64,000 nt of DNA from an uncultured Nitrososphaerales archaeon. GTDB lineage: Archaea > Thermoproteota > Nitrososphaeria > Nitrososphaerales > Nitrososphaeraceae. Shown one piece after another: positions 1-64,000 of this stretch; position 1 is the stretch's first letter, and every line of letters starts with the position of its first letter. A program made the translations under genes and the position numbers. The DNA is taken from NCBI GenBank assembly GCA_963713605.1, contig CAVQMO010000012.1, positions 128,001-192,000 on the forward strand. Direction: 5' to 3'. The notes beneath the pieces were generated by a model. That model saw only the letters and a program-made list of their open reading frames with translations. It was not told the origin of the DNA and did no database searches.

Positions 1-561
1 TGGAGCAAACTGGGAATACCTAAAATAAGTCTTTAGTACCAAAAATTAATTCCACAAGATTTATCAAGGAAAGACTCATTGATAAACTCCAATTTCATAA
101 CTCTGTTTTTGCCGTCTCAACATCTCTCTCACGTTGCTGTGATATCTCATTCCACCAATGATAGTTTTTCTTGTTGTCAAACCCAAGCTCTAATCGTTTG
201 GCGTGGTTATGTACATAAAATATGCGTGACAAGGATAAAGAAATATGGATCATTTACTTGACTTTGCAAAACCGCCTATGGACTCGGCTGCCCACTCTCA
301 AAAGTTGCCAGTCTAATATAGTTTAGAATGATTTGCCACTCGCAAAAGTGAGGAAATCCAGATGTCGCTGGCTGCTTGTGTGTGAACTAACAATTATCTG
401 TTGTACAATTCAAGATTTAATCATAATATGCAATTAGAGATAGATGGGTTGCATTAGTGGTCGTGTTTATTCCAGCATTACAGCGTATCTATTAATGATT
501 ATGCGTCTCACATGGAGACTCATCGGTTCTATGTTGTTGTTGCAGAAAGTATACACGTTAC

Positions 562-951
562 GGGCAAGAAAGAGAATATTTGTCATGGTTTATCAGAGGA
601 TTAGAATACAATCCGTCTGCAATTACAGATGCAGACATAGACGTATTTGTAAGCCATGCCAAGGGTCCTGGTGGACTAAGGTCGCAATTTGAGCACTTTA
701 GAGCGTTCCCCACTGATGCAGAACAGAATAAAGAATCAGCCAAGAACCCCATTACAATGCCTGTACTAGTATTAGGTGGCGACATCTACCCAGCTTTGGG
801 TGGCGATTATCCGGGTAACTTTGCGGTAACATCGACACAAAATTTGGCTGCAAATGTAACGGGTATTACAGTCCCACTTTCAGGCCACTGGATTCCAGAG
901 GAACAACCGAAATTTGTCATTGAACAACTTTCAAAATTCTTCACCCAGTAA
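562..951 (+). pseudogene. C-terminal part of an alpha/beta hydrolase (epoxide hydrolase/dehalogenase-like); N-terminal half missing
   Basis: In-frame GQEREYLSWF...MPVLVLGG...SGHWIPEEQP (catalytic His motif); no nucleophile-elbow region upstream. Confidence 0.8.
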
Positions 952-1279
952 TTTTTTATTTTTACTGAATACATCCTGATAGTGAATAATAAGAAAGGTA
1001 ATACCATTTACGGTGGAACTACTCCGTCAATCCGCTTGTTGGAGTACATCTATGAAAAGTTGCAGATGTTTAAAATAATATTAAGGCAGACTGGTAACTA
1101 TCCAATCTTGTTTTGTGGCTTTATGGGTAGCGGCCGGGCAATGGAGTAAATTTGGTCCATAATGCCCGATAGCGGTGGATTTGTCCATATCAATCCTGAT
1201 ATGTTCGACCAAGTACTTGCTCAACGATACTATAGTTGAATTCAAGGAGAGCAGGGGCCACCAGTACCAGAAGTTATTA

Positions 1280-1780
1280 TTAATCAAAATAGTCTGGCGG
1301 GTACAACTTCTGTCCATACTTTTCTGCGATGCTTTGGAGTCGTTTCAGTTCTTCCGGCGTCATTTGTGGAATAGACAAAAGAGTACCGGCGGTTACTGGC
1401 TTTCCTATTTCTAAGAACATTCTCTCCATACCGGCGGGTGTCGTAAAACATAGAATGTGTGCCGTTTTATCGGTTTCATTGGTAAATTTATGTACTGGTC
1501 CCTTAAAAGGTATATTTACATATGAGCCTTTTGGAGTAGTGTATACTTTTTCCTTTGTTATTACTTTGATCTCTCCATCTATAATGTAGAACGCTTCCTG
1601 GAAGATGGCGTGCGAATGGGGTCCGGGTCCTCCTTTCGGGGGAATCAACATATCAACAAGAGCATAAGCACCTCCTGTTTGCTCGCCACTTATAACAATG
1701 CGATAAGTATCACCTAACACTGATACACTAGGTCCTCCTTGCGCAGCCACCGAGGTAAGAGACTTGTTTATATTTTCCAT
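1280..1780 (-). CDS. Cupin domain protein (quercetin dioxygenase-like)
   Basis: GPGPHSH...EAFYIIDGEI...PVHKFTN cupin motifs; SGEQTGGAY N-terminus. Confidence 0.9.
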   Translation of the reverse strand: MENINKSLTSVAAQGGPSVSVLGDTYRIVISGEQTGGAYALVDMLIPPKGGPGPHSHAIFQEAFYIIDGEIKVITKEKVYTTPKGSYVNIPFKGPVHKFTNETDKTAHILCFTTPAGMERMFLEIGKPVTAGTLLSIPQMTPEELKRLQSIAEKYGQKLYPPDYFD

Positions 1781-2088
1781 GTTTTTACAAGTTGATTGTT
1801 ACAATTAATGTTTTATCGATAATCTATTATGTTCTATCCTTTGGCCCAGCTAACATATATCATCAATCTTAAACCTTTTTTGGATAATTTAGACGATTAT
1901 CTCGATAAACTGGACTGTCAAATGTGTGGCATAACTGAAGGAATTTTAACATCAAAAATAAGAAATATTTCTACGCAAGGTTAGGTACTAGGGGGTCAAT
2001 TCGTATGATGATTTCTACCTACCACTATACTTTTATAGTATGTTTTCTTCAATAGAGTCTCGAAGAGTATCTCACTCCCCCTTTCTAT

Positions 2089-2388
2089 TTAGGGCAGCTT
2101 GGCTGCAAGAACATCCACCTTCTCAATGCTGGGCGGCTGCGCGAAGAGCTCGGATGCTTTCTCTGTTAATGCGGCTGCTACTTGACCAGACAGATGGGCT
2201 TGACGACCAGACTCATCCGGGAAGGCATCAAAGATGCCGAAAGTAGATGGTCCCAAGCGAATTGCAAACCATGCAATAGTTGTTGGCTCTTCTTCGACAA
2301 TAGATAAACCTCCGTGTAGGAAGTTTTCGACGTCTGTTTCTTTTCCGGGTTTTGCTTCCAATCGAACAAATAACGCTACCCTAACCAT
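2089..2388 (-). CDS. Antibiotic biosynthesis monooxygenase (ABM) family / putative quinol monooxygenase
   Basis: LEAKPGKE...FGIFDAFPDESGRQAHLSG pattern. Confidence 0.9.
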   Translation of the reverse strand: MVRVALFVRLEAKPGKETDVENFLHGGLSIVEEEPTTIAWFAIRLGPSTFGIFDAFPDESGRQAHLSGQVAAALTEKASELFAQPPSIEKVDVLAAKLP

Positions 2389-2713
2389 TATGTTTCCCTC
2401 CTTTCGATATTTTTGTTGTTGTCATACAATCTAAACTATACATGGTAACCGTTGAAATTTTTTTTGACATATCTTCTTTAATCAATATTAGGGAATGCAA
2501 CACATATTATATATAAGTAGTAACTTTCGGAAAACCAGTATTTTTGTCGTTAACTCTTCAGTGTTCACTAGATCCTTTGGGCTCATGAAATAGTCAAGTA
2601 TAGAGGTTCGGTTTTTCTCTCAACTGCCTCTGCTCTTTGTTCCAGTATTTTACCTAATATTTCCAGTATTTGAAACTATAACTCATGAAAACATGTACGA
2701 CAAGAAAAATAGT

Positions 2714-3805
2714 TCAGAGACCTTTTGCTCTGTGATTGTCTATAAGTGAAAAGGATTTTCCAAATAAGAATGTCAGGTTATCTTCAGACAAAAAATCGTG
2801 AGGAAATCCTAACTGAATCTTAGTTTTGTCGTCTAGCCTTTTCAACTGATCTGGTGTTAATTCAAAATCTAGACAACCTAGATTGTCAGTTATTTGAGCT
2901 TCAGTTTTAGCTCCTATAATAGGTATTATAACTCCTTTATTTTGTTTATTTTGCTGCCTTATCCAGTTCAATGCGACTTGTGATGGAGTCCTATCTATTT
3001 CTCGTGCTATTTCCTGGACTTCATTTGCTATAGAAAAGTTTCTTTCATTTAAATAATTAGCTGTCATTGGATTTCCAACATCTAATCTATTTTGTTGTTG
3101 TTTGCCTTTGTCATCATTACTAACAGCTTGTTTGTTATACTTTCCTGTAAGAACTCCTGAGCCTAAAGGAGACCATGCCGTTACACCGATGTCCAAGGCA
3201 TGCGCCATAGGCAATAATTCTCTTTCAGGAGTCCTTTCAATAAGACTATACATTATCTGAATCCCTATGAATGGCGACCAACTTCGTAGATCTGCTATAC
3301 TGTTTGCTTGTGAAACAATCCAAGCAGGTGTATCAGATATACCTACATAAAGGATTTTTCCAGATCTTATCAAATCGTCTAATGCTCTCATAACTTCCTC
3401 AATAGGAGTCATAGGATCCCATATATGGATCCACAATAGATCGATGTATGATGTGTTTAACCGTTTAAGACTTGCATCAACAGATTGAACTAGATTCTTA
3501 CGGTGGCTTCCAGATGCATTGGGATCATCAGGATCTGTTGATATGGTGTACTTTGTAGCTAGAACAAATTTCTTTCGATCAGGTGCAATAAATTCACCAA
3601 CATATTTTTCACTAGTTCCATTTTGATATATATTTGCAGTATCAATAAAATTGCCTCCTGTATTTACAAAAGAGTCAAATATTTTCTTGGCACTTTCTTT
3701 AGGAGCTCCAGCTAACATAGAACCCCAATCTTGCCCGAATGTCATTGCTCCTAGACACAGCTCAGATACTCGTAATCCACTCTTTCCGAAGAGTTTGTAT
3801 CTCAT
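2714..3805 (-). CDS. Aldo/keto reductase
   Basis: GLRVSELCLGAMTFG, FIDTANIY, LATKY, SLKRLNTSYIDL, AWSPLGSGVLTGKY; RBS GAGGAGG upstream. Confidence 0.95.
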   Translation of the reverse strand: MRYKLFGKSGLRVSELCLGAMTFGQDWGSMLAGAPKESAKKIFDSFVNTGGNFIDTANIYQNGTSEKYVGEFIAPDRKKFVLATKYTISTDPDDPNASGSHRKNLVQSVDASLKRLNTSYIDLLWIHIWDPMTPIEEVMRALDDLIRSGKILYVGISDTPAWIVSQANSIADLRSWSPFIGIQIMYSLIERTPERELLPMAHALDIGVTAWSPLGSGVLTGKYNKQAVSNDDKGKQQQNRLDVGNPMTANYLNERNFSIANEVQEIAREIDRTPSQVALNWIRQQNKQNKGVIIPIIGAKTEAQITDNLGCLDFELTPDQLKRLDDKTKIQLGFPHDFLSEDNLTFLFGKSFSLIDNHRAKGL

Positions 3806-4122
3806 AACTATTTAGAAACCTCCTCATTCTTATTTTCTTTCTTTTACTAAAGCCATCTAGTACATGATCACTACACTACATTGGTTTCCTTTTTGATTCT
3901 TCGCGCAGCTGATCTATAGAACTGTGATACCTTCTGTAGTTTGTTTCTGCGATAACTTCGTTATGTGTACAGGTCTATATGAGGGGATTATGACTTGCAA
4001 ACAACCAAGCTCTCATATAATATAAAAAGAGAAAATAATAAGATTCTACAACTTGGAAGCTATAAACTTCCTGGATATAACCAACTTAATTTAGTAATTG
4101 AACACTGAGAGTTGATCTTATC

Positions 4123-4390
4123 TTAAATATCTTGGAATTTAATTAATTTCTTTCTCAACCGGATTGCTCGTCGAATATCGTGGTTGGCTTCGGCAATCTC
4201 CATAGCATATTCTATTACCATATTTTAAATCAGCAAAACGGTCCAGAATGCTTTCAAGTGTGTCTATTTCATTATTTAGAATGTCAGACTCTCGGAGATT
4301 ATCTGATTCTTTTAATTTTAGATTTAGCTCTTCTACTTCTGGTTGGAGAGTGCTTTCAAATTCAATATAATCCGCTACTTCTAATCGCAT
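4123..4390 (-). CDS. Hypothetical coiled-coil protein, probably frameshifted near 4210
   Basis: ATG at 4390 (MRLEVADYIEFES...); a second frame continues AMEIAEANHDIRRAIRLRKKLIKFQDI*. Confidence 0.45.
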
Positions 4391-4565
4391 TTTGTTGTTT
4401 TTAGGCTGTAAACGCTTTCGTTCATTGTCTAGATTCAAAATCGAATTGATTATCGTTCCTGCCCAGCTAACAAATTCAAACGGTTTGGGCAGACCAACTT
4501 TCAAAATGAATGATTAGTAAATAAGATATCTATACTTTTATACAAGAATCTATACCGTTTAATTC

Positions 4566-5755
4566 ATGGAACATAAAACTTCGAGACGAATGAGGGTTAT
4601 TTGCTTATCGATAAGTATGGTCGTATTAATAATGCCCTTGTCTTTCATTTTGACAACGATAGCTGCAATAAACGTACCTGCCGCTTACGCGTCAGTTCAT
4701 ATGAGAACAGCGTGGGATAGTCAGGGCTATCTGAAATTTGTTTCGACTACAATGTCCAATGTTTCTAACTCTCTTGGCGGTGAGAATGTCACAATGACAC
4801 AAATCCCTGAATCTGCAAGAGGGCCTGCAATCCCTGAAACGGGTTATCTAGTTGAAGAAATACGTGATAATTTGTATTGGGTCACAGATGGCTCTTATAA
4901 TACAATGTTTTTGGTAACAGATGAGGGTGTTGTCGCAATTGATGCTCCACCATCAATTGGACAAAACTACTTGAAAGCAATAGCAAACGTCACTGACAAG
5001 CCGATCACGCATGTAATATACAGTCATGCCCATTTAGATCACATTGGCGCAGCTGGAATCTTTCCAAAGAATGCAACCTATATAGCTCATGAAGACACGG
5101 CGTCGGAATTACAACGGGCGATGAGTCTAGCCAGTAATACTTCTGCAGTTCCACCGGTACCAACTATAACTTTTCCAAATAATTATACATTACAAGTTGG
5201 AAATCAAACACTTAACCTAGATTATTATGGTGTAAATCACATGCCTGGAAATCTCTTTATCTACGCACCAAATCAGAAAACACTCATGCTAGTGGATGTA
5301 GTATTTCCTGGTTGGGTTCCATATGTCTATTTAGGAATTGCTGAAGATGTTGCAGGTTTTATAAAAGCTCATGATATAGCCCTAAATAATTATGACTTTG
5401 ATACTTTCGTTGGTGGACATCTTACTAGGCTGGGAACAAGAGATGATGTAGTAACACAGCAAGAATTTATCTCTGATCTGGGAAAACTGCCGCTAAAGCT
5501 AACAGCGAAGTCCAATTTGGCGATATAGCCGCACAAGTAGGTAGCACCGCAGACACTTGGCTACTTTTCTCTAAGTATATTGATGCAGTAGACCAGAATT
5601 GTATCCAGACCATGTTGCCAAAGTGGGAGAGTAGACTTGGAGGCGCTGAAGCATTTATGCCTACTCATTGCTTCGCTATGACTCAGGCTGGAAGAGTTGA
5701 ACCAAGTGTGAGTGCAATACTTCAAAATAGCACTATGCCTACTACTATTAATTAG
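4566..5755 (+). CDS. Secreted MBL-fold metallo-hydrolase with a -1 frameshift at ~5485
   Basis: Signal-like N-terminus; SHAHLDHIG, NHMPG, VDVVFPG, GGHL motifs; the -1 frame continues TAAKANSEVQFGD...HCFAMTQAGRVEP to TAG at 5753-5755. Confidence 0.85.
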
Positions 5756-6350
5756 AAAAACTATCCGTTTCCTAATTAAGAAGAGTATGGTACTTATGCT
5801 CTTCTTTTACCTCTTCAGAATGTACTGATTTACAAGATAAGTCCCGGCGGCTGAAGCTATAGCAACAGCGATTCTTCTTTTGGTAGACAATACCCAACCG
5901 AACCCTTCCGGAAACTAATCAAGCAGTCATAGAGTGGCAACGCTACTGGATTCCATATTTTTATTTAATTTGATGATTCTAATATCCTAATCTAAGATGG
6001 CAAATGGTTATAATTTTAATCGATCTATATGCTAGTCTATCCATATAGCATACTTAAGAACATACTACTATATGCTATTGATAAATATGTTTTCTAACCC
6101 GAAAGAAAGGCGTGTGGTTGAATGCCGCAAATTCGGGATGAGTCACAAGCAGATTTCTAAAGTCATGATTTCAGTCCGTGACAATAAATCAATTTTGAAT
6201 AGAGTTGGCAATGTATCTGGATATGCCGATAATGACGGAATCGCAGGTCCCGATTCGTTAATGTCAATCTACACTCTAGTAGAGCTTAGGTCAAGATGCT
6301 AGGTACTTATGTTCATCTTATACTTATGTTCATTTGTGCTAAACAGCCTT

Positions 6351-7034
6351 TTATGGACCGCTCCACTCGAATGGAATGTGTTTACTTGATCTTCCTTTTC
6401 TTCCCCATTTGAAGCCCATCGCATCGGCCTCGTCAGCAAGTGATTTTCCCCATGTTGCAACTCCTCCTGGCCCTACTTCACTTCCAGGTGGGTTAATAGT
6501 TTGCACTCTTTTACCAGGGGGTGTCGTAGGTCCAGTTAATGCTTCAGCTTTTGCTAGAACCTTTCCTGGTATCTCTGCACTCCAATATGATAAATCATCA
6601 GCTATTTCAAACTTGATAGGAGCATATTCGATTCCTCGAACCTGTCCGATAACGATTGCTATTTCAGCCATAAATCCACCAGCCTTTCCACTGAAGATCA
6701 TATTCAAAGCTTCTCTCTGCTGTTCATTGGCCTTCTCGTCAAAAAAGATAGCCATATTCAATTTTGTTTTACCATCACCAGCCCAGATATTGCCTTTGAA
6801 GCTAACCAGAGCCAATACGTTTAAGCCATCAAGGGGTGTTTCACCGTAACTGCCTTTTTTGATATTATAGGCCATAATACCGTCGCAATCGTCATAAGTT
6901 GGAGTTTGAGCAAACTCACAGGGACATGGTATATTACACTTACAAACGTCAAACCAATCGCCTGTAACGCTCCAGTTTGGAATCTTCCCTTGAGTAGCGG
7001 CAGTAGTAGTTGTTGCACTTGTTGCTGCTGCCAT
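6351..7034 (-). CDS. DUF1326 domain protein
   Basis: WFDVCKCNIPCPC...CDG, DEKANEQQREALNMIFSGKAGG signature. Confidence 0.9.
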   Translation of the reverse strand: MAAATSATTTTAATQGKIPNWSVTGDWFDVCKCNIPCPCEFAQTPTYDDCDGIMAYNIKKGSYGETPLDGLNVLALVSFKGNIWAGDGKTKLNMAIFFDEKANEQQREALNMIFSGKAGGFMAEIAIVIGQVRGIEYAPIKFEIADDLSYWSAEIPGKVLAKAEALTGPTTPPGKRVQTINPPGSEVGPGGVATWGKSLADEADAMGFKWGRKGRSSKHIPFEWSGP

Positions 7035-7260
7035 ATTTCTCAATAATATAGGTGATATTTTAGCATTTCATGCATTTTTTCATGTTTTTATTCATATGCT
7101 CTTTGCTAACTTGCCCGATGTCATTGACATTAAGAAACTGGAAGTGTACGATGCATGAAAGAAACGTTAAAGGTCAGTTCGTCACAGTTAAATGAGATAA
7201 TGAAAATATTTTTTCAATGAAAAACTAGTTTTTCAACAATTGGATACGGAATGCACTGGT

Positions 7261-7824
7261 CTATGCCGTAGTTTCTGTCACACCTCGTATCTTATATTTA
7301 AGTGAAGTTCGATACATTCTCGATATAGGATGGTATTCATTTATTTTTCCAATAAGGTTCATTCCATTTTTTTCTAAAACCCTAATCGAGGCCATATTTT
7401 CAGGGAAGACATGAGCATAGATTTCTTCAAGTTCTAATTCAGTAAACCCATATGAAATAATGAGTTGTACACTTGCTGTAGCTATCCCTTTACCCCAATA
7501 TTCTTCTCCAATCCAGTATCCTAGGCTTGCATTTTTATTCACTAGATCAATACATTTGAGGCCTACAACTCCTACTAACAGCAGAGAATCATTAATTGAC
7601 TTGTATTCTATTGCAAAATGTATGGCATTAAAAGAGTTAAAATCGCTATAGGAAGATTTGATAAAGTCTAACGCATTTTTCATCGTATAGGGATAGGGTA
7701 GATCATACAGATTTTTTGCAATGTTATAGTTCATAAAACGAGTTATGAGCTTTGCATCATTTGCTGAAAGTTCTCTCAAGTTAGTAAAAACACCATTTAA
7801 TTTAGGGAAATTTCTAAATGCCAT
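7261..7824 (-). CDS. GNAT N-acetyltransferase, RimJ/RimL type
   Basis: LGYWIGEEYWGKGIAT and VFPENMASIRVLEKNGM motifs. Confidence 0.92.
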   Translation of the reverse strand: MAFRNFPKLNGVFTNLRELSANDAKLITRFMNYNIAKNLYDLPYPYTMKNALDFIKSSYSDFNSFNAIHFAIEYKSINDSLLLVGVVGLKCIDLVNKNASLGYWIGEEYWGKGIATASVQLIISYGFTELELEEIYAHVFPENMASIRVLEKNGMNLIGKINEYHPISRMYRTSLKYKIRGVTETTA

Positions 7825-7984
7825 ATTTTGTTACCATTGATTATATTTCATAATTAAAAGTGAGATGCATGATCATATGCTATCAAAGTGCTATAGTAAC
7901 AATTTTTGACCATAGTTTCAACCTCGAACTACAGAATAATTATCTGTTTGTATTGTTGTATAAATAATCATATTGCAACAGTGA

Positions 7985-8035
7985 ATGCAATATTACATTG
8001 GATGTTCAGGTTGGAGTGACTCATCATGGCACCTA
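7985..8035 (+). pseudogene. N-terminal stub of a DUF72 family protein
   Basis: MQYYIGCSGWSDSSW matches the DUF72 N-terminus; similarity ends after ~16 codons. Confidence 0.65.
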
Positions 8036-8291
8036 AATAATGTTTTCGGTACCACTTTCCTTACTGACCTTTTATTGTTTACTGTCTTACAAGATCGGGT
8101 ATCACTAAGTTTTTTCAGAGGGTGCAACATTCTACATAAACAACACCCGAGTCGAATCCTGGTCCAATGCCTTTTGCTGTCAATGTACATATGCTAGTAA
8201 TATTTGTGAGTCTTTCACCTCTCTCCGTTCTCATTCCTAGACAGCTTTAATAACCAAATATTGTAATGAGACCCATTAGAGGGAATATCAA

Positions 8292-8657
8292 TTGGTGAAG
8301 TATTTTGTGATAAGTGACCAAACCGCCAGTACGAATGAACTAACAGATCTAGACATTACAAAATATCTTCTTTCGAAGCTTATAAAGGACCACAACGGTA
8401 TTAAAAGAATGACGCAAGTACTTTATCGCGATGAAAGGCTTGTTTCAGAGTTATTGGAGTTTTTTAGAGGTGCAGGATGGATTAAACATAATACAAATGG
8501 TACCTATGTAGTAACAATGAAAGGCAAAAAAAATAATAGAATAATATCGAAACTATTCAATCAACCAACGTGTCATGGATGGTATGGGGGAATCCTATTG
8601 CAAAATACCTCATATTTTTGCAAGGAAAAAAAGTGCCCCACGTTACTCGAACCATAG
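8292..8657 (+). CDS. Hypothetical protein, probable winged-helix fold
   Basis: LLEFFRGAGWIKHNTNGTYVVTMKGK wing-like pattern. Confidence 0.45.
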   Translation: MVKYFVISDQTASTNELTDLDITKYLLSKLIKDHNGIKRMTQVLYRDERLVSELLEFFRGAGWIKHNTNGTYVVTMKGKKNNRIISKLFNQPTCHGWYGGILLQNTSYFCKEKKCPTLLEP

Positions 8658-8659
8658 GA

Positions 8660-9068
8660 TTTGTCAGAGTAATAGATAATTAGAACAAAGGTAACCTTGA
8701 TTCATACCTGTTAATTTATGATTCTAATGTTGTAATACACGGTGTACCTGGGGTTGAACCAGGTGTAGAAAGTGCTAAAAAGTTCTATCAAGGATTGAAC
8801 AGCGCTTTTCCAGGAATACAAATTACAGTTGATGATTTATTCACCAGAGCTAACAAGCTTGCTTGCAGATTTACTGTAAGTGGAACACATAAAGCAGAAT
8901 TCATGGGATACCTCCCACAAATAAATCTAGCGAATTCTCAGGCATTACTATCCTTAAATTCAGAGATGGTAAATGTGTGGAAAGGTGGAATCAAGCTGAT
9001 TTCTTTAGAATGTTACAACAATTAGGTGTAATTTCAGGAAGGACAACCTTCTCTCTTTTTAAATTCTA
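8660..9068 (+). pseudogene. SnoaL-like ester cyclase pseudogene
   Basis: DN*NKGNLDSYL...SAFPGIQITVDDLF...RFTVSGTHKAEFMG / frameshift / PPTNK...GITILKFRDGKCVERWNQADFFRMLQQLG; in-frame TAG at ~8681. Confidence 0.85.
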
Positions 9069-9098
9069 AATTTCGGTCGCATAATTGCTGATAGATTC

Positions 9099-9143
9099 GA
9101 GCTGAATTGCTTACCTCAGCTTTCATTGAATTTAATTCAGCTC
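9099..9143. repeat. 10-bp perfect inverted repeat between convergent genes (possible terminator hairpin)
   Basis: GAGCTGAATT-N25-AATTCAGCTC. Confidence 0.5.
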
Positions 9144-9239
9144 TGAGTATGCGGTGGGTATTACGTATGAATTTATATCCAATTGAACTGCAACCTACCA
9201 GCCTTTCTACATTGAATCTCTAAACAATAGTCGTACATT

Positions 9240-9827
9240 TTACCTTTTCTTGATCCTTGTCCTTCTGCGCCTAGTGCTAGCAATTGCTTTGTTCTTTTTG
9301 CTCATTCTAGATTTAGGTTTGACGATGGTAGTAGTAGCAGAACTCAATTTTCTGAATCTTGTTTTTATTGTAGAAGCTGTTCTTAATTTTTGAACATCAT
9401 TTTCAACCCGCGACACCTGCTTTTGTAGCTGACCAAGTTGGGATTTAATTTGTTTGATTGATTGTAATTGAGACTGTCTTAGCCCCAGTCCCGCTGCAAT
9501 AGTGGACTGTCTTTGTTTCTGTAAAGACTGAATCAAAGTTGTTATTCTATCAATCTGATTTCCATTCTTCTCTACCTGTTTTGATATATGTAATAAGTAT
9601 GTAATTGCTCGTCTTCTCTTCTGCCTCTTTTTGCTAATAAGAGATTTTTCCTGTGATTCTTCTATTTCCTTGTTTTGTTCTTGTAAGTTTTCTTCCTGTA
9701 AAATTTGTTCCTGTGGTATTAGTGCCGGCGTCTCTTCTACGAAATTCTGATTTTCTGCTACTGTAGATGAAGTTAATTCCTCTTCACTTTCTTCAGCCAT
9801 ATGTTCTGACACTATCGTGTTAGTCAT
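9240..9827 (-). CDS. Hypothetical protein: acidic N-terminus, coiled coil, Lys/Arg-rich tail (paralog of 19131-19739)
   Basis: 195-aa ORF; shared core YLxxISKQVEKxGNQIxxxTxxIQSLQ. Confidence 0.8.
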   Translation of the reverse strand: MTNTIVSEHMAEESEEELTSSTVAENQNFVEETPALIPQEQILQEENLQEQNKEIEESQEKSLISKKRQKRRRAITYLLHISKQVEKNGNQIDRITTLIQSLQKQRQSTIAAGLGLRQSQLQSIKQIKSQLGQLQKQVSRVENDVQKLRTASTIKTRFRKLSSATTTIVKPKSRMSKKNKAIASTRRRRTRIKKR

Positions 9828-10393
9828 AAATATAATTACGATACTTAAATGTGTAGTTATAACATCAATTCATTTCTTCAGTGAATAAGTCACTAGTGAT
9901 ATTTGAACACTTTCAGGACTTTGTTACTCTTAAACTAGTAACAGAGACAAAAAATAGGTCTACCAAACCTACCCTTGATGAACACCTTACGAGCGATGGA
10001 GGTTAGATTCCGCAGGTACTATTTAGACCAGGATTGGGATTGGGGTAGAGACAAGCCCATGGCCGCCTTATCTTTGGATATTGCTTTCAGACGGTATAGA
10101 ATATAATGACCATTCGGGTAAAAGTTTTTTGGTACAATAAAAAGGTAGGACAACCAGAAAAAAATCGAACAGGTACCTTTTGCGTACCTGCTGCTGCACA
10201 CTCACAACATAGTATAAAAGTGGATACTATGGAAGGTATGCAAGCAAGCAGTACTAATAAGACTTCTAGTAGGTAGTAGATCGTGGATTGGATGGATGTC
10301 CTTTCAACGACTGTGCTACCTACCCTTGAGAGTATAGTCCAATTAAGGACACTTAAAATGCTTCGATGTTGGTTAAATAGTTTTTAGGATCCT

Positions 10394-10672
10394 TTGCTAT
10401 TGTACGCCGTTTTGCAATGCCAAAACCCACGACATAAACAGCACTTAAAGAGATTCCTCGCGAAATATCCAACGACTGATAAGAATGGAGAGTTTCCAAT
10501 TATAACAGTAAATCCAGTGGATTGGGCTATTGACTTAGAAGATCCAAAGAAGAATACTGTCCAATGCTGTCAAATGTGTAGTATACAAGAAGATATCAAG
10601 AGAGTAACTAGTCCTGGGTGGACAGGTCAACCTGCTAGTTTTAACCCTTACGAATGGAAGATAAATTATTAA
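10394..10672 (+). CDS. Small hypothetical putative Zn-binding protein
   Basis: CQNPRH...CCQMC ligands; decayed paralog at 57251-57390 supports coding status. Confidence 0.7.
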   Translation: MLLYAVLQCQNPRHKQHLKRFLAKYPTTDKNGEFPIITVNPVDWAIDLEDPKKNTVQCCQMCSIQEDIKRVTSPGWTGQPASFNPYEWKINY

Positions 10673-10813
10673 TAATAATACGGAGTTGGCCGGCGGTATA
10701 AAGTGCAACCTAAAATACCAACCATTTCCGATGCCAGGAATGCTTAATCCTATATTACTTGGGTCAATTTTGCTAATAATAGTTTAATTATTGAGTGTGT
10801 AAGAATAGTTAAC

Positions 10814-10983
10814 TCGGCAAGCAGGCATAGACGACCTGCCTGCCGAATTGTTCTACTTGTATGAGAGTAGTCCAGTTACGGACATTTCATGATAAATTAA
10901 AACCTTGTTTATAATTTTTTAGGATAGGTAAGGGTTAGTAAGGGTAAATGGATGCGGACAACACAAACGCCCTTACCTATCCT
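10814..10983. repeat. Two inverted repeats in a convergent intergenic region
   Basis: TCGGCAAGCAGG/CCTGCCTGCCGA (10814-10846) and perfect 14-bp AGGATAGGTAAGGG/CCCTTACCTATCCT (10921-10934, 10970-10983). Confidence 0.8.
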
Positions 10984-11148
10984 GTGCAGGTGTCCATTGA
11001 ATTTGGTGTCTTAAAATTAACAAAACCTTTTAAAAATTTAGTAGGTAAAATTTTGAAAATAAAAAAGTGAAAGGTCGTTGCTCCACCTCCAACGTGACCG
11101 CCACTGCCACGGTAACAAGAATCGTCTTCAACCATTAACCAGTTTGAT

Positions 11149-11818
11149 TTAAATGAGAAGACCTATAATCCCTTGTAAGTCGCCGACATTTCCTATTGAT
11201 CCCCAATTTACTATGCCTCCACAACCAGTAGGTTCTTCCAATGCCTTAAGTGCACCAATAATCAATGGAAGTGGTAGACTGGCCAGAAATGATCCACCAC
11301 CAGCCAAAAGATGCCATTGCGTATACATTCAACTGCGCGCTCTCCTTCTGTAGTGAGAGTATTGTCCGGATTAACTAGAACATCGCATGATGATACCAAG
11401 GCTGCTTGTAAGTCGTTTCATGTCTTAATCCAGTCGATACCTTCTCCTTGCGACGTAGGTGATTGAGTAGAGGACTCTGCTGGGAATGGTTTGTCAATTA
11501 AACCTCCTCCTCTATCAATGGAACCTCCGGTCTGACTGGATTGCGAAGGTTGAGTCGGCGTCGATCCTCCTGTCTTTGAAGAGGGTGGTTGGGTATCAGG
11601 TGATTTTACTGGGTCACAAGTAAAATCATCATAGTACCCCCGAACAAACTCATCTGTATAACCTTCGAGTTGCCCTACCGTTTTGGATTCAGCCAATCCA
11701 GAAGAAGCCTCGTCACAACCCCTATCACGACCTGTGTCATATTGAGAACTCATGCATAAACTTGAAGAGTACCGATTAACTGTTGTGAAATCAGTGTGCT
11801 ACTAACTGCCATAGTCAT
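11149..11818 (-). pseudogene. Secreted thaumarchaeal hypothetical protein, disrupted
   Basis: YDTGRDRGCDEA...GIDWIKT*NDLQAALVSSCDVLVNPDNTLTTEGERAVECIRNG / frameshift / LAGGGSFL...PTGCGGIVNWG; internal TGA plus frameshifts. Confidence 0.7.
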
Positions 11819-12052
11819 GAACTATTCCTTTATTTGAAAAGACTGGTGACTTAATTATTGAACTAAGAAGTTTTTTGGAAAGTACTATTGAGGTATTACG
11901 TCGTTATTAATGCCACCCTCAGGTGGCCTTTTGCACCAATGGAAGTATCAATACCTAAAGATGTTGCTACTGCAATAAAATCACAGAAAAGTGAAAAATT
12001 AAGGATGTATTGACTGAACTAAAATATACATAGATAGGTTTCAAGAGGAGAT

Positions 12053-12271
12053 ATGAGCGATAATTCTGAAGAACTGGTAACAATTGACGGCCTACAATTC
12101 AAAAAGTATCAGATAGATTGTATGCAAATACTTACTAAGGCGCAAAAATATGGTGACGTTAAAAAATTCATAGAAGGTAGTGTTTTACTAAATATTAGAG
12201 CACAGCTAGAATCATCGGAGGCGAACTACGCAACGCCAATTCTAGATAGATTAAAAGAAGATGGATTTTAA
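12053..12271 (+). CDS. Small hypothetical protein
   Basis: ATG with GAGGAG RBS, 72 aa, natural composition. Confidence 0.65.
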   Translation: MSDNSEELVTIDGLQFKKYQIDCMQILTKAQKYGDVKKFIEGSVLLNIRAQLESSEANYATPILDRLKEDGF

Positions 12272-12275
12272 TTTT

Positions 12276-12600
12276 TTAGTTAGTCCTATCTTTCCCTCTG
12301 CCTTCTTGCAGCATTGTAATAAACTTCTCTGGTTCTGATAGTAAGGCGTGCCATTCGTCTTTCATATCTTTAATATCTTTCTTTAACATCACAATTTCTT
12401 GATCCTTCTCTTTCATTGCAACCTCTATATTTTTGGACCTGGCGTCCAGTGATGAGTAACCTACGTACTGTAAGGCTGGGCATGCATTTGGTTGTGTTAA
12501 TTTCGCGCCGCTCATTCTCAGTGTGCGTCCAGTAAACGGAATGGTTGTATCCGAGGTACCAGTTTGCGAACTCACTATTGGTCTGTTCATTTGCCATAAA
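12276..12600 (-). pseudogene. C-terminal remnant of a Nitrososphaera-type tyrosine recombinase/integrase
   Basis: QTNSEFANWYLGYNHSVYWTHTENERREINTTKCMP / frameshift / YVGYSSLDARSKNIEVAMKEKDQEI resembles the LGH..Y catalytic box and coiled tail of these integrases (recognised from memory). Confidence 0.65.
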
Positions 12601-12886
12601 AATTAGTTTCTTGTAAATTCCTATAGGCTCACACGGGAATGGCTTACTTCGTCTTTGCGTCACCCATAATCGGGTTTCCTGAATACATTTGGTGAAGTAG
12701 TGGAACGTGAAACCGCATGGTCCTCTCTAAGGTAAGACTACGTTGATTTGGTTCTAACACAAGCAAAATGATCCTATCTTTCTATAATGATCTGAATTAG
12801 GTTTTTTTACACATTAATCCACGATAGTATTTTGGAAATTCAAGTAAAAATAAAGGGGGGATGCTTCAGTATTTCAGCGAATCCTA

Positions 12887-13144
12887 TTACTTCACAGTAA
12901 GACCGATCTCTGGAAATGTTTGATCTGCTGCTAATGATACTGCATTCTCGTCGCCTTGAATCTGTGAAGCAATGTTCTGACATCCGACGTTGAGAGGTAG
13001 TTCACCATTTCCACAGGCGTTTGCCTGAGATAATGCTTGGTTCTTGTGGTATTTGGTTGCAAAAGCGCTGTCAGTTGTTATTGCTGTTGCACCTACTAAC
13101 GCTGCTGCAAGTACCGCCACAATTGCGATATATTTGAGGTTCAT
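12887..13144 (-). CDS. Small secreted two-Cys protein (SQANxCGN family), copy 1
   Basis: Signal peptide ending SAFA; SQANACGNGELPLNVGCQNIASQIQGDEN; paralogs at 40578 and 41172. Confidence 0.85.
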   Translation of the reverse strand: MNLKYIAIVAVLAAALVGATAITTDSAFATKYHKNQALSQANACGNGELPLNVGCQNIASQIQGDENAVSLAADQTFPEIGLTVK

Positions 13145-13179
13145 GTTTCTGGGAAGTAGTGAACATGCTATACTTATGT

Positions 13180-13232
13180 CAATTAAGCAAGTTCAGGCGA
13201 TTACTTAAATCTGATATATATTCTATTAGAAC
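13180..13232 (-). promoter_or_regulatory. Conserved upstream element of the SQANxCGN family (also 40888-40941 and 41489-41541)
   Basis: Sense consensus GTT(C)TAATAGAA(A/T)A(A/T)ATATC(A/T)GAT(T/A)TA...TG(A/G)A(C/T)TTGC(C/T)TAAT in all three copies. Confidence 0.7.
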
Positions 13233-13469
13233 GAAATCAAGACAACCGTTCTCATATAGTAATATCAGATATTGCCCGTCACCAGATGTTAACAAGAACA
13301 TAGAGACGCCACTTCCAACTTTGGTGTTGTCTGATGATGGAGTCCTATAACACCTTTATTGGCGAGCACTTGCAATTAATCAAAATAACAACTATAATCC
13401 TTACGGACCTCTCTATTCCACTTCTACAACGGGTTATCCTTATGCCCCTCAGTCAGCGTCAAGCGGAGG

Positions 13470-13615
13470 TTGAGCCATTCATATCCAGATATAAGTATAC
13501 GGGACCTCCACCCTCCTTAGCCTGTGAACAGGTCTCTTCTAGAAACTTCAGAGTTCTTCCACCTGACCAGCATAGATTCGACGATGATAGGGACCGCATT
13601 GGGTGTGAAGCATGA
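13470..13615 (+). pseudogene. Excalibur-like calcium-binding domain remnant
   Basis: SYPDISI / PPPSLACEQVSSRNFRVLPPDQHRFDDDRDRIGCE, a degenerate DGDxDGIGCE motif. Confidence 0.7.
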
Positions 13616-13826
13616 ATGAAGGGTGGCATATCTCAACTAGAACAAGAATATTTCTAGCCACTCTAATAATAGGCGACAAGGTGCCAGGTTTCGTAACTAG
13701 GTCAAGGATTGCGTTGCCGAGTGCGTCTTTGCGTATTTTCTTAAATCTGCCATGAAAATCCTGAATCCCAAGAACTAGATTTATACTTTGAATGACCGCC
13801 ACGCTATTAAAAAGATAACATAAGAA

Positions 13827-14117
13827 ATGCAACAGCGCGACAAGTACGATATAGTCAAAGACATCCTCGAGATAGTCTATGATACTGAGCCTCTTTATCG
13901 TAATCAGATGAATCAGACGAGGATAGGTTATAAAGCAAACTTGACGCATCCGCAAACCGTCAAGTATCTAAGAAAGTTAGTAGACTTAGGACTGCTCGTT
14001 TCGACGGATATCAAACCCTTTTCTTACTACGAAATCACTAAGAAGGGACGGCGATGTCTGCAGTTATTCGGCGAGCTAGAGGACGATTTAAGACCAGTCT
14101 TTTCCGCGGAGGGCTAA
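13827..14117 (+). CDS. Archaeal winged helix-turn-helix regulator (HTH_45/ArnR1-like)
   Basis: RDKYDIVKDIL...TRIGYKANL...YLRKLVDLGLL...YEITKKGRRCL. Confidence 0.85.
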   Translation: MQQRDKYDIVKDILEIVYDTEPLYRNQMNQTRIGYKANLTHPQTVKYLRKLVDLGLLVSTDIKPFSYYEITKKGRRCLQLFGELEDDLRPVFSAEG

Positions 14118-14694
14118 AAAAAGATTATTGTTAGGAAATTATGCCAATAATGCATATTATTAGTCATTAGTTTCAGTTTAAACCTATGGAGAAAACCATT
14201 CACGTTAACAGTTGTGATATTTTTACGATTGTTATAATTTTGACGTCCTTAGGACCTAAAGTCAAAGATCAACCTCGAGTTAGAGGGTAACGCTAACCAT
14301 TCCAACTCCTTTAATAGAGATTCATATTTATTCCAAAATGGCAAAAGAATAAAGTTGTCTATTTGTTTGCATGAGATATCCGATTCAATCATGATCAGTT
14401 ATGAAATAGATTCAATTTAAGGATTTATGTCTTTTTAACAATTAGATCGGATAGTAATTTGCGTCTTGTGTAATACACCAAGATATCTTTTGTCTGGCCA
14501 TTCAATAAGTTCACATTTACTACACATTGTGAAACTTCACAAAATGCCTTTACTTATATATGCTTGTGTTAGCTTCATCATTTCTAAATGTTCTTTGTTA
14601 AACATTACAGGAACAATCAAAGGACTGCGACATTCTGTATATTTGAATTTATTAAGTAATACTAGTAATAGCGCAAGAACTACGTGATAAAAAT

Positions 14695-14751
14695 ACCGAT
14701 ATTAGTAAAGGTCACACGTTGTTAGTTGATGGAGGCCTAGTCAGCCGATGA
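14695..14751 (+). pseudogene. Extreme C-terminal stub of an SDR oxidoreductase
   Basis: DISKGHTLLVDGGLVSR* resembles the SDR terminal motif GxxLxVDGG; very short. Confidence 0.4.
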
Positions 14752-14831
14752 GAATCTGAACTAAATGTATTTTTGCCGGTATGTATTTAGTGGCTAACAC
14801 TTTTGAGTTTTCAATGGACTCAATACAAAAA

Positions 14832-16508
14832 TTATCCCAGAAAATCGTCATCAAGCAGAATTCTATTTCTGGAATAATCAACGTCCGCAGAAATTACAAC
14901 AGGAATATCTTTTGACCTTCTGGCTTTTTTTAAACAATCTGAAAATTCATTTACTGATTTTACAGCATAACCTATTGCTCCAAAACTGCTTGCCAACTTT
15001 ACAAAGTCAGGATTGTTAAACTCTGTAAAGGCCTTCTTTCCAAATTCCTCAATTTGCTTTAAAGAAATCACCCCGAATTCCCTATCACACCAGATCACAA
15101 TTATTATAGGCAATCTGAGGCGAACAGCTGTTTCAAGCTCTTGAACATTCATTAGAAAACCTCCGTCACCACACATAGCAACAACTTTTCTCTTAGGAAA
15201 AGCAAGCTGTGCTGCAATCGCACCAGGAAGTGCAAAACCCATCGACGCAAATCCATTTGATATAATACAAGTATTTGGATGGTATGTACTGTAGATTTTC
15301 GCTATCCATAATTTGTGAGCACCTACGTCTGAAATAAGTATATCCCGATCATCTAGGGCTCTTCTAACATCTGCAATCAATCTCTCAGGCTTGATAGGAT
15401 ACCCAAGATCATCGGCATGCCTCTGAACTCTCTCATCTATCTCTTTTCTAATTCTCTTAAAAGTCTCTGGAACTTCATTACGCACAAAGTAATTTACAGT
15501 GGAATTTTTAAATCTTCTTTCTCTCCTCAAACCAGTTAACATAGCATTTATTGCTAATCCTATATCTGCTGCAATCTCAATATCAGGCGGATAATACGTA
15601 TCTACCTCTGCCGGTGTAAAGTCTATGTGGATAATCTTTTTACTAAGATCGTCATTCCAGAATCTTGGACTGTATTCTACCAGGTCATAACCTATTGCAA
15701 TGACCAAGTCCGCTTCCTTCATCGCTATCAATGCATGATCTGCATCTTTGATACCAATAGTCCGAAGATGTCTTTCCCATCTATCCGAGATCACGCCCTT
15801 CGCCATAAATGTATTCACAGAGGATATTCCAGTTTTTTCAACAAACTTCCTAACATGAAAGCTTGCTTTTCCTCTAATGCAACCATTTCCCACTAAGACA
15901 AGCGGTTTTTCAGCTTGAAGAATTAGTTTTACTGCCTTCACTATTAGACGTCTGTTTGGATGCGAACGTAGTAGGACATCTTCCTCTTGTTTTTCAATGG
16001 GCTTTATTCTAGATTGCTGCTTTGCTACATCCTGTGGTAATTCGATGTGTGTCGCTCCCGCCTTTTCCTCCTTTGCTATTTTAAATGCTCGCCTAACAAT
16101 CTCTGGAATATTATCTCCATTACGAATTGATTGATTCCATTTTGTTATCGGTTTGAACATAGTTATCACATCCATATTCTGATGTGACTCTTTGTGTAAC
16201 ATATTAGAATCAATTTGTCCAGTGATCGCCAATACTCTCGATCTATCCATGTTAGCACTTGCTATTCCAGTTGTCAGATTAGTAGCTCCTGGACCTAGCG
16301 TGGCTAGACAGACGCCAACTCGACCTGTCAATCTGCCGTAAACGTCTGCCATGAAGGCAGCCGACTGTTCATGTCTTGTCAGAATGAATTTCGCAGTTGA
16401 ATTTAGTAAAGATATCATAATATCGGCAGTTTCTTCACCAGGTAAACCAAAGACGTAATTGACCCCCTCGGCTTCAAGGCACTTAATTAACAAATCGGAT
16501 GTTTTCAT
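14832..16508 (-). CDS. ilvB: Acetolactate synthase large subunit-like TPP enzyme (stand-alone)
   Basis: FGLPGEE, TRHEQSAAFMA, TLGPGATN, GDGGFLMNVQELETA TPP motif. Confidence 0.9.
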   Translation of the reverse strand: MKTSDLLIKCLEAEGVNYVFGLPGEETADIMISLLNSTAKFILTRHEQSAAFMADVYGRLTGRVGVCLATLGPGATNLTTGIASANMDRSRVLAITGQIDSNMLHKESHQNMDVITMFKPITKWNQSIRNGDNIPEIVRRAFKIAKEEKAGATHIELPQDVAKQQSRIKPIEKQEEDVLLRSHPNRRLIVKAVKLILQAEKPLVLVGNGCIRGKASFHVRKFVEKTGISSVNTFMAKGVISDRWERHLRTIGIKDADHALIAMKEADLVIAIGYDLVEYSPRFWNDDLSKKIIHIDFTPAEVDTYYPPDIEIAADIGLAINAMLTGLRRERRFKNSTVNYFVRNEVPETFKRIRKEIDERVQRHADDLGYPIKPERLIADVRRALDDRDILISDVGAHKLWIAKIYSTYHPNTCIISNGFASMGFALPGAIAAQLAFPKRKVVAMCGDGGFLMNVQELETAVRLRLPIIIVIWCDREFGVISLKQIEEFGKKAFTEFNNPDFVKLASSFGAIGYAVKSVNEFSDCLKKARRSKDIPVVISADVDYSRNRILLDDDFLG

Positions 16509-16794
16509 AACCTATTTATCAATTATGTTAGTAGCCTGTATACCTTAAGTTAGTTGTGTGTTATACGGGTGGTTGCAATTACATGATACTGTTGAGTAAC
16601 TATACACTAAGTACGACGCTTCAAAATGGGACTTTAACGGTCAGAAGGGAAAGGGAAAATCCCAGACAGACTATGCAGGTGGTAGGAATCACATGACTAG
16701 ATTCATTTACGTGCTGAGTAGTCTAGAGACAAGAAGACAGTATTCTCGACCTAGACCAGAAGGGTTAGGAGTCTGATTTAGTAGATTCTGACAA

Positions 16795-16826
16795 TAAAAA
16801 AATGGGCTTAGTCTCTAGCCCCCCTA
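16795..16826 (-). terminator. Hairpin plus T-tract after the Cys-rich pseudogene
   Basis: Minus strand reads GGGCTAGAGACTAAGCCC-ATTTTTTT. Confidence 0.5.
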
Positions 16827-16859
16827 TTCTGAATCCTCATTATAATTATCTAATTGTCA

Positions 16860-17510
16860 TTACTGCTAATTGTCTCCACCGTTACCATCGCCATCCCATC
16901 ATCACCAACAGAATTGTCGCCTATTTCTTCACTGCTGGGATCCTCGTTATCCGGGTTCTCCGGCGAGTCTTCGTCCCCCGTACTCCCTTGCTGATCTTGT
17001 TCTGGGTCTTGTGCCTAGACCGGTTCAGGTGGTGAAGGATCTCCGGGTCTGCAGCAACACAATATGCAGACTGCTTCCATGGGCCTGGCGGTGTCACAGG
17101 TGTAGTTGCATCCTGTAATTATAGTTGCCGAGTTGGGGTAGTGGAGATGGGGGGATTGTTGCATTCTGCTTTGTTTGGTTCTAGTGTTCCATCTGGACAT
17201 GTGACGGGTACGCCTACAACGACACACTCCCCAGTTTGTGTGAATATCACTACTTATTGGGAGGACATCCTGTATTCAATGGCGTTTCACATTTTCTGAC
17301 TACGTCGTCGACCGTCCCGTCTGGACATGTCACAGTTAGACCGCCAGACCTAGGGGTATCACCTCTCTGCTAATCTCTATAGAGGGAGGAACATTGTCAA
17401 TCTCCCTTCCGGGGTCAGGAGATGCAAAGACAGTGTATGGCATTCCTGATGTCAGAAGTACCATAGATGGTATTAGCCAAACCAATAATCTCATCAAACC
17501 GAGCTGCTTA
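16860..17510 (-). pseudogene. Secreted Cys-rich repeat protein with acidic tail, disrupted
   Basis: Signal-like MRLLVWLIPSMVLL...VFA; two VTCPDGT repeats; D/E/G-rich tail QDPEQDQQGSTGDEDSPENPDNED; several stops and frameshifts. Confidence 0.55.
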
Positions 17511-19130
17511 ACCTCCAACCCCTTCGCATTAAGAGTCGCGTAAACTGAGTCCAGTATAATTCCTACTCTATTGCGTTCCTTCCTCCCTGCCATGAAACTA
17601 TGGAATACGTGTCAACATTTAAAGTTTGGATGACAGACAGGGCAGTTGTAAGGTATGACATCAAACTTTGAATAATTTCCTCAGGGTTGGTTGTTGATAC
17701 GCTCTAGCTCCCGGTATGGAAACTATTTAATAGTATGCCAAGTATTTACTACTGGCAGTGGGGAGCATTTAAATCGCTCTTAAAGAATCTCACTGCCGAC
17801 TGTATGGTAGACGACCAATGCGTCTGACATGCCAAGTTATTCACTTGGTCGCTATGTAATCCATATTCATTAGATAAAACAGTATCAGCATACAATGACC
17901 CGCCTTTGATTCATGTTTTCTTCCTACCGCTGAAAACATGAGAGTCATTGAGCTACGGGGAATGAACCTCCAGCTAAAGACTTCTCACTAAGCAGTGGAA
18001 CTAATACAAGCCAAGTTGATACACGTCAGAAGAGAGCACCACCAGCAATTGAGGACTTCTCACTACGACAGATTATTCCAGCTGAACTGCCTTTTCTAGT
18101 CTATATATACGTCTAGTAAGAATGGTGGCATAAAGCCCACTCTCTTTTATTTTCTAAACTAAGCCTGTCAGGATCACTAATGTCGCTTTCCTTGAGGAAA
18201 CGGTTGCAAAGATTAATTTTTTTCGAGAGCTACTTACATTTTGTTTGGGTCTCCATGAGACTCTTCAAGTTCGAGATTCAGTTTTTCATCTTTCATTTTC
18301 AACTCATCCATCAATTTGCGCATGTATCGACTATTCTAGGTCGGAGACGTATGTATTAATCTTCACAATGATTATTGTATGATTGATAGGTTAAATAATG
18401 GCAATGATAGTAACTTTTTTTACTTAATTAGTACCAATCTAATAAACCAGTGAGACTCGAAACATGTCTTATCCTAATAAAGGTGTGAGTACTAATTGCG
18501 CATAAAGAGAAATAGTAATTAAGTAAAGTGTTTCTTGTTCAGATTTTACATTCAAAAAATAAAGAACATAATACTTTTCCTGTGTTCTCAAAGCCCATCA
18601 TTCATTTTTTCCTTCTCATTTTCTAACTTATTTGAAGGAAAATAATGGTGTAGATCCATCCATTCTTCTTCGGCCATCCAATAGCTACAAAACCATTTCT
18701 TTAATTTCTGATTATATTCTCCATGTTCGGGCAAAATTAACTACAAACTTGTCACAGATTAAAGGTGCTATAATACTTTTGGTTGATAATTCAATTCCAA
18801 GATTCTGATTCTGATTCTGATGGCAACGGAATCTTTTTTAAAATAGGAAATTCTGAAGGGAATTTTAGCCTTGCGTAGGGCACAGTACCTAAATGTTAGG
18901 GAATTCTGACTAGATATGGAATGGTGATAGATTAAGTATCATGCTGTATCACAACATCCACTGGGCTAATTTTAGGTACCTATCTATCATGACATCACCA
19001 GTGCAACTTCAAGCACATTAAATATTTTTCAGCCAGAAAGTAAATCTTATGGTTTAACATAAGCCGAAAATCCTAAAAACCTCTGGAAATGGGCGATGGA
19101 AATACCTGCCGATGAGAATCCTGTTAATGA

Positions 19131-19739
19131 CTATCTCTTCATTTCATTCTTGACCGTGCGTTTCTGCCTCTTTTGAATTTGGTACTCTTAAATGACTTGC
19201 TTTTTTTAGATTTAGGTTTAACAGTAGCCGTAACTGAAGATGATAATTTTCTAAATTTTGTCCTTGGTCTTGTTTTTGTCCTTGCTATAGAAGCTTGCCC
19301 TTATCCTTTGAATATCATTTTGGATTCGCGCCATTTGTTTTTGCAGCAGACTGACTTGAGATTTTATCTGCTTTATAGATTGGAATTGTGACTGGCCTGT
19401 TCCTGTTGTCGACTTGGTCTGCTTCTGCCTTTGTAAAGATTGAATCATCATTGTTACTTTATTAATCTGATTTCCCTGCTTCTCTACTTGCTTTGATATG
19501 TTTGATAAATAAGAAGTTATTCTCCTCTTCTGTTTGCTTTTGCCAATTTTGGATTCCTCTTGTGCCTGCTCTATTTGTTTGTTCTGTTCTTGCACTTCGT
19601 GTTCTGCTGGAGGTGCTTCTACTGTCGAAAGCTGTTCATCTGTCACATCAATTGAAGTAGTAGGTCCTACTTCACTTTCCTCTAACGGTTTATCCATCTC
19701 TTCAGTCATAATAGATCCTTCATCTCTTTCCTCCCGCAT
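19131..19739 (-). CDS. Paralog of 9240-9827 with a +1 frameshift at ~19295
   Basis: Shared core; the shifted frame continues ASIARTKTRPRTKFRKLSSSVTATVKPKSKK...*, matching the paralog's TRFRKLSSATTTIVKPKS. Confidence 0.8.
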
Positions 19740-20189
19740 GGGCTGTTCTTCGTCTCCATCTTATTTATCTTAGATATAAATGAACTTTACCCTGAACAAT
19801 GCCTGCAATTTAAGATCATACAGCCAATTGATTAGTTTCTACCTCCAACAATAACTAACATGCCAAAAAGTAGTACATTTTTCATTTTTTTTCTAACCAC
19901 CAATAAATTGTGCACGCCTTAGATTATCGAAATTAGAGGCCGTCAGGTTAAGGATGCCCACCTGCTTACCTCGGTGTCAGGAAGGTCAACCATAACGGAC
20001 CACGTGGAAGAAAACCTGTAAATGTCTTATGTGTGGAATGAAAACATCCGGTAACCTTTACCAGGCTGAGGTTCTGATCCACCATGCTATTCTAGAGAAA
20101 TCTTACGGTAAAATATTATTATGCAATGCGAGCACAGCGTTGCGCTCTACCGACTAGTTTAAAGGTCGATTTACAGTACCATTTTTAAA

Positions 20190-20977
20190 ATGGGTAACAA
20201 GACGTGGGTTTGTGCATTATGCTCACAGGACTTTACGAGAAAATATAGTGCTTACCGACACAGTCGGGATCTTCATCGTGGTCAAGGTAAAATAGTTCGA
20301 ATGATCGATTATGTGATTGGGCGAATTGCAGGATAGTATTATCCAGGCAACCCGTTAACCTATAGGTCGAGTTACAAGCAGCATGATCCAACTTACCCTA
20401 AAGGATTCAATTTCCCTTCTGCATCCATAGCACACGACAGCTCTCAAGGAAACTCCTCAAATACGGTTCCGCATAACAAAGAACATGTACCTGATCAACA
20501 ACCAAATACTAATTCAGTTCAGTCTTCCACCAATCCCATCTGTGGATTTACATCAAAGTTGGACGATATCCAAAAATTGTCCCGAGCTCTTCTTCTTCCT
20601 CCTCAAACCACTGAGGCGTTGCTCAGGGGCTTATCTTTAACAGTTATTATCAACGGAGGAAATGAAGACATTTTGGACCGCGGTTTAGAAGCGTTGGGAA
20701 ATAATATGAAGGTGACGGAAGCATCTCGCTATTTGTTTGGCGCTCCAACTAAGGAGGCGAATAGGGCTCCATTATATGGCCACCAGGTAAAACATCTACC
20801 TGAATCCTCAAGGACCAAATTAGCAGAAATCGAAAAAATGCTGAAACTAATCTTAGAAATGATGTTGCGGTTTGGGAAGAGATAAAAAGATTGATTGACT
20901 TATGCAACTCTACACGTAACCACATTATTCTTGATCTTGAATTAGAGTCTCTTAGGAGTCTTCAAAAAAATCTCTGA
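20190..20977 (+). pseudogene. Thaumarchaeal protein with N-terminal C2H2 Zn finger, disrupted
   Basis: MGNKTWVCALCSQDFTRKYSAYRHSRDLH...DYVIGRIAG*YYP is in frame with ORF 20559-20885; further frameshift near the end. Confidence 0.7.
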
Positions 20978-21251
20978 CCTCTCTAGCTAGATATCCCTTA
21001 GGATTCATGTCTTTGGCAATTCCAAGTGTACTGCCATAATTCATCATGCAAGTAGAAGTTGTATATGGTAGTCTAAATCACTAATGATATGTTAATATGT
21101 TATCAAGACTGATTTCAAATTAATAAGAGTAGACCTATTTCCAAAACCTAATACCACGAAAAGATGTATAATTGCCATAACTCCTCCAAATGTAACATAA
21201 ACTGTATTTACGACTACTTTATATTGTATATAATCGATTCATGTAATTATA

Positions 21252-21737
21252 ATGAAAATCATATCGATTGCAATTACGCTTATTGTAACTATCGCAGTCA
21301 TTTTATTTGCAGCATCGACGATCGATACCGTCAGCAATGCTGTTCTTGCCCAGAATACCTCTAATTCTTCATCATCATTGACAAAACTTACTGATGGGAG
21401 AAGTATAACTATAAAACTCGAACCGTTCCCTAATCCTATCAAGTCTAATGAACAAACTCAGTTAAAAGTCTCGTTTTTCAAACCTAATACCGAGGAGATT
21501 CAACCGCATATAGACTATGACATGATAATTAGTGAAACAAACACTAATAAGACAATATTTCAGGCTTCTAATCAGACGGGTCAAGCTGGAATACCGTTGC
21601 ATACTGCAGAAAGTATTGTAACAATACCCTTTACCTTTCCTACTAAAGGAGAATATACAATAAAAATACCTATTTATGGAATCCTCTTTAATCCAATAGC
21701 TCCTGAATCAGTAACGTATACGACTCACGTTGAATAA
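21252..21737 (+). CDS. Secreted thaumarchaeal Ig-like domain protein
   Basis: Signal peptide; IQPHIDYD...LHTAES...PFTFPTKGEYTIKI...GILFNPI pattern. Confidence 0.8.
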   Translation: MKIISIAITLIVTIAVILFAASTIDTVSNAVLAQNTSNSSSSLTKLTDGRSITIKLEPFPNPIKSNEQTQLKVSFFKPNTEEIQPHIDYDMIISETNTNKTIFQASNQTGQAGIPLHTAESIVTIPFTFPTKGEYTIKIPIYGILFNPIAPESVTYTTHVE

Positions 21738-21949
21738 TATTCAATTTTCAAAATTAGATCTTCCTATTACTCTCAATAGGAACGAAAATGTCAATCTTCG
21801 TTTCTCGCAAGGCCTTAAGTATATTCCATTGCTGGTCCTGAGATAGATAGACAGAATGGATAAATATGGTGCTATAGATGATCATCAGTATATTCAATTC
21901 CACACATATTTTGATATACAACGGGTAAACCGGGTGGAGTTCGGCAGAA

Positions 21950-22375
21950 TTCCATTATTCCATAAGGTTTCAAAAACATACCTTTGATGCTCGATTAATT
22001 CTTTTGCATTACTATAGATGATCTGAGCTGCTGGCCAGCTTCATGGAAGGTGGCAGGAGCAAGGTATCCAGTTTCACTGATGTAAAAGTTTCTCTTAATT
22101 CCTTCAAGATGTCGAAGCTCGTCAACCAATGACAACGACATCAACTGCATGCAATAAGAGATGTTATCATTATTAATTTCAGTAGCGTATCTAAGCGTGA
22201 CTCCTCTCCTTCTAGCATCAAGGAATGCTCTCTTCAACATTACAATGTCAATTGCTAATGAAGGTCGAGTGTAGTCAACACAGGCATCGATTTTGCCTTT
22301 AGTTTGGTACAAGAATCGTAATACCGTATTCATTACATTATCAATTCCATAAAAAATCGGTGCTCTCCTTAATCA
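21950..22375 (-). pseudogene. N-terminal sensor domain of a Nitrososphaeraceae histidine kinase; kinase part absent
   Basis: IDACVDYTRPSL...RRRGVTLRYATEINNDNISYC...ELRHLEGIKRNFYISE / AAQIIYSNAKELIEHQRYVFETLWN. Confidence 0.75.
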
Positions 22376-23172
22376 TATTTCTGTCATTCTTATGAGAACT
22401 GGAAAGTGCCAACCTCTAGATTATATATATCATATTGCCGATATAAGGAGATTTGTTCATTTAAAGCCCTGGTTCAAGCCGAGATCTACCATATTGCACA
22501 ACGAGCCTCCTTTCCATTAGAATCTCCCATATAGAGTATTTGAGATTTACGACGCTTAAAATCCACTACTTATTTCAGGGTCTACTCCTTTTTGAGGCTC
22601 TATAATACCCTTTACTATACTAAGATTACAAAAAAGTTGGACCGCCTATAATAAGTAGACACTCATATTAACAATCAACACGAATTCGGGTAAGATCTAT
22701 TTAATAATAGTTATTAATTCCTGATTGTATTTTTAAGAGGAAGCATCACGAATTAGTAATGCTTAATAAGTATGAACAGTTATCCTTCGCTGAATATGTC
22801 AACTGTAGATCATTGTGCATGTAACCATACCGAAGAACAATGCAGAGATAATAACTGTACATGTTGTACGCACTGAGGACTGATTCAAGGGACTGTATCC
22901 ACAATGCTATACTTATCTTTTTTATGATATTCTTATTTTTAATAATAAGTGAAAGGTCTTCCACAGTAAGGATACCAACTTTGACATGTTTTTGCTTTAC
23001 ACATCCAAGTAATGATGTCAGAACCGAAGAGATACCCAACAAATAATTATCAAACGGCATTTGTTACTATAACAGCTTCTATAACCAAATATTAGCGGCT
23101 ACTATCACAGAAATCATAGAGCTTTTTGGTAGTGATGCAGTTTATACTACGACTCATCTAAGAGGGTTAAAT

Positions 23173-23553
23173 TTAAAATAGAATGGGCGTTCCAATAATA
23201 TCAAGTATGTTTTGAATTATTTGAGCATGATCTTTTTCTTTCTTTTCGATTGAAACTCTCAGTATATGATTGTCATCCAAAGGAAATGATGCGAGTTTTA
23301 TCTTCTCTCTTTCGGTAAAACTGTAAATTGCTTTACCGAAGATGTCATCAAAATCTTTTCGCATTTCAGTCATTAGAGCAAACTGAACATACAGTTTCGA
23401 AGAATCATCCCTGCCCTCCAGAGATTCTATATCAGGCCTCATTCCTCCAGCTACCAATCTTCCCATCTTAGTAATTATGCCGGCAAAGCGTATATGTTGA
23501 TTAATTGAGTATATCTTTTCACATAACTCTTGTAACCGCCCATCAGACATCAA
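23173..23553 (-). CDS. Thaumarchaeal roadblock/LC7-like protein (DUF6659-type)
   Basis: IRFAGIITKMGRLVAGGMR...MRKDFDDIFGKAIYSFTEREKIKLASFPL. Confidence 0.8.
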   Translation of the reverse strand: MMSDGRLQELCEKIYSINQHIRFAGIITKMGRLVAGGMRPDIESLEGRDDSSKLYVQFALMTEMRKDFDDIFGKAIYSFTEREKIKLASFPLDDNHILRVSIEKKEKDHAQIIQNILDIIGTPILF

Positions 23554-24145
23554 TTATCATCGATAAGTATAATGTACACCAGTTTATAAGGTACATTTCT
23601 TACTACACGATAAATATATGCCTATTGCAGTGCATTAAACACATCAAATTCAAGTAATTTCACCTTGATAATATTGCCAAATACTAAGTGTAAGGAGGCG
23701 GTGATGAACCTTCTTCTTGATTCGATTGTTCAAATTCCTTCGTGAACTGGATAAAATAAATGAAATGTCTATATTATCTCCGTTCTATATAGTGGAAACA
23801 AAAATGGTAAAGGGAATAGATCAAGAAAAGATGAAAAGTATGATTTGAAAGAATGGGATTTTCCTCCATCAATACATGAAAATGGTACCCCAATACGTAG
23901 TAAACATGAGATTAAGCTTGGAATGCTTTTAAGGAAATTTGTGATTGAAAAAGACATAGCGGTATAAAGTGGAAGATAGAAATGCCAATTGAAGGTTGAC
24001 TTCTTTGCTTCTGTTCCATGCGTAACATTGGGAGAAAAACACTATTTACAATTATCTAGAGGTTTAGAATCATAATATTAATTCATTATTGATATATATT
24101 GAAAATTAACGTCATTTTCTTGACCGTATTGACTTTTTATAGTAT

Positions 24146-24421
24146 ATGTTCATATTATTAGCTATGATGGGTATAGAGCATGTAATAAGACAAATATCAA
24201 AAGTAAAACAAATTAAGGAAAAAGATGACGGTAAAAAAGACAAGACAAGATCAAAAGAGGATTTAAAAGTGCCTACTGATTTTGAATGTTTTGTTTGCGG
24301 TACTAGATTCATGACAAATGAAGAAAGGAAACATCATCTAGAACAGGGCACACATGGTCATCTATATGATACCACATCACCGCAGGAGCAAGAAGAAGTT
24401 AGATTTGCAGAAGATGAATAA
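24146..24421 (+). CDS. Small C2H2 zinc-finger protein
   Basis: FECFVCGTRFMTNEERKHHLEQGTH; start codon uncertain. Confidence 0.7.
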   Translation: MFILLAMMGIEHVIRQISKVKQIKEKDDGKKDKTRSKEDLKVPTDFECFVCGTRFMTNEERKHHLEQGTHGHLYDTTSPQEQEEVRFAEDE

Positions 24422-24639
24422 TTTATGGACTACCTTGCAGAAAATCTCGTGAGAATGTTTGACAAAGAATGTCTTCCTATCGTCATTGCTCTATTCTGAA
24501 GGCACACATGGAAAAGCTCTTATGCTGATTCTGTTTGTGATTTAATTATATCTCTAATAAGGCGTCTATGACAATGATCGCCCACATTAGATTTATGAAT
24601 GACAGAATAAGAGGAAAAAGAATTTTGGTCGTAATGAAT

Positions 24640-24821
24640 TATAAGCGGAAATACGAAAAAGAGATAAGAAAGTCAAGGTATGTTTTCTAACAGCAAGCGA
24701 ATTGTATTATAAGGAATTCCGAATGAAAGAATATAGTGCATTAGATAAAAGCCTTTTTATCCGTAAGCCTATTGGAAATGAAGAAATGTTAATGGAAATA
24801 TATCGCCTCATTAAAGCGTGA
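24640..24821 (+). pseudogene. C-terminal remnant of a response-regulator receiver domain
   Basis: EIRKRDKKVKVCFLTASELYYKEFR...FIRKPIGNEEML. Confidence 0.75.
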
Positions 24822-25497
24822 AAAGTAAAGCTATTTGGCGTTTTATCGATTGCTATTACTTGCATCTGAGTTCAGATAACACTGCTGCAAGTATAATTCT
24901 AACCAAAAAAAATCTAAACCTAAATCAATGATAGATAACCTTTGGATTTAAAGCAGAAGTACTTGCATTAAAAGTAGTATTATGGTACTATTTTTAGAGG
25001 TAATCAATGCTATATAAAACTGTATAAAACTGTATAAAACTAATTTAGCTTAGGTAAGGCATATTGATCGCCATGAACAGAGGAACGATCCGTTGCCCTA
25101 CCAAGCTGTGAACTTTGTGCCGATTTTAGTTATGTATTGTAATGAAGATTATCATAAAAGGTTTTACGGAACATAGTTATTCCTGAGAATTTGGAGAATT
25201 GGCAATAATGCTCAAAGATGAGGGGAAATTTCCTGTTCTCCTAGGCTACAGGAAAGCATAACTGTTACAGGAGGTTATGACATTTCAGGCAAAACTCTTA
25301 GGTACAATTGTAAATATTATTACCGTTTCACTCTAACCCTACTGCCATTGCACCGAAAAAACAGCTGTAACAGCTGTAGAAGCTATAGTTTAAACTAGGA
25401 TTATGCAGATGATTTTGTATAGTTACAATTTTCTCGAAAAAACACATATAAGATATATAGTTATCATTTATTATTACTTCTCACACTAATAATCTCA

Positions 25498-26228
25498 ATG
25501 AATAATAGGTCAACAAAGCTTTGCGGCGGGATAAAAAACATATCATTCAGTGATCGCAATCACTCTGGGCAATGGTCAGTTGTAGGTGCTCTTGTTATTC
25601 TAATTTCTCTACTCACCATGTCGCTTTCAGTGTTTTCAGGAGCTGATTTACAATCGATGGTTGTCAATGCCGCAGTAGACATCGACACCTCTGGAGATGG
25701 CAGAGCAGCTGCTTTTGATGGTGAAGAAGGAATTGCAACGAATGGTGATAGCTTCTGCAGCATTACAAATGATATTGCAGAAGGAAAGTTTTCATCATTA
25801 TTTGAAGGAATAGTAGGAGACTGTAATAATAATTCACACTCATTAAACCAATTTCTGGTTGAGTATTCATACACAAAGAATCCAGTAAAGATAGGAGAAA
25901 AGACCTATCTTACAATAACTGTTAAGGATAAAGAAACTGGAAACCCAATCTCAAATGCATTTGTAACCCTGGATGTAGAACCTCCTACCACTTCGTCCGT
26001 AGACAGCTCAATCAGCGGGGAGCAGTTGCAGCAGCAGATATTCCCTCTACTCTGGACTCAGGAAAAGACAAAACAACCCAGACTATGTATACAGATAATA
26101 GTGGACACGCTACATTTACTTTACAGATAGGACCAAAATCAGATGTAGGTATTTACGATACCCAGTTTGGCGTTAAAAAAGACAGCTATCAATCTAGTTT
26201 CCAACAAACAAACCTCCGTGTAGCGTAA
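25498..26228 (+). CDS. Secreted Ig-like hypothetical protein with a +1 frameshift at ~26018
   Basis: TM/signal segment; YTKNPVKIGEKTYLTITVKDKETGNPISNA; the shifted frame continues GAVAAADIP...YTDNSGHATFTLQIG...TNLRVA*. Confidence 0.7.
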
Positions 26229-26343
26229 CATTTTAGACTTAGTATAGAATATCATCTTAATTCCATAAGGCGATTTCTTTTTGTTTAGCTATTGTTACTA
26301 TTGGCTACGGAAAATAATTGTTATATGACAATCCACTTCTTTT

Positions 26344-27135
26344 ATGAATTTGAACAAAATAGTGGGTTTTGAATATATAACAAAGAAATTTTTCTTTTTA
26401 TTAGAACCCATAATAAAAAAAACTACAATCACTGTTACATTGGGATTTAATCATAAATTTTATTTACCTCTATTCTTGTTCCTTATTTTATGTGTATTTC
26501 ATACTCAAGTCACTACTGTATATGGATCTTCTAAAGAATCATCTACCCTCAGTCGTGCGAAAGATATGTCGATAGACCTGTGTTGTACTTGGGGTAAGCA
26601 AATTTCTGATGGAATATTAAAATTTAAGCTTGTCAACATGCAGGAGAAGCAGAGAAATGAAGTCAGAGAAGCGTTTGATAGCTGGAATAAACAGCTAACC
26701 ACACTAAGACTTATTGAGAGTTATTCGCATGATCAAAAGGCGGAGATTATTGTTACATTTGGAGATATCGATAATGGAAATATCAATCAATTAGGTAAAA
26801 ATGCAGAGGCTGGACAGACTGCAGGACAATCTGTTAATAATCTTAATCAAAGTGGATATATCACGAACGCAAAAATAATACTTTCAGATAAAATATTTGA
26901 TAAGGAATCAGATTCTAGCACTTTGTATGCTGTCGTCTTACATGAGATTGGGCATGTATTAGGACTTGGTCATGCAAACTTTGATGATTTAATGAATCCA
27001 CTGGTCAGGATTCAGGACGAAATTTCTCTTTGTGATGTCAACGGAGTCTTCAAGGCCAATGAAGTGGTCCTAAAGAAAAATGCATCACTATCCCTTCAAG
27101 CTAGTTTTGGTGAGAAAAATATTATGAACTGTTAA
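26344..27135 (+). CDS. Matrixin-like (M10) zinc metalloprotease, secreted
   Basis: HEIGHVLGLGH zinc motif followed by Met-turn LMNP; start probably later than annotated. Confidence 0.9.
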   Translation: MNLNKIVGFEYITKKFFFLLEPIIKKTTITVTLGFNHKFYLPLFLFLILCVFHTQVTTVYGSSKESSTLSRAKDMSIDLCCTWGKQISDGILKFKLVNMQEKQRNEVREAFDSWNKQLTTLRLIESYSHDQKAEIIVTFGDIDNGNINQLGKNAEAGQTAGQSVNNLNQSGYITNAKIILSDKIFDKESDSSTLYAVVLHEIGHVLGLGHANFDDLMNPLVRIQDEISLCDVNGVFKANEVVLKKNASLSLQASFGEKNIMNC

Positions 27136-27364
27136 TGGGGTGCTTCATATGAAAAAATGGTCCCCCAAATTGATTTATCAGAAATATATAGATTTCAGGT
27201 AGTCGATGCAATTTCTAGGTCGAGAATCTTAATATTCAGCTCGTTTAAGGTCAGCCAGTTTATTACATTGATACCGTCCTTCTTTCTAGCATTCTAAGGA
27301 TGTAGAAAATTATTCCAGTTATCGTCTTATTATCATGAGTTTATTCATCTTGAAGACCTCTGCA

Positions 27365-27414
27365 TTACGTTACGTTACGTTGCGTTACGCTGCGTTACGC
27401 TGCGTTACGTTGCG
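27365..27414. repeat. Pentanucleotide microsatellite (YTRCG)x10
   Basis: TTACG TTACG TTACG TTGCG TTACG CTGCG TTACG CTGCG TTACG TTGCG. Confidence 0.95.
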
Positions 27415-28038
27415 GCATATATTATGATGCTAAATATATATCTCAATCTAAATATACAGAAAACTGTACGCTGTCATCGTAGAAAAGAATTTTGATGACA
27501 AGAAACTTGAATTCTGATTGTTTTAATAATAAGGGTCCTACCAAAATTTGTCATCGATACCCACTCTGGCTTTTTAAATTGGTTATAAATTCCCGTGATA
27601 GATGTGACCGTCATGTGCTTGAATATTACAAAATAATGATCAAGTTATCGCTGCTCCTAAAATCTCTCATGCTGAATCGGTAGAAGATATCAGGGCGTGG
27701 GAGGAATACCTCACCAGATAAGGCTCTTCAGTTGCTAGAAAATTCGCCGAATTAACCACAAGTCTTTATTATATTCATGTTAGCTGATACAATTAGTTAG
27801 GACTAGAATCTATACTTCATTTTTACCGTAAATCCGTAAATCTGTAAATTCATTCTTCATCAAGCATTACCAAACTATGACTTTTGAACTTATTTGACGG
27901 TACAAGTTAGCCTTATCAATTCTCTGTATCTTATTCCAGGATTCTTAATTATAAAATCATAGATCTCGCCCCTGATATCATCCGAACTGGCCACAAGATC
28001 CTGTTTATGCGATAAAAATTGGTCTTTCGATGAGACAT

Positions 28039-28479
28039 TCATTGTTTTGTATTCACCTTTAAAATACCTATACCAAATAATGTCAGCATCGCAAACAGGA
28101 TTACGTGGGGCAATTCTATATTAATCATTGGAATCAGTATTTCTCGAATACCTTGTGTGGCATAGAAAAGGAACAAAGTCTCTACTACGATAAGAGACAA
28201 GAATCCTAGCGACATGAACAACAACCTTGAACCGCCATTTCTGATGTACGATGATATTGAAACAATGAACAAGAAAAGCGAAAATATGAGACTCGCAATA
28301 TGAAGTATGATGTGGTAAATGTGTTGTGGGTGACTTGTGTGTGGAATTATTACGGGAACGGCTAGGACTGAAACTATGATAATCGAAATAACGATGAAGA
28401 GCTTTGGTTTATCAGAGACTAGGTTATCAATAATTCTAAGCGGCCTTCCAACATGAGAGTACACATGTTTTGTTTCCAT
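28039..28479 (-). CDS. Four-TM membrane protein with His-rich loop
   Basis: Four hydrophobic segments; PHTSHPQHIYHIILH; directly downstream of 28630-29241. Confidence 0.8.
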   Translation of the reverse strand: METKHVYSHVGRPLRIIDNLVSDKPKLFIVISIIIVSVLAVPVIIPHTSHPQHIYHIILHIASLIFSLFLFIVSISSYIRNGGSRLLFMSLGFLSLIVVETLFLFYATQGIREILIPMINIELPHVILFAMLTLFGIGILKVNTKQ

Positions 28480-28629
28480 TCTTACTCTTATATATTTAAG
28501 TCTAGATTCATTTTATCTAATTCTTGTATATCATAACACAAAACAACACGTACAAACAAAAGTAATTTGGAGTAAGAAGCCTTCTAGGGATACTCTAAAG
28601 GATCTTCCCATTCATTATATGTGATCGTC

Positions 28630-29241
28630 CTACGACTCTGTACTATTTGTTGCCTCCGTGCCATTTCCATGTTCTCCTTCTTCTGCGCCAGGCGCAATTT
28701 CATTAACGCCTATAACGGCAGTGCTTCCAGGAGGAAACTCTAAATTACCTTCGCCAGGGTTTGCAATGGCCACATCTGTAATTACTTCTTCATGCGAGGC
28801 TATATCAACATGGTAAAGACACATCTCTCCTGGCGTTGATAATTCTGGTAGATTTTCTAATTCGGCTGCAGTGAAATTAGGTGCTTGTCCAAGAAGAACT
28901 TGAATGCTAGCAGTCGAATTGTCTTCACATGGTACATTCACAGCGACGTGACCATTTGTTATCATATACGGAGTACTGTCATACAGATGAATGAATTTGC
29001 CTGCGGGTATAGTTTTCCCTTCAAGAAGCTCGGCAACAGAGTCGCGTACTACATTAGCAGACTTGTTATACGCATGTTCAGTTTCAGTCATATTTGTCAT
29101 CCCAGCCATTCCGGTCATGTTTTCGCCAGCAGAATGACTAGCTAGTACCTGTGTGGTTGTATTGTTTATTCCATATGTGCTAAATCCCATTAATCCAGCA
29201 ATTACGAATGCAATATACAGAAACTTAGTACTTGATCGCAT
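28630..29241 (-). CDS. Secreted His/Met-rich thaumarchaeal protein (candidate copper binder)
   Basis: Signal peptide ending VLA; SHSAGENMTGMAGMTNM; FIHLYDSTPY...GHVA..PC...MCLYHVD. Confidence 0.85.
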   Translation of the reverse strand: MRSSTKFLYIAFVIAGLMGFSTYGINNTTTQVLASHSAGENMTGMAGMTNMTETEHAYNKSANVVRDSVAELLEGKTIPAGKFIHLYDSTPYMITNGHVAVNVPCEDNSTASIQVLLGQAPNFTAAELENLPELSTPGEMCLYHVDIASHEEVITDVAIANPGEGNLEFPPGSTAVIGVNEIAPGAEEGEHGNGTEATNSTES

Positions 29242-29261
29242 AAAACATAGATCAATAACTT

Positions 29262-29290
29262 TTTATTAAGTATTATGGTACAGCAGACGA
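29262..29290 (-). promoter_or_regulatory. Promoter with shared motif TCGtctGcTGTACCATA-N4-TATA
   Basis: Minus strand TCGTCTGCTGTACCATA-ATAC-TTAATAAA; ATG lies 28 nt from the TATA start. Confidence 0.65.
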
Positions 29291-29507
29291 ACAAACTCCT
29301 GAAACTTTAGATGGATTTTCCGTACACTTATTGATGTTGTAATGGTTCTTCCAATGTGAGCTTTCTGCTATTTTGTAAGTGTAGGTTCATAAAAGCACCG
29401 TACGGATAATAAGATAAATATGGCCAAATAGGATAAATACGAAAACATTAACATACTATCTCTAGTAATGATTGAGGTGTAGTTCAGATTCGAGCATTGC
29501 ATTGTTA

Positions 29508-29528
29508 TGAACCATAAATGTTATTTAT
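29508..29528 (+). promoter_or_regulatory. Promoter with variant shared motif TGAACCATA-N4-TATA
   Basis: TGAACCATA-AATG-TTATTTAT; ATG lies 29 nt from the TATA start. Confidence 0.5.
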
Positions 29529-29549
29529 CAGAAATCCGAATTTTATGTC

Positions 29550-30530
29550 ATGCGATTAATGAAAATTGACAAGTCAATTGTACTATTTTTAATGGCTACA
29601 GTGGTCATGTTGACCGGATCTAATACTAATACTTTATTTGGCCACAATTTTTCTCCCGATGAGAGTGCATCATTTCTTGCCTTAGTTAATACAATAAAGG
29701 CAGAAACTCAGCTAGTACAACAGAATATAGCAAGCAATAACATGTCTTTGGCTAGCGATCATGCGAACAATGCATTAGCACTGATGACGGATGATGTAAA
29801 CAAAGAAATTGCAGAAAGAAACCAAAGATTGTCTGATGATCTTAATACTGATTTAGCATCTTTAAAGACATCTACAGAATCAACCTCTGGCATTAACACG
29901 GCTAGTGACACAGATATTTTAGTTGATGATATCAATGGTATTCTGGATGAAATCGTTACCTCAAGAGTAGACCCAGATCAGCTGAATAATTCTACTATAC
30001 AGGTACTAGCTGCAGCTGAGCTACTAGATGAAGTGCTTAGAAATTACGGAGATGCTTTCGCAGTTGGATATGATATGACTAATATGTCGATGATGATGAT
30101 GGATGATGGCAATAATAGTAATAATAATACTAGTAGTAATAGTGAAAGCGATACTAGTATGCATTCGATGTCTACTATGAATATGGGTGGCGGTAGTGTT
30201 GGTAATAATATGTCGATGGATGATATGTCGAATTCTGATGGTAAGTTAGTCAATATAACAGATTATCAGACTGCACAAGCATTAGCTATGAAAGTACAAG
30301 AATTATTTGACAATCAGATAATGAATTCTTCATTATCTGAAGGCTCTGAAACTGTAGATCAATCGATTAATAATGTATCAACCGCATTAAAGGAACTAGT
30401 TACAGATATTAATAAAAAATCATCTCCAATGGACATAATGACGATCGTACATACAAAAATCCATCCTAATCTCATGACTGCGTTTGGATTACAGCTGGAT
30501 AGTGGTAATGTAGATAAAGGATCTAGATAA
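29550..30530 (+). CDS. Secreted helical protein with predicted mature His1 and Met-rich linker
   Basis: Signal ...NTLFG|HNFSPDES; 13 Met in the central linker; C-terminal IVHTKIHPNL. Confidence 0.85.
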   Translation: MRLMKIDKSIVLFLMATVVMLTGSNTNTLFGHNFSPDESASFLALVNTIKAETQLVQQNIASNNMSLASDHANNALALMTDDVNKEIAERNQRLSDDLNTDLASLKTSTESTSGINTASDTDILVDDINGILDEIVTSRVDPDQLNNSTIQVLAAAELLDEVLRNYGDAFAVGYDMTNMSMMMMDDGNNSNNNTSSNSESDTSMHSMSTMNMGGGSVGNNMSMDDMSNSDGKLVNITDYQTAQALAMKVQELFDNQIMNSSLSEGSETVDQSINNVSTALKELVTDINKKSSPMDIMTIVHTKIHPNLMTAFGLQLDSGNVDKGSR

Positions 30531-30709
30531 TATCAAAAATTTTTTTGCTCTTAGGATAAGATTTCTCTAGGAGAACTTTTGTGATATTAAAAGAGTAACT
30601 ATGTATGATCTGAGTTTCAATTTTTTCTTCTGATGCTTAAGAAGTATGAATGTAACATAGATGTGAATATGTTAATAGACTTTAAGCATTAGGCTGGGCT
30701 AATCTTTAT

Positions 30710-30738
30710 TCGAGTGATGTACCATATATCTTAAATAG
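30710..30738 (+). promoter_or_regulatory. Promoter with shared motif TCGagtGaTGTACCATA-N4-TATA
   Basis: TCGAGTGATGTACCATA-TATC-TTAAATAG; GTG lies 28 nt from the TATA start. Confidence 0.65.
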
Positions 30739-30758
30739 TTATCAAACAAACTACATCT

Positions 30759-31409
30759 GTGAAAAATAGAAATCTACTAGTTGCGTTGATATTAAGCACT
30801 AATATGATGATATTGATTCTTGCGTCGATAGGAGCACATTCTGTATCTGGACATGAAAGAAGACTGTATACTATCGGCGATCAAAACTATCTCTTTGTAG
30901 TAGGTTCAATGAATGAGCCAGCGTTTGTGGACGACAAATCAGGGGTTGAAGTCTTCACATGGCTGCCTGATCCGACCGATCCTATGAATTCCCAAGCAAA
31001 TGGTACAAAGCCTATTGAAGGATTGACTCTCAAGGCAGATGTATCTGCAGGAGGAAAGAACATGACTCTAGATCTAGAACCAGCGTTCAGAGATCCAGGA
31101 CATTACGAGGCAGTATTCTATCCAACAGTACCAACTACATACAACTATACAGTATATGGAGATATTAATGGTACTGCATTCCGTGATACGTTCACATGCA
31201 GACCTGCTGGTGAATCAGAACCCGCCCAAGATAATTCAACGATAACTGTGTCAGATGGTGTTACTAGAATAGGTCAATCTGGAGGATTTGGTTGTTTCGA
31301 ATCAAGAGCTGATGTGTCATTCCCAGAACAGTATGTATCAAATTACGAGCTTCAACAGATGTTAAACAGTCAAGGAGGAACATCTAATTCGACAAAGTCG
31401 ATACCTTAA
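30759..31409 (+). CDS. Secreted beta-sandwich protein with predicted mature His1 (HERR...VG..NEPA)
   Basis: Signal ...HSVSG|HERRLYTIGDQNYLFVVGSMNEPAF; PGHYEAVFYPTVPTTYNYTVYGDING. Confidence 0.85.
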   Translation: MKNRNLLVALILSTNMMILILASIGAHSVSGHERRLYTIGDQNYLFVVGSMNEPAFVDDKSGVEVFTWLPDPTDPMNSQANGTKPIEGLTLKADVSAGGKNMTLDLEPAFRDPGHYEAVFYPTVPTTYNYTVYGDINGTAFRDTFTCRPAGESEPAQDNSTITVSDGVTRIGQSGGFGCFESRADVSFPEQYVSNYELQQMLNSQGGTSNSTKSIP

Positions 31410-31506
31410 ATTGTTCTGAATTTGTGTCAATTCATATGGGGTATTTCCACTCCTTTTCTTTGTCGTTCCTATCAAATCAAATTCTTTATGCAAGAAGTAG
31501 ATAAGA

Positions 31507-33015
31507 ATGCGACTCTTCTTGCCTAACTTTCTCCTCAGACACGTATCAAATGCTTTGCCCATCCTATTAGTCATCATCATTTCAACAATATCTGCCCAAC
31601 CTCTCAATCAACAAGTGTTTTCCCAGAGAGATAGCGATCCTTCAATGATTATGTCTCATTCAGAAAATTCTGAAGAATCTATCACTTCATATAATGATGC
31701 ATTAATCAAAGCACCGTTACTAGTCGCTCAGTGCACAATAGTAGGAATAGTCTTTAGCCAGCTCGTGCTATCAAGGATATTCTATAATCGTATATTGATG
31801 AATTTCAGCAGGCATAGCGTAACAACCCAAACAAATCTTGGTACAGATAAGAGATTATCTTTGATTATAATCCTGTCTGCTGTAGCATTATGTGTTTCCT
31901 GCACTGGTTTTTTGATGCTGCAAGTATCCAGTCTGTCATCAGAATTGGGCCTGGGATTTTCTGATACTTTTTCAATTGTTATGAACACGTCTCTTTATGC
32001 AGTTTGGCTCCTGAGAATCATCACATCTATTTTGATACTTATTCTTTCAGTAATGTTTTATATGTTAAGTGGGAGAAATTTGATCGCAAGAAGAATCGAT
32101 GGAAATAGTATTAGAAGAATTAAGAACAAAATCCTGTGTGTTATCCTTATTTGCGGTTCAATAAATATTATCTCTAATGGGATAGTAAGTCATAACGCTG
32201 CGGCTGAGTTCCTTCCATGGCTGGCGATCTCTGCTGATTGGTTTCATGTTATGGCTGTTTCAATTTGGTTGGGGGGGCTATTCTATATATCATTAATACT
32301 TCTTCGTACAATACGTACTAACAGTAGTGATCTAACATACGGGAGAGAATTAGATACAACAGACGAGCAAATAATAGTAAGAAATTCCTTCGCACTAGCA
32401 CTAATGCTTCCCTATTTCTCAATGATTGCAGTCGTATGTTTGGGTGTGATTGGTATAAGTGGATTGTATATGGCATGGATTCAACTTCAATCAACTGAAT
32501 CTTTATTTGATTCCTTATATGGAAACATTCTCATTCTTAAATTATGTGTGATTGTACCTATGATTGCGTTAGGCGGTTATCATCAGATTAAATTACATCT
32601 TGTCATGGTACAGATCGCCCAACGAGGAAATAAATCACGGGAACAATTGAGAGTTTCGTCAAATGTTAATAGAGTAGCTCGATACGATCCATTTACACGA
32701 TTTTCCAAAACAATCAAAGTTGAGTCTTTGATTGGAATTTCAGTCCTTACCATATCTTCATTTCTAACAATTACATCTCCTCCGTCTATGGCTCATTCTG
32801 GTATTCAAATGCAAATGGAAGGTTCACAATCAGCTAATAATAGCCTTGATGGCAGTAGTAATGAAGATGATAGTGGGATTACACCTAGGTTTACTGATGC
32901 ATTCACCATTGCGGCATCGATTTTGGCTTCCATTGTTTTGATCATGAGTCTCCTTTACTATCGAAAGAGTAGGCGAGAATTGAAAATTACACTAGAACTA
33001 CTGAAGCCGCGATAG
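31507..33015 (+). CDS. copD: CopD family copper uptake membrane protein
   Basis: Multi-TM; SHNAA, DWFHVMAVSIWLGGL, YGNILILKL...LGGYHQ, KVESLIG motifs. Confidence 0.9.
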   Translation: MRLFLPNFLLRHVSNALPILLVIIISTISAQPLNQQVFSQRDSDPSMIMSHSENSEESITSYNDALIKAPLLVAQCTIVGIVFSQLVLSRIFYNRILMNFSRHSVTTQTNLGTDKRLSLIIILSAVALCVSCTGFLMLQVSSLSSELGLGFSDTFSIVMNTSLYAVWLLRIITSILILILSVMFYMLSGRNLIARRIDGNSIRRIKNKILCVILICGSINIISNGIVSHNAAAEFLPWLAISADWFHVMAVSIWLGGLFYISLILLRTIRTNSSDLTYGRELDTTDEQIIVRNSFALALMLPYFSMIAVVCLGVIGISGLYMAWIQLQSTESLFDSLYGNILILKLCVIVPMIALGGYHQIKLHLVMVQIAQRGNKSREQLRVSSNVNRVARYDPFTRFSKTIKVESLIGISVLTISSFLTITSPPSMAHSGIQMQMEGSQSANNSLDGSSNEDDSGITPRFTDAFTIAASILASIVLIMSLLYYRKSRRELKITLELLKPR

Positions 33016-33324
33016 ACATCGAGGCCGCATTGATGCGTATACTATTGGAGGATTACGAGATCTGCTATAACATCTTTTACATTATTTTTGACCTCTGATT
33101 ATTGAGACAGGTAAATGGTTTTAGATTGTTTCAGCTTGATGAGAACTAATATTCATCAAAACCTTCCTATGCATCATCACAACATTTTTGGCTTTAATAA
33201 GCGCTTAAACATATATTGCAAAGAAATTAGTATACTAACAGTGTAATCTAGAAAATAGGAATCAGCAGTGAGAATTCAAGGGGCAAATAAAAGATCGATT
33301 ATGAATAGAAGCAGTCTTATCTTG

Positions 33325-33352
33325 TCGAGAGATGTACTATAAGGTTTATGAA
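33325..33352 (+). promoter_or_regulatory. Promoter with shared motif TCGagaGaTGTACTATA plus TATA
   Basis: TCGAGAGATGTACTATA-AGG-TTTATGAA upstream of copC. Confidence 0.6.
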
Positions 33353-33401
33353 TGTGGAATGATAACAAATATGTTGAAAGAAAAAGAGGCATTTTGAACG
33401 A

Positions 33402-34214
33402 ATGGCGAAATTTCGATATTATAATAATAATAAGAGGTCAATTTTATCAGTAACCATATTAATTTCTCTTGTTATGATGATGTTAACAATTGGCAATCTG
33501 ATTCCTCAAAATGTTTATTCACACGCAAATCCAATTTCATATACACCTCGGTCTAACTCAATTGTTGGAGAAAATGGAATTCTTCCTGAAAAGGCAGTAA
33601 TTGTATTCTCCGAAAGACCAGAACCAAAAGCAAGCTATATTCATGTAACCAACTCAGATAATGAAAGAGTAGATAAAAATGACTACGAAGTTAACTCTAA
33701 CAATCCTCGAGAATCTTCAATATCTATTGATACTACGAAATTGAAACCAGGCATCTATACAGTGTCTTGGCTCGCTCTATCTAGGGATGATGGTCACATC
33801 ACAAAGGGTTCCTATGTGTTTACTGTACCGAAAGCATCTAACAGTCCAGAAACGGGTGGGAGAGTTATGATGAATAATGATTTTGTAAATAGCACTATTA
33901 TAAACAATGTTAATGTAACATTTAGGATATCTCCATTCTATTCAGGAATAAATAACAATTTTACTGTGTCATTATCTGACTCTGATGGAAAAGCCCCTAC
34001 CAATGTCAAAACTGTTTTCTTGATATTTAGTAACAAACAAGCTGAACTAGGACCAATTTCTGCAGAACTGACAAAGGCTGGTGAAGGTCTGTACAACGGA
34101 TCTGGTGGATATCTTAGTCAACCAGGAGAATGGGAAGTTAAGATGACTGTTCAAAGGAATGAAGCATACGATCTAAACCACAGCTTTACTTTTGACATAA
34201 AAAATCCTCCTTGA
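33402..34214 (+). CDS. copC: CopC copper-binding protein fused to a C-terminal YtkA/FixH-like domain
   Basis: Signal ...VYS|HANPISYTP; FSE; GIYTVSWLALSRDDGHITKGSYVFTV; YLSQPGEWEVKMTVQR. Confidence 0.92.
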   Translation: MAKFRYYNNNKRSILSVTILISLVMMMLTIGNLIPQNVYSHANPISYTPRSNSIVGENGILPEKAVIVFSERPEPKASYIHVTNSDNERVDKNDYEVNSNNPRESSISIDTTKLKPGIYTVSWLALSRDDGHITKGSYVFTVPKASNSPETGGRVMMNNDFVNSTIINNVNVTFRISPFYSGINNNFTVSLSDSDGKAPTNVKTVFLIFSNKQAELGPISAELTKAGEGLYNGSGGYLSQPGEWEVKMTVQRNEAYDLNHSFTFDIKNPP

Positions 34215-34317
34215 GAAATAAGTCGACGTCTCTGTAAAATTAAGACTTCTTGAACGAGTATCTGTATTCTACCATGGCTTAGGGAAAGCTAGTTTTGAAT
34301 CTTAAACTATTAAATTA

Positions 34318-34830
34318 CTATAAGGAACTGAGCCTATTTCCAAGCAGCTTGTTACTGCTATGCGTATATACCTTCATCCAATAATTATTAATTAGCTCTA
34401 AGTGTTCAAAGAAAGTAGATAAATATGATGATGATAGGTTAACCGATGAATATCTAAGCTGCTCGTTCAGTTGGTCTTGATTATCATAAACAGACTTGAT
34501 AAACGAGGAAATTGACGATATTAGATAGTCGCTCCATCTATTAAGTGATAAACCAACCGCATCATTTTCGTATTTTTCATGACGAACGTTCTTCTTTTGA
34601 ATCGCACGAGATTCAACTGTATCAATTAGAATTTGTCTTCTTTCTCGTTCATTTATTGACGGTAATAACTTAATATCTTTTTTTGATACTTCTTTACGGT
34701 GAAGATGAAATCTCTCGTCTGAAATCAAATTACATGATGAACAAACAAATTTAACAACTTGATTACATACCTTGCAATAAGAAAAAGGTACTAGATCAGA
34801 TCCGCATCTTACACATAAGGTAGAACTCAT
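34318..34830 (-). CDS. Hypothetical protein with N-terminal Zn ribbon
   Basis: CVRC...CKVC...CSSC...HLH. Confidence 0.7.
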   Translation of the reverse strand: MSSTLCVRCGSDLVPFSYCKVCNQVVKFVCSSCNLISDERFHLHRKEVSKKDIKLLPSINERERRQILIDTVESRAIQKKNVRHEKYENDAVGLSLNRWSDYLISSISSFIKSVYDNQDQLNEQLRYSSVNLSSSYLSTFFEHLELINNYWMKVYTHSSNKLLGNRLSSL

Positions 34831-35143
34831 TTTTTATTAATATTAAATATAATGGCGATGTATCCTTTATACCTTGACTATAGGTTTCATCCTCTGGATT
34901 GATACATTACATGAAAAATGTATTAGTTTATGTCCTTATTTAGATAGATAGAATAAACATTGTATTCACTTTTCAATAGAATTCGGAGGCTAGAAGGACC
35001 TCAGTATTAGAAGGTTGACAAAGATTTCAACTTTTTTTCAAGGATTATTTTCATTATTAGAGACAACTGTAGTGACGATAATGTAAAAAAATGTAAATAA
35101 TTACTTTTCAAGATTGATCGGTGGTTAAATAATAAGAACGATG

Positions 35144-35572
35144 TTACCTAATCTTTGATCTATAATCCTGCGTTGTCGGGGTCCTTCTATCTATAAGAAC
35201 CTTCCAGATGCCCAAACCTACTAAGATAATACCCATCGCAATCGTTGAAACCAATGACGTCGTTCCCAATCCACCAGATACGGCAAGGATACCAACTATA
35301 ATTAGTCCTCCGTTTACAAAGAGCAATATCGGAACTATGCTTGATCGTTCCTTTCTTGCGATTACAAAGGCAATAATTGACATAATCACTGCGCTTCCGC
35401 CAAAGGCAGTGCCCCTTGTTCTCTCATCTAACGGGAGAAATCCTTGCGAATCTTCTGTCGTTTGGCCGGAGTCGGATGAGAAAATTATAGCAACATCAAT
35501 TCCGTACAATGTCAACAGTATCAATGAAACTCCCAGTAGAGCGATTGCAACAGTAATCCTTGTAGTTTTCAT
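35144..35572 (-). CDS. Four-TM hypothetical membrane protein
   Basis: Hydrophobic segments; GFLPLDERTRGTAFG. Confidence 0.75.
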   Translation of the reverse strand: MKTTRITVAIALLGVSLILLTLYGIDVAIIFSSDSGQTTEDSQGFLPLDERTRGTAFGGSAVIMSIIAFVIARKERSSIVPILLFVNGGLIIVGILAVSGGLGTTSLVSTIAMGIILVGLGIWKVLIDRRTPTTQDYRSKIR

Positions 35573-35854
35573 CTATCCACGATTATTTGTAGAAAACTCA
35601 CATATATTAATGATATAGTATAGCAAGAATAGGGTATGAGTTGATTGACTGAAATTAAATCATTTATATGTCTATAGAAGTGAGTTTTTCTGCGGTACCA
35701 CATTCATGCCTTCCTCGGCTTTCTCAACTTTCAACTCACTATCAACAACATAATGCACGATCACAGGATGATTTTTGTAAAAAGAGTACTAGAGGTGGGC
35801 TAATGTAAAATATATGAATTATGAAAAACTAATGGAGGGATTTTTATTAACTGA

Positions 35855-36247
35855 TCACTTTGCTTCACTATTTGTTTCCCATATCCCAAATGTATTATTT
35901 TCTGTATCAAGACACACTGCAAAATAACCCATTCCTTTGACTGGCATCTTTGGTACTACTACTTTTCCTCCTAAACTTTCAACCTTTGAAGCGTACTCAT
36001 CCACTGATCTTACGTCGATATAGTTCGTAATCCCCTGTTGTTGTGGATTTTGTCTTTTCATCAGACCTCCACCGATGGCTTTATTTCCCTTATCATCTGT
36101 GGTGGTTATCGTCCAATATTCCATTCCCTCCGGCATACTCTCGGCTCCAGTCCATTTCTCTATATTCCAGCCAAATAATTCACTATAGAATTTTCTTGAT
36201 TTTTCAACATTGTCAGAGGGAATTTCAAAATGTACTATTGTTGGCAT
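35855..36247 (-). CDS. VOC/glyoxalase family protein
   Basis: IVHFEIP...FYSELFGW...GGKVVVPK...DTENNTFGIWE. Confidence 0.92.
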   Translation of the reverse strand: MPTIVHFEIPSDNVEKSRKFYSELFGWNIEKWTGAESMPEGMEYWTITTTDDKGNKAIGGGLMKRQNPQQQGITNYIDVRSVDEYASKVESLGGKVVVPKMPVKGMGYFAVCLDTENNTFGIWETNSEAK

Positions 36248-36538
36248 ATTTCTCAAGTGAAAAAAAGAATCTCGTCCCTAAAATACCGGCTTGGTATACA
36301 AGATATTACACAATTGTCAACGATCTAACTCCTCATCCAAAGCTTTTTCAGGCTTTTGTAGGCAAAGTTATTGTTGGACTGGGGAAATAAGAATATTGAA
36401 GTTCATATAAAATTCAAATCGAGGTAATGCAAGCGCTACGTAAAGCTTATCATCATGAATTATCGTACAACGCCTAATCAACTAAACAACCAATCGACTG
36501 AATTAGGAATAAATTAAGACATTCTTATAAAAACACAT

Positions 36539-37472
36539 GTGGAAAGTATCAATTTTGTCTGCCTTGGTCAAACAGAATTTGTAAAGGAATTAGGAAAAAA
36601 AGGACAATCAAGTGATGTAACGACATATGACAAGAAAAAAGATGACAGAATTATGACATACATAATACCGTCAGGCTATCCCGACAAAATCCAACCATTA
36701 ATTACTGCAGCAAATTTGGCAGAATATTCTATAGTAAACATTAACAAACTAGATAGATATCTAGGAGAACAAATAGTAGCCTTAGATTCTGCTGCAACTA
36801 GATAAAGGGTTTCTTCTTCATTCTTACGAAGTTGATATTGAAATGCTTAAGAGTCTTCTAAAAAACACTGTTGCATCATCATTCAAAGTTGAACAGAACA
36901 TTGAAAGTCTTAAAGAAAGTATCGATTCCTTATCTTCAGTGAAAAGAGATGGGCCACCAATTATTCACATAGATAACATATTTAATGTCAAAGGAGTCGG
37001 TGTGGTTGTATTAGGTATACTTAAACAGGGTGCCATCAAAATACATGATGAACTGATACTATTTCCTCAAAAGAAAAAGGTTACAATCAAAAGTATACAG
37101 ATGCATGATAAAAATGTTGAAGAATCATATAGTCCAGCTAGGGTAGGTCTTGCTCTAACAGGTGTTTCTTTTGACGAGTTAACTAGAGGAGATATTCTAT
37201 CTAATATCAATCATTTTACTTCTACAGATCAGGAATTGATCATGAATTTCAATAAGGTACCATTTTATAAGAATGAGCTTTCAGAAAATCACTCCTATCT
37301 TTTGTCCATAGGTACACGAATCAGGCCTGCAAAGATAGAGAAATTAGAGAACAATAGGCTAAAGATAGTATCTGAGAAGCTGTTTTCATTTAAGGTCGGA
37401 GATACTGCAATTCTGTTAAATCCAGATAGTAAAGGTATACGAATAGTAGGTTCAGGAAGTATATGTGTATGA
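36539..37472 (+). CDS. Archaeal EF-Tu/SelB-like domain protein with a +1 frameshift at ~36789
   Basis: LGKKGQSSDVTTY...GYPDKIQPL...GEQIVALD / LLQLDKGFLLHSYEVD...IDNIFNVKGVGVVVLG...SIQMHD...RVGLAL. Confidence 0.8.
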
Positions 37473-37761
37473 TGAATCTGAGTGTATATCAATCTCCAAG
37501 AATCCAGGTGTTATGTTAAAAACCAAGTAGATTAGATAGCTCAGGGAGTAGTATGAATTTGAATATTTATGTTAAGAGTTCATTCTTGGAGCAGAACGAT
37601 TCAAAATAAGATTTTAATCTGTTAGCATATAGCGTACTAAGATTTTTCATCATGGAATTTAGTTGAGTCATTCCTCAGAATAAATAGAATCATTGAATTA
37701 AACAATAGAAATATGTTCCCCGTCTTGTATATGAGAATGTAAATTTCTCCTATTAACAGTT

Positions 37762-38240
37762 AAAAATCCTGATCTAGATGGTGTTCTTACAAATACAAAA
37801 TATAATGATAAAAGAAAGTATCCAGATGATAAACTGCATAAGCTTATCTCTCATTTCAATTCCCCACATCTATGCAATGAGGATATAGAAAGTACCGATA
37901 TTTTCGGCGATGCATTCAAATATCTCTTAGAACAATTTGCAGATGAAACAAAAAAGTCTGGAGGTAACTTCTTCACACCCAAAGGAGTTGTCAGACTTCT
38001 AGTCAATTTGGTCGAACCAAAAGAGAGTATGAGTATATGTGATCCAACCTGTGGTTCAGGTGGTATGCTTATCGAATCTGTGAAGTTTATTTCGAAGCAC
38101 GGAGGAAATCCAAGAAATCTGGTGTTGAAGGGCCAAGACGTCAACTACGGGACAATTGGTATGTGTAAGATGAATATGGTTCTACACGGTATTGAGGACT
38201 TCAGAATAGAGTATGGGGATGCAATAGTCAATCCCACCGA
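37762..38240 (+). pseudogene. hsdM: Internal fragment of a type I restriction-modification methyltransferase (HsdM)
   Basis: GDAFKYLLEQFA...GGNFFTPKGVVRLLV...DPTCGSGGML...CKMNMVLHG; N-terminus and NPPF motif absent. Confidence 0.9.
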
Positions 38241-38271
38241 ACTAGTAACGCAGGAATATGTTAGGCATATA

Positions 38272-38532
38272 TTATTTGAGGCCCAGATCTTCTAACGCCT
38301 CATACCCTTGTTTCTTTATTCTCCATAGCCTGAAGTCTGCATCGCTAGGTCTGGGTCGTACTTCCTCGGCGAGGTGCCGAGACTCTAATTCGTTTAAATA
38401 GATTTTAACCTCAGGTTGTGGAAGCCCGCTTTGTGATATTATATTACTTTCGAATATGTCTGTATCAGTGTCATTGTGCGCGGGTTCCGCAAGAATATCT
38501 AGGACATTTTTCAGTCCCCGACTCGTTGACAT
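38272..38532 (-). CDS. Small hypothetical protein, possible winged helix
   Basis: IISQSGLPQPEVKIYLNELES...WRIKKQGYEAL. Confidence 0.55.
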   Translation of the reverse strand: MSTSRGLKNVLDILAEPAHNDTDTDIFESNIISQSGLPQPEVKIYLNELESRHLAEEVRPRPSDADFRLWRIKKQGYEALEDLGLK

Positions 38533-38696
38533 AACAGTTATGATCTTTCATTAGTTAAAAGTAATCGGGCGAATTTCATACGAATTCCGAGTTTTTGATT
38601 AATGATTTTCCAGTTTAATGCCAGAACTGCAGGGTCATCCTGAACGGAATCAATCCTTATCTCATATATTCGCTATCGTCTATTCCATCCAGTATT

Positions 38697-38978
38697 TTAA
38701 CACACATTATCAAACTTTTTCAAAGCCGTATGTATTTCTTCAGCAATGTCCTTGTAAACAACCGCCTCTAATATGGCACGATCCATCGCACATTCTTCAC
38801 TAATCTTTATGAATTTCAAAAACTCCTGAGTCAAATCCTGCTTGATATTTGCATACTCGTGCTTTGTTTGATTCATGTTGTCGGGTTCAGCCCGCTCTAC
38901 ATCAACAAGCCTATTAGCGAGTTCGCGTAGCCTTCTTTCCCTCTCTTCGGGGTCTACATAACTACCTGGGGCCGACAT
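38697..38978 (-). CDS. Small helical hypothetical protein
   Basis: ATG at 38978 (MSAPGSYVDPEERERRLREL...). Confidence 0.5.
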   Translation of the reverse strand: MSAPGSYVDPEERERRLRELANRLVDVERAEPDNMNQTKHEYANIKQDLTQEFLKFIKISEECAMDRAILEAVVYKDIAEEIHTALKKFDNVC

Positions 38979-39189
38979 AACTAAATTAATTCCACTGCTA
39001 GAATATTTAGGCTTTCCTTTATCAATGCCAAAACATTTACGACATTTTATCAGCTTAAAGCTGATGTGTATCAGCTTCAATAATTTTTTATTAACTTCAT
39101 AGAAACCCCCTAGAAAAGCCTAAGATTTCATTCAAAAAAATTATCATCGATTCCAAGGGTGACAACTACTCTGACAATCATGTTGACCG

Positions 39190-39222
39190 TAGTAAAGACA
39201 GACAGTTGCCAAGCACCGCATA
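39190..39222 (+). repeat. Perfect 33-bp copy of an internal segment of the cupin gene (48559-48591)
   Basis: TAGTAAAGACAGACAGTTGCCAAGCACCGCATA occurs at both sites. Confidence 0.95.
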
Positions 39223-39233
39223 CCCAGAGATGA

Positions 39234-39704
39234 ATGCGTCGCATGGTGGATAGGGCACTAAAGAAACGGTCATCTGCAAAATGGTCATCTGCAAAAATTG
39301 ATATTATTATAAAAGCTAAAGCTACGACTACATGGATAGTTGATATCAACAATGAAATCGTAAGATTTGAAAGCAATAACAAGGGACAAGTCACCGGAAA
39401 ACATTACACAGGGGTTCATTGGGACACAGTAGAGGGAACAATGTTAGCAGATGGAAGCACGACCCTGACGATTAGGTATTTGCATATGACTAAGAACGGT
39501 GAATCTATTACTGGAATCGGAACTGGAACTCGGATGACTCCAAATCAAAGAGGTATCTCAAAAGTTACTGCAGAGGGGACAATGTGGACCTATGCTCCGA
39601 GGTTATCGCATCTCCACGCGGCTAGATGGAGTGTGGAGGGGGAAGTAAATACCATCAAAGAGACTGTTGAGGTAAAAGGTAATTTCACCGTCTCGGGTCT
39701 GTAA
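39234..39704 (+). CDS. Hypothetical beta-rich protein
   Basis: Gly/Thr-rich beta-strand pattern; start uncertain because of a tandem duplication at 39268-39297. Confidence 0.65.
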   Translation: MRRMVDRALKKRSSAKWSSAKIDIIIKAKATTTWIVDINNEIVRFESNNKGQVTGKHYTGVHWDTVEGTMLADGSTTLTIRYLHMTKNGESITGIGTGTRMTPNQRGISKVTAEGTMWTYAPRLSHLHAARWSVEGEVNTIKETVEVKGNFTVSGL

Positions 39705-40147
39705 AAACTATCTTAATCCAATATCCACATAATATCGAGTTTGATTATGCAATGAGTAACTCGAAAAGATCTTACATCTAAAGCTTATTGTCGAAAATTG
39801 ACATCCATTTTACCTTTTTCTGTTATTTGATACGATCCACTTGGATAACTTATTATAGCTCAGGACACATCCAATTTTTTACAATAATGGCTGTAATATT
39901 GACTTGTTCAAAATGCGGAATATCAAAGATCCTAGTGAATACCAGAATCTAGGCACTAGAGAATTATGTCCATAATGCGGAATCACGTCTACGTATGATA
40001 GCTCGATGTTCGAGTGGAAATCGGAATAGTTCAGATGGTCTTATATCCATACAAGTTAACAGAAGTGTCTTGGTCATCCTACTCAAAATGGTACTTAATC
40101 GATACGTCATAGGAATTATTATATATAATAAAATTAATGTCCGTCCG

Positions 40148-40399
40148 ATGAAAAGCCCAATTTTAATGGCCATAGGTATCGCAATGGTTGCGTCGGTATT
40201 GGTGACTGGACTTGCATCATCTATCTATGCCCAGTCAAATATGACTGGAGGAAATATGACTGGAGGAAATATGACTATAATTGATACCATAAGTGATGGA
40301 GGTGGCGATGGTGATGACGATGGAAGCAGAGAAGGTGATGAACGTGGAGGGGGCGATGACAATGATGATCAGAACGGGGAGGGCGGAGAAAATAACTAG
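40148..40399 (+). CDS. Small secreted protein with NMTGG repeats and acidic tail
   Basis: Signal ending IYA; NMTGGNMTGGNMT; D/G-rich tail. Confidence 0.75.
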   Translation: MKSPILMAIGIAMVASVLVTGLASSIYAQSNMTGGNMTGGNMTIIDTISDGGGDGDDDGSREGDERGGGDDNDDQNGEGGENN

Positions 40400-40577
40400 G
40401 GAGCATTTATTTTAATCCTTGATACACAGCATATCTTTTTATTTTGATTATATATGACTTATTTAAGTTGTAGTTTTTTTCTATTTGTTAGGATCCCAAA
40501 AGTCACATAATTGTTATAGCATATCTTACGGATAATGTATTAGTACATCATTATCGTCTATCGAAAAAAAAGTGAAG

Positions 40578-40856
40578 TTATTGTACTGGTATTAGTTCTG
40601 GTTCCTCTTCAGGAACTTCGCCTTGAGAGCCAGCTATTCCTACTGCGTTCTCTTCGCCCTGAACTTGTGAGCCAATGTTTTGACAGTATACGTTCAATGG
40701 CAATTCATCATTACCACATGCATTGGCTTGACTAGTTGCCTGGTTTTTATCATAGTGTTTTTTTCCATCTGCAAATGCGCTGTCTGTTGCAAAAGCTGTA
40801 GCTCCGATGAGCATTACTGCCATTGCTGCTATAACTACCATGTATCTTGCATTCAT
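40578..40856 (-). CDS. Small secreted two-Cys protein (SQANxCGN family), copy 2
   Basis: ATG at 40856 by alignment; SQANACGNDELPLNVYCQNIGSQVQGEEN. Confidence 0.85.
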   Translation of the reverse strand: MNARYMVVIAAMAVMLIGATAFATDSAFADGKKHYDKNQATSQANACGNDELPLNVYCQNIGSQVQGEENAVGIAGSQGEVPEEEPELIPVQ

Positions 40857-41171
40857 TCGAATGACAATCCGAAAGTCTAATTTATCTGCATTAGGCAAAT
40901 TCAGACGCTCTCATATATCAGATATTTTTTCTATTAGAACGGAGAGAAGCTAACGTATATCCCATACTATTGCTAATGGCATTAAGTTTTTCGTATGTAC
41001 TGGGGTGAACCATCATATGTGATCCAATAAATGATATGTGATTCGGAGTTAGTATCAGTTAGTCAAATAACAAAATACAATAATGCATATTTGTTATAGC
41101 ATATCCTCTGAATAATATATATCATAATGTTACTACAAATAACTCAAAAAAAATAAAATGAGTTTGCTAGA

Positions 41172-41456
41172 TTATTTTACAGGTTTTGGTTCTGGTTCGT
41201 TGTTTTGGATCGCTGGGAATGTTTGGTCTGATGCGAGTGATACTATATTCTCTTCGCCGTCAAAGTGTGAATCTTTGTTTTGACAACCGATATTTAGTCC
41301 CAGTTCACCATTCCCACACTCGTTGGCTTGCGAGATAATCTGACTCTTTCCATAGCGTTTTTTTCCGTCTGCAAATGCACTGTCTGTTGCAAATGCTGTT
41401 GCTCCCACTAGAGTCACTGCTATTACCGCTACAATTGCGATATATTTGAAATTCAT
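41172..41456 (-). CDS. Small secreted two-Cys protein (SQANxCGN family), copy 3
   Basis: SQANECGNGELGLNIGCQNKDSHFDGEEN; tandem with copy 2. Confidence 0.85.
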   Translation of the reverse strand: MNFKYIAIVAVIAVTLVGATAFATDSAFADGKKRYGKSQIISQANECGNGELGLNIGCQNKDSHFDGEENIVSLASDQTFPAIQNNEPEPKPVK

Positions 41457-42001
41457 TTTCGGATAACAGGACGAAAATTTGGTTTATCTGCATTAGGCAA
41501 GTCCAAACACTGGAATAAATCTGATATTTTTTCTATTAAACACACAAAATATTGGTTAGACAGATCAGTAGAAACAATAAAAGGCGCAGGTATCTACGGC
41601 TAGTAATGAAGCTAATACCGAAGCTGTAATATTTTATCCTCCAGAAGAGTAATTCTGGTCATTATTGCTATAATCATCATGATATTACTGCTAAAGTTTC
41701 TATTTCAATTGTTCTTTGTAATACCGTTTGGAGTAGATTATTCTGCCGATCTTCTGTACGCTAAAGAGATTCCATTGTCGATGAACTAGCTAAACAATAT
41801 TGTGTTTAATGGCGAAATATTTGTGGTAATAGTGTCTTGGACAGCCGCTACTTATAACGACATGATCTCGTGTTATAGGCCCTCTACATGAAAAACAGAG
41901 TCCGCCCTATTTTACATCAATCATTTTTAGTGTGCGATTTATTTTTTCATTTGGATTAATAACCAGGGGAAGAACCAGATCAGTGAGTATCGACTCGGAA
42001 A

Positions 42002-42352
42002 TTATTGAGATTTATTATGAACTAATGTAGATTGAATATACATGTTCATTATCATCTCTTCTTCTTCTTGCACATCCTTAATCTGTTCATCTTTTTGCTC
42101 TACAGCAGCATCATTTCCATCTTCTTGTCGTTCAGAGCCAAATTGCGATTGTCTTTCCGGCTGTACAGCAGTGTCTTCTGGTGCTTCCGATGGTTGTTGA
42201 GATTGTCTTTCCGGCTGTACGGTCGTCTTTTCCGGCTGAACCTGTTTAGATTGTTTTGTTGCGTATGAATCTGATAGCCCCATCATTGTTGGAATTCCAA
42301 CTAGACCTGACACCATTACCACCGTAATAGTAACAACTAATAGCTTGTTCAT
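42002..42352 (-). CDS. Secreted Gln/Glu-rich low-complexity protein
   Basis: Signal peptide; VQPERQSQ repeated. Confidence 0.65.
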   Translation of the reverse strand: MNKLLVVTITVVMVSGLVGIPTMMGLSDSYATKQSKQVQPEKTTVQPERQSQQPSEAPEDTAVQPERQSQFGSERQEDGNDAAVEQKDEQIKDVQEEEEMIMNMYIQSTLVHNKSQ

Positions 42353-42539
42353 GATGGGTTCGAATGATTCGCTGTATTTAAATATGCATCGCTTGGCAGT
42401 CGCAATATTCTACTCTTATTACTATTTGAAGTGAAAGACCTCTTTTTTTCGCCGTCACTTCGTAACTATGCACCGGAGTCAAAGTTTAGAGAATTATCTG
42501 AGTTGTTAGAACGATACAGTTGCCAGACCTGCTGTCAGA

Positions 42540-42947
42540 CTAACTTATCATATTTGCTACTAGCTCAATTAGATCAGGTAACTGAATTGGCTTTTTTATA
42601 TATTTTACAATGCACTTATTTTCTTCTAATTCTTTCACAAGAGCGATATCTAGATCATAAGCGGAAATCAGAATTATTTTAGTTCCATTATACTGCTTTA
42701 TGGTACGAGCAACAGAATCTCCTAACATGTCGCCCAATCTATAATCCAATAGTATGAGATGTACTTTATTTCCCAAATTCTTTTCTTCTAGATATTTTAC
42801 AATACAATCTTCGCCAGAACCAACTTGAATTACATTGTATTTCGACCCGAGGGCTAGTAGAAGCAGATCCTGCTCATCATCGCATATCATCACTGTTTTC
42901 TTTTCAGGTACAGGATGATTTAACATTATTATAATATTATGAACCAC
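42540..42947 (-). CDS. Stand-alone response regulator receiver
   Basis: VMICDDE...LILLDYRLGDMLG...ILISAY...YIKKP. Confidence 0.88.
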   Translation of the reverse strand: MVHNIIIMLNHPVPEKKTVMICDDEQDLLLLALGSKYNVIQVGSGEDCIVKYLEEKNLGNKVHLILLDYRLGDMLGDSVARTIKQYNGTKIILISAYDLDIALVKELEENKCIVKYIKKPIQLPDLIELVANMIS

Positions 42948-43523
42948 ATATAAAAGCCTATTACCATAAAGAGAATTAATACATTAGTATATGAATCTCA
43001 GCAATGCTACTGACCCATAGATTGTACATAAGCTATTTAGTGACCTACCTCTAAAGACTTTTGGAAATATCACAACTCTATAGACTTAACTTATAAATCT
43101 TCGAAGTTTTCATGCATTATATGCTTATACTCTCCGTTTTACATGATACTCATCTGCGTAGAGGTGGTCCCCTTATATATTAAATATATAAGCGGAAATT
43201 ATATATCAAAATACATACAAAAACCATTCGAGACAAGTTGCTTAACTGATCTAGTAGCTGAGATCGTAAAAAATTAATTGTAAGCCCTATTTCATAAAGC
43301 TAAAACAGCCTCCCATTCAATGCAAAGATAGAAAACATTTACCTAGACGGATTGTCAAAGATGTCAAAATAGTTATCAAGATGCTTTGCCAGCCAGCGTC
43401 AATATAGAAAAAGCTTACTTGTTTGTTCCACTAACTTCCAAACCCAAGTCATATATTATTTCTTTCATTGTCTTCTTCCCTACTTGTAATGCTACTGACT
43501 TGCTCTGCGCTGATTCTGGTACT

Positions 43524-43688
43524 TTATACCCATGTGATTAATATGAATGAAATTTTAGAGAAAATAAAAAATGGTTCTTTATTTGCAGAACATGATGGAC
43601 ACAAGGTTGTTGATGCATTTTCTGCTACAAATGTTGTTCCACATGAACTACATGTTGCTTTTTGAATTTCTTGCAAGTCGTAGGCCAT
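43524..43688 (-). CDS. 54-aa Zn-ribbon microprotein (below ORF-track cutoff)
   Basis: MAYDLQEIQKATCSSCGTTFVAENASTTLCPSCSANK..., directly downstream of the isochorismatase. Confidence 0.6.
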   Translation of the reverse strand: MAYDLQEIQKATCSSCGTTFVAENASTTLCPSCSANKEPFFIFSKISFILITWV

Positions 43689-43718
43689 TTTCATTACAGT
43701 TATTAAAGTCTTCGTAAA

Positions 43719-44453
43719 TTATAGATTAGCTTCATCCGCTGGTGGAGTATTAGGAGATACATCTGATTTATTTGTAGATCCAATGTGTTCATGGTGCACG
43801 CTATTATTGTCGTCCTGAATTATTGAAGTAGAAGAAACTTTCTTAGCCCCCGACCAAATATTCTCAAGCTCTTTTGAATTTATAATAGTTATTAAATTCT
43901 TCATATTTTCAAGTGATCTGTTATGCCCATTCTTATCTGGTGAAGACACACAATCTGAGACGACTACAGAGTAAAATCCCCTGTTGAAAGCATCCCTGGC
44001 ACTAGACTCTACTCCAAATTCTGTAGCAATACCTGTAAACACTACAGTAATAATACCAGCATTTCTAAGCATGCGCTCAAAGCCAGTGTCTATGAAAATA
44101 CTCGCTGTATGTTTATTTATAACTATTTCATCTTGGTTGGGTTTTATTGTAAAATTCATATCTTCGGGTGCAAACTGCTCGAATAAGCGGTCAAATCCCA
44201 GTTTACTCACAGTGTATATATTTGCTGAAGACTCAAATCGTTTTGATAGCGTTTGAACTGATGTAAAGAATATTGGAATATTTGATTTGCGTGCTAATTC
44301 TACAGTCGAATTCAGATTTTTACTAAATTCTTCTTTATTAAATATTATTTTTTCAAACGCCCGTAGTACATCCCATAGTACCAACGCTGTGTGCGAGTGA
44401 TCTAAGATTTCTTCAATAGTATTATAAACTATTTTATCTCCAATCTTTTGCAT
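43719..44453 (-). CDS. Isochorismatase family hydrolase
   Basis: TALVLWD, INKHTASIF, FTGIATEFGVESSARDA, VVVSDC. Confidence 0.92.
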   Translation of the reverse strand: MQKIGDKIVYNTIEEILDHSHTALVLWDVLRAFEKIIFNKEEFSKNLNSTVELARKSNIPIFFTSVQTLSKRFESSANIYTVSKLGFDRLFEQFAPEDMNFTIKPNQDEIVINKHTASIFIDTGFERMLRNAGIITVVFTGIATEFGVESSARDAFNRGFYSVVVSDCVSSPDKNGHNRSLENMKNLITIINSKELENIWSGAKKVSSTSIIQDDNNSVHHEHIGSTNKSDVSPNTPPADEANL

Positions 44454-44560
44454 GCTATTGTGTACACAAAGATGTGGTCGTCATAGATTTATTTATTTGT
44501 GATACAATATTCTTATCAACTCACAGCTGCTGGTTGAATTGCTTGTGTCACATGTCATGG

Positions 44561-44680
44561 TCAATGAGTACTCTCGTGATCTTCTAACTCTTTGCGAGTT
44601 TGAAATTCTCGACCACAATCTACACAAGAGAAAGTCGCATACATCTTGGCATCTATATCATCTGATTTCTCATCACTCAT
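44561..44680 (-). CDS. 39-aa single C2H2 zinc-finger microprotein (below cutoff)
   Basis: MSDEKSDDIDAKMYATFSCVDCGREFQTRKELEDHESTH*, a complete F-x-C-x2-C-x3-F-x5-L-x2-H-x3-H. Confidence 0.7.
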   Translation of the reverse strand: MSDEKSDDIDAKMYATFSCVDCGREFQTRKELEDHESTH

Positions 44681-44713
44681 AATATTTTTTATGTGGGATA
44701 ACTATAAAATGAT

Positions 44714-44935
44714 ATGCACAAACTATTGAAGCTTACTGTCTTCTTCGTAATCATTGGTGCAGCAACGGTTACTCTTATGGTCAATAGCAGTACCGTAATC
44801 GAACGGCACGTTAACGCTCAAAATGTGACTAATGCGAGCAATTTGACCGGAGTGGAGAATGACAGTAGTAGTGGAAGCGTAACAGCGAGACTGAATGTCT
44901 CATTGCCAGAACCACCCAGCCCAACCGATCAGTGA
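44714..44935 (+). CDS. Small secreted glycoprotein-like protein
   Basis: Signal ending VNA; several N-x-S/T sequons. Confidence 0.6.
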   Translation: MHKLLKLTVFFVIIGAATVTLMVNSSTVIERHVNAQNVTNASNLTGVENDSSSGSVTARLNVSLPEPPSPTDQ

Positions 44936-45474
44936 CTCAATTTCAAAATACTTGAAGCAGTCACAAATTTCTATTGATTCTGATACGAGAGATAACACTT
45001 ACATTACCCCCGACTGTCTATTGCACTGAAAAGAGTGGGTTGACAAATTGAGTAATAGGTGTATAAATGATGAGAGACGGAAATATTGAAAAAGAAACTT
45101 TACTAATTCTACATATTCTCAGCCATAGAAGATTTATTTAGTAATATTTACAGATCTAGCAGACAGTCCACCAAATCTGTACCATTAATATCTGTATTAT
45201 TTCTCATTAGATCAGTTTTAGTTGCCTCTGCAATGTCTGTTGATTCTGTAGATAAACCTCCGAAGTCTGTATAAATACCAGGTTAATTGTCAGTCGTATT
45301 CAGAGCCATTACTATTGCAGGATTTATACCTAACAAAATCGCCGAAGATTAGATTGTAAATTAACAATGACATGTTGTGTCTATGAGGTCATGCTATAAA
45401 TAATTTCTAAAGTTCTGATAATAATAACAATGATTTATCTTTAGATCAATACATTTGCCAGACTTGACGTCAGT

Positions 45475-45900
45475 CTAACATATTGTATCTGCCACTGTCT
45501 CAATTAGATCAGCTACTTGAATTGGCTTTTCTATGTACTTTACAATGCACTTATTTTCTTCTAATTCTTTCATTCTATCATAGCTTCCCTCTTTCTGGCC
45601 ATCATTTTCGTCCACTAGTGCTTCAGCTCCAACTTGACACACAGATTTCGTAAGTTCAGTAGCATCACCATATCCAAGCTCCCCTCTTTCCGGAGTATTC
45701 ACCATTGTAAGACGGATACGAACATTGTTAACATCAATAGTATCACCATCAATAATTTCGGTAACTATGCCCCTGAAGCAGTCTGCTTCGCCACGACATT
45801 CGCTGCTTTGTGTAAGCACAATTCCAACGAATGGAGAAAGTATTTCATTGCTTATTGTTTTACCAATTGATTCTTCTTGGTTATCATCTTCAGGTCTAAA
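45475..45900 (-). pseudogene. Chimera: thermonuclease (SNase) N-half fused in frame to a response-regulator C-terminus
   Basis: GIVTEIIDGDTIDV...IRLTMVNTPE...GSYDRM | KELEENKCIVKYIEKPIQ, the latter matching 42540-42640. Confidence 0.85.
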
Positions 45901-46426
45901 ATTTGATGTATTTCTTCATTCATCAGTTTATCGATACTTGGGTGATATACATAAGAGCGTTCTCATTACCAGTTTTTAGAACTTCTTCAGAGCGAAGAAG
46001 AATTGAATTGAAGAATAGATATATAGTAGATCATGGTAAAGAGCTTTATGACAAATATTACACAGGAATTTCACATAAAACACCATCTACTAAGGGAACA
46101 TTTGACTTTTTCAGTAACTGGAAGCACACTCCTCGAGTGTCTGGAGAAAGCAAAGCAATATGCTCGAGAGTACAGTAATTTGAAGAGATGGGATGATACA
46201 CCCGAAGTGGAGTTTGGTTCTGGTAAACTTTGACGTTGCGAGTCACAACGGCTGAATCTTAACCTACTTAGCTATCACACCGATGATATTTCGGTCAAGA
46301 ACTATCTAGGAATCAAAGAAGCAATCCAAGTCTTCGTCTCCGATATTTGGCAGGTAAAGCTGTAGAATCTTGGTGCAGGTAAGAAAAACATGGATGAGCT
46401 CGAATTCTTCAATATGATCAAGGGAC

Positions 46427-47164
46427 TTACAACCTGATAAGCAATTTGAAATTTAGGCAAAATGTTCTGCAATAGCTCAAAGAGCGTATCTGTGTCAAAG
46501 ATTTTATGTGAATCTCATTTGACACCATCGCCATGTACTCTTTGATGTCGCTATCAGTCATTGAAGATTCAACTCCGGTCTTTTCTGTCAACACATCCGA
46601 ATGCTTCTTTGCGATCTTCATAACCTTTGGTTGGAGCTCTTGTTCCATTTGAGCCGACCCCATACTATGTAGAAATTTTGATTGTTCAGTTAATGATTTT
46701 CTAATGGATACACGTAAAGACGTATCCTGAGAAAGTAACTGTCGAAGAGAATAGACCTGCATATATTAAATAGCATGATAGACCAGTAAAAGAGACAGAT
46801 ACAATTCCGTACGGTGGATATGCAGCCTGAGCAGCCATGGCGGATCCGGCAATATAAAAGAGAACAAATCCATATGCGGCGATTATCATGTGCTTTCTGA
46901 GACTACTGTCTTTTCGTAAAGTTTTCGCTACAGCCAAGAATGCTGCTCCAATATGATTCCTGAAAGAATTCCAGATAATGAAAAAATAAGAATATTCGTC
47001 ATTGCATCTGTGTCTTCTGATGGAGTAAAATATCCCAAGACAAAGAGTGGGAATGAGATGAGATAGTAAACCATAGCAACACCCATAATAATCCAGAACT
47101 TGATCTTACCCAATTTCTTGATATACGGAATTACAAGTTGCTCTTTATCATATCTAGCATGCAC
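46427..47164 (-). pseudogene. C-terminal part of a thaumarchaeal multi-TM protein, frameshifted
   Basis: Three overlapping ORFs join: KKLGKIKFWII...YPPYGIVSVSFTGLSCYL...SQDTSLRVSIRKS...MGSAQMEQE. Confidence 0.75.
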
Positions 47165-47611
47165 AGTAGCATTCTTTATACTACATTTGGAATTCTTGCT
47201 ACATAGCTTTTTCTATCTTGTTATCTATTGCTACTAATTCAATGCTTCCTGTTACAGATTGATATCAACTGTTATTTTATGTCTGAAAGTTATCAAGCCA
47301 GACGTATTCCACACCAACATTGGGCCTGCAGTAATATAAAGAACACTGAGTACTAGAATTTATAGAAATATTGAATAAGCTTCAGAAAATTAGTCTCATT
47401 GCTGTTTCAATTACAGTAGTTGTTCTATTAGCATACGTATGGTTTACTCATACGTCTTTCGTACCAATATTGAAAATATCTGGCTTTGAAAGCCAGTCTT
47501 ACAACTGTCCCGGCAATTGCTCTTATAGTCATTCCTGTCATAGATTACTGGGCACAAACAGAAATTGTGAACTGTAACCTAAATCGGATAGATATATGCC
47601 TACAAAATCTT

Positions 47612-48080
47612 TCAGTGTCTAAATTTCCCCTCAAACTTTCTTCGTAATGCTATGATAATCAAACCAAATGTGACAGCACCACCAACGATTTTGAAAGTAA
47701 CATCTAACAATCCAATATTTAATTTGGTTCCAAAAGAAAGACTGGGTAGAAAGTTTGTTTGCTCTCTTTCAAAAGCTACTTGAAGATTACTTGAATTACC
47801 CATAATCCTCGTGACTGTGGCTTTGGACATTTAATAGATAATTATACAAAATATGGCGAAAATCAGTTTCTTTAAGTGTGTTTATGGAAGATTGTTCTGT
47901 ATATCCGACGTTCAACCCAAAATCACTTAATCTAACCTGGTATGCCTCGGTAGTGCCCGACTGTGAGGAATAATTGTTGACAGACAATGAAACAAAGAAG
48001 AGCGAATAGATCAACATTATTACAATTGATACTACTATTATCAATATTATCAACATAATACTCTTTATTGGCACTGGCAC
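47612..48080 (-). pseudogene. Membrane-anchored hypothetical protein, frameshifted
   Basis: Two overlapping ORFs with N- and C-terminal TM segments. Confidence 0.45.
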
Positions 48081-48404
48081 TTTGTGTTTTCATCTGTTAT
48101 GCGAGACTATTAGATTTTAGTGTTCTCACTGAATTACGGACGTGTCGTTTGATCTTATTAGAATCCGGTCATGATGATATGCATAATTTTTTCTATTGGC
48201 AACTAGATAGTTCTTTTAGACTTGAATCAACGATATGCATTTGATCGGTCGACTATAAAGTAGCGACTTGCGATTTCTGGAAGTACTATAGTTTAGCTAT
48301 TCTGAGCTGATTTCAACTGATATATGATTCAGGTTTGGATAATTTCACAATTTGGTTAATTTATGGAACAATGCTTATGATTACATTCTATTAATTCAAA
48401 TTCA

Positions 48405-48764
48405 ATGGCAAAAATGCAAAAGAAGAATATTGATACATCACTCGATGAAGTACGAAGATTTGAGAACGGCAAGATTGAGCTTGCAAATCTAGGTGATATG
48501 ACAATTGGTCGAGCAGTATTAGAACCGGGGTGGAGCTGGGAGAAATGCGTTAAACCCCTAGTAAAGACAGACAGTTGCCAAGCACCGCATATTCAGTACA
48601 TAGTTTCGGGTAGAATCAAAGCAGTTATGGATGATGGTGCAGAAGAAGAATTTGGTCCTGGAGATGCTGCTGTGATTCCACCTGGCCACAATGCTTGGGT
48701 TGTCGGAAATGAACCTGTAATTGGAATCGATTTCACTGGTTTGAAAGAATACGCCAAGAGTTGA
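48405..48764 (+). CDS. Cupin domain protein
   Basis: LEPGWSWE...SCQAPH...SGRI...PPGHNAWVVGNEP. Confidence 0.92.
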   Translation: MAKMQKKNIDTSLDEVRRFENGKIELANLGDMTIGRAVLEPGWSWEKCVKPLVKTDSCQAPHIQYIVSGRIKAVMDDGAEEEFGPGDAAVIPPGHNAWVVGNEPVIGIDFTGLKEYAKS

Positions 48765-48955
48765 AATAGATAACGAGTCCCTCATTTTTTTGAAATTCGA
48801 TGAGCCGGATACAAATAACATCGAATCATGTTACGTTTGTATTTTTCTAACAGATATACACTTTTATAGAAGATTGTCCTATATGTCTGTGACATTAATC
48901 TATGAGTTTCATGGCGAAACACTGTCTCAATTTGTTTACATGGGTGTTTACATAT

Positions 48956-49237
48956 TGAGTGGCAAATCTAGATGGGCTTGTGCTATCTACGGAATGTACT
49001 CCTCCCGTAAGTTCAGTGTCAAGCGGCATATCGAAAATTTGTATAACGGCATAGGAAATATTATTTCGTTCATTGATTATAATTGCTGGTAGAGGCAATG
49101 GAACTTATTTTCCAAATCCTTTTTCTACCTACTTGCTTAAGCAGACCCAGACGGCAGATCCCAAGAATAGACTATTAGATATTATGAGAGATGAGTTTTT
49201 TCGAACTACATTAAGAAAGAGCTTCAGATTTCCATAA
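48956..49237 (+). pseudogene. Second member of the N-terminal C2H2 family (cf. 20190), degenerate
   Basis: RWACAIYGMYSSRKFSVKRHIENLY...FIDY / IAGRGNGTYFPNP; two Zn ligands replaced by Tyr, plus a frameshift. Confidence 0.65.
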
Positions 49238-49327
49238 TGAGCACTTGCAATTTACAATTTTTAATTTGAGCTATATACTGATTCGTTTGGATGGTTCCCG
49301 TATTTGCAGCGTATAATGCATCTCCAA

Positions 49328-50266
49328 TCATTGAATTGAAGGAGGTTTAATTTCTCTTATGCTCAGATTCTTGAGATCGAAAATTAGGTTATCTGCTCTA
49401 AAAGTCGCAGTAGACCCAGAATTAGTGATTATGTAATCCTTTTCTTTACCGCAATCTACACTGTAAAATTCTTCGTCAGACGTATCAGCATACCATTTGC
49501 CATTATCTTCAACTTCAGATACTTTTTCCCATTTATTGTTGGCGTCAATGTCCAAATATGATTCCATCTTCACAAATGAATCATTCTCAAGATTATACAT
49601 GACAGTTTTCCATCCGATCCATTTATTTACGAAAGAGTTGGGAATCTCTGAAACGCCACGTGCGGCTGTATATCCTCCAGTATGCCATATTTCCTTTTTC
49701 CAAGATACCTTACCATCAAAGAATAAGCCGCCATTTAAAGCTGTTCCCTCACATGGAACCATATCATTATGTCGTCCTCCTCTTGCACGCCATGTCAAAT
49801 GAGGATCTAATGAATCTCCATTTTCACTCCCCTCATCTTGATCAGAGAATTCACGAGAACCTGTGGTTGGGGTGGAAGATATCATTTTTACGTACCCTGT
49901 CATTTCTACATTCTTCCATTCTTCTTGCCCTGGAAGCGTATCTACACGTATCCTTACCTTTGAACTATTTACTCTCCATGAATCATCTGACTGCTGATCT
50001 AGAGCAATATCTGAATTGAAAGAAACTATTTCGTCATCTAAAGGGTCCTGCATGTTGATAAACCATTCTCTTCCACCCTGTACAGTAGAATAGATTTGCA
50101 GGGTACCAAATTTATCCATTCTTCTTTCCCCCTCCGGAATAGGGAGGGGGGTAGGAGGAATAACAAATCGTGTATAAAGTAGGATGAAAATAATAAGGAG
50201 AACTAATATGCTTGATGCGACTAATAGAATTCTCTTTCTTCGTTTTGCATTATCGGGTATCTTCAT
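49328..50266 (-). CDS. Membrane-anchored thaumarchaeal beta-sandwich protein (carbohydrate-binding/lectin-like)
   Basis: N-terminal TM; DKFG...GGREW...WKNVEMTGYVK...RGGRH...CEG...KEIWHTGGY...FRADN. Confidence 0.75.
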   Translation of the reverse strand: MKIPDNAKRRKRILLVASSILVLLIIFILLYTRFVIPPTPLPIPEGERRMDKFGTLQIYSTVQGGREWFINMQDPLDDEIVSFNSDIALDQQSDDSWRVNSSKVRIRVDTLPGQEEWKNVEMTGYVKMISSTPTTGSREFSDQDEGSENGDSLDPHLTWRARGGRHNDMVPCEGTALNGGLFFDGKVSWKKEIWHTGGYTAARGVSEIPNSFVNKWIGWKTVMYNLENDSFVKMESYLDIDANNKWEKVSEVEDNGKWYADTSDEEFYSVDCGKEKDYIITNSGSTATFRADNLIFDLKNLSIREIKPPSIQ

Positions 50267-50437
50267 TTTAAATCAATAGTTTTTAATAGAAAATGAGGAA
50301 GATAGAGAATGATTGATAGATTTTGAACAAGTTGCACGAAAATATATTTACCTACAATATACATTCTAAACACATTCATTTAGTATTACGGGTTTCCAGG
50401 ATAACGAGTTTACAAATACGAAAAGGAAGCCATTAAT

Positions 50438-50857
50438 TTAGGATGATGTAAGTGTATTAATTGTATTCAATTTCGCTATATTCTTTTCTTCCTTCTTCTT
50501 CAAAGTTATTTCCTTATGCTTTTCATTCCAGTGATCGACAAAATCATCAATTATGGGGTGAAGATAGCTTTTACATAATGCATTATGCTGTTTCGCAGTA
50601 TTCCCTATTCTGTTACCATATTTAATACATTTCCAACATCCTATAAACGGAATCAGATAAGCCACTCTATATCCGAGATATCTTGAAGTATGTCCCCACG
50701 CCTCACCCACTATACACATTTCTGGCTTGCGAATGAGTGTATGTAAATCATCCTTACCAAGATCGGTTCCAAGTTTGTTTGACCAAGTTGGGCATATCTC
50801 ATCGAAAGTCAAAGAGGTTAATTTAGTACTAGTATCACGGATTGTGGGTCGAAACAT
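50438..50857 (-). CDS. Hypothetical Cys-containing protein
   Basis: 139-aa ORF; ICPTW...CIVGEAWG...GCWKC...FVDHWNEKH. Confidence 0.7.
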   Translation of the reverse strand: MFRPTIRDTSTKLTSLTFDEICPTWSNKLGTDLGKDDLHTLIRKPEMCIVGEAWGHTSRYLGYRVAYLIPFIGCWKCIKYGNRIGNTAKQHNALCKSYLHPIIDDFVDHWNEKHKEITLKKKEEKNIAKLNTINTLTSS

Positions 50858-51383
50858 CAGACGTAGTATAATAGGAAATGCTTTGATTTATGTCTATCCA
50901 ATGCAAATCAATTTCATTAATCGTATGTTCTAGTTGGAAACTAGCCTATGAAAAAAACTGGTTGTGAATATAGAATAGAAACTACATAAATATTGAATGG
51001 TTACAGAATTGCGAACGGGTCAAGTATTCTATATCCCATAGAGAGGGAGTAGTTAGGTTTAACAAGAACAAAGAACAAACAAAAGAAGTAATCCAAGGCA
51101 GTCATGAGCAAATATCTAGGATCGAAAATAAAGTCCAAATTATATAATAAAACCAGATTATAAATTGAGATTGTTTGTTGAGATATTTCATGCACTGCAA
51201 GTGCAGCTCAACTAAATGGCTTCATATTAGAAAGAAGAAATGGGATATATGCCAAAGCTTAGTTAACATAAAATTATCGATCTAAGCTGAATGCAAATGA
51301 TCGCTCTAGTCAATATGTCTCATTGATTGTGAATACAAGTATGAATTCGAAACCAATATTGTTCCAGAAGCGTTATCTGTAAC

Positions 51384-51575
51384 TTAGGCTTCTTCATTAA
51401 AGGAATGACACAGCAGATTGGTCGGGATATCATTAAAGTAAATATCGTTCGCGTGCATGCCATGTTTTTGCATTGCATGATCCGCACCATTTTTTAAGAA
51501 CTCTTCCATTGTTCCACCTTCGATGACAAAATCACAGTCTAGGCCAGATTCACGACATACTAGAATGTACATCAC
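51384..51575 (-). CDS. DUF1059 domain small metal-binding protein
   Basis: CRESGLDCDFVIEG.T.EE....ADHAMQKH. Confidence 0.85.
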   Translation of the reverse strand: MMYILVCRESGLDCDFVIEGGTMEEFLKNGADHAMQKHGMHANDIYFNDIPTNLLCHSFNEEA

Positions 51576-51962
51576 TATTACAATGTCTGGATCAACCTTA
51601 AAACCTTTTTATTGTAATTGCTATTGCGAGATATCTACTTAGTGTCCAAAGTTATCCCATAATCTAATAACAGAATTATTTTCACAGAATATCTAATACC
51701 TGATTCACTTCGATAATCCTTCCTACACTAAGCGTCGGATCGCACCCGATAGGTGAGGGGACGGTCTTACAGATTTTCTTTTTGGTCACTTACCGAATAT
51801 AGCTGGATATTAATAACAATTCTGCTAAAGGATAGCATTCTTCAATTCTGATTCTGACTTTTCAAATAAAGTATTAGTCCTTACTGCTGAGTAGAATGCA
51901 TTGATTCGGTGGCGTGCACAAGTAAGTTGCGCCTCAATGGCTTACTTTGTTATTCCTGCTAA

Positions 51963-52154
51963 TTGTGCTCCATTGCTCTTCCTACCGGTACGTATCCTTT
52001 TACATCCGAAACGACTATCTCTATGCCTCTCGTCATTGGGATTCTTATTCTTATATCAGCTCTATGTTTGTACGCCTTTATTGTTCTTGATCAGGTTCCT
52101 CATGAAATATCAAAAAATTATATCAACAGTTTACTTATACATTTAATCTGTTGA
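51963..52154 (+). CDS. Small single-TM hypothetical protein
   Basis: One TM segment; weak support. Confidence 0.3.
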   Translation: MCSIALPTGTYPFTSETTISMPLVIGILILISALCLYAFIVLDQVPHEISKNYINSLLIHLIC

Positions 52155-52619
52155 ATATTGAAAGCTGTGCTCTGAAACACTACCTGGCCGTACTGCATAG
52201 TTAGGAAGTACTTGTGTTTTTCCATCTGGATAGGTAACAGTGAATTTGTATATGCCTGATGGAAGACCATCAAATGAATAATGTCCACTGCTAGGGGTAA
52301 AGGATTTAACCGAATATCCTCCTGATTTTTCTACAGAGTATATTAATCCCATTTGTTTGTATGCTACTACTGATGCTCCATTAACAGGTAGTCTAGTTTG
52401 ACTAGTGACTAAACCAGTGACTTCCGCCATATCTGCAGCAGTAGTAGGTGATGACGTTGCTGTGATTGTTTCTTTCGCTGGATTCAACTCTATCAACCCT
52501 ATGTTATCATCCGAATTTGTATTATTATACAATGTTTTTTCAACTGCTATAAAAACAGTCAGTATTACAATAACAATACCGAATGCAATTCCGAAAAGAA
52601 GATATTCATTTTCTAGATT
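52143..52619 (-). CDS. Membrane-anchored carboxypeptidase regulatory-like (prealbumin-like) domain protein
   Basis: VTGLVTS...PVNGASV...GHYSFDGLPSGIYKFTV; in-frame TM (YLLFGIAFGIVIVILTVFI) upstream of the track's start; true start unclear. Confidence 0.7.
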   Translation of the reverse strand, partial: NLENEYLLFGIAFGIVIVILTVFIAVEKTLYNNTNSDDNIGLIELNPAKETITATSSPTTAADMAEVTGLVTSQTRLPVNGASVVAYKQMGLIYSVEKSGGYSVKSFTPSSGHYSFDGLPSGIYKFTVTYPDGKTQVLPNYAVRPGSVSEHSFQYSTD

Positions 52620-52725
52620 GCAAAAGTCAAGAAATGATAGTCAAGAAATGATTCTACTAGGTAGCTCAAAAAGGAACTCAATATTAATTAATATCATGTA
52701 CGGATATCACTTAAGTGAATAATTA

Positions 52726-53317
52726 TTATTTCTTGTCTGATTCTTCTTTATATAGAAGGTAGCGTTTTTTAAAACCACTGCCGAAGGTATCAATATATTG
52801 ATCTGCATTACGTGGTTCAATTGCTCTTGCAAGTAATATGATTAATCGTTTTACATCCTTATCATACAGCAACTCTTCATTTACGATTACAGATAACAAC
52901 AGACTGAATGATTTGGAAATACCGAGAATATGAAAGGAATGTAATAGATATAAAGCTGCGTCAAGATAATCTTCATCCAGTACTGCTAAGCAGAAATCGA
53001 AAAACAAATATTCTATCGGATACGAGCAACCTATCTCATGCAGCTGGGTATAGCGTCTGCCGTGCCGATTGAAGAAGTAAGATATTCTTCCATTTTTTCA
53101 TATACTTTGCTTCTCGTATTTCTTTTTCTAGTTCTTCATTTATAAGCCTTATAATATCCCTCAAGCTGCCGTCACGATGCAAACTATCAAAGTAAAATTG
53201 GGAGTCAATCGTTATATTCTTTGCAAGCCGACCGTTTGTCGGAAGTTTGCCACTGATAGGTATGTATTCAATTAGCTTCAGTATTTCCGATGAGCCTAAA
53301 CTGTCCGAGTCTCCCAC
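52726..53317 (-). pseudogene. Hypothetical protein split into two ORFs
   Basis: Adjacent co-directional 93-aa ORFs 28 nt apart; possibly one interrupted gene. Confidence 0.4.
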
Positions 53318-54010
53318 ACCATATTATCTATAACTGTGTAAATTATATAACTTTATTATTATCAGATCTAGTATGTATAAACAGAAAGAACTATTGCTAC
53401 TATCTTTAATGACAAACGCATAGAGTAATGGGCGTTATTACTTAAAGATTACTTGTGGGAGTATATTTAATGAAGTGGATCACGCGCCTTATTTGTTATA
53501 GCTGTCTGACCTATACGCCTTGCACAGCTTAGGAAGACCATCAGCAATCCGAAGAAAACGGATAAAAAGACAGCAGTGTTATCAACAACTAACTCGTTAT
53601 CCAAGCTTTTTCTTTTTCCTCGAAAATATCTGCGGCAGCCACATTTAGTTAAACGTATACGCCGAATGGTGTAATATTCCCTCATATATTGGGCTTGTTT
53701 GACCATTCGTCATTGCCACCCCCCGCCTATGCACTACGTACACTAGTGTGTTGCATTCTACCGAACCAGTTACCTATTTTAGTAATGATATTGGTGACTG
53801 CTTGATGATAATTTGATTACTCCATCTTTATTCCTATGAGCCAACCAAAAAGGCATTGAATATCAAAGAAATGTCAACCCAATTTTTCAAAACATTTCCT
53901 TATTATTTATCAACTTCAAAGAAAGCATGAGGTTTAGTTTCTGTAATGGCAAGTTCAATAGAATTTCCTCGTGAAACCTTTTATATATGCAATTTTAAGT
54001 AGACATATCC

Positions 54011-55334
54011 ATGTCTGCAAATCCATCATTATATGTGATGATTGTATTTTTAATAACCATTGTAATAAGCCCAACAATAAGCTCAGTATTAGGCTCGCCT
54101 TCTACCTCCATTATTAATTCTTCTAATTATCCTATATCTCGCTTCCACCACTCCTTCGACAGTACAAGAAGAAAAAAATAATTTAACCTCAACATTTGAA
54201 ATAACTGATCATATAAAAGCTCTCATAAATGATCGTTTAGATAAAAATAAAACTAACGCTGCAATTGCTATAGGGTTCATTGACCCAAATGGAACTCAGT
54301 TCTACGGTCATGGTAAGTTGTCCAATACAAGTAACGCTACGATAGACGAAAATACAGTTTTTTCCATCGGTTCTACTACCAAAGTATTTACTACAACTCT
54401 TTTGGCAGATATGGTAAACAAAGGTCTTATTAGGTTAGATGATCCTATTGAGAAGTATCTTCCATCTAATGTCACTATCCCCCAATACAATGACCATAAA
54501 ATCACTATCGAAGATTTAGCTACTCATACTTCAGGGTTACCAGAGTTTCCTGATAATTATTGTCCTTCTTTCGATCCTGCAAAAACAGTAGTTCAGGATT
54601 CAATCCAATACCGAAAAAATTTGATGAACTGTACCAAAAATTATACCTTTGACCAATTCTATCAGGCACTTTCTAATGTCACACTATCAAGAGAACCTGG
54701 TTCAAAAGTTGAATATTCAACCTTTGGTATCGGTTTACTTGGTCACATTTTAACCTTAAAATCAAATATGTCATCTTTTGATAAACTTTTAGATCATAAT
54801 ATTCTGAATGTGTTAGGAATGAATGACACAAGCTTTGGTCTTTCAGAGTCACAAAAATCTCGATTAGCAGTGGGGCACTTTAACGGTCAGGAACTGCCTA
54901 CATTGAACATGTCCAGTCCTATTGCACCAGGGGGTGCCCTTCATTCAACTGTTAGTGATATGCTAAAATTCTTATCAGCTAATATGGGATTAATTAAAAC
55001 AGAATTAGATGATGCCATGCAAGAATCACATTTAATAAGACATAGTACCGGCCAGTTATTACCTAATAATTTACAAGCATCAGGTAATAACAATGACACA
55101 GGGGTTTATGTTGGTTTAGGATGGTTTATAACTACAAACTTTGGTTACGAAGTCATTTGGCATAATGGGGCTACTATTGGTGGTTACAATGCTTATATGG
55201 CCTTTAATCCTACTACGGAGAGAGGTATAGTCATACTGTGTAGTACCGACCTTGCGAATATTAATATTACAACTATTAGTTTCAGTCAGAATGATGAGCT
55301 ATCATCTTTGATATGGAATTTGCTCAATCAATAA
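54011..55334 (+). CDS. Secreted serine hydrolase (beta-lactamase class C/AmpC-like) with a +1 frameshift at ~54140
   Basis: FSIGSTTK (SxxK), LATHTSGLP, YST, WHNGATIGGY; signal peptide from ATG 54011 in the adjacent frame. Confidence 0.88.
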
Positions 55335-55636
55335 ATGTTCATCATTCAAGCTTGCAGAAGTCGCAAGATTCCAGGCCGAATATTGGGATGTTTCAGACTG
55401 TTATCTGAGAGTCATGATAAAAGTGTGTTCAAAGTTAGACGATATATTTATCGGTTTTGCAAGATGAAAATCCAAATGCGGCGAGATACTCAAGCACACA
55501 TAAAGGATGAACACCGTAAGATTGATTTGAGATAGATAAAAAAGTATGAGGAAACTAGACTTATTTAGTAAGATGCCACTATTGCACATATCGATTTGCA
55601 TATATTTTCGTGTTAGCTCTAATATATTGACACTAC

Positions 55637-56074
55637 ATGACTGTTCGAATTGATCTAACCAAGGAGGCTAAGGCCTCTGTTCAACATGTCCTGGATTATT
55701 TCACGAATGTAGAAGAGCTGCCTCGCTTTCATCCAGAATATATTAAGAATGTCAGGATTGTTAGTAGGGAAGAAGGAGAAAATAATAGTATCGAATTTGA
55801 GCAAGAAGGTTCATTTCATGGTAAGAAGATAGCGTCAATTAATAGGCTCACAAGACTTGGCAAGGAGAATACTATTCGAATAGAGATAATAGATGGAAAT
55901 GGTAAAGGAAGTATAACGACCATTAGATGCCAGGAAGTGAATCCGGGCAACACTCAAATAAGATTAGAAGGGGAACTTCACTATGGAATATTAGAAAAAT
56001 TCCTTAGTAGATCTATTCAGGGCATTACCGAGAAAACTTTGGAAGAAGATGTTCATAATCTCGAACAGAAGTAA
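55637..56074 (+). CDS. SRPBCC/START-like (polyketide cyclase) protein
   Basis: VLDYFTNVEELPRFHPEYIKNVRIV pattern. Confidence 0.75.
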   Translation: MTVRIDLTKEAKASVQHVLDYFTNVEELPRFHPEYIKNVRIVSREEGENNSIEFEQEGSFHGKKIASINRLTRLGKENTIRIEIIDGNGKGSITTIRCQEVNPGNTQIRLEGELHYGILEKFLSRSIQGITEKTLEEDVHNLEQK

Positions 56075-56383
56075 GAAAAAGTTTTTTGAATAAGACAGAT
56101 AAAAGTTGATAGATAATGCCACTTAATTTTCAAGAAATGAACAGAAATCCTTCAACAAAATATGTATAGAAAAAGGTCTAGAGCGTCAAAGAAAATAAAT
56201 GAAATTAAGGATCAGATAGATGGTGGGGGCAACAGTCAACGGGATTGTTAGTGATCCATCCATCAGATGGTAGCCATCAACAGGATCTAAGGACTTTCTA
56301 GAATCAACCTCGTGAAAAGTGGTAAGAAGTACGAAAGCGGTTTCACATTAAACTTTAACTAGTTTCATATTATTGGTGTTTGC

Positions 56384-56569
56384 ATGGCAGCAATTACAGA
56401 AGATATTAAGAAAATGATAGACATGGGCGAGTCACTACCACCGGATAAGATAGTGGGTGGTCTAAAGTCTGTAACTGTATTGGAAGGTAAGGAAAGTGAA
56501 TTTGAATCACTCTTTACAGAATTAGCAGCGAAGATTAGAGACTATGTTAGTAGTAATCACTATTGGTAG
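56384..56569 (+). pseudogene. Truncated ABM-like protein
   Basis: VTVLEGKESEFESLFTELAAKIR resembles the ABM first strand-helix; ends prematurely. Confidence 0.5.
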
Positions 56570-57250
56570 TATGGGATACAAATGAGACAATAGAAAAACC
56601 CGCAACCAATAAAGGTGTGGGAAGGGCTTATAATGAAAATAGAGACAAGTTGTGCTGTACAGATATAGCTAAGTGGGACTGGATGTAGTCCTCATAAGTA
56701 TAGGTGGACATAAAAATGGGCCAACTAACCGATTAAAATATGATATATGGGCTATCAGACTTGAAAACAGTCTTGTCCTGAAGCCAGTCTCCTTCTTACT
56801 TCTATGAGTGCAAAATGACAGATATTACTTTTGGCGTAACCCTATCTTACCCAGATAAATCGTAATGTTTTCGTTTTGTTTGATGTATTATTAATCATTA
56901 AACTCTATGAATTGTCAAATGTGCTAGATAGAATTCTATTACGATATTGAGGATATCTAATCTAAGGGATACCATCATTAATTACTTGTGAGGAGAGAAA
57001 GACGATTGAGTTTCAATCAAGATAAATCGAGGACAACAATCCGGTCAGTATTTTCTCTTTCAAATATACCAATATTAGTTTCTCCCAGAATAGGAAATAA
57101 AGACACTATTACGAAATTTATTTCTATCAATCAAGTCCTTATGCAAGATATAAAGAGACTTCTAAATCTCTAAGATAGAGAAAAATTCTTAAATCTCATT
57201 TTTATGCCTTAATCAACTCTTGCCCCCCACTCGTGTGTTTCCAGAGTTTT

Positions 57251-57390
57251 ACAAGATACGGCGGAAAGGTGCCACATACCATAATTTTAGTACTTCCTAA
57301 GGATTGGGCGATTTCTCTAGAAGATCCTAATGCGAACACAACGGAATGCTGCCAAGTTTGCAGTATTAGCTAAGATATAAAGCGAGCTTG
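57251..57390 (+). pseudogene. Decayed paralog of the 10394-10672 protein
   Basis: PKDWAISLEDPNANTTECCQVCSIS*DIKRA versus PVDWAIDLEDPKKNTVQCCQMCSIQEDIKRV. Confidence 0.85.
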
Positions 57391-57682
57391 GCTATATTTA
57401 TGTTTATTCAATAAGAAGGATGTAGAGGAAATAAGACTATCCGTCTTCTAATGCATCTATTAACTACTCGAAATGGAATAATACTTTTACTCCTGTCAAT
57501 CTTTGTATATAGTAGTATTTTCTTCTACAATTGATTCTTTTTTGAATTATTAGATGCCAGTAAATAATGCAACACCGTTGAATTTATAGAGCGATTGAAC
57601 GCATCGAATATTACATACGAATCATATTCTGATTTAACTCATCTATTTTTCGTAATAATCTCTGACAAATCTCATGCCTCTT

Positions 57683-58681
57683 CTAGCTTTCCTCCAAAGC
57701 TAGCGAAATTGGTAAGTGATCACTAAATCCCTTCTCATTCAAGCTCTTATCAGATGGTCTGCCAAATTTGATTGGATGTTTATATCTGCCTGTAACCATC
57801 TCGGGGAAAATTACAATCTCTGCCGTATCGACCTTGAATTTGGTACCTTCTACAATTCCTTTTGATACCATGAACTGATCCAATAGATTTGGGAAATTAC
57901 TAAAATAAAACGTTCCAACACCACTTGCCATTATAGGCCACATTAAATTGTAGAGCCTGGGAGCATCCTTTGATAGCTTAACTTTAAGTATGCTAGTAGT
58001 GGCCAACGAATAATCTGTCACAGATCTGTTGAATGGTTCGTCATTAAAATCTCCCATAACTAAGACTGCAGTATTCCCTCCTTCATCATTGCTGTTTTCA
58101 TCCAATATTCTCTGATGGAAATAACTCAGAGTTTCTCCTGCTATCATTCTATATGGCTCTGATTCATATTGTCCTCCACTTCGGGAAGGCCAGTGATTCC
58201 CAATTAATACCAATCTGCTGTCCGATCCTTTTGTTTTGAAATTTACTTGTAATATATCACGTGTAGCTTCCCTTTTCATAATATAATGTGAGAAAATTAA
58301 CTTCTCGCCGCTTGGATCTTTTTCGATTTCAAATTTTTTGGCATCGTAGATAAAAGCTACATCAATTCCTCTGTTGTCTTTGGTGTCTGCATGAACTATC
58401 TCGTATCTATGTTGAGGTAAGTGTTTCAGTCTATCTGCTAATTTTTCAACAACCCACCTGTTCTCAACTTCACATATACCCAAAATATCAGGTCCATTGT
58501 TTTCATTCATTTTAGAGATGATCTGTGAAATTTGGGCTATTTTTCGATTAAGAATTTTTTCAGACCATCCTTTTACCTCTTTCTTTATCGTTCTAGCGAG
58601 TTTTTCAGTCCTGCGAGGGGAGCCGTCTATGTCAAAAAGGTTTTCTAAGTTCCACCATGCTACAAAATACTTTTCTCCCAT
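57683..58681 (-). CDS. Endonuclease/exonuclease/phosphatase (EEP) family protein
   Basis: WNLENLFD, GICEVEN, NHWPSR, MGDFNDEP, GFSDHLPI. Confidence 0.93.
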   Translation of the reverse strand: MGEKYFVAWWNLENLFDIDGSPRRTEKLARTIKKEVKGWSEKILNRKIAQISQIISKMNENNGPDILGICEVENRWVVEKLADRLKHLPQHRYEIVHADTKDNRGIDVAFIYDAKKFEIEKDPSGEKLIFSHYIMKREATRDILQVNFKTKGSDSRLVLIGNHWPSRSGGQYESEPYRMIAGETLSYFHQRILDENSNDEGGNTAVLVMGDFNDEPFNRSVTDYSLATTSILKVKLSKDAPRLYNLMWPIMASGVGTFYFSNFPNLLDQFMVSKGIVEGTKFKVDTAEIVIFPEMVTGRYKHPIKFGRPSDKSLNEKGFSDHLPISLALEES

Positions 58682-59098
58682 ACTAAGTAAACGATAAAGT
58701 ACCTTTAGTAGTTTGATAGGATTAGCTTTTGATTTCTAAGAGGTAATGTTTAGTGATATCCATCCTTCCATTTTTTATGATGTACATGTGGGGAAGATAG
58801 ACAGTGTTTTTTGTGGTCTGGATACAAATATCACTATTCTGAAGTCAAGAAACATGTATAATTCATACATTTATGTGAGTCTTTAACTTCCCACGTTTTC
58901 GGTCGACACAATATAATGACTGGAGAATGTTATTGTAATCATATGCCTCCCCGCAGCTATAGGCTCTCAATAGAAAGCTCATGTAAACAGTCGTACCATG
59001 CAGATATTAGATCGCTTTTCTTGTAAAAAAAGAGATGTTAACTAATAGTCAGTTCAAAGCAACGAACTTATGGCGTATATTTATTACAACACTGTTAA

Positions 59099-59473
59099 AT
59101 GTCCAATGTTACACCAGAAGAAGTACTTTATTCTGTAGCCGAATGTATCAATACTGGGAATCTAGATTCATTGATGATGCTTTATGAATCTGACGCATGT
59201 TTTGCCTCCCAACCGGGGCAGTTCATTAAGGGTAGAGAAAGTATACGTCAAAGTATACAAGGATTCGTAGATATGCGGGGTAATTTAGAATCCAAAATAA
59301 AGAGAGTACTTCAGGCAAGTGATCTTGCACTTGTAATTAGTGCCTGGTCTTTCAGTGGAACTGGGCCTGATGGAAATCCTGTTAATTTTGCTGCCACCGC
59401 TACTGACGTCCTACGTCAACAGTCCGATGGTACATGGCGTGTTATTATAGATAATCCTTGGGGAACAGATTAA
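59099..59473 (+). CDS. NTF2/SnoaL-like YybH family protein
   Basis: DVLRQQSDGTWRVIIDNPWG signature. Confidence 0.9.
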   Translation: MSNVTPEEVLYSVAECINTGNLDSLMMLYESDACFASQPGQFIKGRESIRQSIQGFVDMRGNLESKIKRVLQASDLALVISAWSFSGTGPDGNPVNFAATATDVLRQQSDGTWRVIIDNPWGTD

Positions 59474-59972
59474 CAATTGATTGATTCCTAATCATCATGA
59501 TTAATGAATATCTTATGTAAACTATCCAGCGGTCGATTAATTAGAATAAGGTCAGTGTCTTGTTATTGAACACAAGATTACCTGTTTCAGATACTTTGTA
59601 ACTACATGCAGTTAATACCCTCACTAAGACAATCTTTGATCATGTTAATCAAGTTATAGAGATTGGTTGTATACTTTATTGGTTCCAGTATATGGAATAC
59701 GACCTAAGTGAGTACTATGAACGGTACACAGAAGATGAGGTCTGGCAGATGAGGACTGGAGTTTGGCAAACAGATTAGCTAAAAGTACTATTGGATTATC
59801 AGAGCTTGATAAAGCGATAGGAGATGTGGAAAAGACAGGAAAAGTTAGTTTTGATAAGAAAGAGGATACGGGAACTTTACAGTAACTTTCAAGAACGATT
59901 GGATGAAATACTGAAGGTATATTTCTAGTAAAACTATTGGCCATCTACACCATTGGATAAATCCTTTCAATC

Positions 59973-60521
59973 TTATCTTTGGATAGTTGTTGATGGTTGT
60001 GGTTTACCAAAAAATGCTTTAACGTTAGGTCGATAGAGATAATACAGGATCACTCCATTAATTGCTAGACCTATTATGTGAGAAATAATTTCGGATATAA
60101 GAGCATTGATGTCACTAGAAAAGGATGCATTAAACATACTACTCAATATTATAGAAATGATTTGTATTGCTATTGCTATGATACTCAATATGACTGTTAC
60201 AGTCCATGCCCATCCTTTGCCTTTTAGGAGGCCATAGGATACCACTAAGTATCCGATACCAACAGCAAGGATAATGGCACCTATTACGATACCGATACCA
60301 GCAAGGAACTGAGTTAGAGCTTCCAGTTCCGCCGGATTCTGAATTTCTGGTTGCAGTTGTTGTTGCTGCTGCTCCGAGATAATACTACCGATAGGAACTG
60401 AAACAAAAAATGCTCCAAGTGCGAGTAATGAAATTCCACCGAAACACAGTAGGATCCCACCAATAATAGTGAGAATGGCAATTATGGTGACTCCTGTAGG
60501 TCTTTGTAAGGGCTGTGTCAA
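59973..60521 (-). CDS. Four-TM membrane protein
   Basis: RPTGVTIIAIL...YGLLKGKGWAW...YYLYRPNVKAFF. Confidence 0.85.
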   Translation of the reverse strand: MTQPLQRPTGVTIIAILTIIGGILLCFGGISLLALGAFFVSVPIGSIISEQQQQQLQPEIQNPAELEALTQFLAGIGIVIGAIILAVGIGYLVVSYGLLKGKGWAWTVTVILSIIAIAIQIISIILSSMFNASFSSDINALISEIISHIIGLAINGVILYYLYRPNVKAFFGKPQPSTTIQR

Positions 60522-60862
60522 CTTGTCTTGGGATTATGTTTCAAAGAAGTTGAATAAAAGGGATTTAGAAAATTTCCCAATACTTTTTAGTGAGCACTCT
60601 AGTCAACCAAATATTAACCACGATTTAGACATTCGTTTGTGGAATTCTGGTGCGGGTGTTACTTCCGTGAGCCAGCTGGATTCTGTTACTTCAGAGCTAC
60701 AGGAATTGTGGCAATCTATTTTATTGATTGATTTGCAATTTAATCAGGCTTATGAGCAAGGAACTGATACAACTCTTTTATAATATACAGAGTATGCGAC
60801 TACATGAAAAAAGTTCTTATTGTCTTGCTATCTCATAACCAATTAATATTTTATGGTAAAAA

Positions 60863-61245
60863 TCATGGAAGGTTGAGCGACCTATCCACTAAACCTGCAA
60901 ATCTTAAGATTTCCGGAGGAGTTGGTTCCCTTTTAAGTCGTCTGTAAGTATTTCTAAATGAGTCCCATAGCTGCGAAGCTTTGTAGAGATGATCTTTCGT
61001 GTAAAGCCCTTGCAAGTTGGCAAGCCGCCAGAGCAAATTTGCTTTTCCATTCAAGTGGTACACTATGATGTACTTCTATAATTCTCCTCTTCAATCTTGG
61101 ATACACTAAAAATACAACACGGGCTTCCCCGTCTCAAAATACTATCAGGCCATGGGTATTTGGGAGGAGTGGAAGCCTTACCAGTTATAAGATATTCAGA
61201 CAGTCCGCTCTCAGCACTCATGATTAACATTTGCACTTCCTGCAT
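60863..61245 (-). pseudogene. Hypothetical protein, interrupted
   Basis: Two abutting ORFs; function unknown. Confidence 0.3.
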
Positions 61246-61539
61246 TCAAAATTCAATAACAAACTCCGGATCGTCCCGGAATCGACTTATAAACTGAGAC
61301 GATGGAAATGAGCGTTCTAAATATGGTATAGGTTGGAAAATGTCTCTTGAAAACGTACTTGCTATAGCATAGGAACTTCGTTGACATGGTTCACACTTAT
61401 GCAGCTGTGGGTTGGGTTTTGCCACAATTTAATCCGCCGCTGTTTAGTTTGATATCAAAAATACTATTATTCTGAATCATACACGAGTAAATTGTACAAA
61501 CAAACAATTTATATACTCATCAAGATTTAGATTATAACG

Positions 61540-61740
61540 ATGAAATCGAGACTTTTAGTTGTAACTATGGCGACGGTGATGGTAATTGCCATGGTTACAC
61601 TAGCAAATTTTGGGATTGGTCTAGTATCGGCACAGACAGCTGACAACGCTACTACGGGAAATATGACTGGCGGCAATATGACCAGCGGGGTCTGCCACGG
61701 AAGAAACTGGTGGCATAGCCTGTACACCTACACCTTATAA
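61540..61740 (+). CDS. Small secreted NMTGG-repeat protein
   Basis: Signal ending VSA; NATTGNMTGGNMTSG; tail may be frameshifted. Confidence 0.65.
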   Translation: MKSRLLVVTMATVMVIAMVTLANFGIGLVSAQTADNATTGNMTGGNMTSGVCHGRNWWHSLYTYTL

Positions 61741-62511
61741 GGCGTGTTGAGAGCGAGTAATGTAATATTATCCTTTTTTCTTTTTTAATCGAAATCCTAG
61801 TTAATTCAAAACATTAATTTGTTACTAATTCGAGAGTAACAAAGATCTGAGTCGTCTACCATTCTTTATTGTTAATGAAATCTTGAAGGGTCTGAACTGT
61901 CTTTTCTAATTCATATACTCTCTTCGTAAAGTTGCTAAATTTGATAATCATACCCTCGTGTGCTATTAATCCTAGTAAATGTGACATGATCCATTCCTTC
62001 TTATTCTCCAGCCTTAATCTATCTAAATCTTCTTTTCAAATACTGCTTTCATCTCCAGATATTCACCGTGTGTGTTTTCCTGCTCTAAATCTAGTTTATC
62101 CTCTTCCTTTCTCAGGCTATCCATTAAAGTAAGCATATGAATGGTGTACCTTCCCATAGGATCCTAAAAACTTAAGTAGTCTAGTAATATAGGTTTTCAG
62201 CAGTTGCTGTTCCTTTTCCAGATACCATTGAATTGAAAAGATTTGCTATGAATTGTGTTAAAGGAAAGATGAGCGCTTGCGGAAGGATGTTGATCATTGT
62301 CTTCAAGATTTGCACCTTTCCCGGCGTTATTGTTTTGTCTTGCTAACATAGATCTATTAGGAACGTTAGTCTTAGACAGGGACCCAGTAACAAAAAAAAG
62401 GATACCAATTGATACTACAGGGAAAGTGGATTTATCGCTTTAGTTATCTTCAATTGATAGATATCCGACCGGGCACCAATGAGAACAAATAATGTTTTCA
62501 TCAAACGAATG

Positions 62512-64000
62512 TCACAAGCCTACTCGATTTACAAAGAGAAGAGGTTCCTCGAACCCATCACTGTCATTAGAGAAGTATCCTCCTCGGCTTTTGCCATTGC
62601 AGGGTGTTGAGGGAAGAGAAGCAGCATTAATCAAGGCATTTTTGATTTCAAGAGGGGTTGCAAGTGGATATTCTGCTTTGTACAAAGCAGAATATCCTGT
62701 CACATGAGGGGCTGCCCATGCTAGTACCGCTTTCGAGACCGTACTCGTCTTTAATGAATGTTGAAAATATTTCTGTTCCAGGCGCTGAAATGTCTATTGA
62801 AGGACCAAAGTTACTGTAGTTGGCAAACGTATCATCACGTCCGGCAAAAGTTACTCTACCTAATCCACCACATCTTCCGTCGCTGTCAGCAATAGCCGAA
62901 ACTGCTATAACTTCTCGTGCACTAGCTGGCGAAGTAGAACTGGCATCAATAGCGCTGTTACCAGCAGCAGCTACAATTGTTACCCCCGTACTTACAGCTT
63001 TTTCTATTGCCTTATTTAGCAAGCTTGATTTGTTATTTTCAATACTTAGGTTAACTACATCTATTTCCTGTGAATGTTCTATCACGTAATCCAGGGCCCT
63101 TATTTGACTAGAGACTGGACAGTCGCCTCTGATGTCACAGACTTTTAACGCCCACAGTCTTGCTCCAGGAGCTATACCAATTACTCCGAGCGAATTATCG
63201 ATAGCGAGCAGCCGTTCCAGCAACATGTGAACCATGTCCATTATCATCATTAGCGGACGTAGTATTTTCAACAAATGTTTCGCTTCTATAAATATTTAAA
63301 TCCGGATGAGAATTACTTATACCTGTATCAATAATTGCGATATCCGCGTTAATATTGCTGGTTGACGATAATAAACTCATGTTTCTAACCGACCCAACCT
63401 CTGACTGATTTTCATTTTCGATGAATTCATCGACCCTTCCTAAGCCTGTTGGAATAGTCTGTAGACTCTTCTGATCGAATGATGTTCCTTGTGTTATCGA
63501 GGACGATGCTATGTGACCTTCTTGGTCTGGTTCTATAGACAATACATTTGGATCATTAGCAAGTTCTTTAAATAATACATCGTCCATAATACGTAATGTT
63601 AACCCTTTAAAAGCGTGCTTAAAGACATAGACTAGCTCTGCACCTCTAGAATTGTATTTATCTGCAATCAATTTAGGGTCATCCACTACACTATTTTTTA
63701 GTTCTATTATGTATTGAAAAGGTATTTGTTCATAAGGTAAAACCTTTCCTAGATCATGATTTTCCACAATATTTATGACTGGATCAGGTAGATTTTTGTT
63801 AACAGAAATGCTAATATCATGTAAAATGTAATTCTGTGATTGATTAGACATGTCTACTTCTTGAATATCATATGGAGAGAACCGTATATTCTCAAGAGTT
63901 ACTTCACCTTCAGTAGTATCAAAATCGTTTATGTCGTTGTCATTAACTAAGTAAGAGCCACCAGTAATGGTATAGGGGTTTGGTGTTATTAGATAGGAGG
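62512..64000 (-). CDS. Subtilisin-like S8 protease with I9 propeptide; two +1 frameshifts; 5' end beyond the window
   Basis: IIDTGI (Asp), HGSHVAGT (His), GTSM-A-APHV (Ser), AAAGN; shifts at ~63207 and ~62716. Confidence 0.9.

Follow-up and report, generated by a model that had tools for sequence, protein, structure and literature searches.

A copC/copD locus of a Nitrososphaeraceae archaeon as a probable copper(II)-scavenging regulon with a candidate membrane sensor

Introduction

Ammonia-oxidising archaea nitrify with copper enzymes, and how scarce copper is sensed and won matters in these organisms. In Nitrososphaera viennensis, a cluster of genes of unknown function around copC and copD (NVIE_014250-014340 together with NVIE_1457) has been described (Reyes 2020, PMC7785015; Dreer 2025, PMC12448741), and a copper-limitation DNA motif was published with the induced cluster (Reyes 2020, PMC7785015). 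In the portions of the two papers on which we draw, these genes are left as unknowns, an N-terminal histidine (His1) of the mature products is not mentioned and the regulation of the Cop proteins is called an open question. The Bacillus subtilis ycnKJI genes, which are linked to copper limitation, likewise combine CopC, CopD and YtkA (all within YcnJ) with an accessory extracellular His1/Glu protein (YcnI, a monohistidine brace that exchanges Cu(II) with YcnJ) and a linked regulator (the repressor YcnK) (PMC12362106). In Pyrococcus furiosus, the pf1089/tfb-rf1 operon places a four-transmembrane (TM) gene upstream of a helix-turn-helix (HTH) regulator, and a palindromic box, constantly spaced from a weak BRE and TATA downstream of it, stands in front of both this operon and transport genes (PMC5937170).

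Here we analysed a window of DNA (the whole 64,000-nucleotide stretch under study, from an uncultured Nitrososphaerales archaeon) that contains copD, copC and four genes for uncharacterised proteins, referred to as P0001 to P0004. The locus shares with the N. viennensis cluster the promoter box and the families of P0004, P0003, P0001, the regulator and the CopC/CopD/YtkA-like proteins, which in N. viennensis are induced by copper limitation; it differs in that CopD and CopC-YtkA are separate genes, the layout is divergent, P0002 lies within the cluster and the regulator gene is truncated. The cluster itself is not new, being known from Reyes 2020 and Dreer 2025. What is new here is the conservation of His1, the predicted CrdA/P19-like fold of P0004, which suggests a YcnI-like accessory protein, and the pairing of P0001 with the regulator; searches of the open-access literature returned the NVIE tags in three papers only, and no text on His1 or on the P0001-regulator pair. 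We consider it probable (about 60%) that the locus belongs to a copCD-centred extracellular Cu(II) scavenging regulon that is switched on by a membrane sensor and a DNA-binding activator. The gene identities, their linkage, the conservation of His1 and of the His-Glu pair, the common box, and the induction and abundance of the N. viennensis counterparts are established from sequence or in print.

Results

Gene content and layout of the locus

The six open reading frames have the coordinates, strands and divergent layout given in the original prediction, in which the truncated regulator gene at 27890-28042 and the three operator-like boxes were absent. The features are as follows.

27890..28042, minus strand: regulator gene of the tandem winged-helix type, truncated, 50 codons; resemblance to the intact genes stops at 27908
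28039..28479, minus strand: P0001, candidate copper sensor, 146 aa, four predicted TM helices; counterpart NVIE_014290
28630..29241, minus strand: P0002, secreted protein of 203 aa with a predicted jelly-roll core; conserved H85, H98, H144, D88, D156 and a Cys pair
29275..29293, minus strand: operator-like box before P0002, TTCG-N5-TGTAC core, score 19.1; TATA-like hexamer 5 nt on
29550..30530, plus strand: P0003, secreted protein of 326 aa with predicted His1 and two predicted tandem four-helix bundles; homolog of NVIE_014250
30707..30725, plus strand: operator-like box before P0004-copD, score 22.4; TATA-like hexamer 5 nt on
30759..31409, plus strand: P0004, secreted protein of 216 aa with a GTG start and predicted His1; near-invariant E53, Cys pair; counterpart NVIE_1457
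31507..33015, plus strand: CopD-family membrane protein, 502 aa (Pfam PF05425)
33322..33340, plus strand: weaker operator-like box before copC, score 12.2
33402..34214, plus strand: fusion of CopC and a YtkA-like domain, 270 aa; H41, D130-G-H132

Both Cop assignments, as originally predicted, score above their Pfam cut-offs: CopD, with 10 hydrophobic segments, matched PF05425 at 56 bits against a gathering score of 32.1 (E 5.9e-15), and CopC matched PF04234 at 53.2 bits against 23.3 (E 6.3e-14), while both fell below the NCBIfam equivalog cut-offs (195 and 95, respectively). The CopC domain carries H41 and D130-G-H132 and contains no Met, which makes it a single Cu(II)-site type of class C0-1. 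The YtkA-like part of the predicted CopC-YtkA protein stays below its cut-off (PF13115, 22.6 versus 25.9 bits, E 1.8e-4); the corresponding region of a fusion protein from the Nitrososphaera metagenome-assembled genome (MAG) L076 scores 25.9. A profile search of P0001, P0002, P0003 and P0004 against Pfam and NCBIfam gave no match above any cut-off. The predicted linkage to copC/copD extends to the P0004 family at large, since CopC or CopD was found within the fetched DNA at 65 of its 79 loci.

Counterparts in N. viennensis are induced by copper limitation

The locus was mapped to N. viennensis via L076, whose genes between EF-1a and purP stand in the same order, encode proteins of similar length (303/301, 247/251 and 170/172 aa) and, in four cases compared by eye, have matching upstream sequences. 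Gene order and promoters place three of the four unknowns, with P0004 corresponding to NVIE_1457, P0003 to NVIE_014250 and P0001 to NVIE_014290. The orthology of P0003 appears loose at the sequence level (28% identity to the L076 protein, several paralogs per genome), and a search of the L076 genome with P0002 gave no match, so that P0002 has no mapped N. viennensis gene. In the published data used here, copper limitation raised NVIE_1457, NVIE_014250 and NVIE_014290 about 6-7-fold (log2 fold changes of 2.80, 2.64 and 2.72), together with NVIE_014300 (2.68) and NVIE_014280 (2.47), and in the copper-limited proteome, a single condition without a copper-replete control, NVIE_014250 ranked third and NVIE_1457 sixth by intensity (Reyes 2020, PMC7785015). 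The copper-dependent expression named in the original prediction is thus seen in the mapped counterparts, and this induction and the copC/copD linkage together support the copper-acquisition role that it had proposed.

A common box precedes the genes of the putative regulon

The box lies upstream of 54 of the 69 P0004 genes from archaea (against 2.0 predicted by shuffling), 18/29 P0001, 13/17 P0002, 13/23 P0003, 18/41 CopC, 4/36 CopD and 0/16 bacterial P0004 genes, counts that, like those of gene pairing below, come from related genomes and hence are not independent samples. Of the 14 best sites genome-wide, ten belong to the window locus and the two loci paralogous to it. Across 140 sites, TATA-like hexamers are most frequent 5-8 nt past the box (TATA and BRE assigned from sequence), and in the loci of relatives the published box precedes the P0001-regulator pair, just before the TATA. 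Within the window, no box scoring at least 8 precedes P0003 or P0001; the literal Reyes consensus, at 3 mismatches, has two matches in the window and none in the locus, and the simple core pattern shows no enrichment across the window as a whole (5 matches versus 3.29 expected).

P0001 travels with a winged-helix regulator

The start of the regulator gene overlaps the stop codon region of P0001 (27890..28042 versus 28039..28479), and the regulator directly follows P0001 in 24 of the 29 named loci, with two of the five exceptions at a contig edge. In other families it does so in 19/19 loci, 14 of which retain the box; in the 3.4 kb fetched for each, P0003 occurs in none and a distant P0004 relative in three. 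The regulator gene is intact in 4/4 close relatives fetched and in the paralogous C15 locus of the same genome; one listed contig spans the junction at 27908, reaching 23 letters beyond it on the shorter side (31 required), and the truncation is that of this assembly. Both Pfam HTH_5 and HTH_HVO_0163_N pass in the L076 and L091 regulators, which indicates two HTH domains. For the ArsR/SmtB metalloregulators, the NCBIfam HTH_metalloreg score stayed below its cut-off, at 38.8 bits against 55 (first member tested). A Nanoarchaeia MAG carries a 3-TM homolog, a regulator, P0004 and copC/copD in one run (probability 96.8).

The invariant residues of the P0001 family (H47, H50, H56, H60, E100, E122 and H125) are all predicted to face outward by the positive-inside rule. 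Repeated sub-threshold matches weakly connect P0001 with membrane-sensor families (7TMR-DISM_7TM in 13/18 members, DUF7521 in 7/18, MASE3, MHYT and DUF5985), and the ESM Atlas leads scored 0.76-0.81, below 0.9. As in P. furiosus, a four-TM gene lies upstream of an HTH regulator, and a semi-palindromic box lies at a fixed distance before an inferred BRE/TATA; the likeness is one of layout, and the box sequence and the targets differ. The locus differs also from ycnKJI, where YcnK is a repressor: here a tandem winged-helix protein has a membrane partner and the box placement is activator-like (PMC12362106).

The original prediction had made this membrane protein a part of the relay, and it remains unlikely that all four unknowns are carriers feeding CopD, with P0001 as a channel or copper acceptor and a regulator that senses cytoplasmic copper alone. 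The five invariant His and two Glu could line a pore, the counterpart is co-induced with copC/copD in the data used here and is labelled a putative cation channel by Dreer 2025 (PMC12448741), and a nearly invariant Cys of the regulator (C113 in alignment A8) would suit cytoplasmic sensing. However, P0001 tracks the regulator and not CopD across families, its conserved residues are predicted to face outward, the sub-threshold matches that it has are to domains of sensors, and a second regulator of this genome, paralogous to the first and preceded by a variant box, likewise lies beside a gene for a small membrane protein, one that lacks the P0001-type His. Because P0001 pairs with the regulator, because the box precedes the pair and because the placement resembles that of PF1089/TFB-RF1, P0001 is, judging from these sequence features, more likely a membrane copper sensor than a relay component.

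Conservation of a predicted N-terminal His

In P0003 (HNFS, H32), P0004 (HERR, H32) and CopC (HANP, H41), a single hydrophobic stretch and then a small residue precede the His, and signal peptidase would expose it as His1 in all three. Among homologs from loci L031-L109 (excluding ORFs below 150 aa for P0004 and below 220 aa for P0003), H32 is invariant in the P0004 family (88/88 ORFs, 72 archaeal-binned and 16 bacterial, each with A/G at -1) and in the P0003 family (21/21 homologs, with an A/G cleavage motif before His1). Distant P0004 relatives retain His1 although copC/copD are absent nearby. In a rough scan of the same genome, 195 proteins were predicted to be secreted and seven of these had His at +1, five of the seven at copC/copD loci, which suggests an occurrence near copC/copD above chance, albeit by a noisy scan that placed the cleavage site wrongly in two proteins of the window and overlooked the one with a GTG start.

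The invariance in the P0003 and P0004 families supports the His1 starts originally predicted, but the His2 and Met repeats proposed as a site in P0002 are not supported. His2 occurs in only 2/21 family homologs, yet 82/120 close relatives retain it, and the P0002 paralogs of the same genome start with Gln; the Met runs of P0002, like those of P0003, fall in variable low-complexity stretches. Rejected as a family site, His2/Met gives way to three conserved core His (H85, H98 and H144), which are kept along with D88, D156 and the Cys pair.

P0004 has a predicted Ig-like fold and P0003 predicted helical bundles

Modelling predicts an Ig-like fold for P0004 that is nearest to the periplasmic copper-binding proteins CrdA of Helicobacter pylori (PDB 9LL2; Z 10.3, rmsd 2.4 Å, 101 aligned) and P19/FetP/Tp34 (Z 8.3-9.0; FtrA-P19 Z 9.0, rmsd 3.3, 110 aligned), at 10-12% identity. 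The model also matches non-metal Ig domains (DUF4426, Z 9.3; CBM56, Z 9.2), and Foldseek gave no match at E 0.001. Whereas CrdA is described as binding copper through a Met-rich loop without His (PMC9182242), P0004 carries His1, E53 (kept in 87/88) and a Cys pair; CrdA membership was rejected given the absence of the MMXEMPGMXXMXEM motif and the invariance of His1. The spacing of H32 and E53 resembles that of YcnI H27 and E50, with a Glu about 23 residues after an N-terminal His, a likeness of sequence spacing. Membership of the YcnI family was nonetheless rejected, as no Pfam profile, DUF1775 included, matched P0004 (E 0.1) or either of two homologs (E 0.05). YcnI is absent from the 50 best fold matches listed, and alignment A1 of the family holds no invariant Trp. 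The locus also differs from ycnKJI by two extra secreted families. PDB sequence searches with alignments A1, A5 and A4 yielded nothing better than E 0.02. A C-terminal anchor is absent from the window P0004 and present in the L076, L091 and L100 copies.

Csp copper storage proteins are Cys-lined four-helix bundles; P0003, with two predicted tandem four-helix bundles, has no Cys, and Csp membership was rejected. The ESM Atlas gave only unnamed Nitrososphaerota clusters for P0003. Natural P0003-P0002 fusions occur in five genomes of one genus, and the fold of such a fusion, searched whole, matched four-helix bundles (best Z 12.6) and jelly-rolls of generic type only, the jelly-rolls with a TM-score to target of at most 0.55. 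Fused P0003 forms of 666-2000 aa were not seen in 7996 candidates, which is weak evidence. RNA-library contigs cover P0002 and P0004, a coverage that does not demonstrate transcription.

In most archaeal loci the gene directly downstream of P0004 is copD or the first of a copC-copD pair, and in most bacterial loci, whose hosts are not ammonia oxidisers, P0004 lies one gene away. Both observations argue against the secreted proteins capturing copper for extracellular cuproenzymes (AMO, NirK, multicopper oxidases, heme-copper oxidase) instead of for import by CopD, an alternative that we regard as doubtful even though several points agree with it: in B. subtilis, cytochrome c oxidase is loaded by YtkA (CtaK) (work cited in PMC12362106), CopC has also been proposed as an assembly chaperone (Reyes 2020, PMC7785015), the proteins corresponding to P0003 and P0004 are abundant in the published proteome, as would suit a sponge, and both P0003 and P0002 have several copies, some of them away from copC/copD.

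Discussion

His1 and His3 sites are not exclusive to copper. A regulon that responds to something other or wider than copper (a different divalent metal, or stress linked to the envelope or to biofilms), with His sites that bind Ni, Zn or Co as well or instead, would also accommodate the iron-uptake role of the P19/FetP fold relatives, the use of a chelator to obtain the induction (Reyes 2020, PMC7785015) and the rise of the same genes in biofilms (Dreer 2025, PMC12448741). We nevertheless hold it to be quite improbable, as adding copper restored nitrite production in the chelator experiment and the linkage to CopC/CopD is tight. A copper resistance or sequestration module like CrdA or PcoC, suggested by the top fold match of the P0004 model to a resistance determinant and by the annotation of the CopC/CopD families as resistance proteins, is rejected as highly improbable, because the counterparts rise under limitation and not excess, CrdA binds through Met and lacks His (PMC9182242), and the CopC domain of the locus has no Met.

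For the scavenging regulon that we favour, the following sequence of events can be envisaged. P0004 would bind Cu(II) via His1 and E53, akin to the monohistidine brace of YcnI, and pass it to CopC, which would then load CopD; such a relay into CopD is proposed by analogy to YcnI/YcnJ. P0003, if as abundant as its counterpart, would act as a copper sponge or buffer, and P0002 would add another His3 metal-binding module to the regulon. P0001 would bind copper on its outer His/Glu face, and the loaded form would keep the winged-helix partner inactive; empty P0001 would free the partner to bind the box upstream of the weak BRE/TATA, recruit TFB and activate both the regulon and the operon of P0001 itself. 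As the partner gene in the window is broken, its role would fall in trans to the C15 copy, which is intact. That the pair, conserved across ammonia-oxidising archaea and found in some other archaea, constitutes kinase-free transmembrane sensing which reads extracellular copper is a tentative proposal, possible rather than probable. Via the published box it would activate a regulon that includes two new families of His1 proteins binding Cu(II), which rise into the top ten proteins of starved cells; if true, it would be the first PF1089/TFB-RF1-type membrane protein-activator module with an assigned signal.

A specific candidate regulator, sensor and residues are now named, which makes testing in vitro possible without archaeal genetics. 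A likely function is also proposed for two proteins that are among the most abundant unannotated ones of copper-starved N. viennensis, one of which occurs beside copCD in soil bacteria as well.

Gene content of the locus and its counterparts in N. viennensis

All six open reading frames originally assigned to the locus were found as described, together with the remnant of a regulator gene:

27890..28042 (-) remnant of the tandem winged-helix regulator gene
28039..28479 (-) P0001, membrane protein
28630..29241 (-) P0002, predicted secreted protein
29550..30530 (+) P0003, predicted secreted protein
30759..31409 (+) P0004, predicted secreted protein
31507..33015 (+) copD
33402..34214 (+) copC-YtkA

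The CopD and CopC domains of the window proteins score over the Pfam cut-offs, the YtkA-like domain at the CopC C-terminus lies slightly under its own, and Pfam and NCBIfam searches assigned no family to P0001-P0004. CopC carries H41 and D130-G-H132 without Met and is thus of the single Cu(II)-site type.

In the available portion of Reyes 2020 (PMC7785015), a 25-gene cluster around copC/D, with 15 genes up under Cu limitation and a common motif, is described in N. viennensis, and regulation of the Cop genes is called open. A named Nitrososphaera MAG (locus L076) shares the gene order of that cluster from EF-1a to purP, with similar protein lengths and with upstream sequences that agree, compared by eye, with those printed there for four genes, which allowed P0004, P0001, the regulator and P0003 to be mapped. 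Under Cu limitation their counterparts reach log2FC 2.80 for NVIE_1457 (P0004, 49% identical to its L076 homolog), 2.72 for NVIE_014290 (P0001, 45%), 2.64 for NVIE_014250 (P0003, a loose match at 28%) and 2.47 for NVIE_014280 (the regulator); no counterpart of P0002 was mapped via L076. The copper-acquisition role and Cu-dependent expression originally proposed are supported by these inductions (log2FC 2.47-2.80), and a role of the locus in Cu starvation is well supported (probability about 0.85). The same portion ranks NVIE_014250 3rd and NVIE_1457 6th by intensity in a Cu-limited proteome, a dataset without a Cu-replete control, and Dreer 2025 (PMC12448741), as far as available, finds these genes raised in biofilms as well and labels NVIE_014290 a putative cation channel. 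Given the mapping, neither the cluster nor its response to Cu is new.

Seven proteins at L076:6194-17562 have His directly after an AxA/AxG-type motif, three of them beyond the families studied (gene starts 6940 on the minus strand, 6973, 9992, 10756, 14195, 14758 and 15727).

Linkage to copC and copD

The nearest named relatives of P0004 are Nitrososphaerales/Nitrososphaeraceae MAGs at 85-90% identity, and one homolog locus (L032) has a six-gene layout identical to that of the window. Among 151 genomes of the host family, own genome counted, P0004 has matches in 78 (E 0.001), P0003 in 130, P0002 in 124, P0001 in 127 and CopD in 137 (all E 1e-6); these tallies take in genome G077, and one also G099, both flagged unpublished. 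G077 also supplies one of the 18 rows of alignment A1 (P0004), and no claim depends on these genomes alone. CopC or CopD is present at 65 of 79 P0004 loci within the DNA fetched, several misses being short contigs. Most of the 16 bacterial loci (mainly Acidobacteriota) have the order P0004, one small gene and CopC-CopD-YtkA. In bacterial operons L096-L109 the small gene encodes an unannotated 190-aa membrane-anchored protein, CopC-CopD-YtkA has a long C-terminal extension and the archaeal box is absent. Remote P0004 relatives occur in 11 of 26 genomes of another family of the order, with His1 (His first after predicted signal cleavage) kept wherever the start is visible; no copC/D lay near them in the 3.4 kb fetched.

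Conserved residues and predicted folds of the secreted proteins

Residues were counted in homologs from loci L031-L109, short ORFs excluded, and are numbered on the precursor. In P0004, H32 is invariant (88/88 ORFs, 16 bacterial), the preceding position is A or G in all 88, E53 is kept in 87 and a Cys pair is also conserved; H115 is lost in the bacterial homologs. H32 of P0003 is likewise invariant (21/21), with H71 in 18, E86 and E89 in 19 each, H301 in 16 and H305 in 13. The N-terminal His on which the original prediction was built is therefore a family trait in two of the three secreted unknowns, P0003 and P0004, where predicted signal cleavage would expose it, but not in P0002, where H36 recurs in only 2 of 21 homologs. 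The His2/Met reading of P0002 does not hold for its family, which instead conserves H85 (20), H98 (20) and H144 (18), with D88 (20), D156 (19) and two Cys. A rough scan of the own genome predicted 195 secreted proteins; seven have His at +1, and five of these seven are encoded at cop loci.

The AlphaFold2 model of P0004 (pLDDT 82.8) predicts an Ig-like sandwich. Its fold matches are led by H. pylori CrdA (Z 10.3, rmsd 2.4, 101 aligned), followed by DUF4426 (9.3), CBM56 (9.2), FtrA-P19 (9.0), HftA (8.9) and Tp34 (8.3), with CopC at 6.7; Foldseek gave no match at E 0.001. A common fold is no proof of function, and CrdA, as described in the available portion of its source, contains no His, whereas His1 of P0004 is invariant. 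For P0003 and P0002 a natural fusion protein, found in five genomes of one genus, was folded in place of the window proteins (pLDDT 85.5): its P0003 part is modelled as two tandem four-helix bundles with generic fold matches only, its P0002 part as a jelly-roll domain with weak matches. Across L113-L121 the P0002 core is joined to P0003 in these five genomes; in four others its N-terminal partners are unrelated domains, one of them repeat-rich.

P0001 and the winged-helix regulator

P0001 has four predicted helices, and H47, H50, H56, H60, E100, E122 and H125 are invariant in 18/18 sequences. Among 150 distant representatives (ungapped rows) H60 is kept in 130/135, H56 in 111/133, H125 in 95/119 and E100 in 99/133; by the positive-inside rule the conserved His/Glu would lie on the outer face. 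The regulator (HTH_HVO_0163_N and HTH_5, a tandem winged-helix) directly follows P0001 in 24 of 29 named loci, its start often overlapping the P0001 stop codon. Outside the host family, where 19 of 25 other matching genomes were given as loci, it does so in 19/19, with the box just upstream in 14. In a Nanoarchaeia MAG (L091:9069-12171), a three-helix homolog of P0001 stands in a single run with the regulator, P0004 and CopC-CopD.

The window copy of the regulator gene is truncated, with homology ending after 45 codons; intact copies are present in 4/4 close relatives and on own-genome contig C15. A 725-base stretch (window 27594-28320) is missing from contigs of two runs, belonging to two studies, and with it the regulator remnant and P0001's 3' half, a weak sign of decay of the orphaned window P0001 copy.

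The promoter box

The literal consensus in the available portion of PMC7785015 has no match in the locus. We searched the core TC[AG]-N5-TG[TA]AC, a pattern chosen after inspection of the sites in the paper and in the window. It lies upstream of archaeal P0004 in 54 of 69 cases versus 2.0 expected from mononucleotide shuffles, of bacterial P0004 in 0/16, and of P0001 (18/29), P0002 (13/17), P0003 (13/23), CopC (18/41) and CopD (4/36). With a matrix of 76 sites, close relatives excluded, the window gave three boxes and none at a score of at least 8 upstream of P0003 and P0001.

Boxes from the matrix scan of the window (position, score)
30707, 22.4
29275, 19.1
33322, 12.2

In the own genome, 10 of the 14 top sites fall in the window locus and its two paralog loci. 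Since sites at a score of at least 16 number 21 in 4.1 Mb versus 5-8 per 2 Mb of shuffled DNA, the top of the site list alone is informative. TATA-like hexamers peak 5-8 nt downstream of the box (140 strong sites), a position that, on sequence grounds, is the place of a putative activator site.

A model for copper uptake

The best uptake analogue of the locus is YcnJ/YcnI of B. subtilis, where, in the available portion of PMC12362106, a His1/Glu accessory protein swaps Cu(II) with CopC. In the proposed reading, P0004 would be a non-homologous YcnI analogue, P0003 an abundant Cu buffer and P0002 a His3 module belonging to the same regulon; a relay of Cu into CopD is somewhat favoured. The regulator probably binds the box, and P0001 would be the sensor of an activator, with roughly even odds that it senses Cu for this regulator. 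In layout, P0001 and the regulator resemble P. furiosus pf1089/tfb-rf1, where the available portion of PMC5937170 has a gene for a four-TM protein next to one for an auto-activating HTH protein, with the box preceding a weak BRE and the signal unknown. The question of Cop gene regulation, stated as open, thereby becomes testable.

Paralogous loci and neighbouring features

The own genome has two paralogous regulon copies with strong boxes, C15:79470-88180 (P0004, copD, copC, a second P0004, P0001, intact regulator, P0002) and C3:27035-28982 (P0002-P0001-regulator), with frameshifts in several genes that are possibly assembly errors. A paralogous tandem winged-helix regulator (C5:333800-335760 and C10:915400-917950) is preceded, like neighbouring secreted-protein genes, by a variant box, TTAGA-N4-TGTAC, which recurs at C2:92787 and C13:14209; the small membrane neighbour on C5 lacks the His set of P0001. 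A near-identical segment with P0002 paralogs lies on three contigs (C2:84000-100497, C13:5000-22000, C12:383000-389318), through assembly redundancy or a strain mix, and includes what we take, judging by its motifs, to be a RadA-like gene.

In the window, an M10-type zinc metallopeptidase gene (26344-27135; PF00413, E 3.6e-13) adjoins the locus, as in relative L122. A short tandem array of 5-base units (27365-27415), which differs in length in a public contig, lies between it and the regulator remnant. At 36539-38295, motifs suggest a translation-factor-like gene divided between two ORFs, plus a short stretch resembling a type I DNA methyltransferase.
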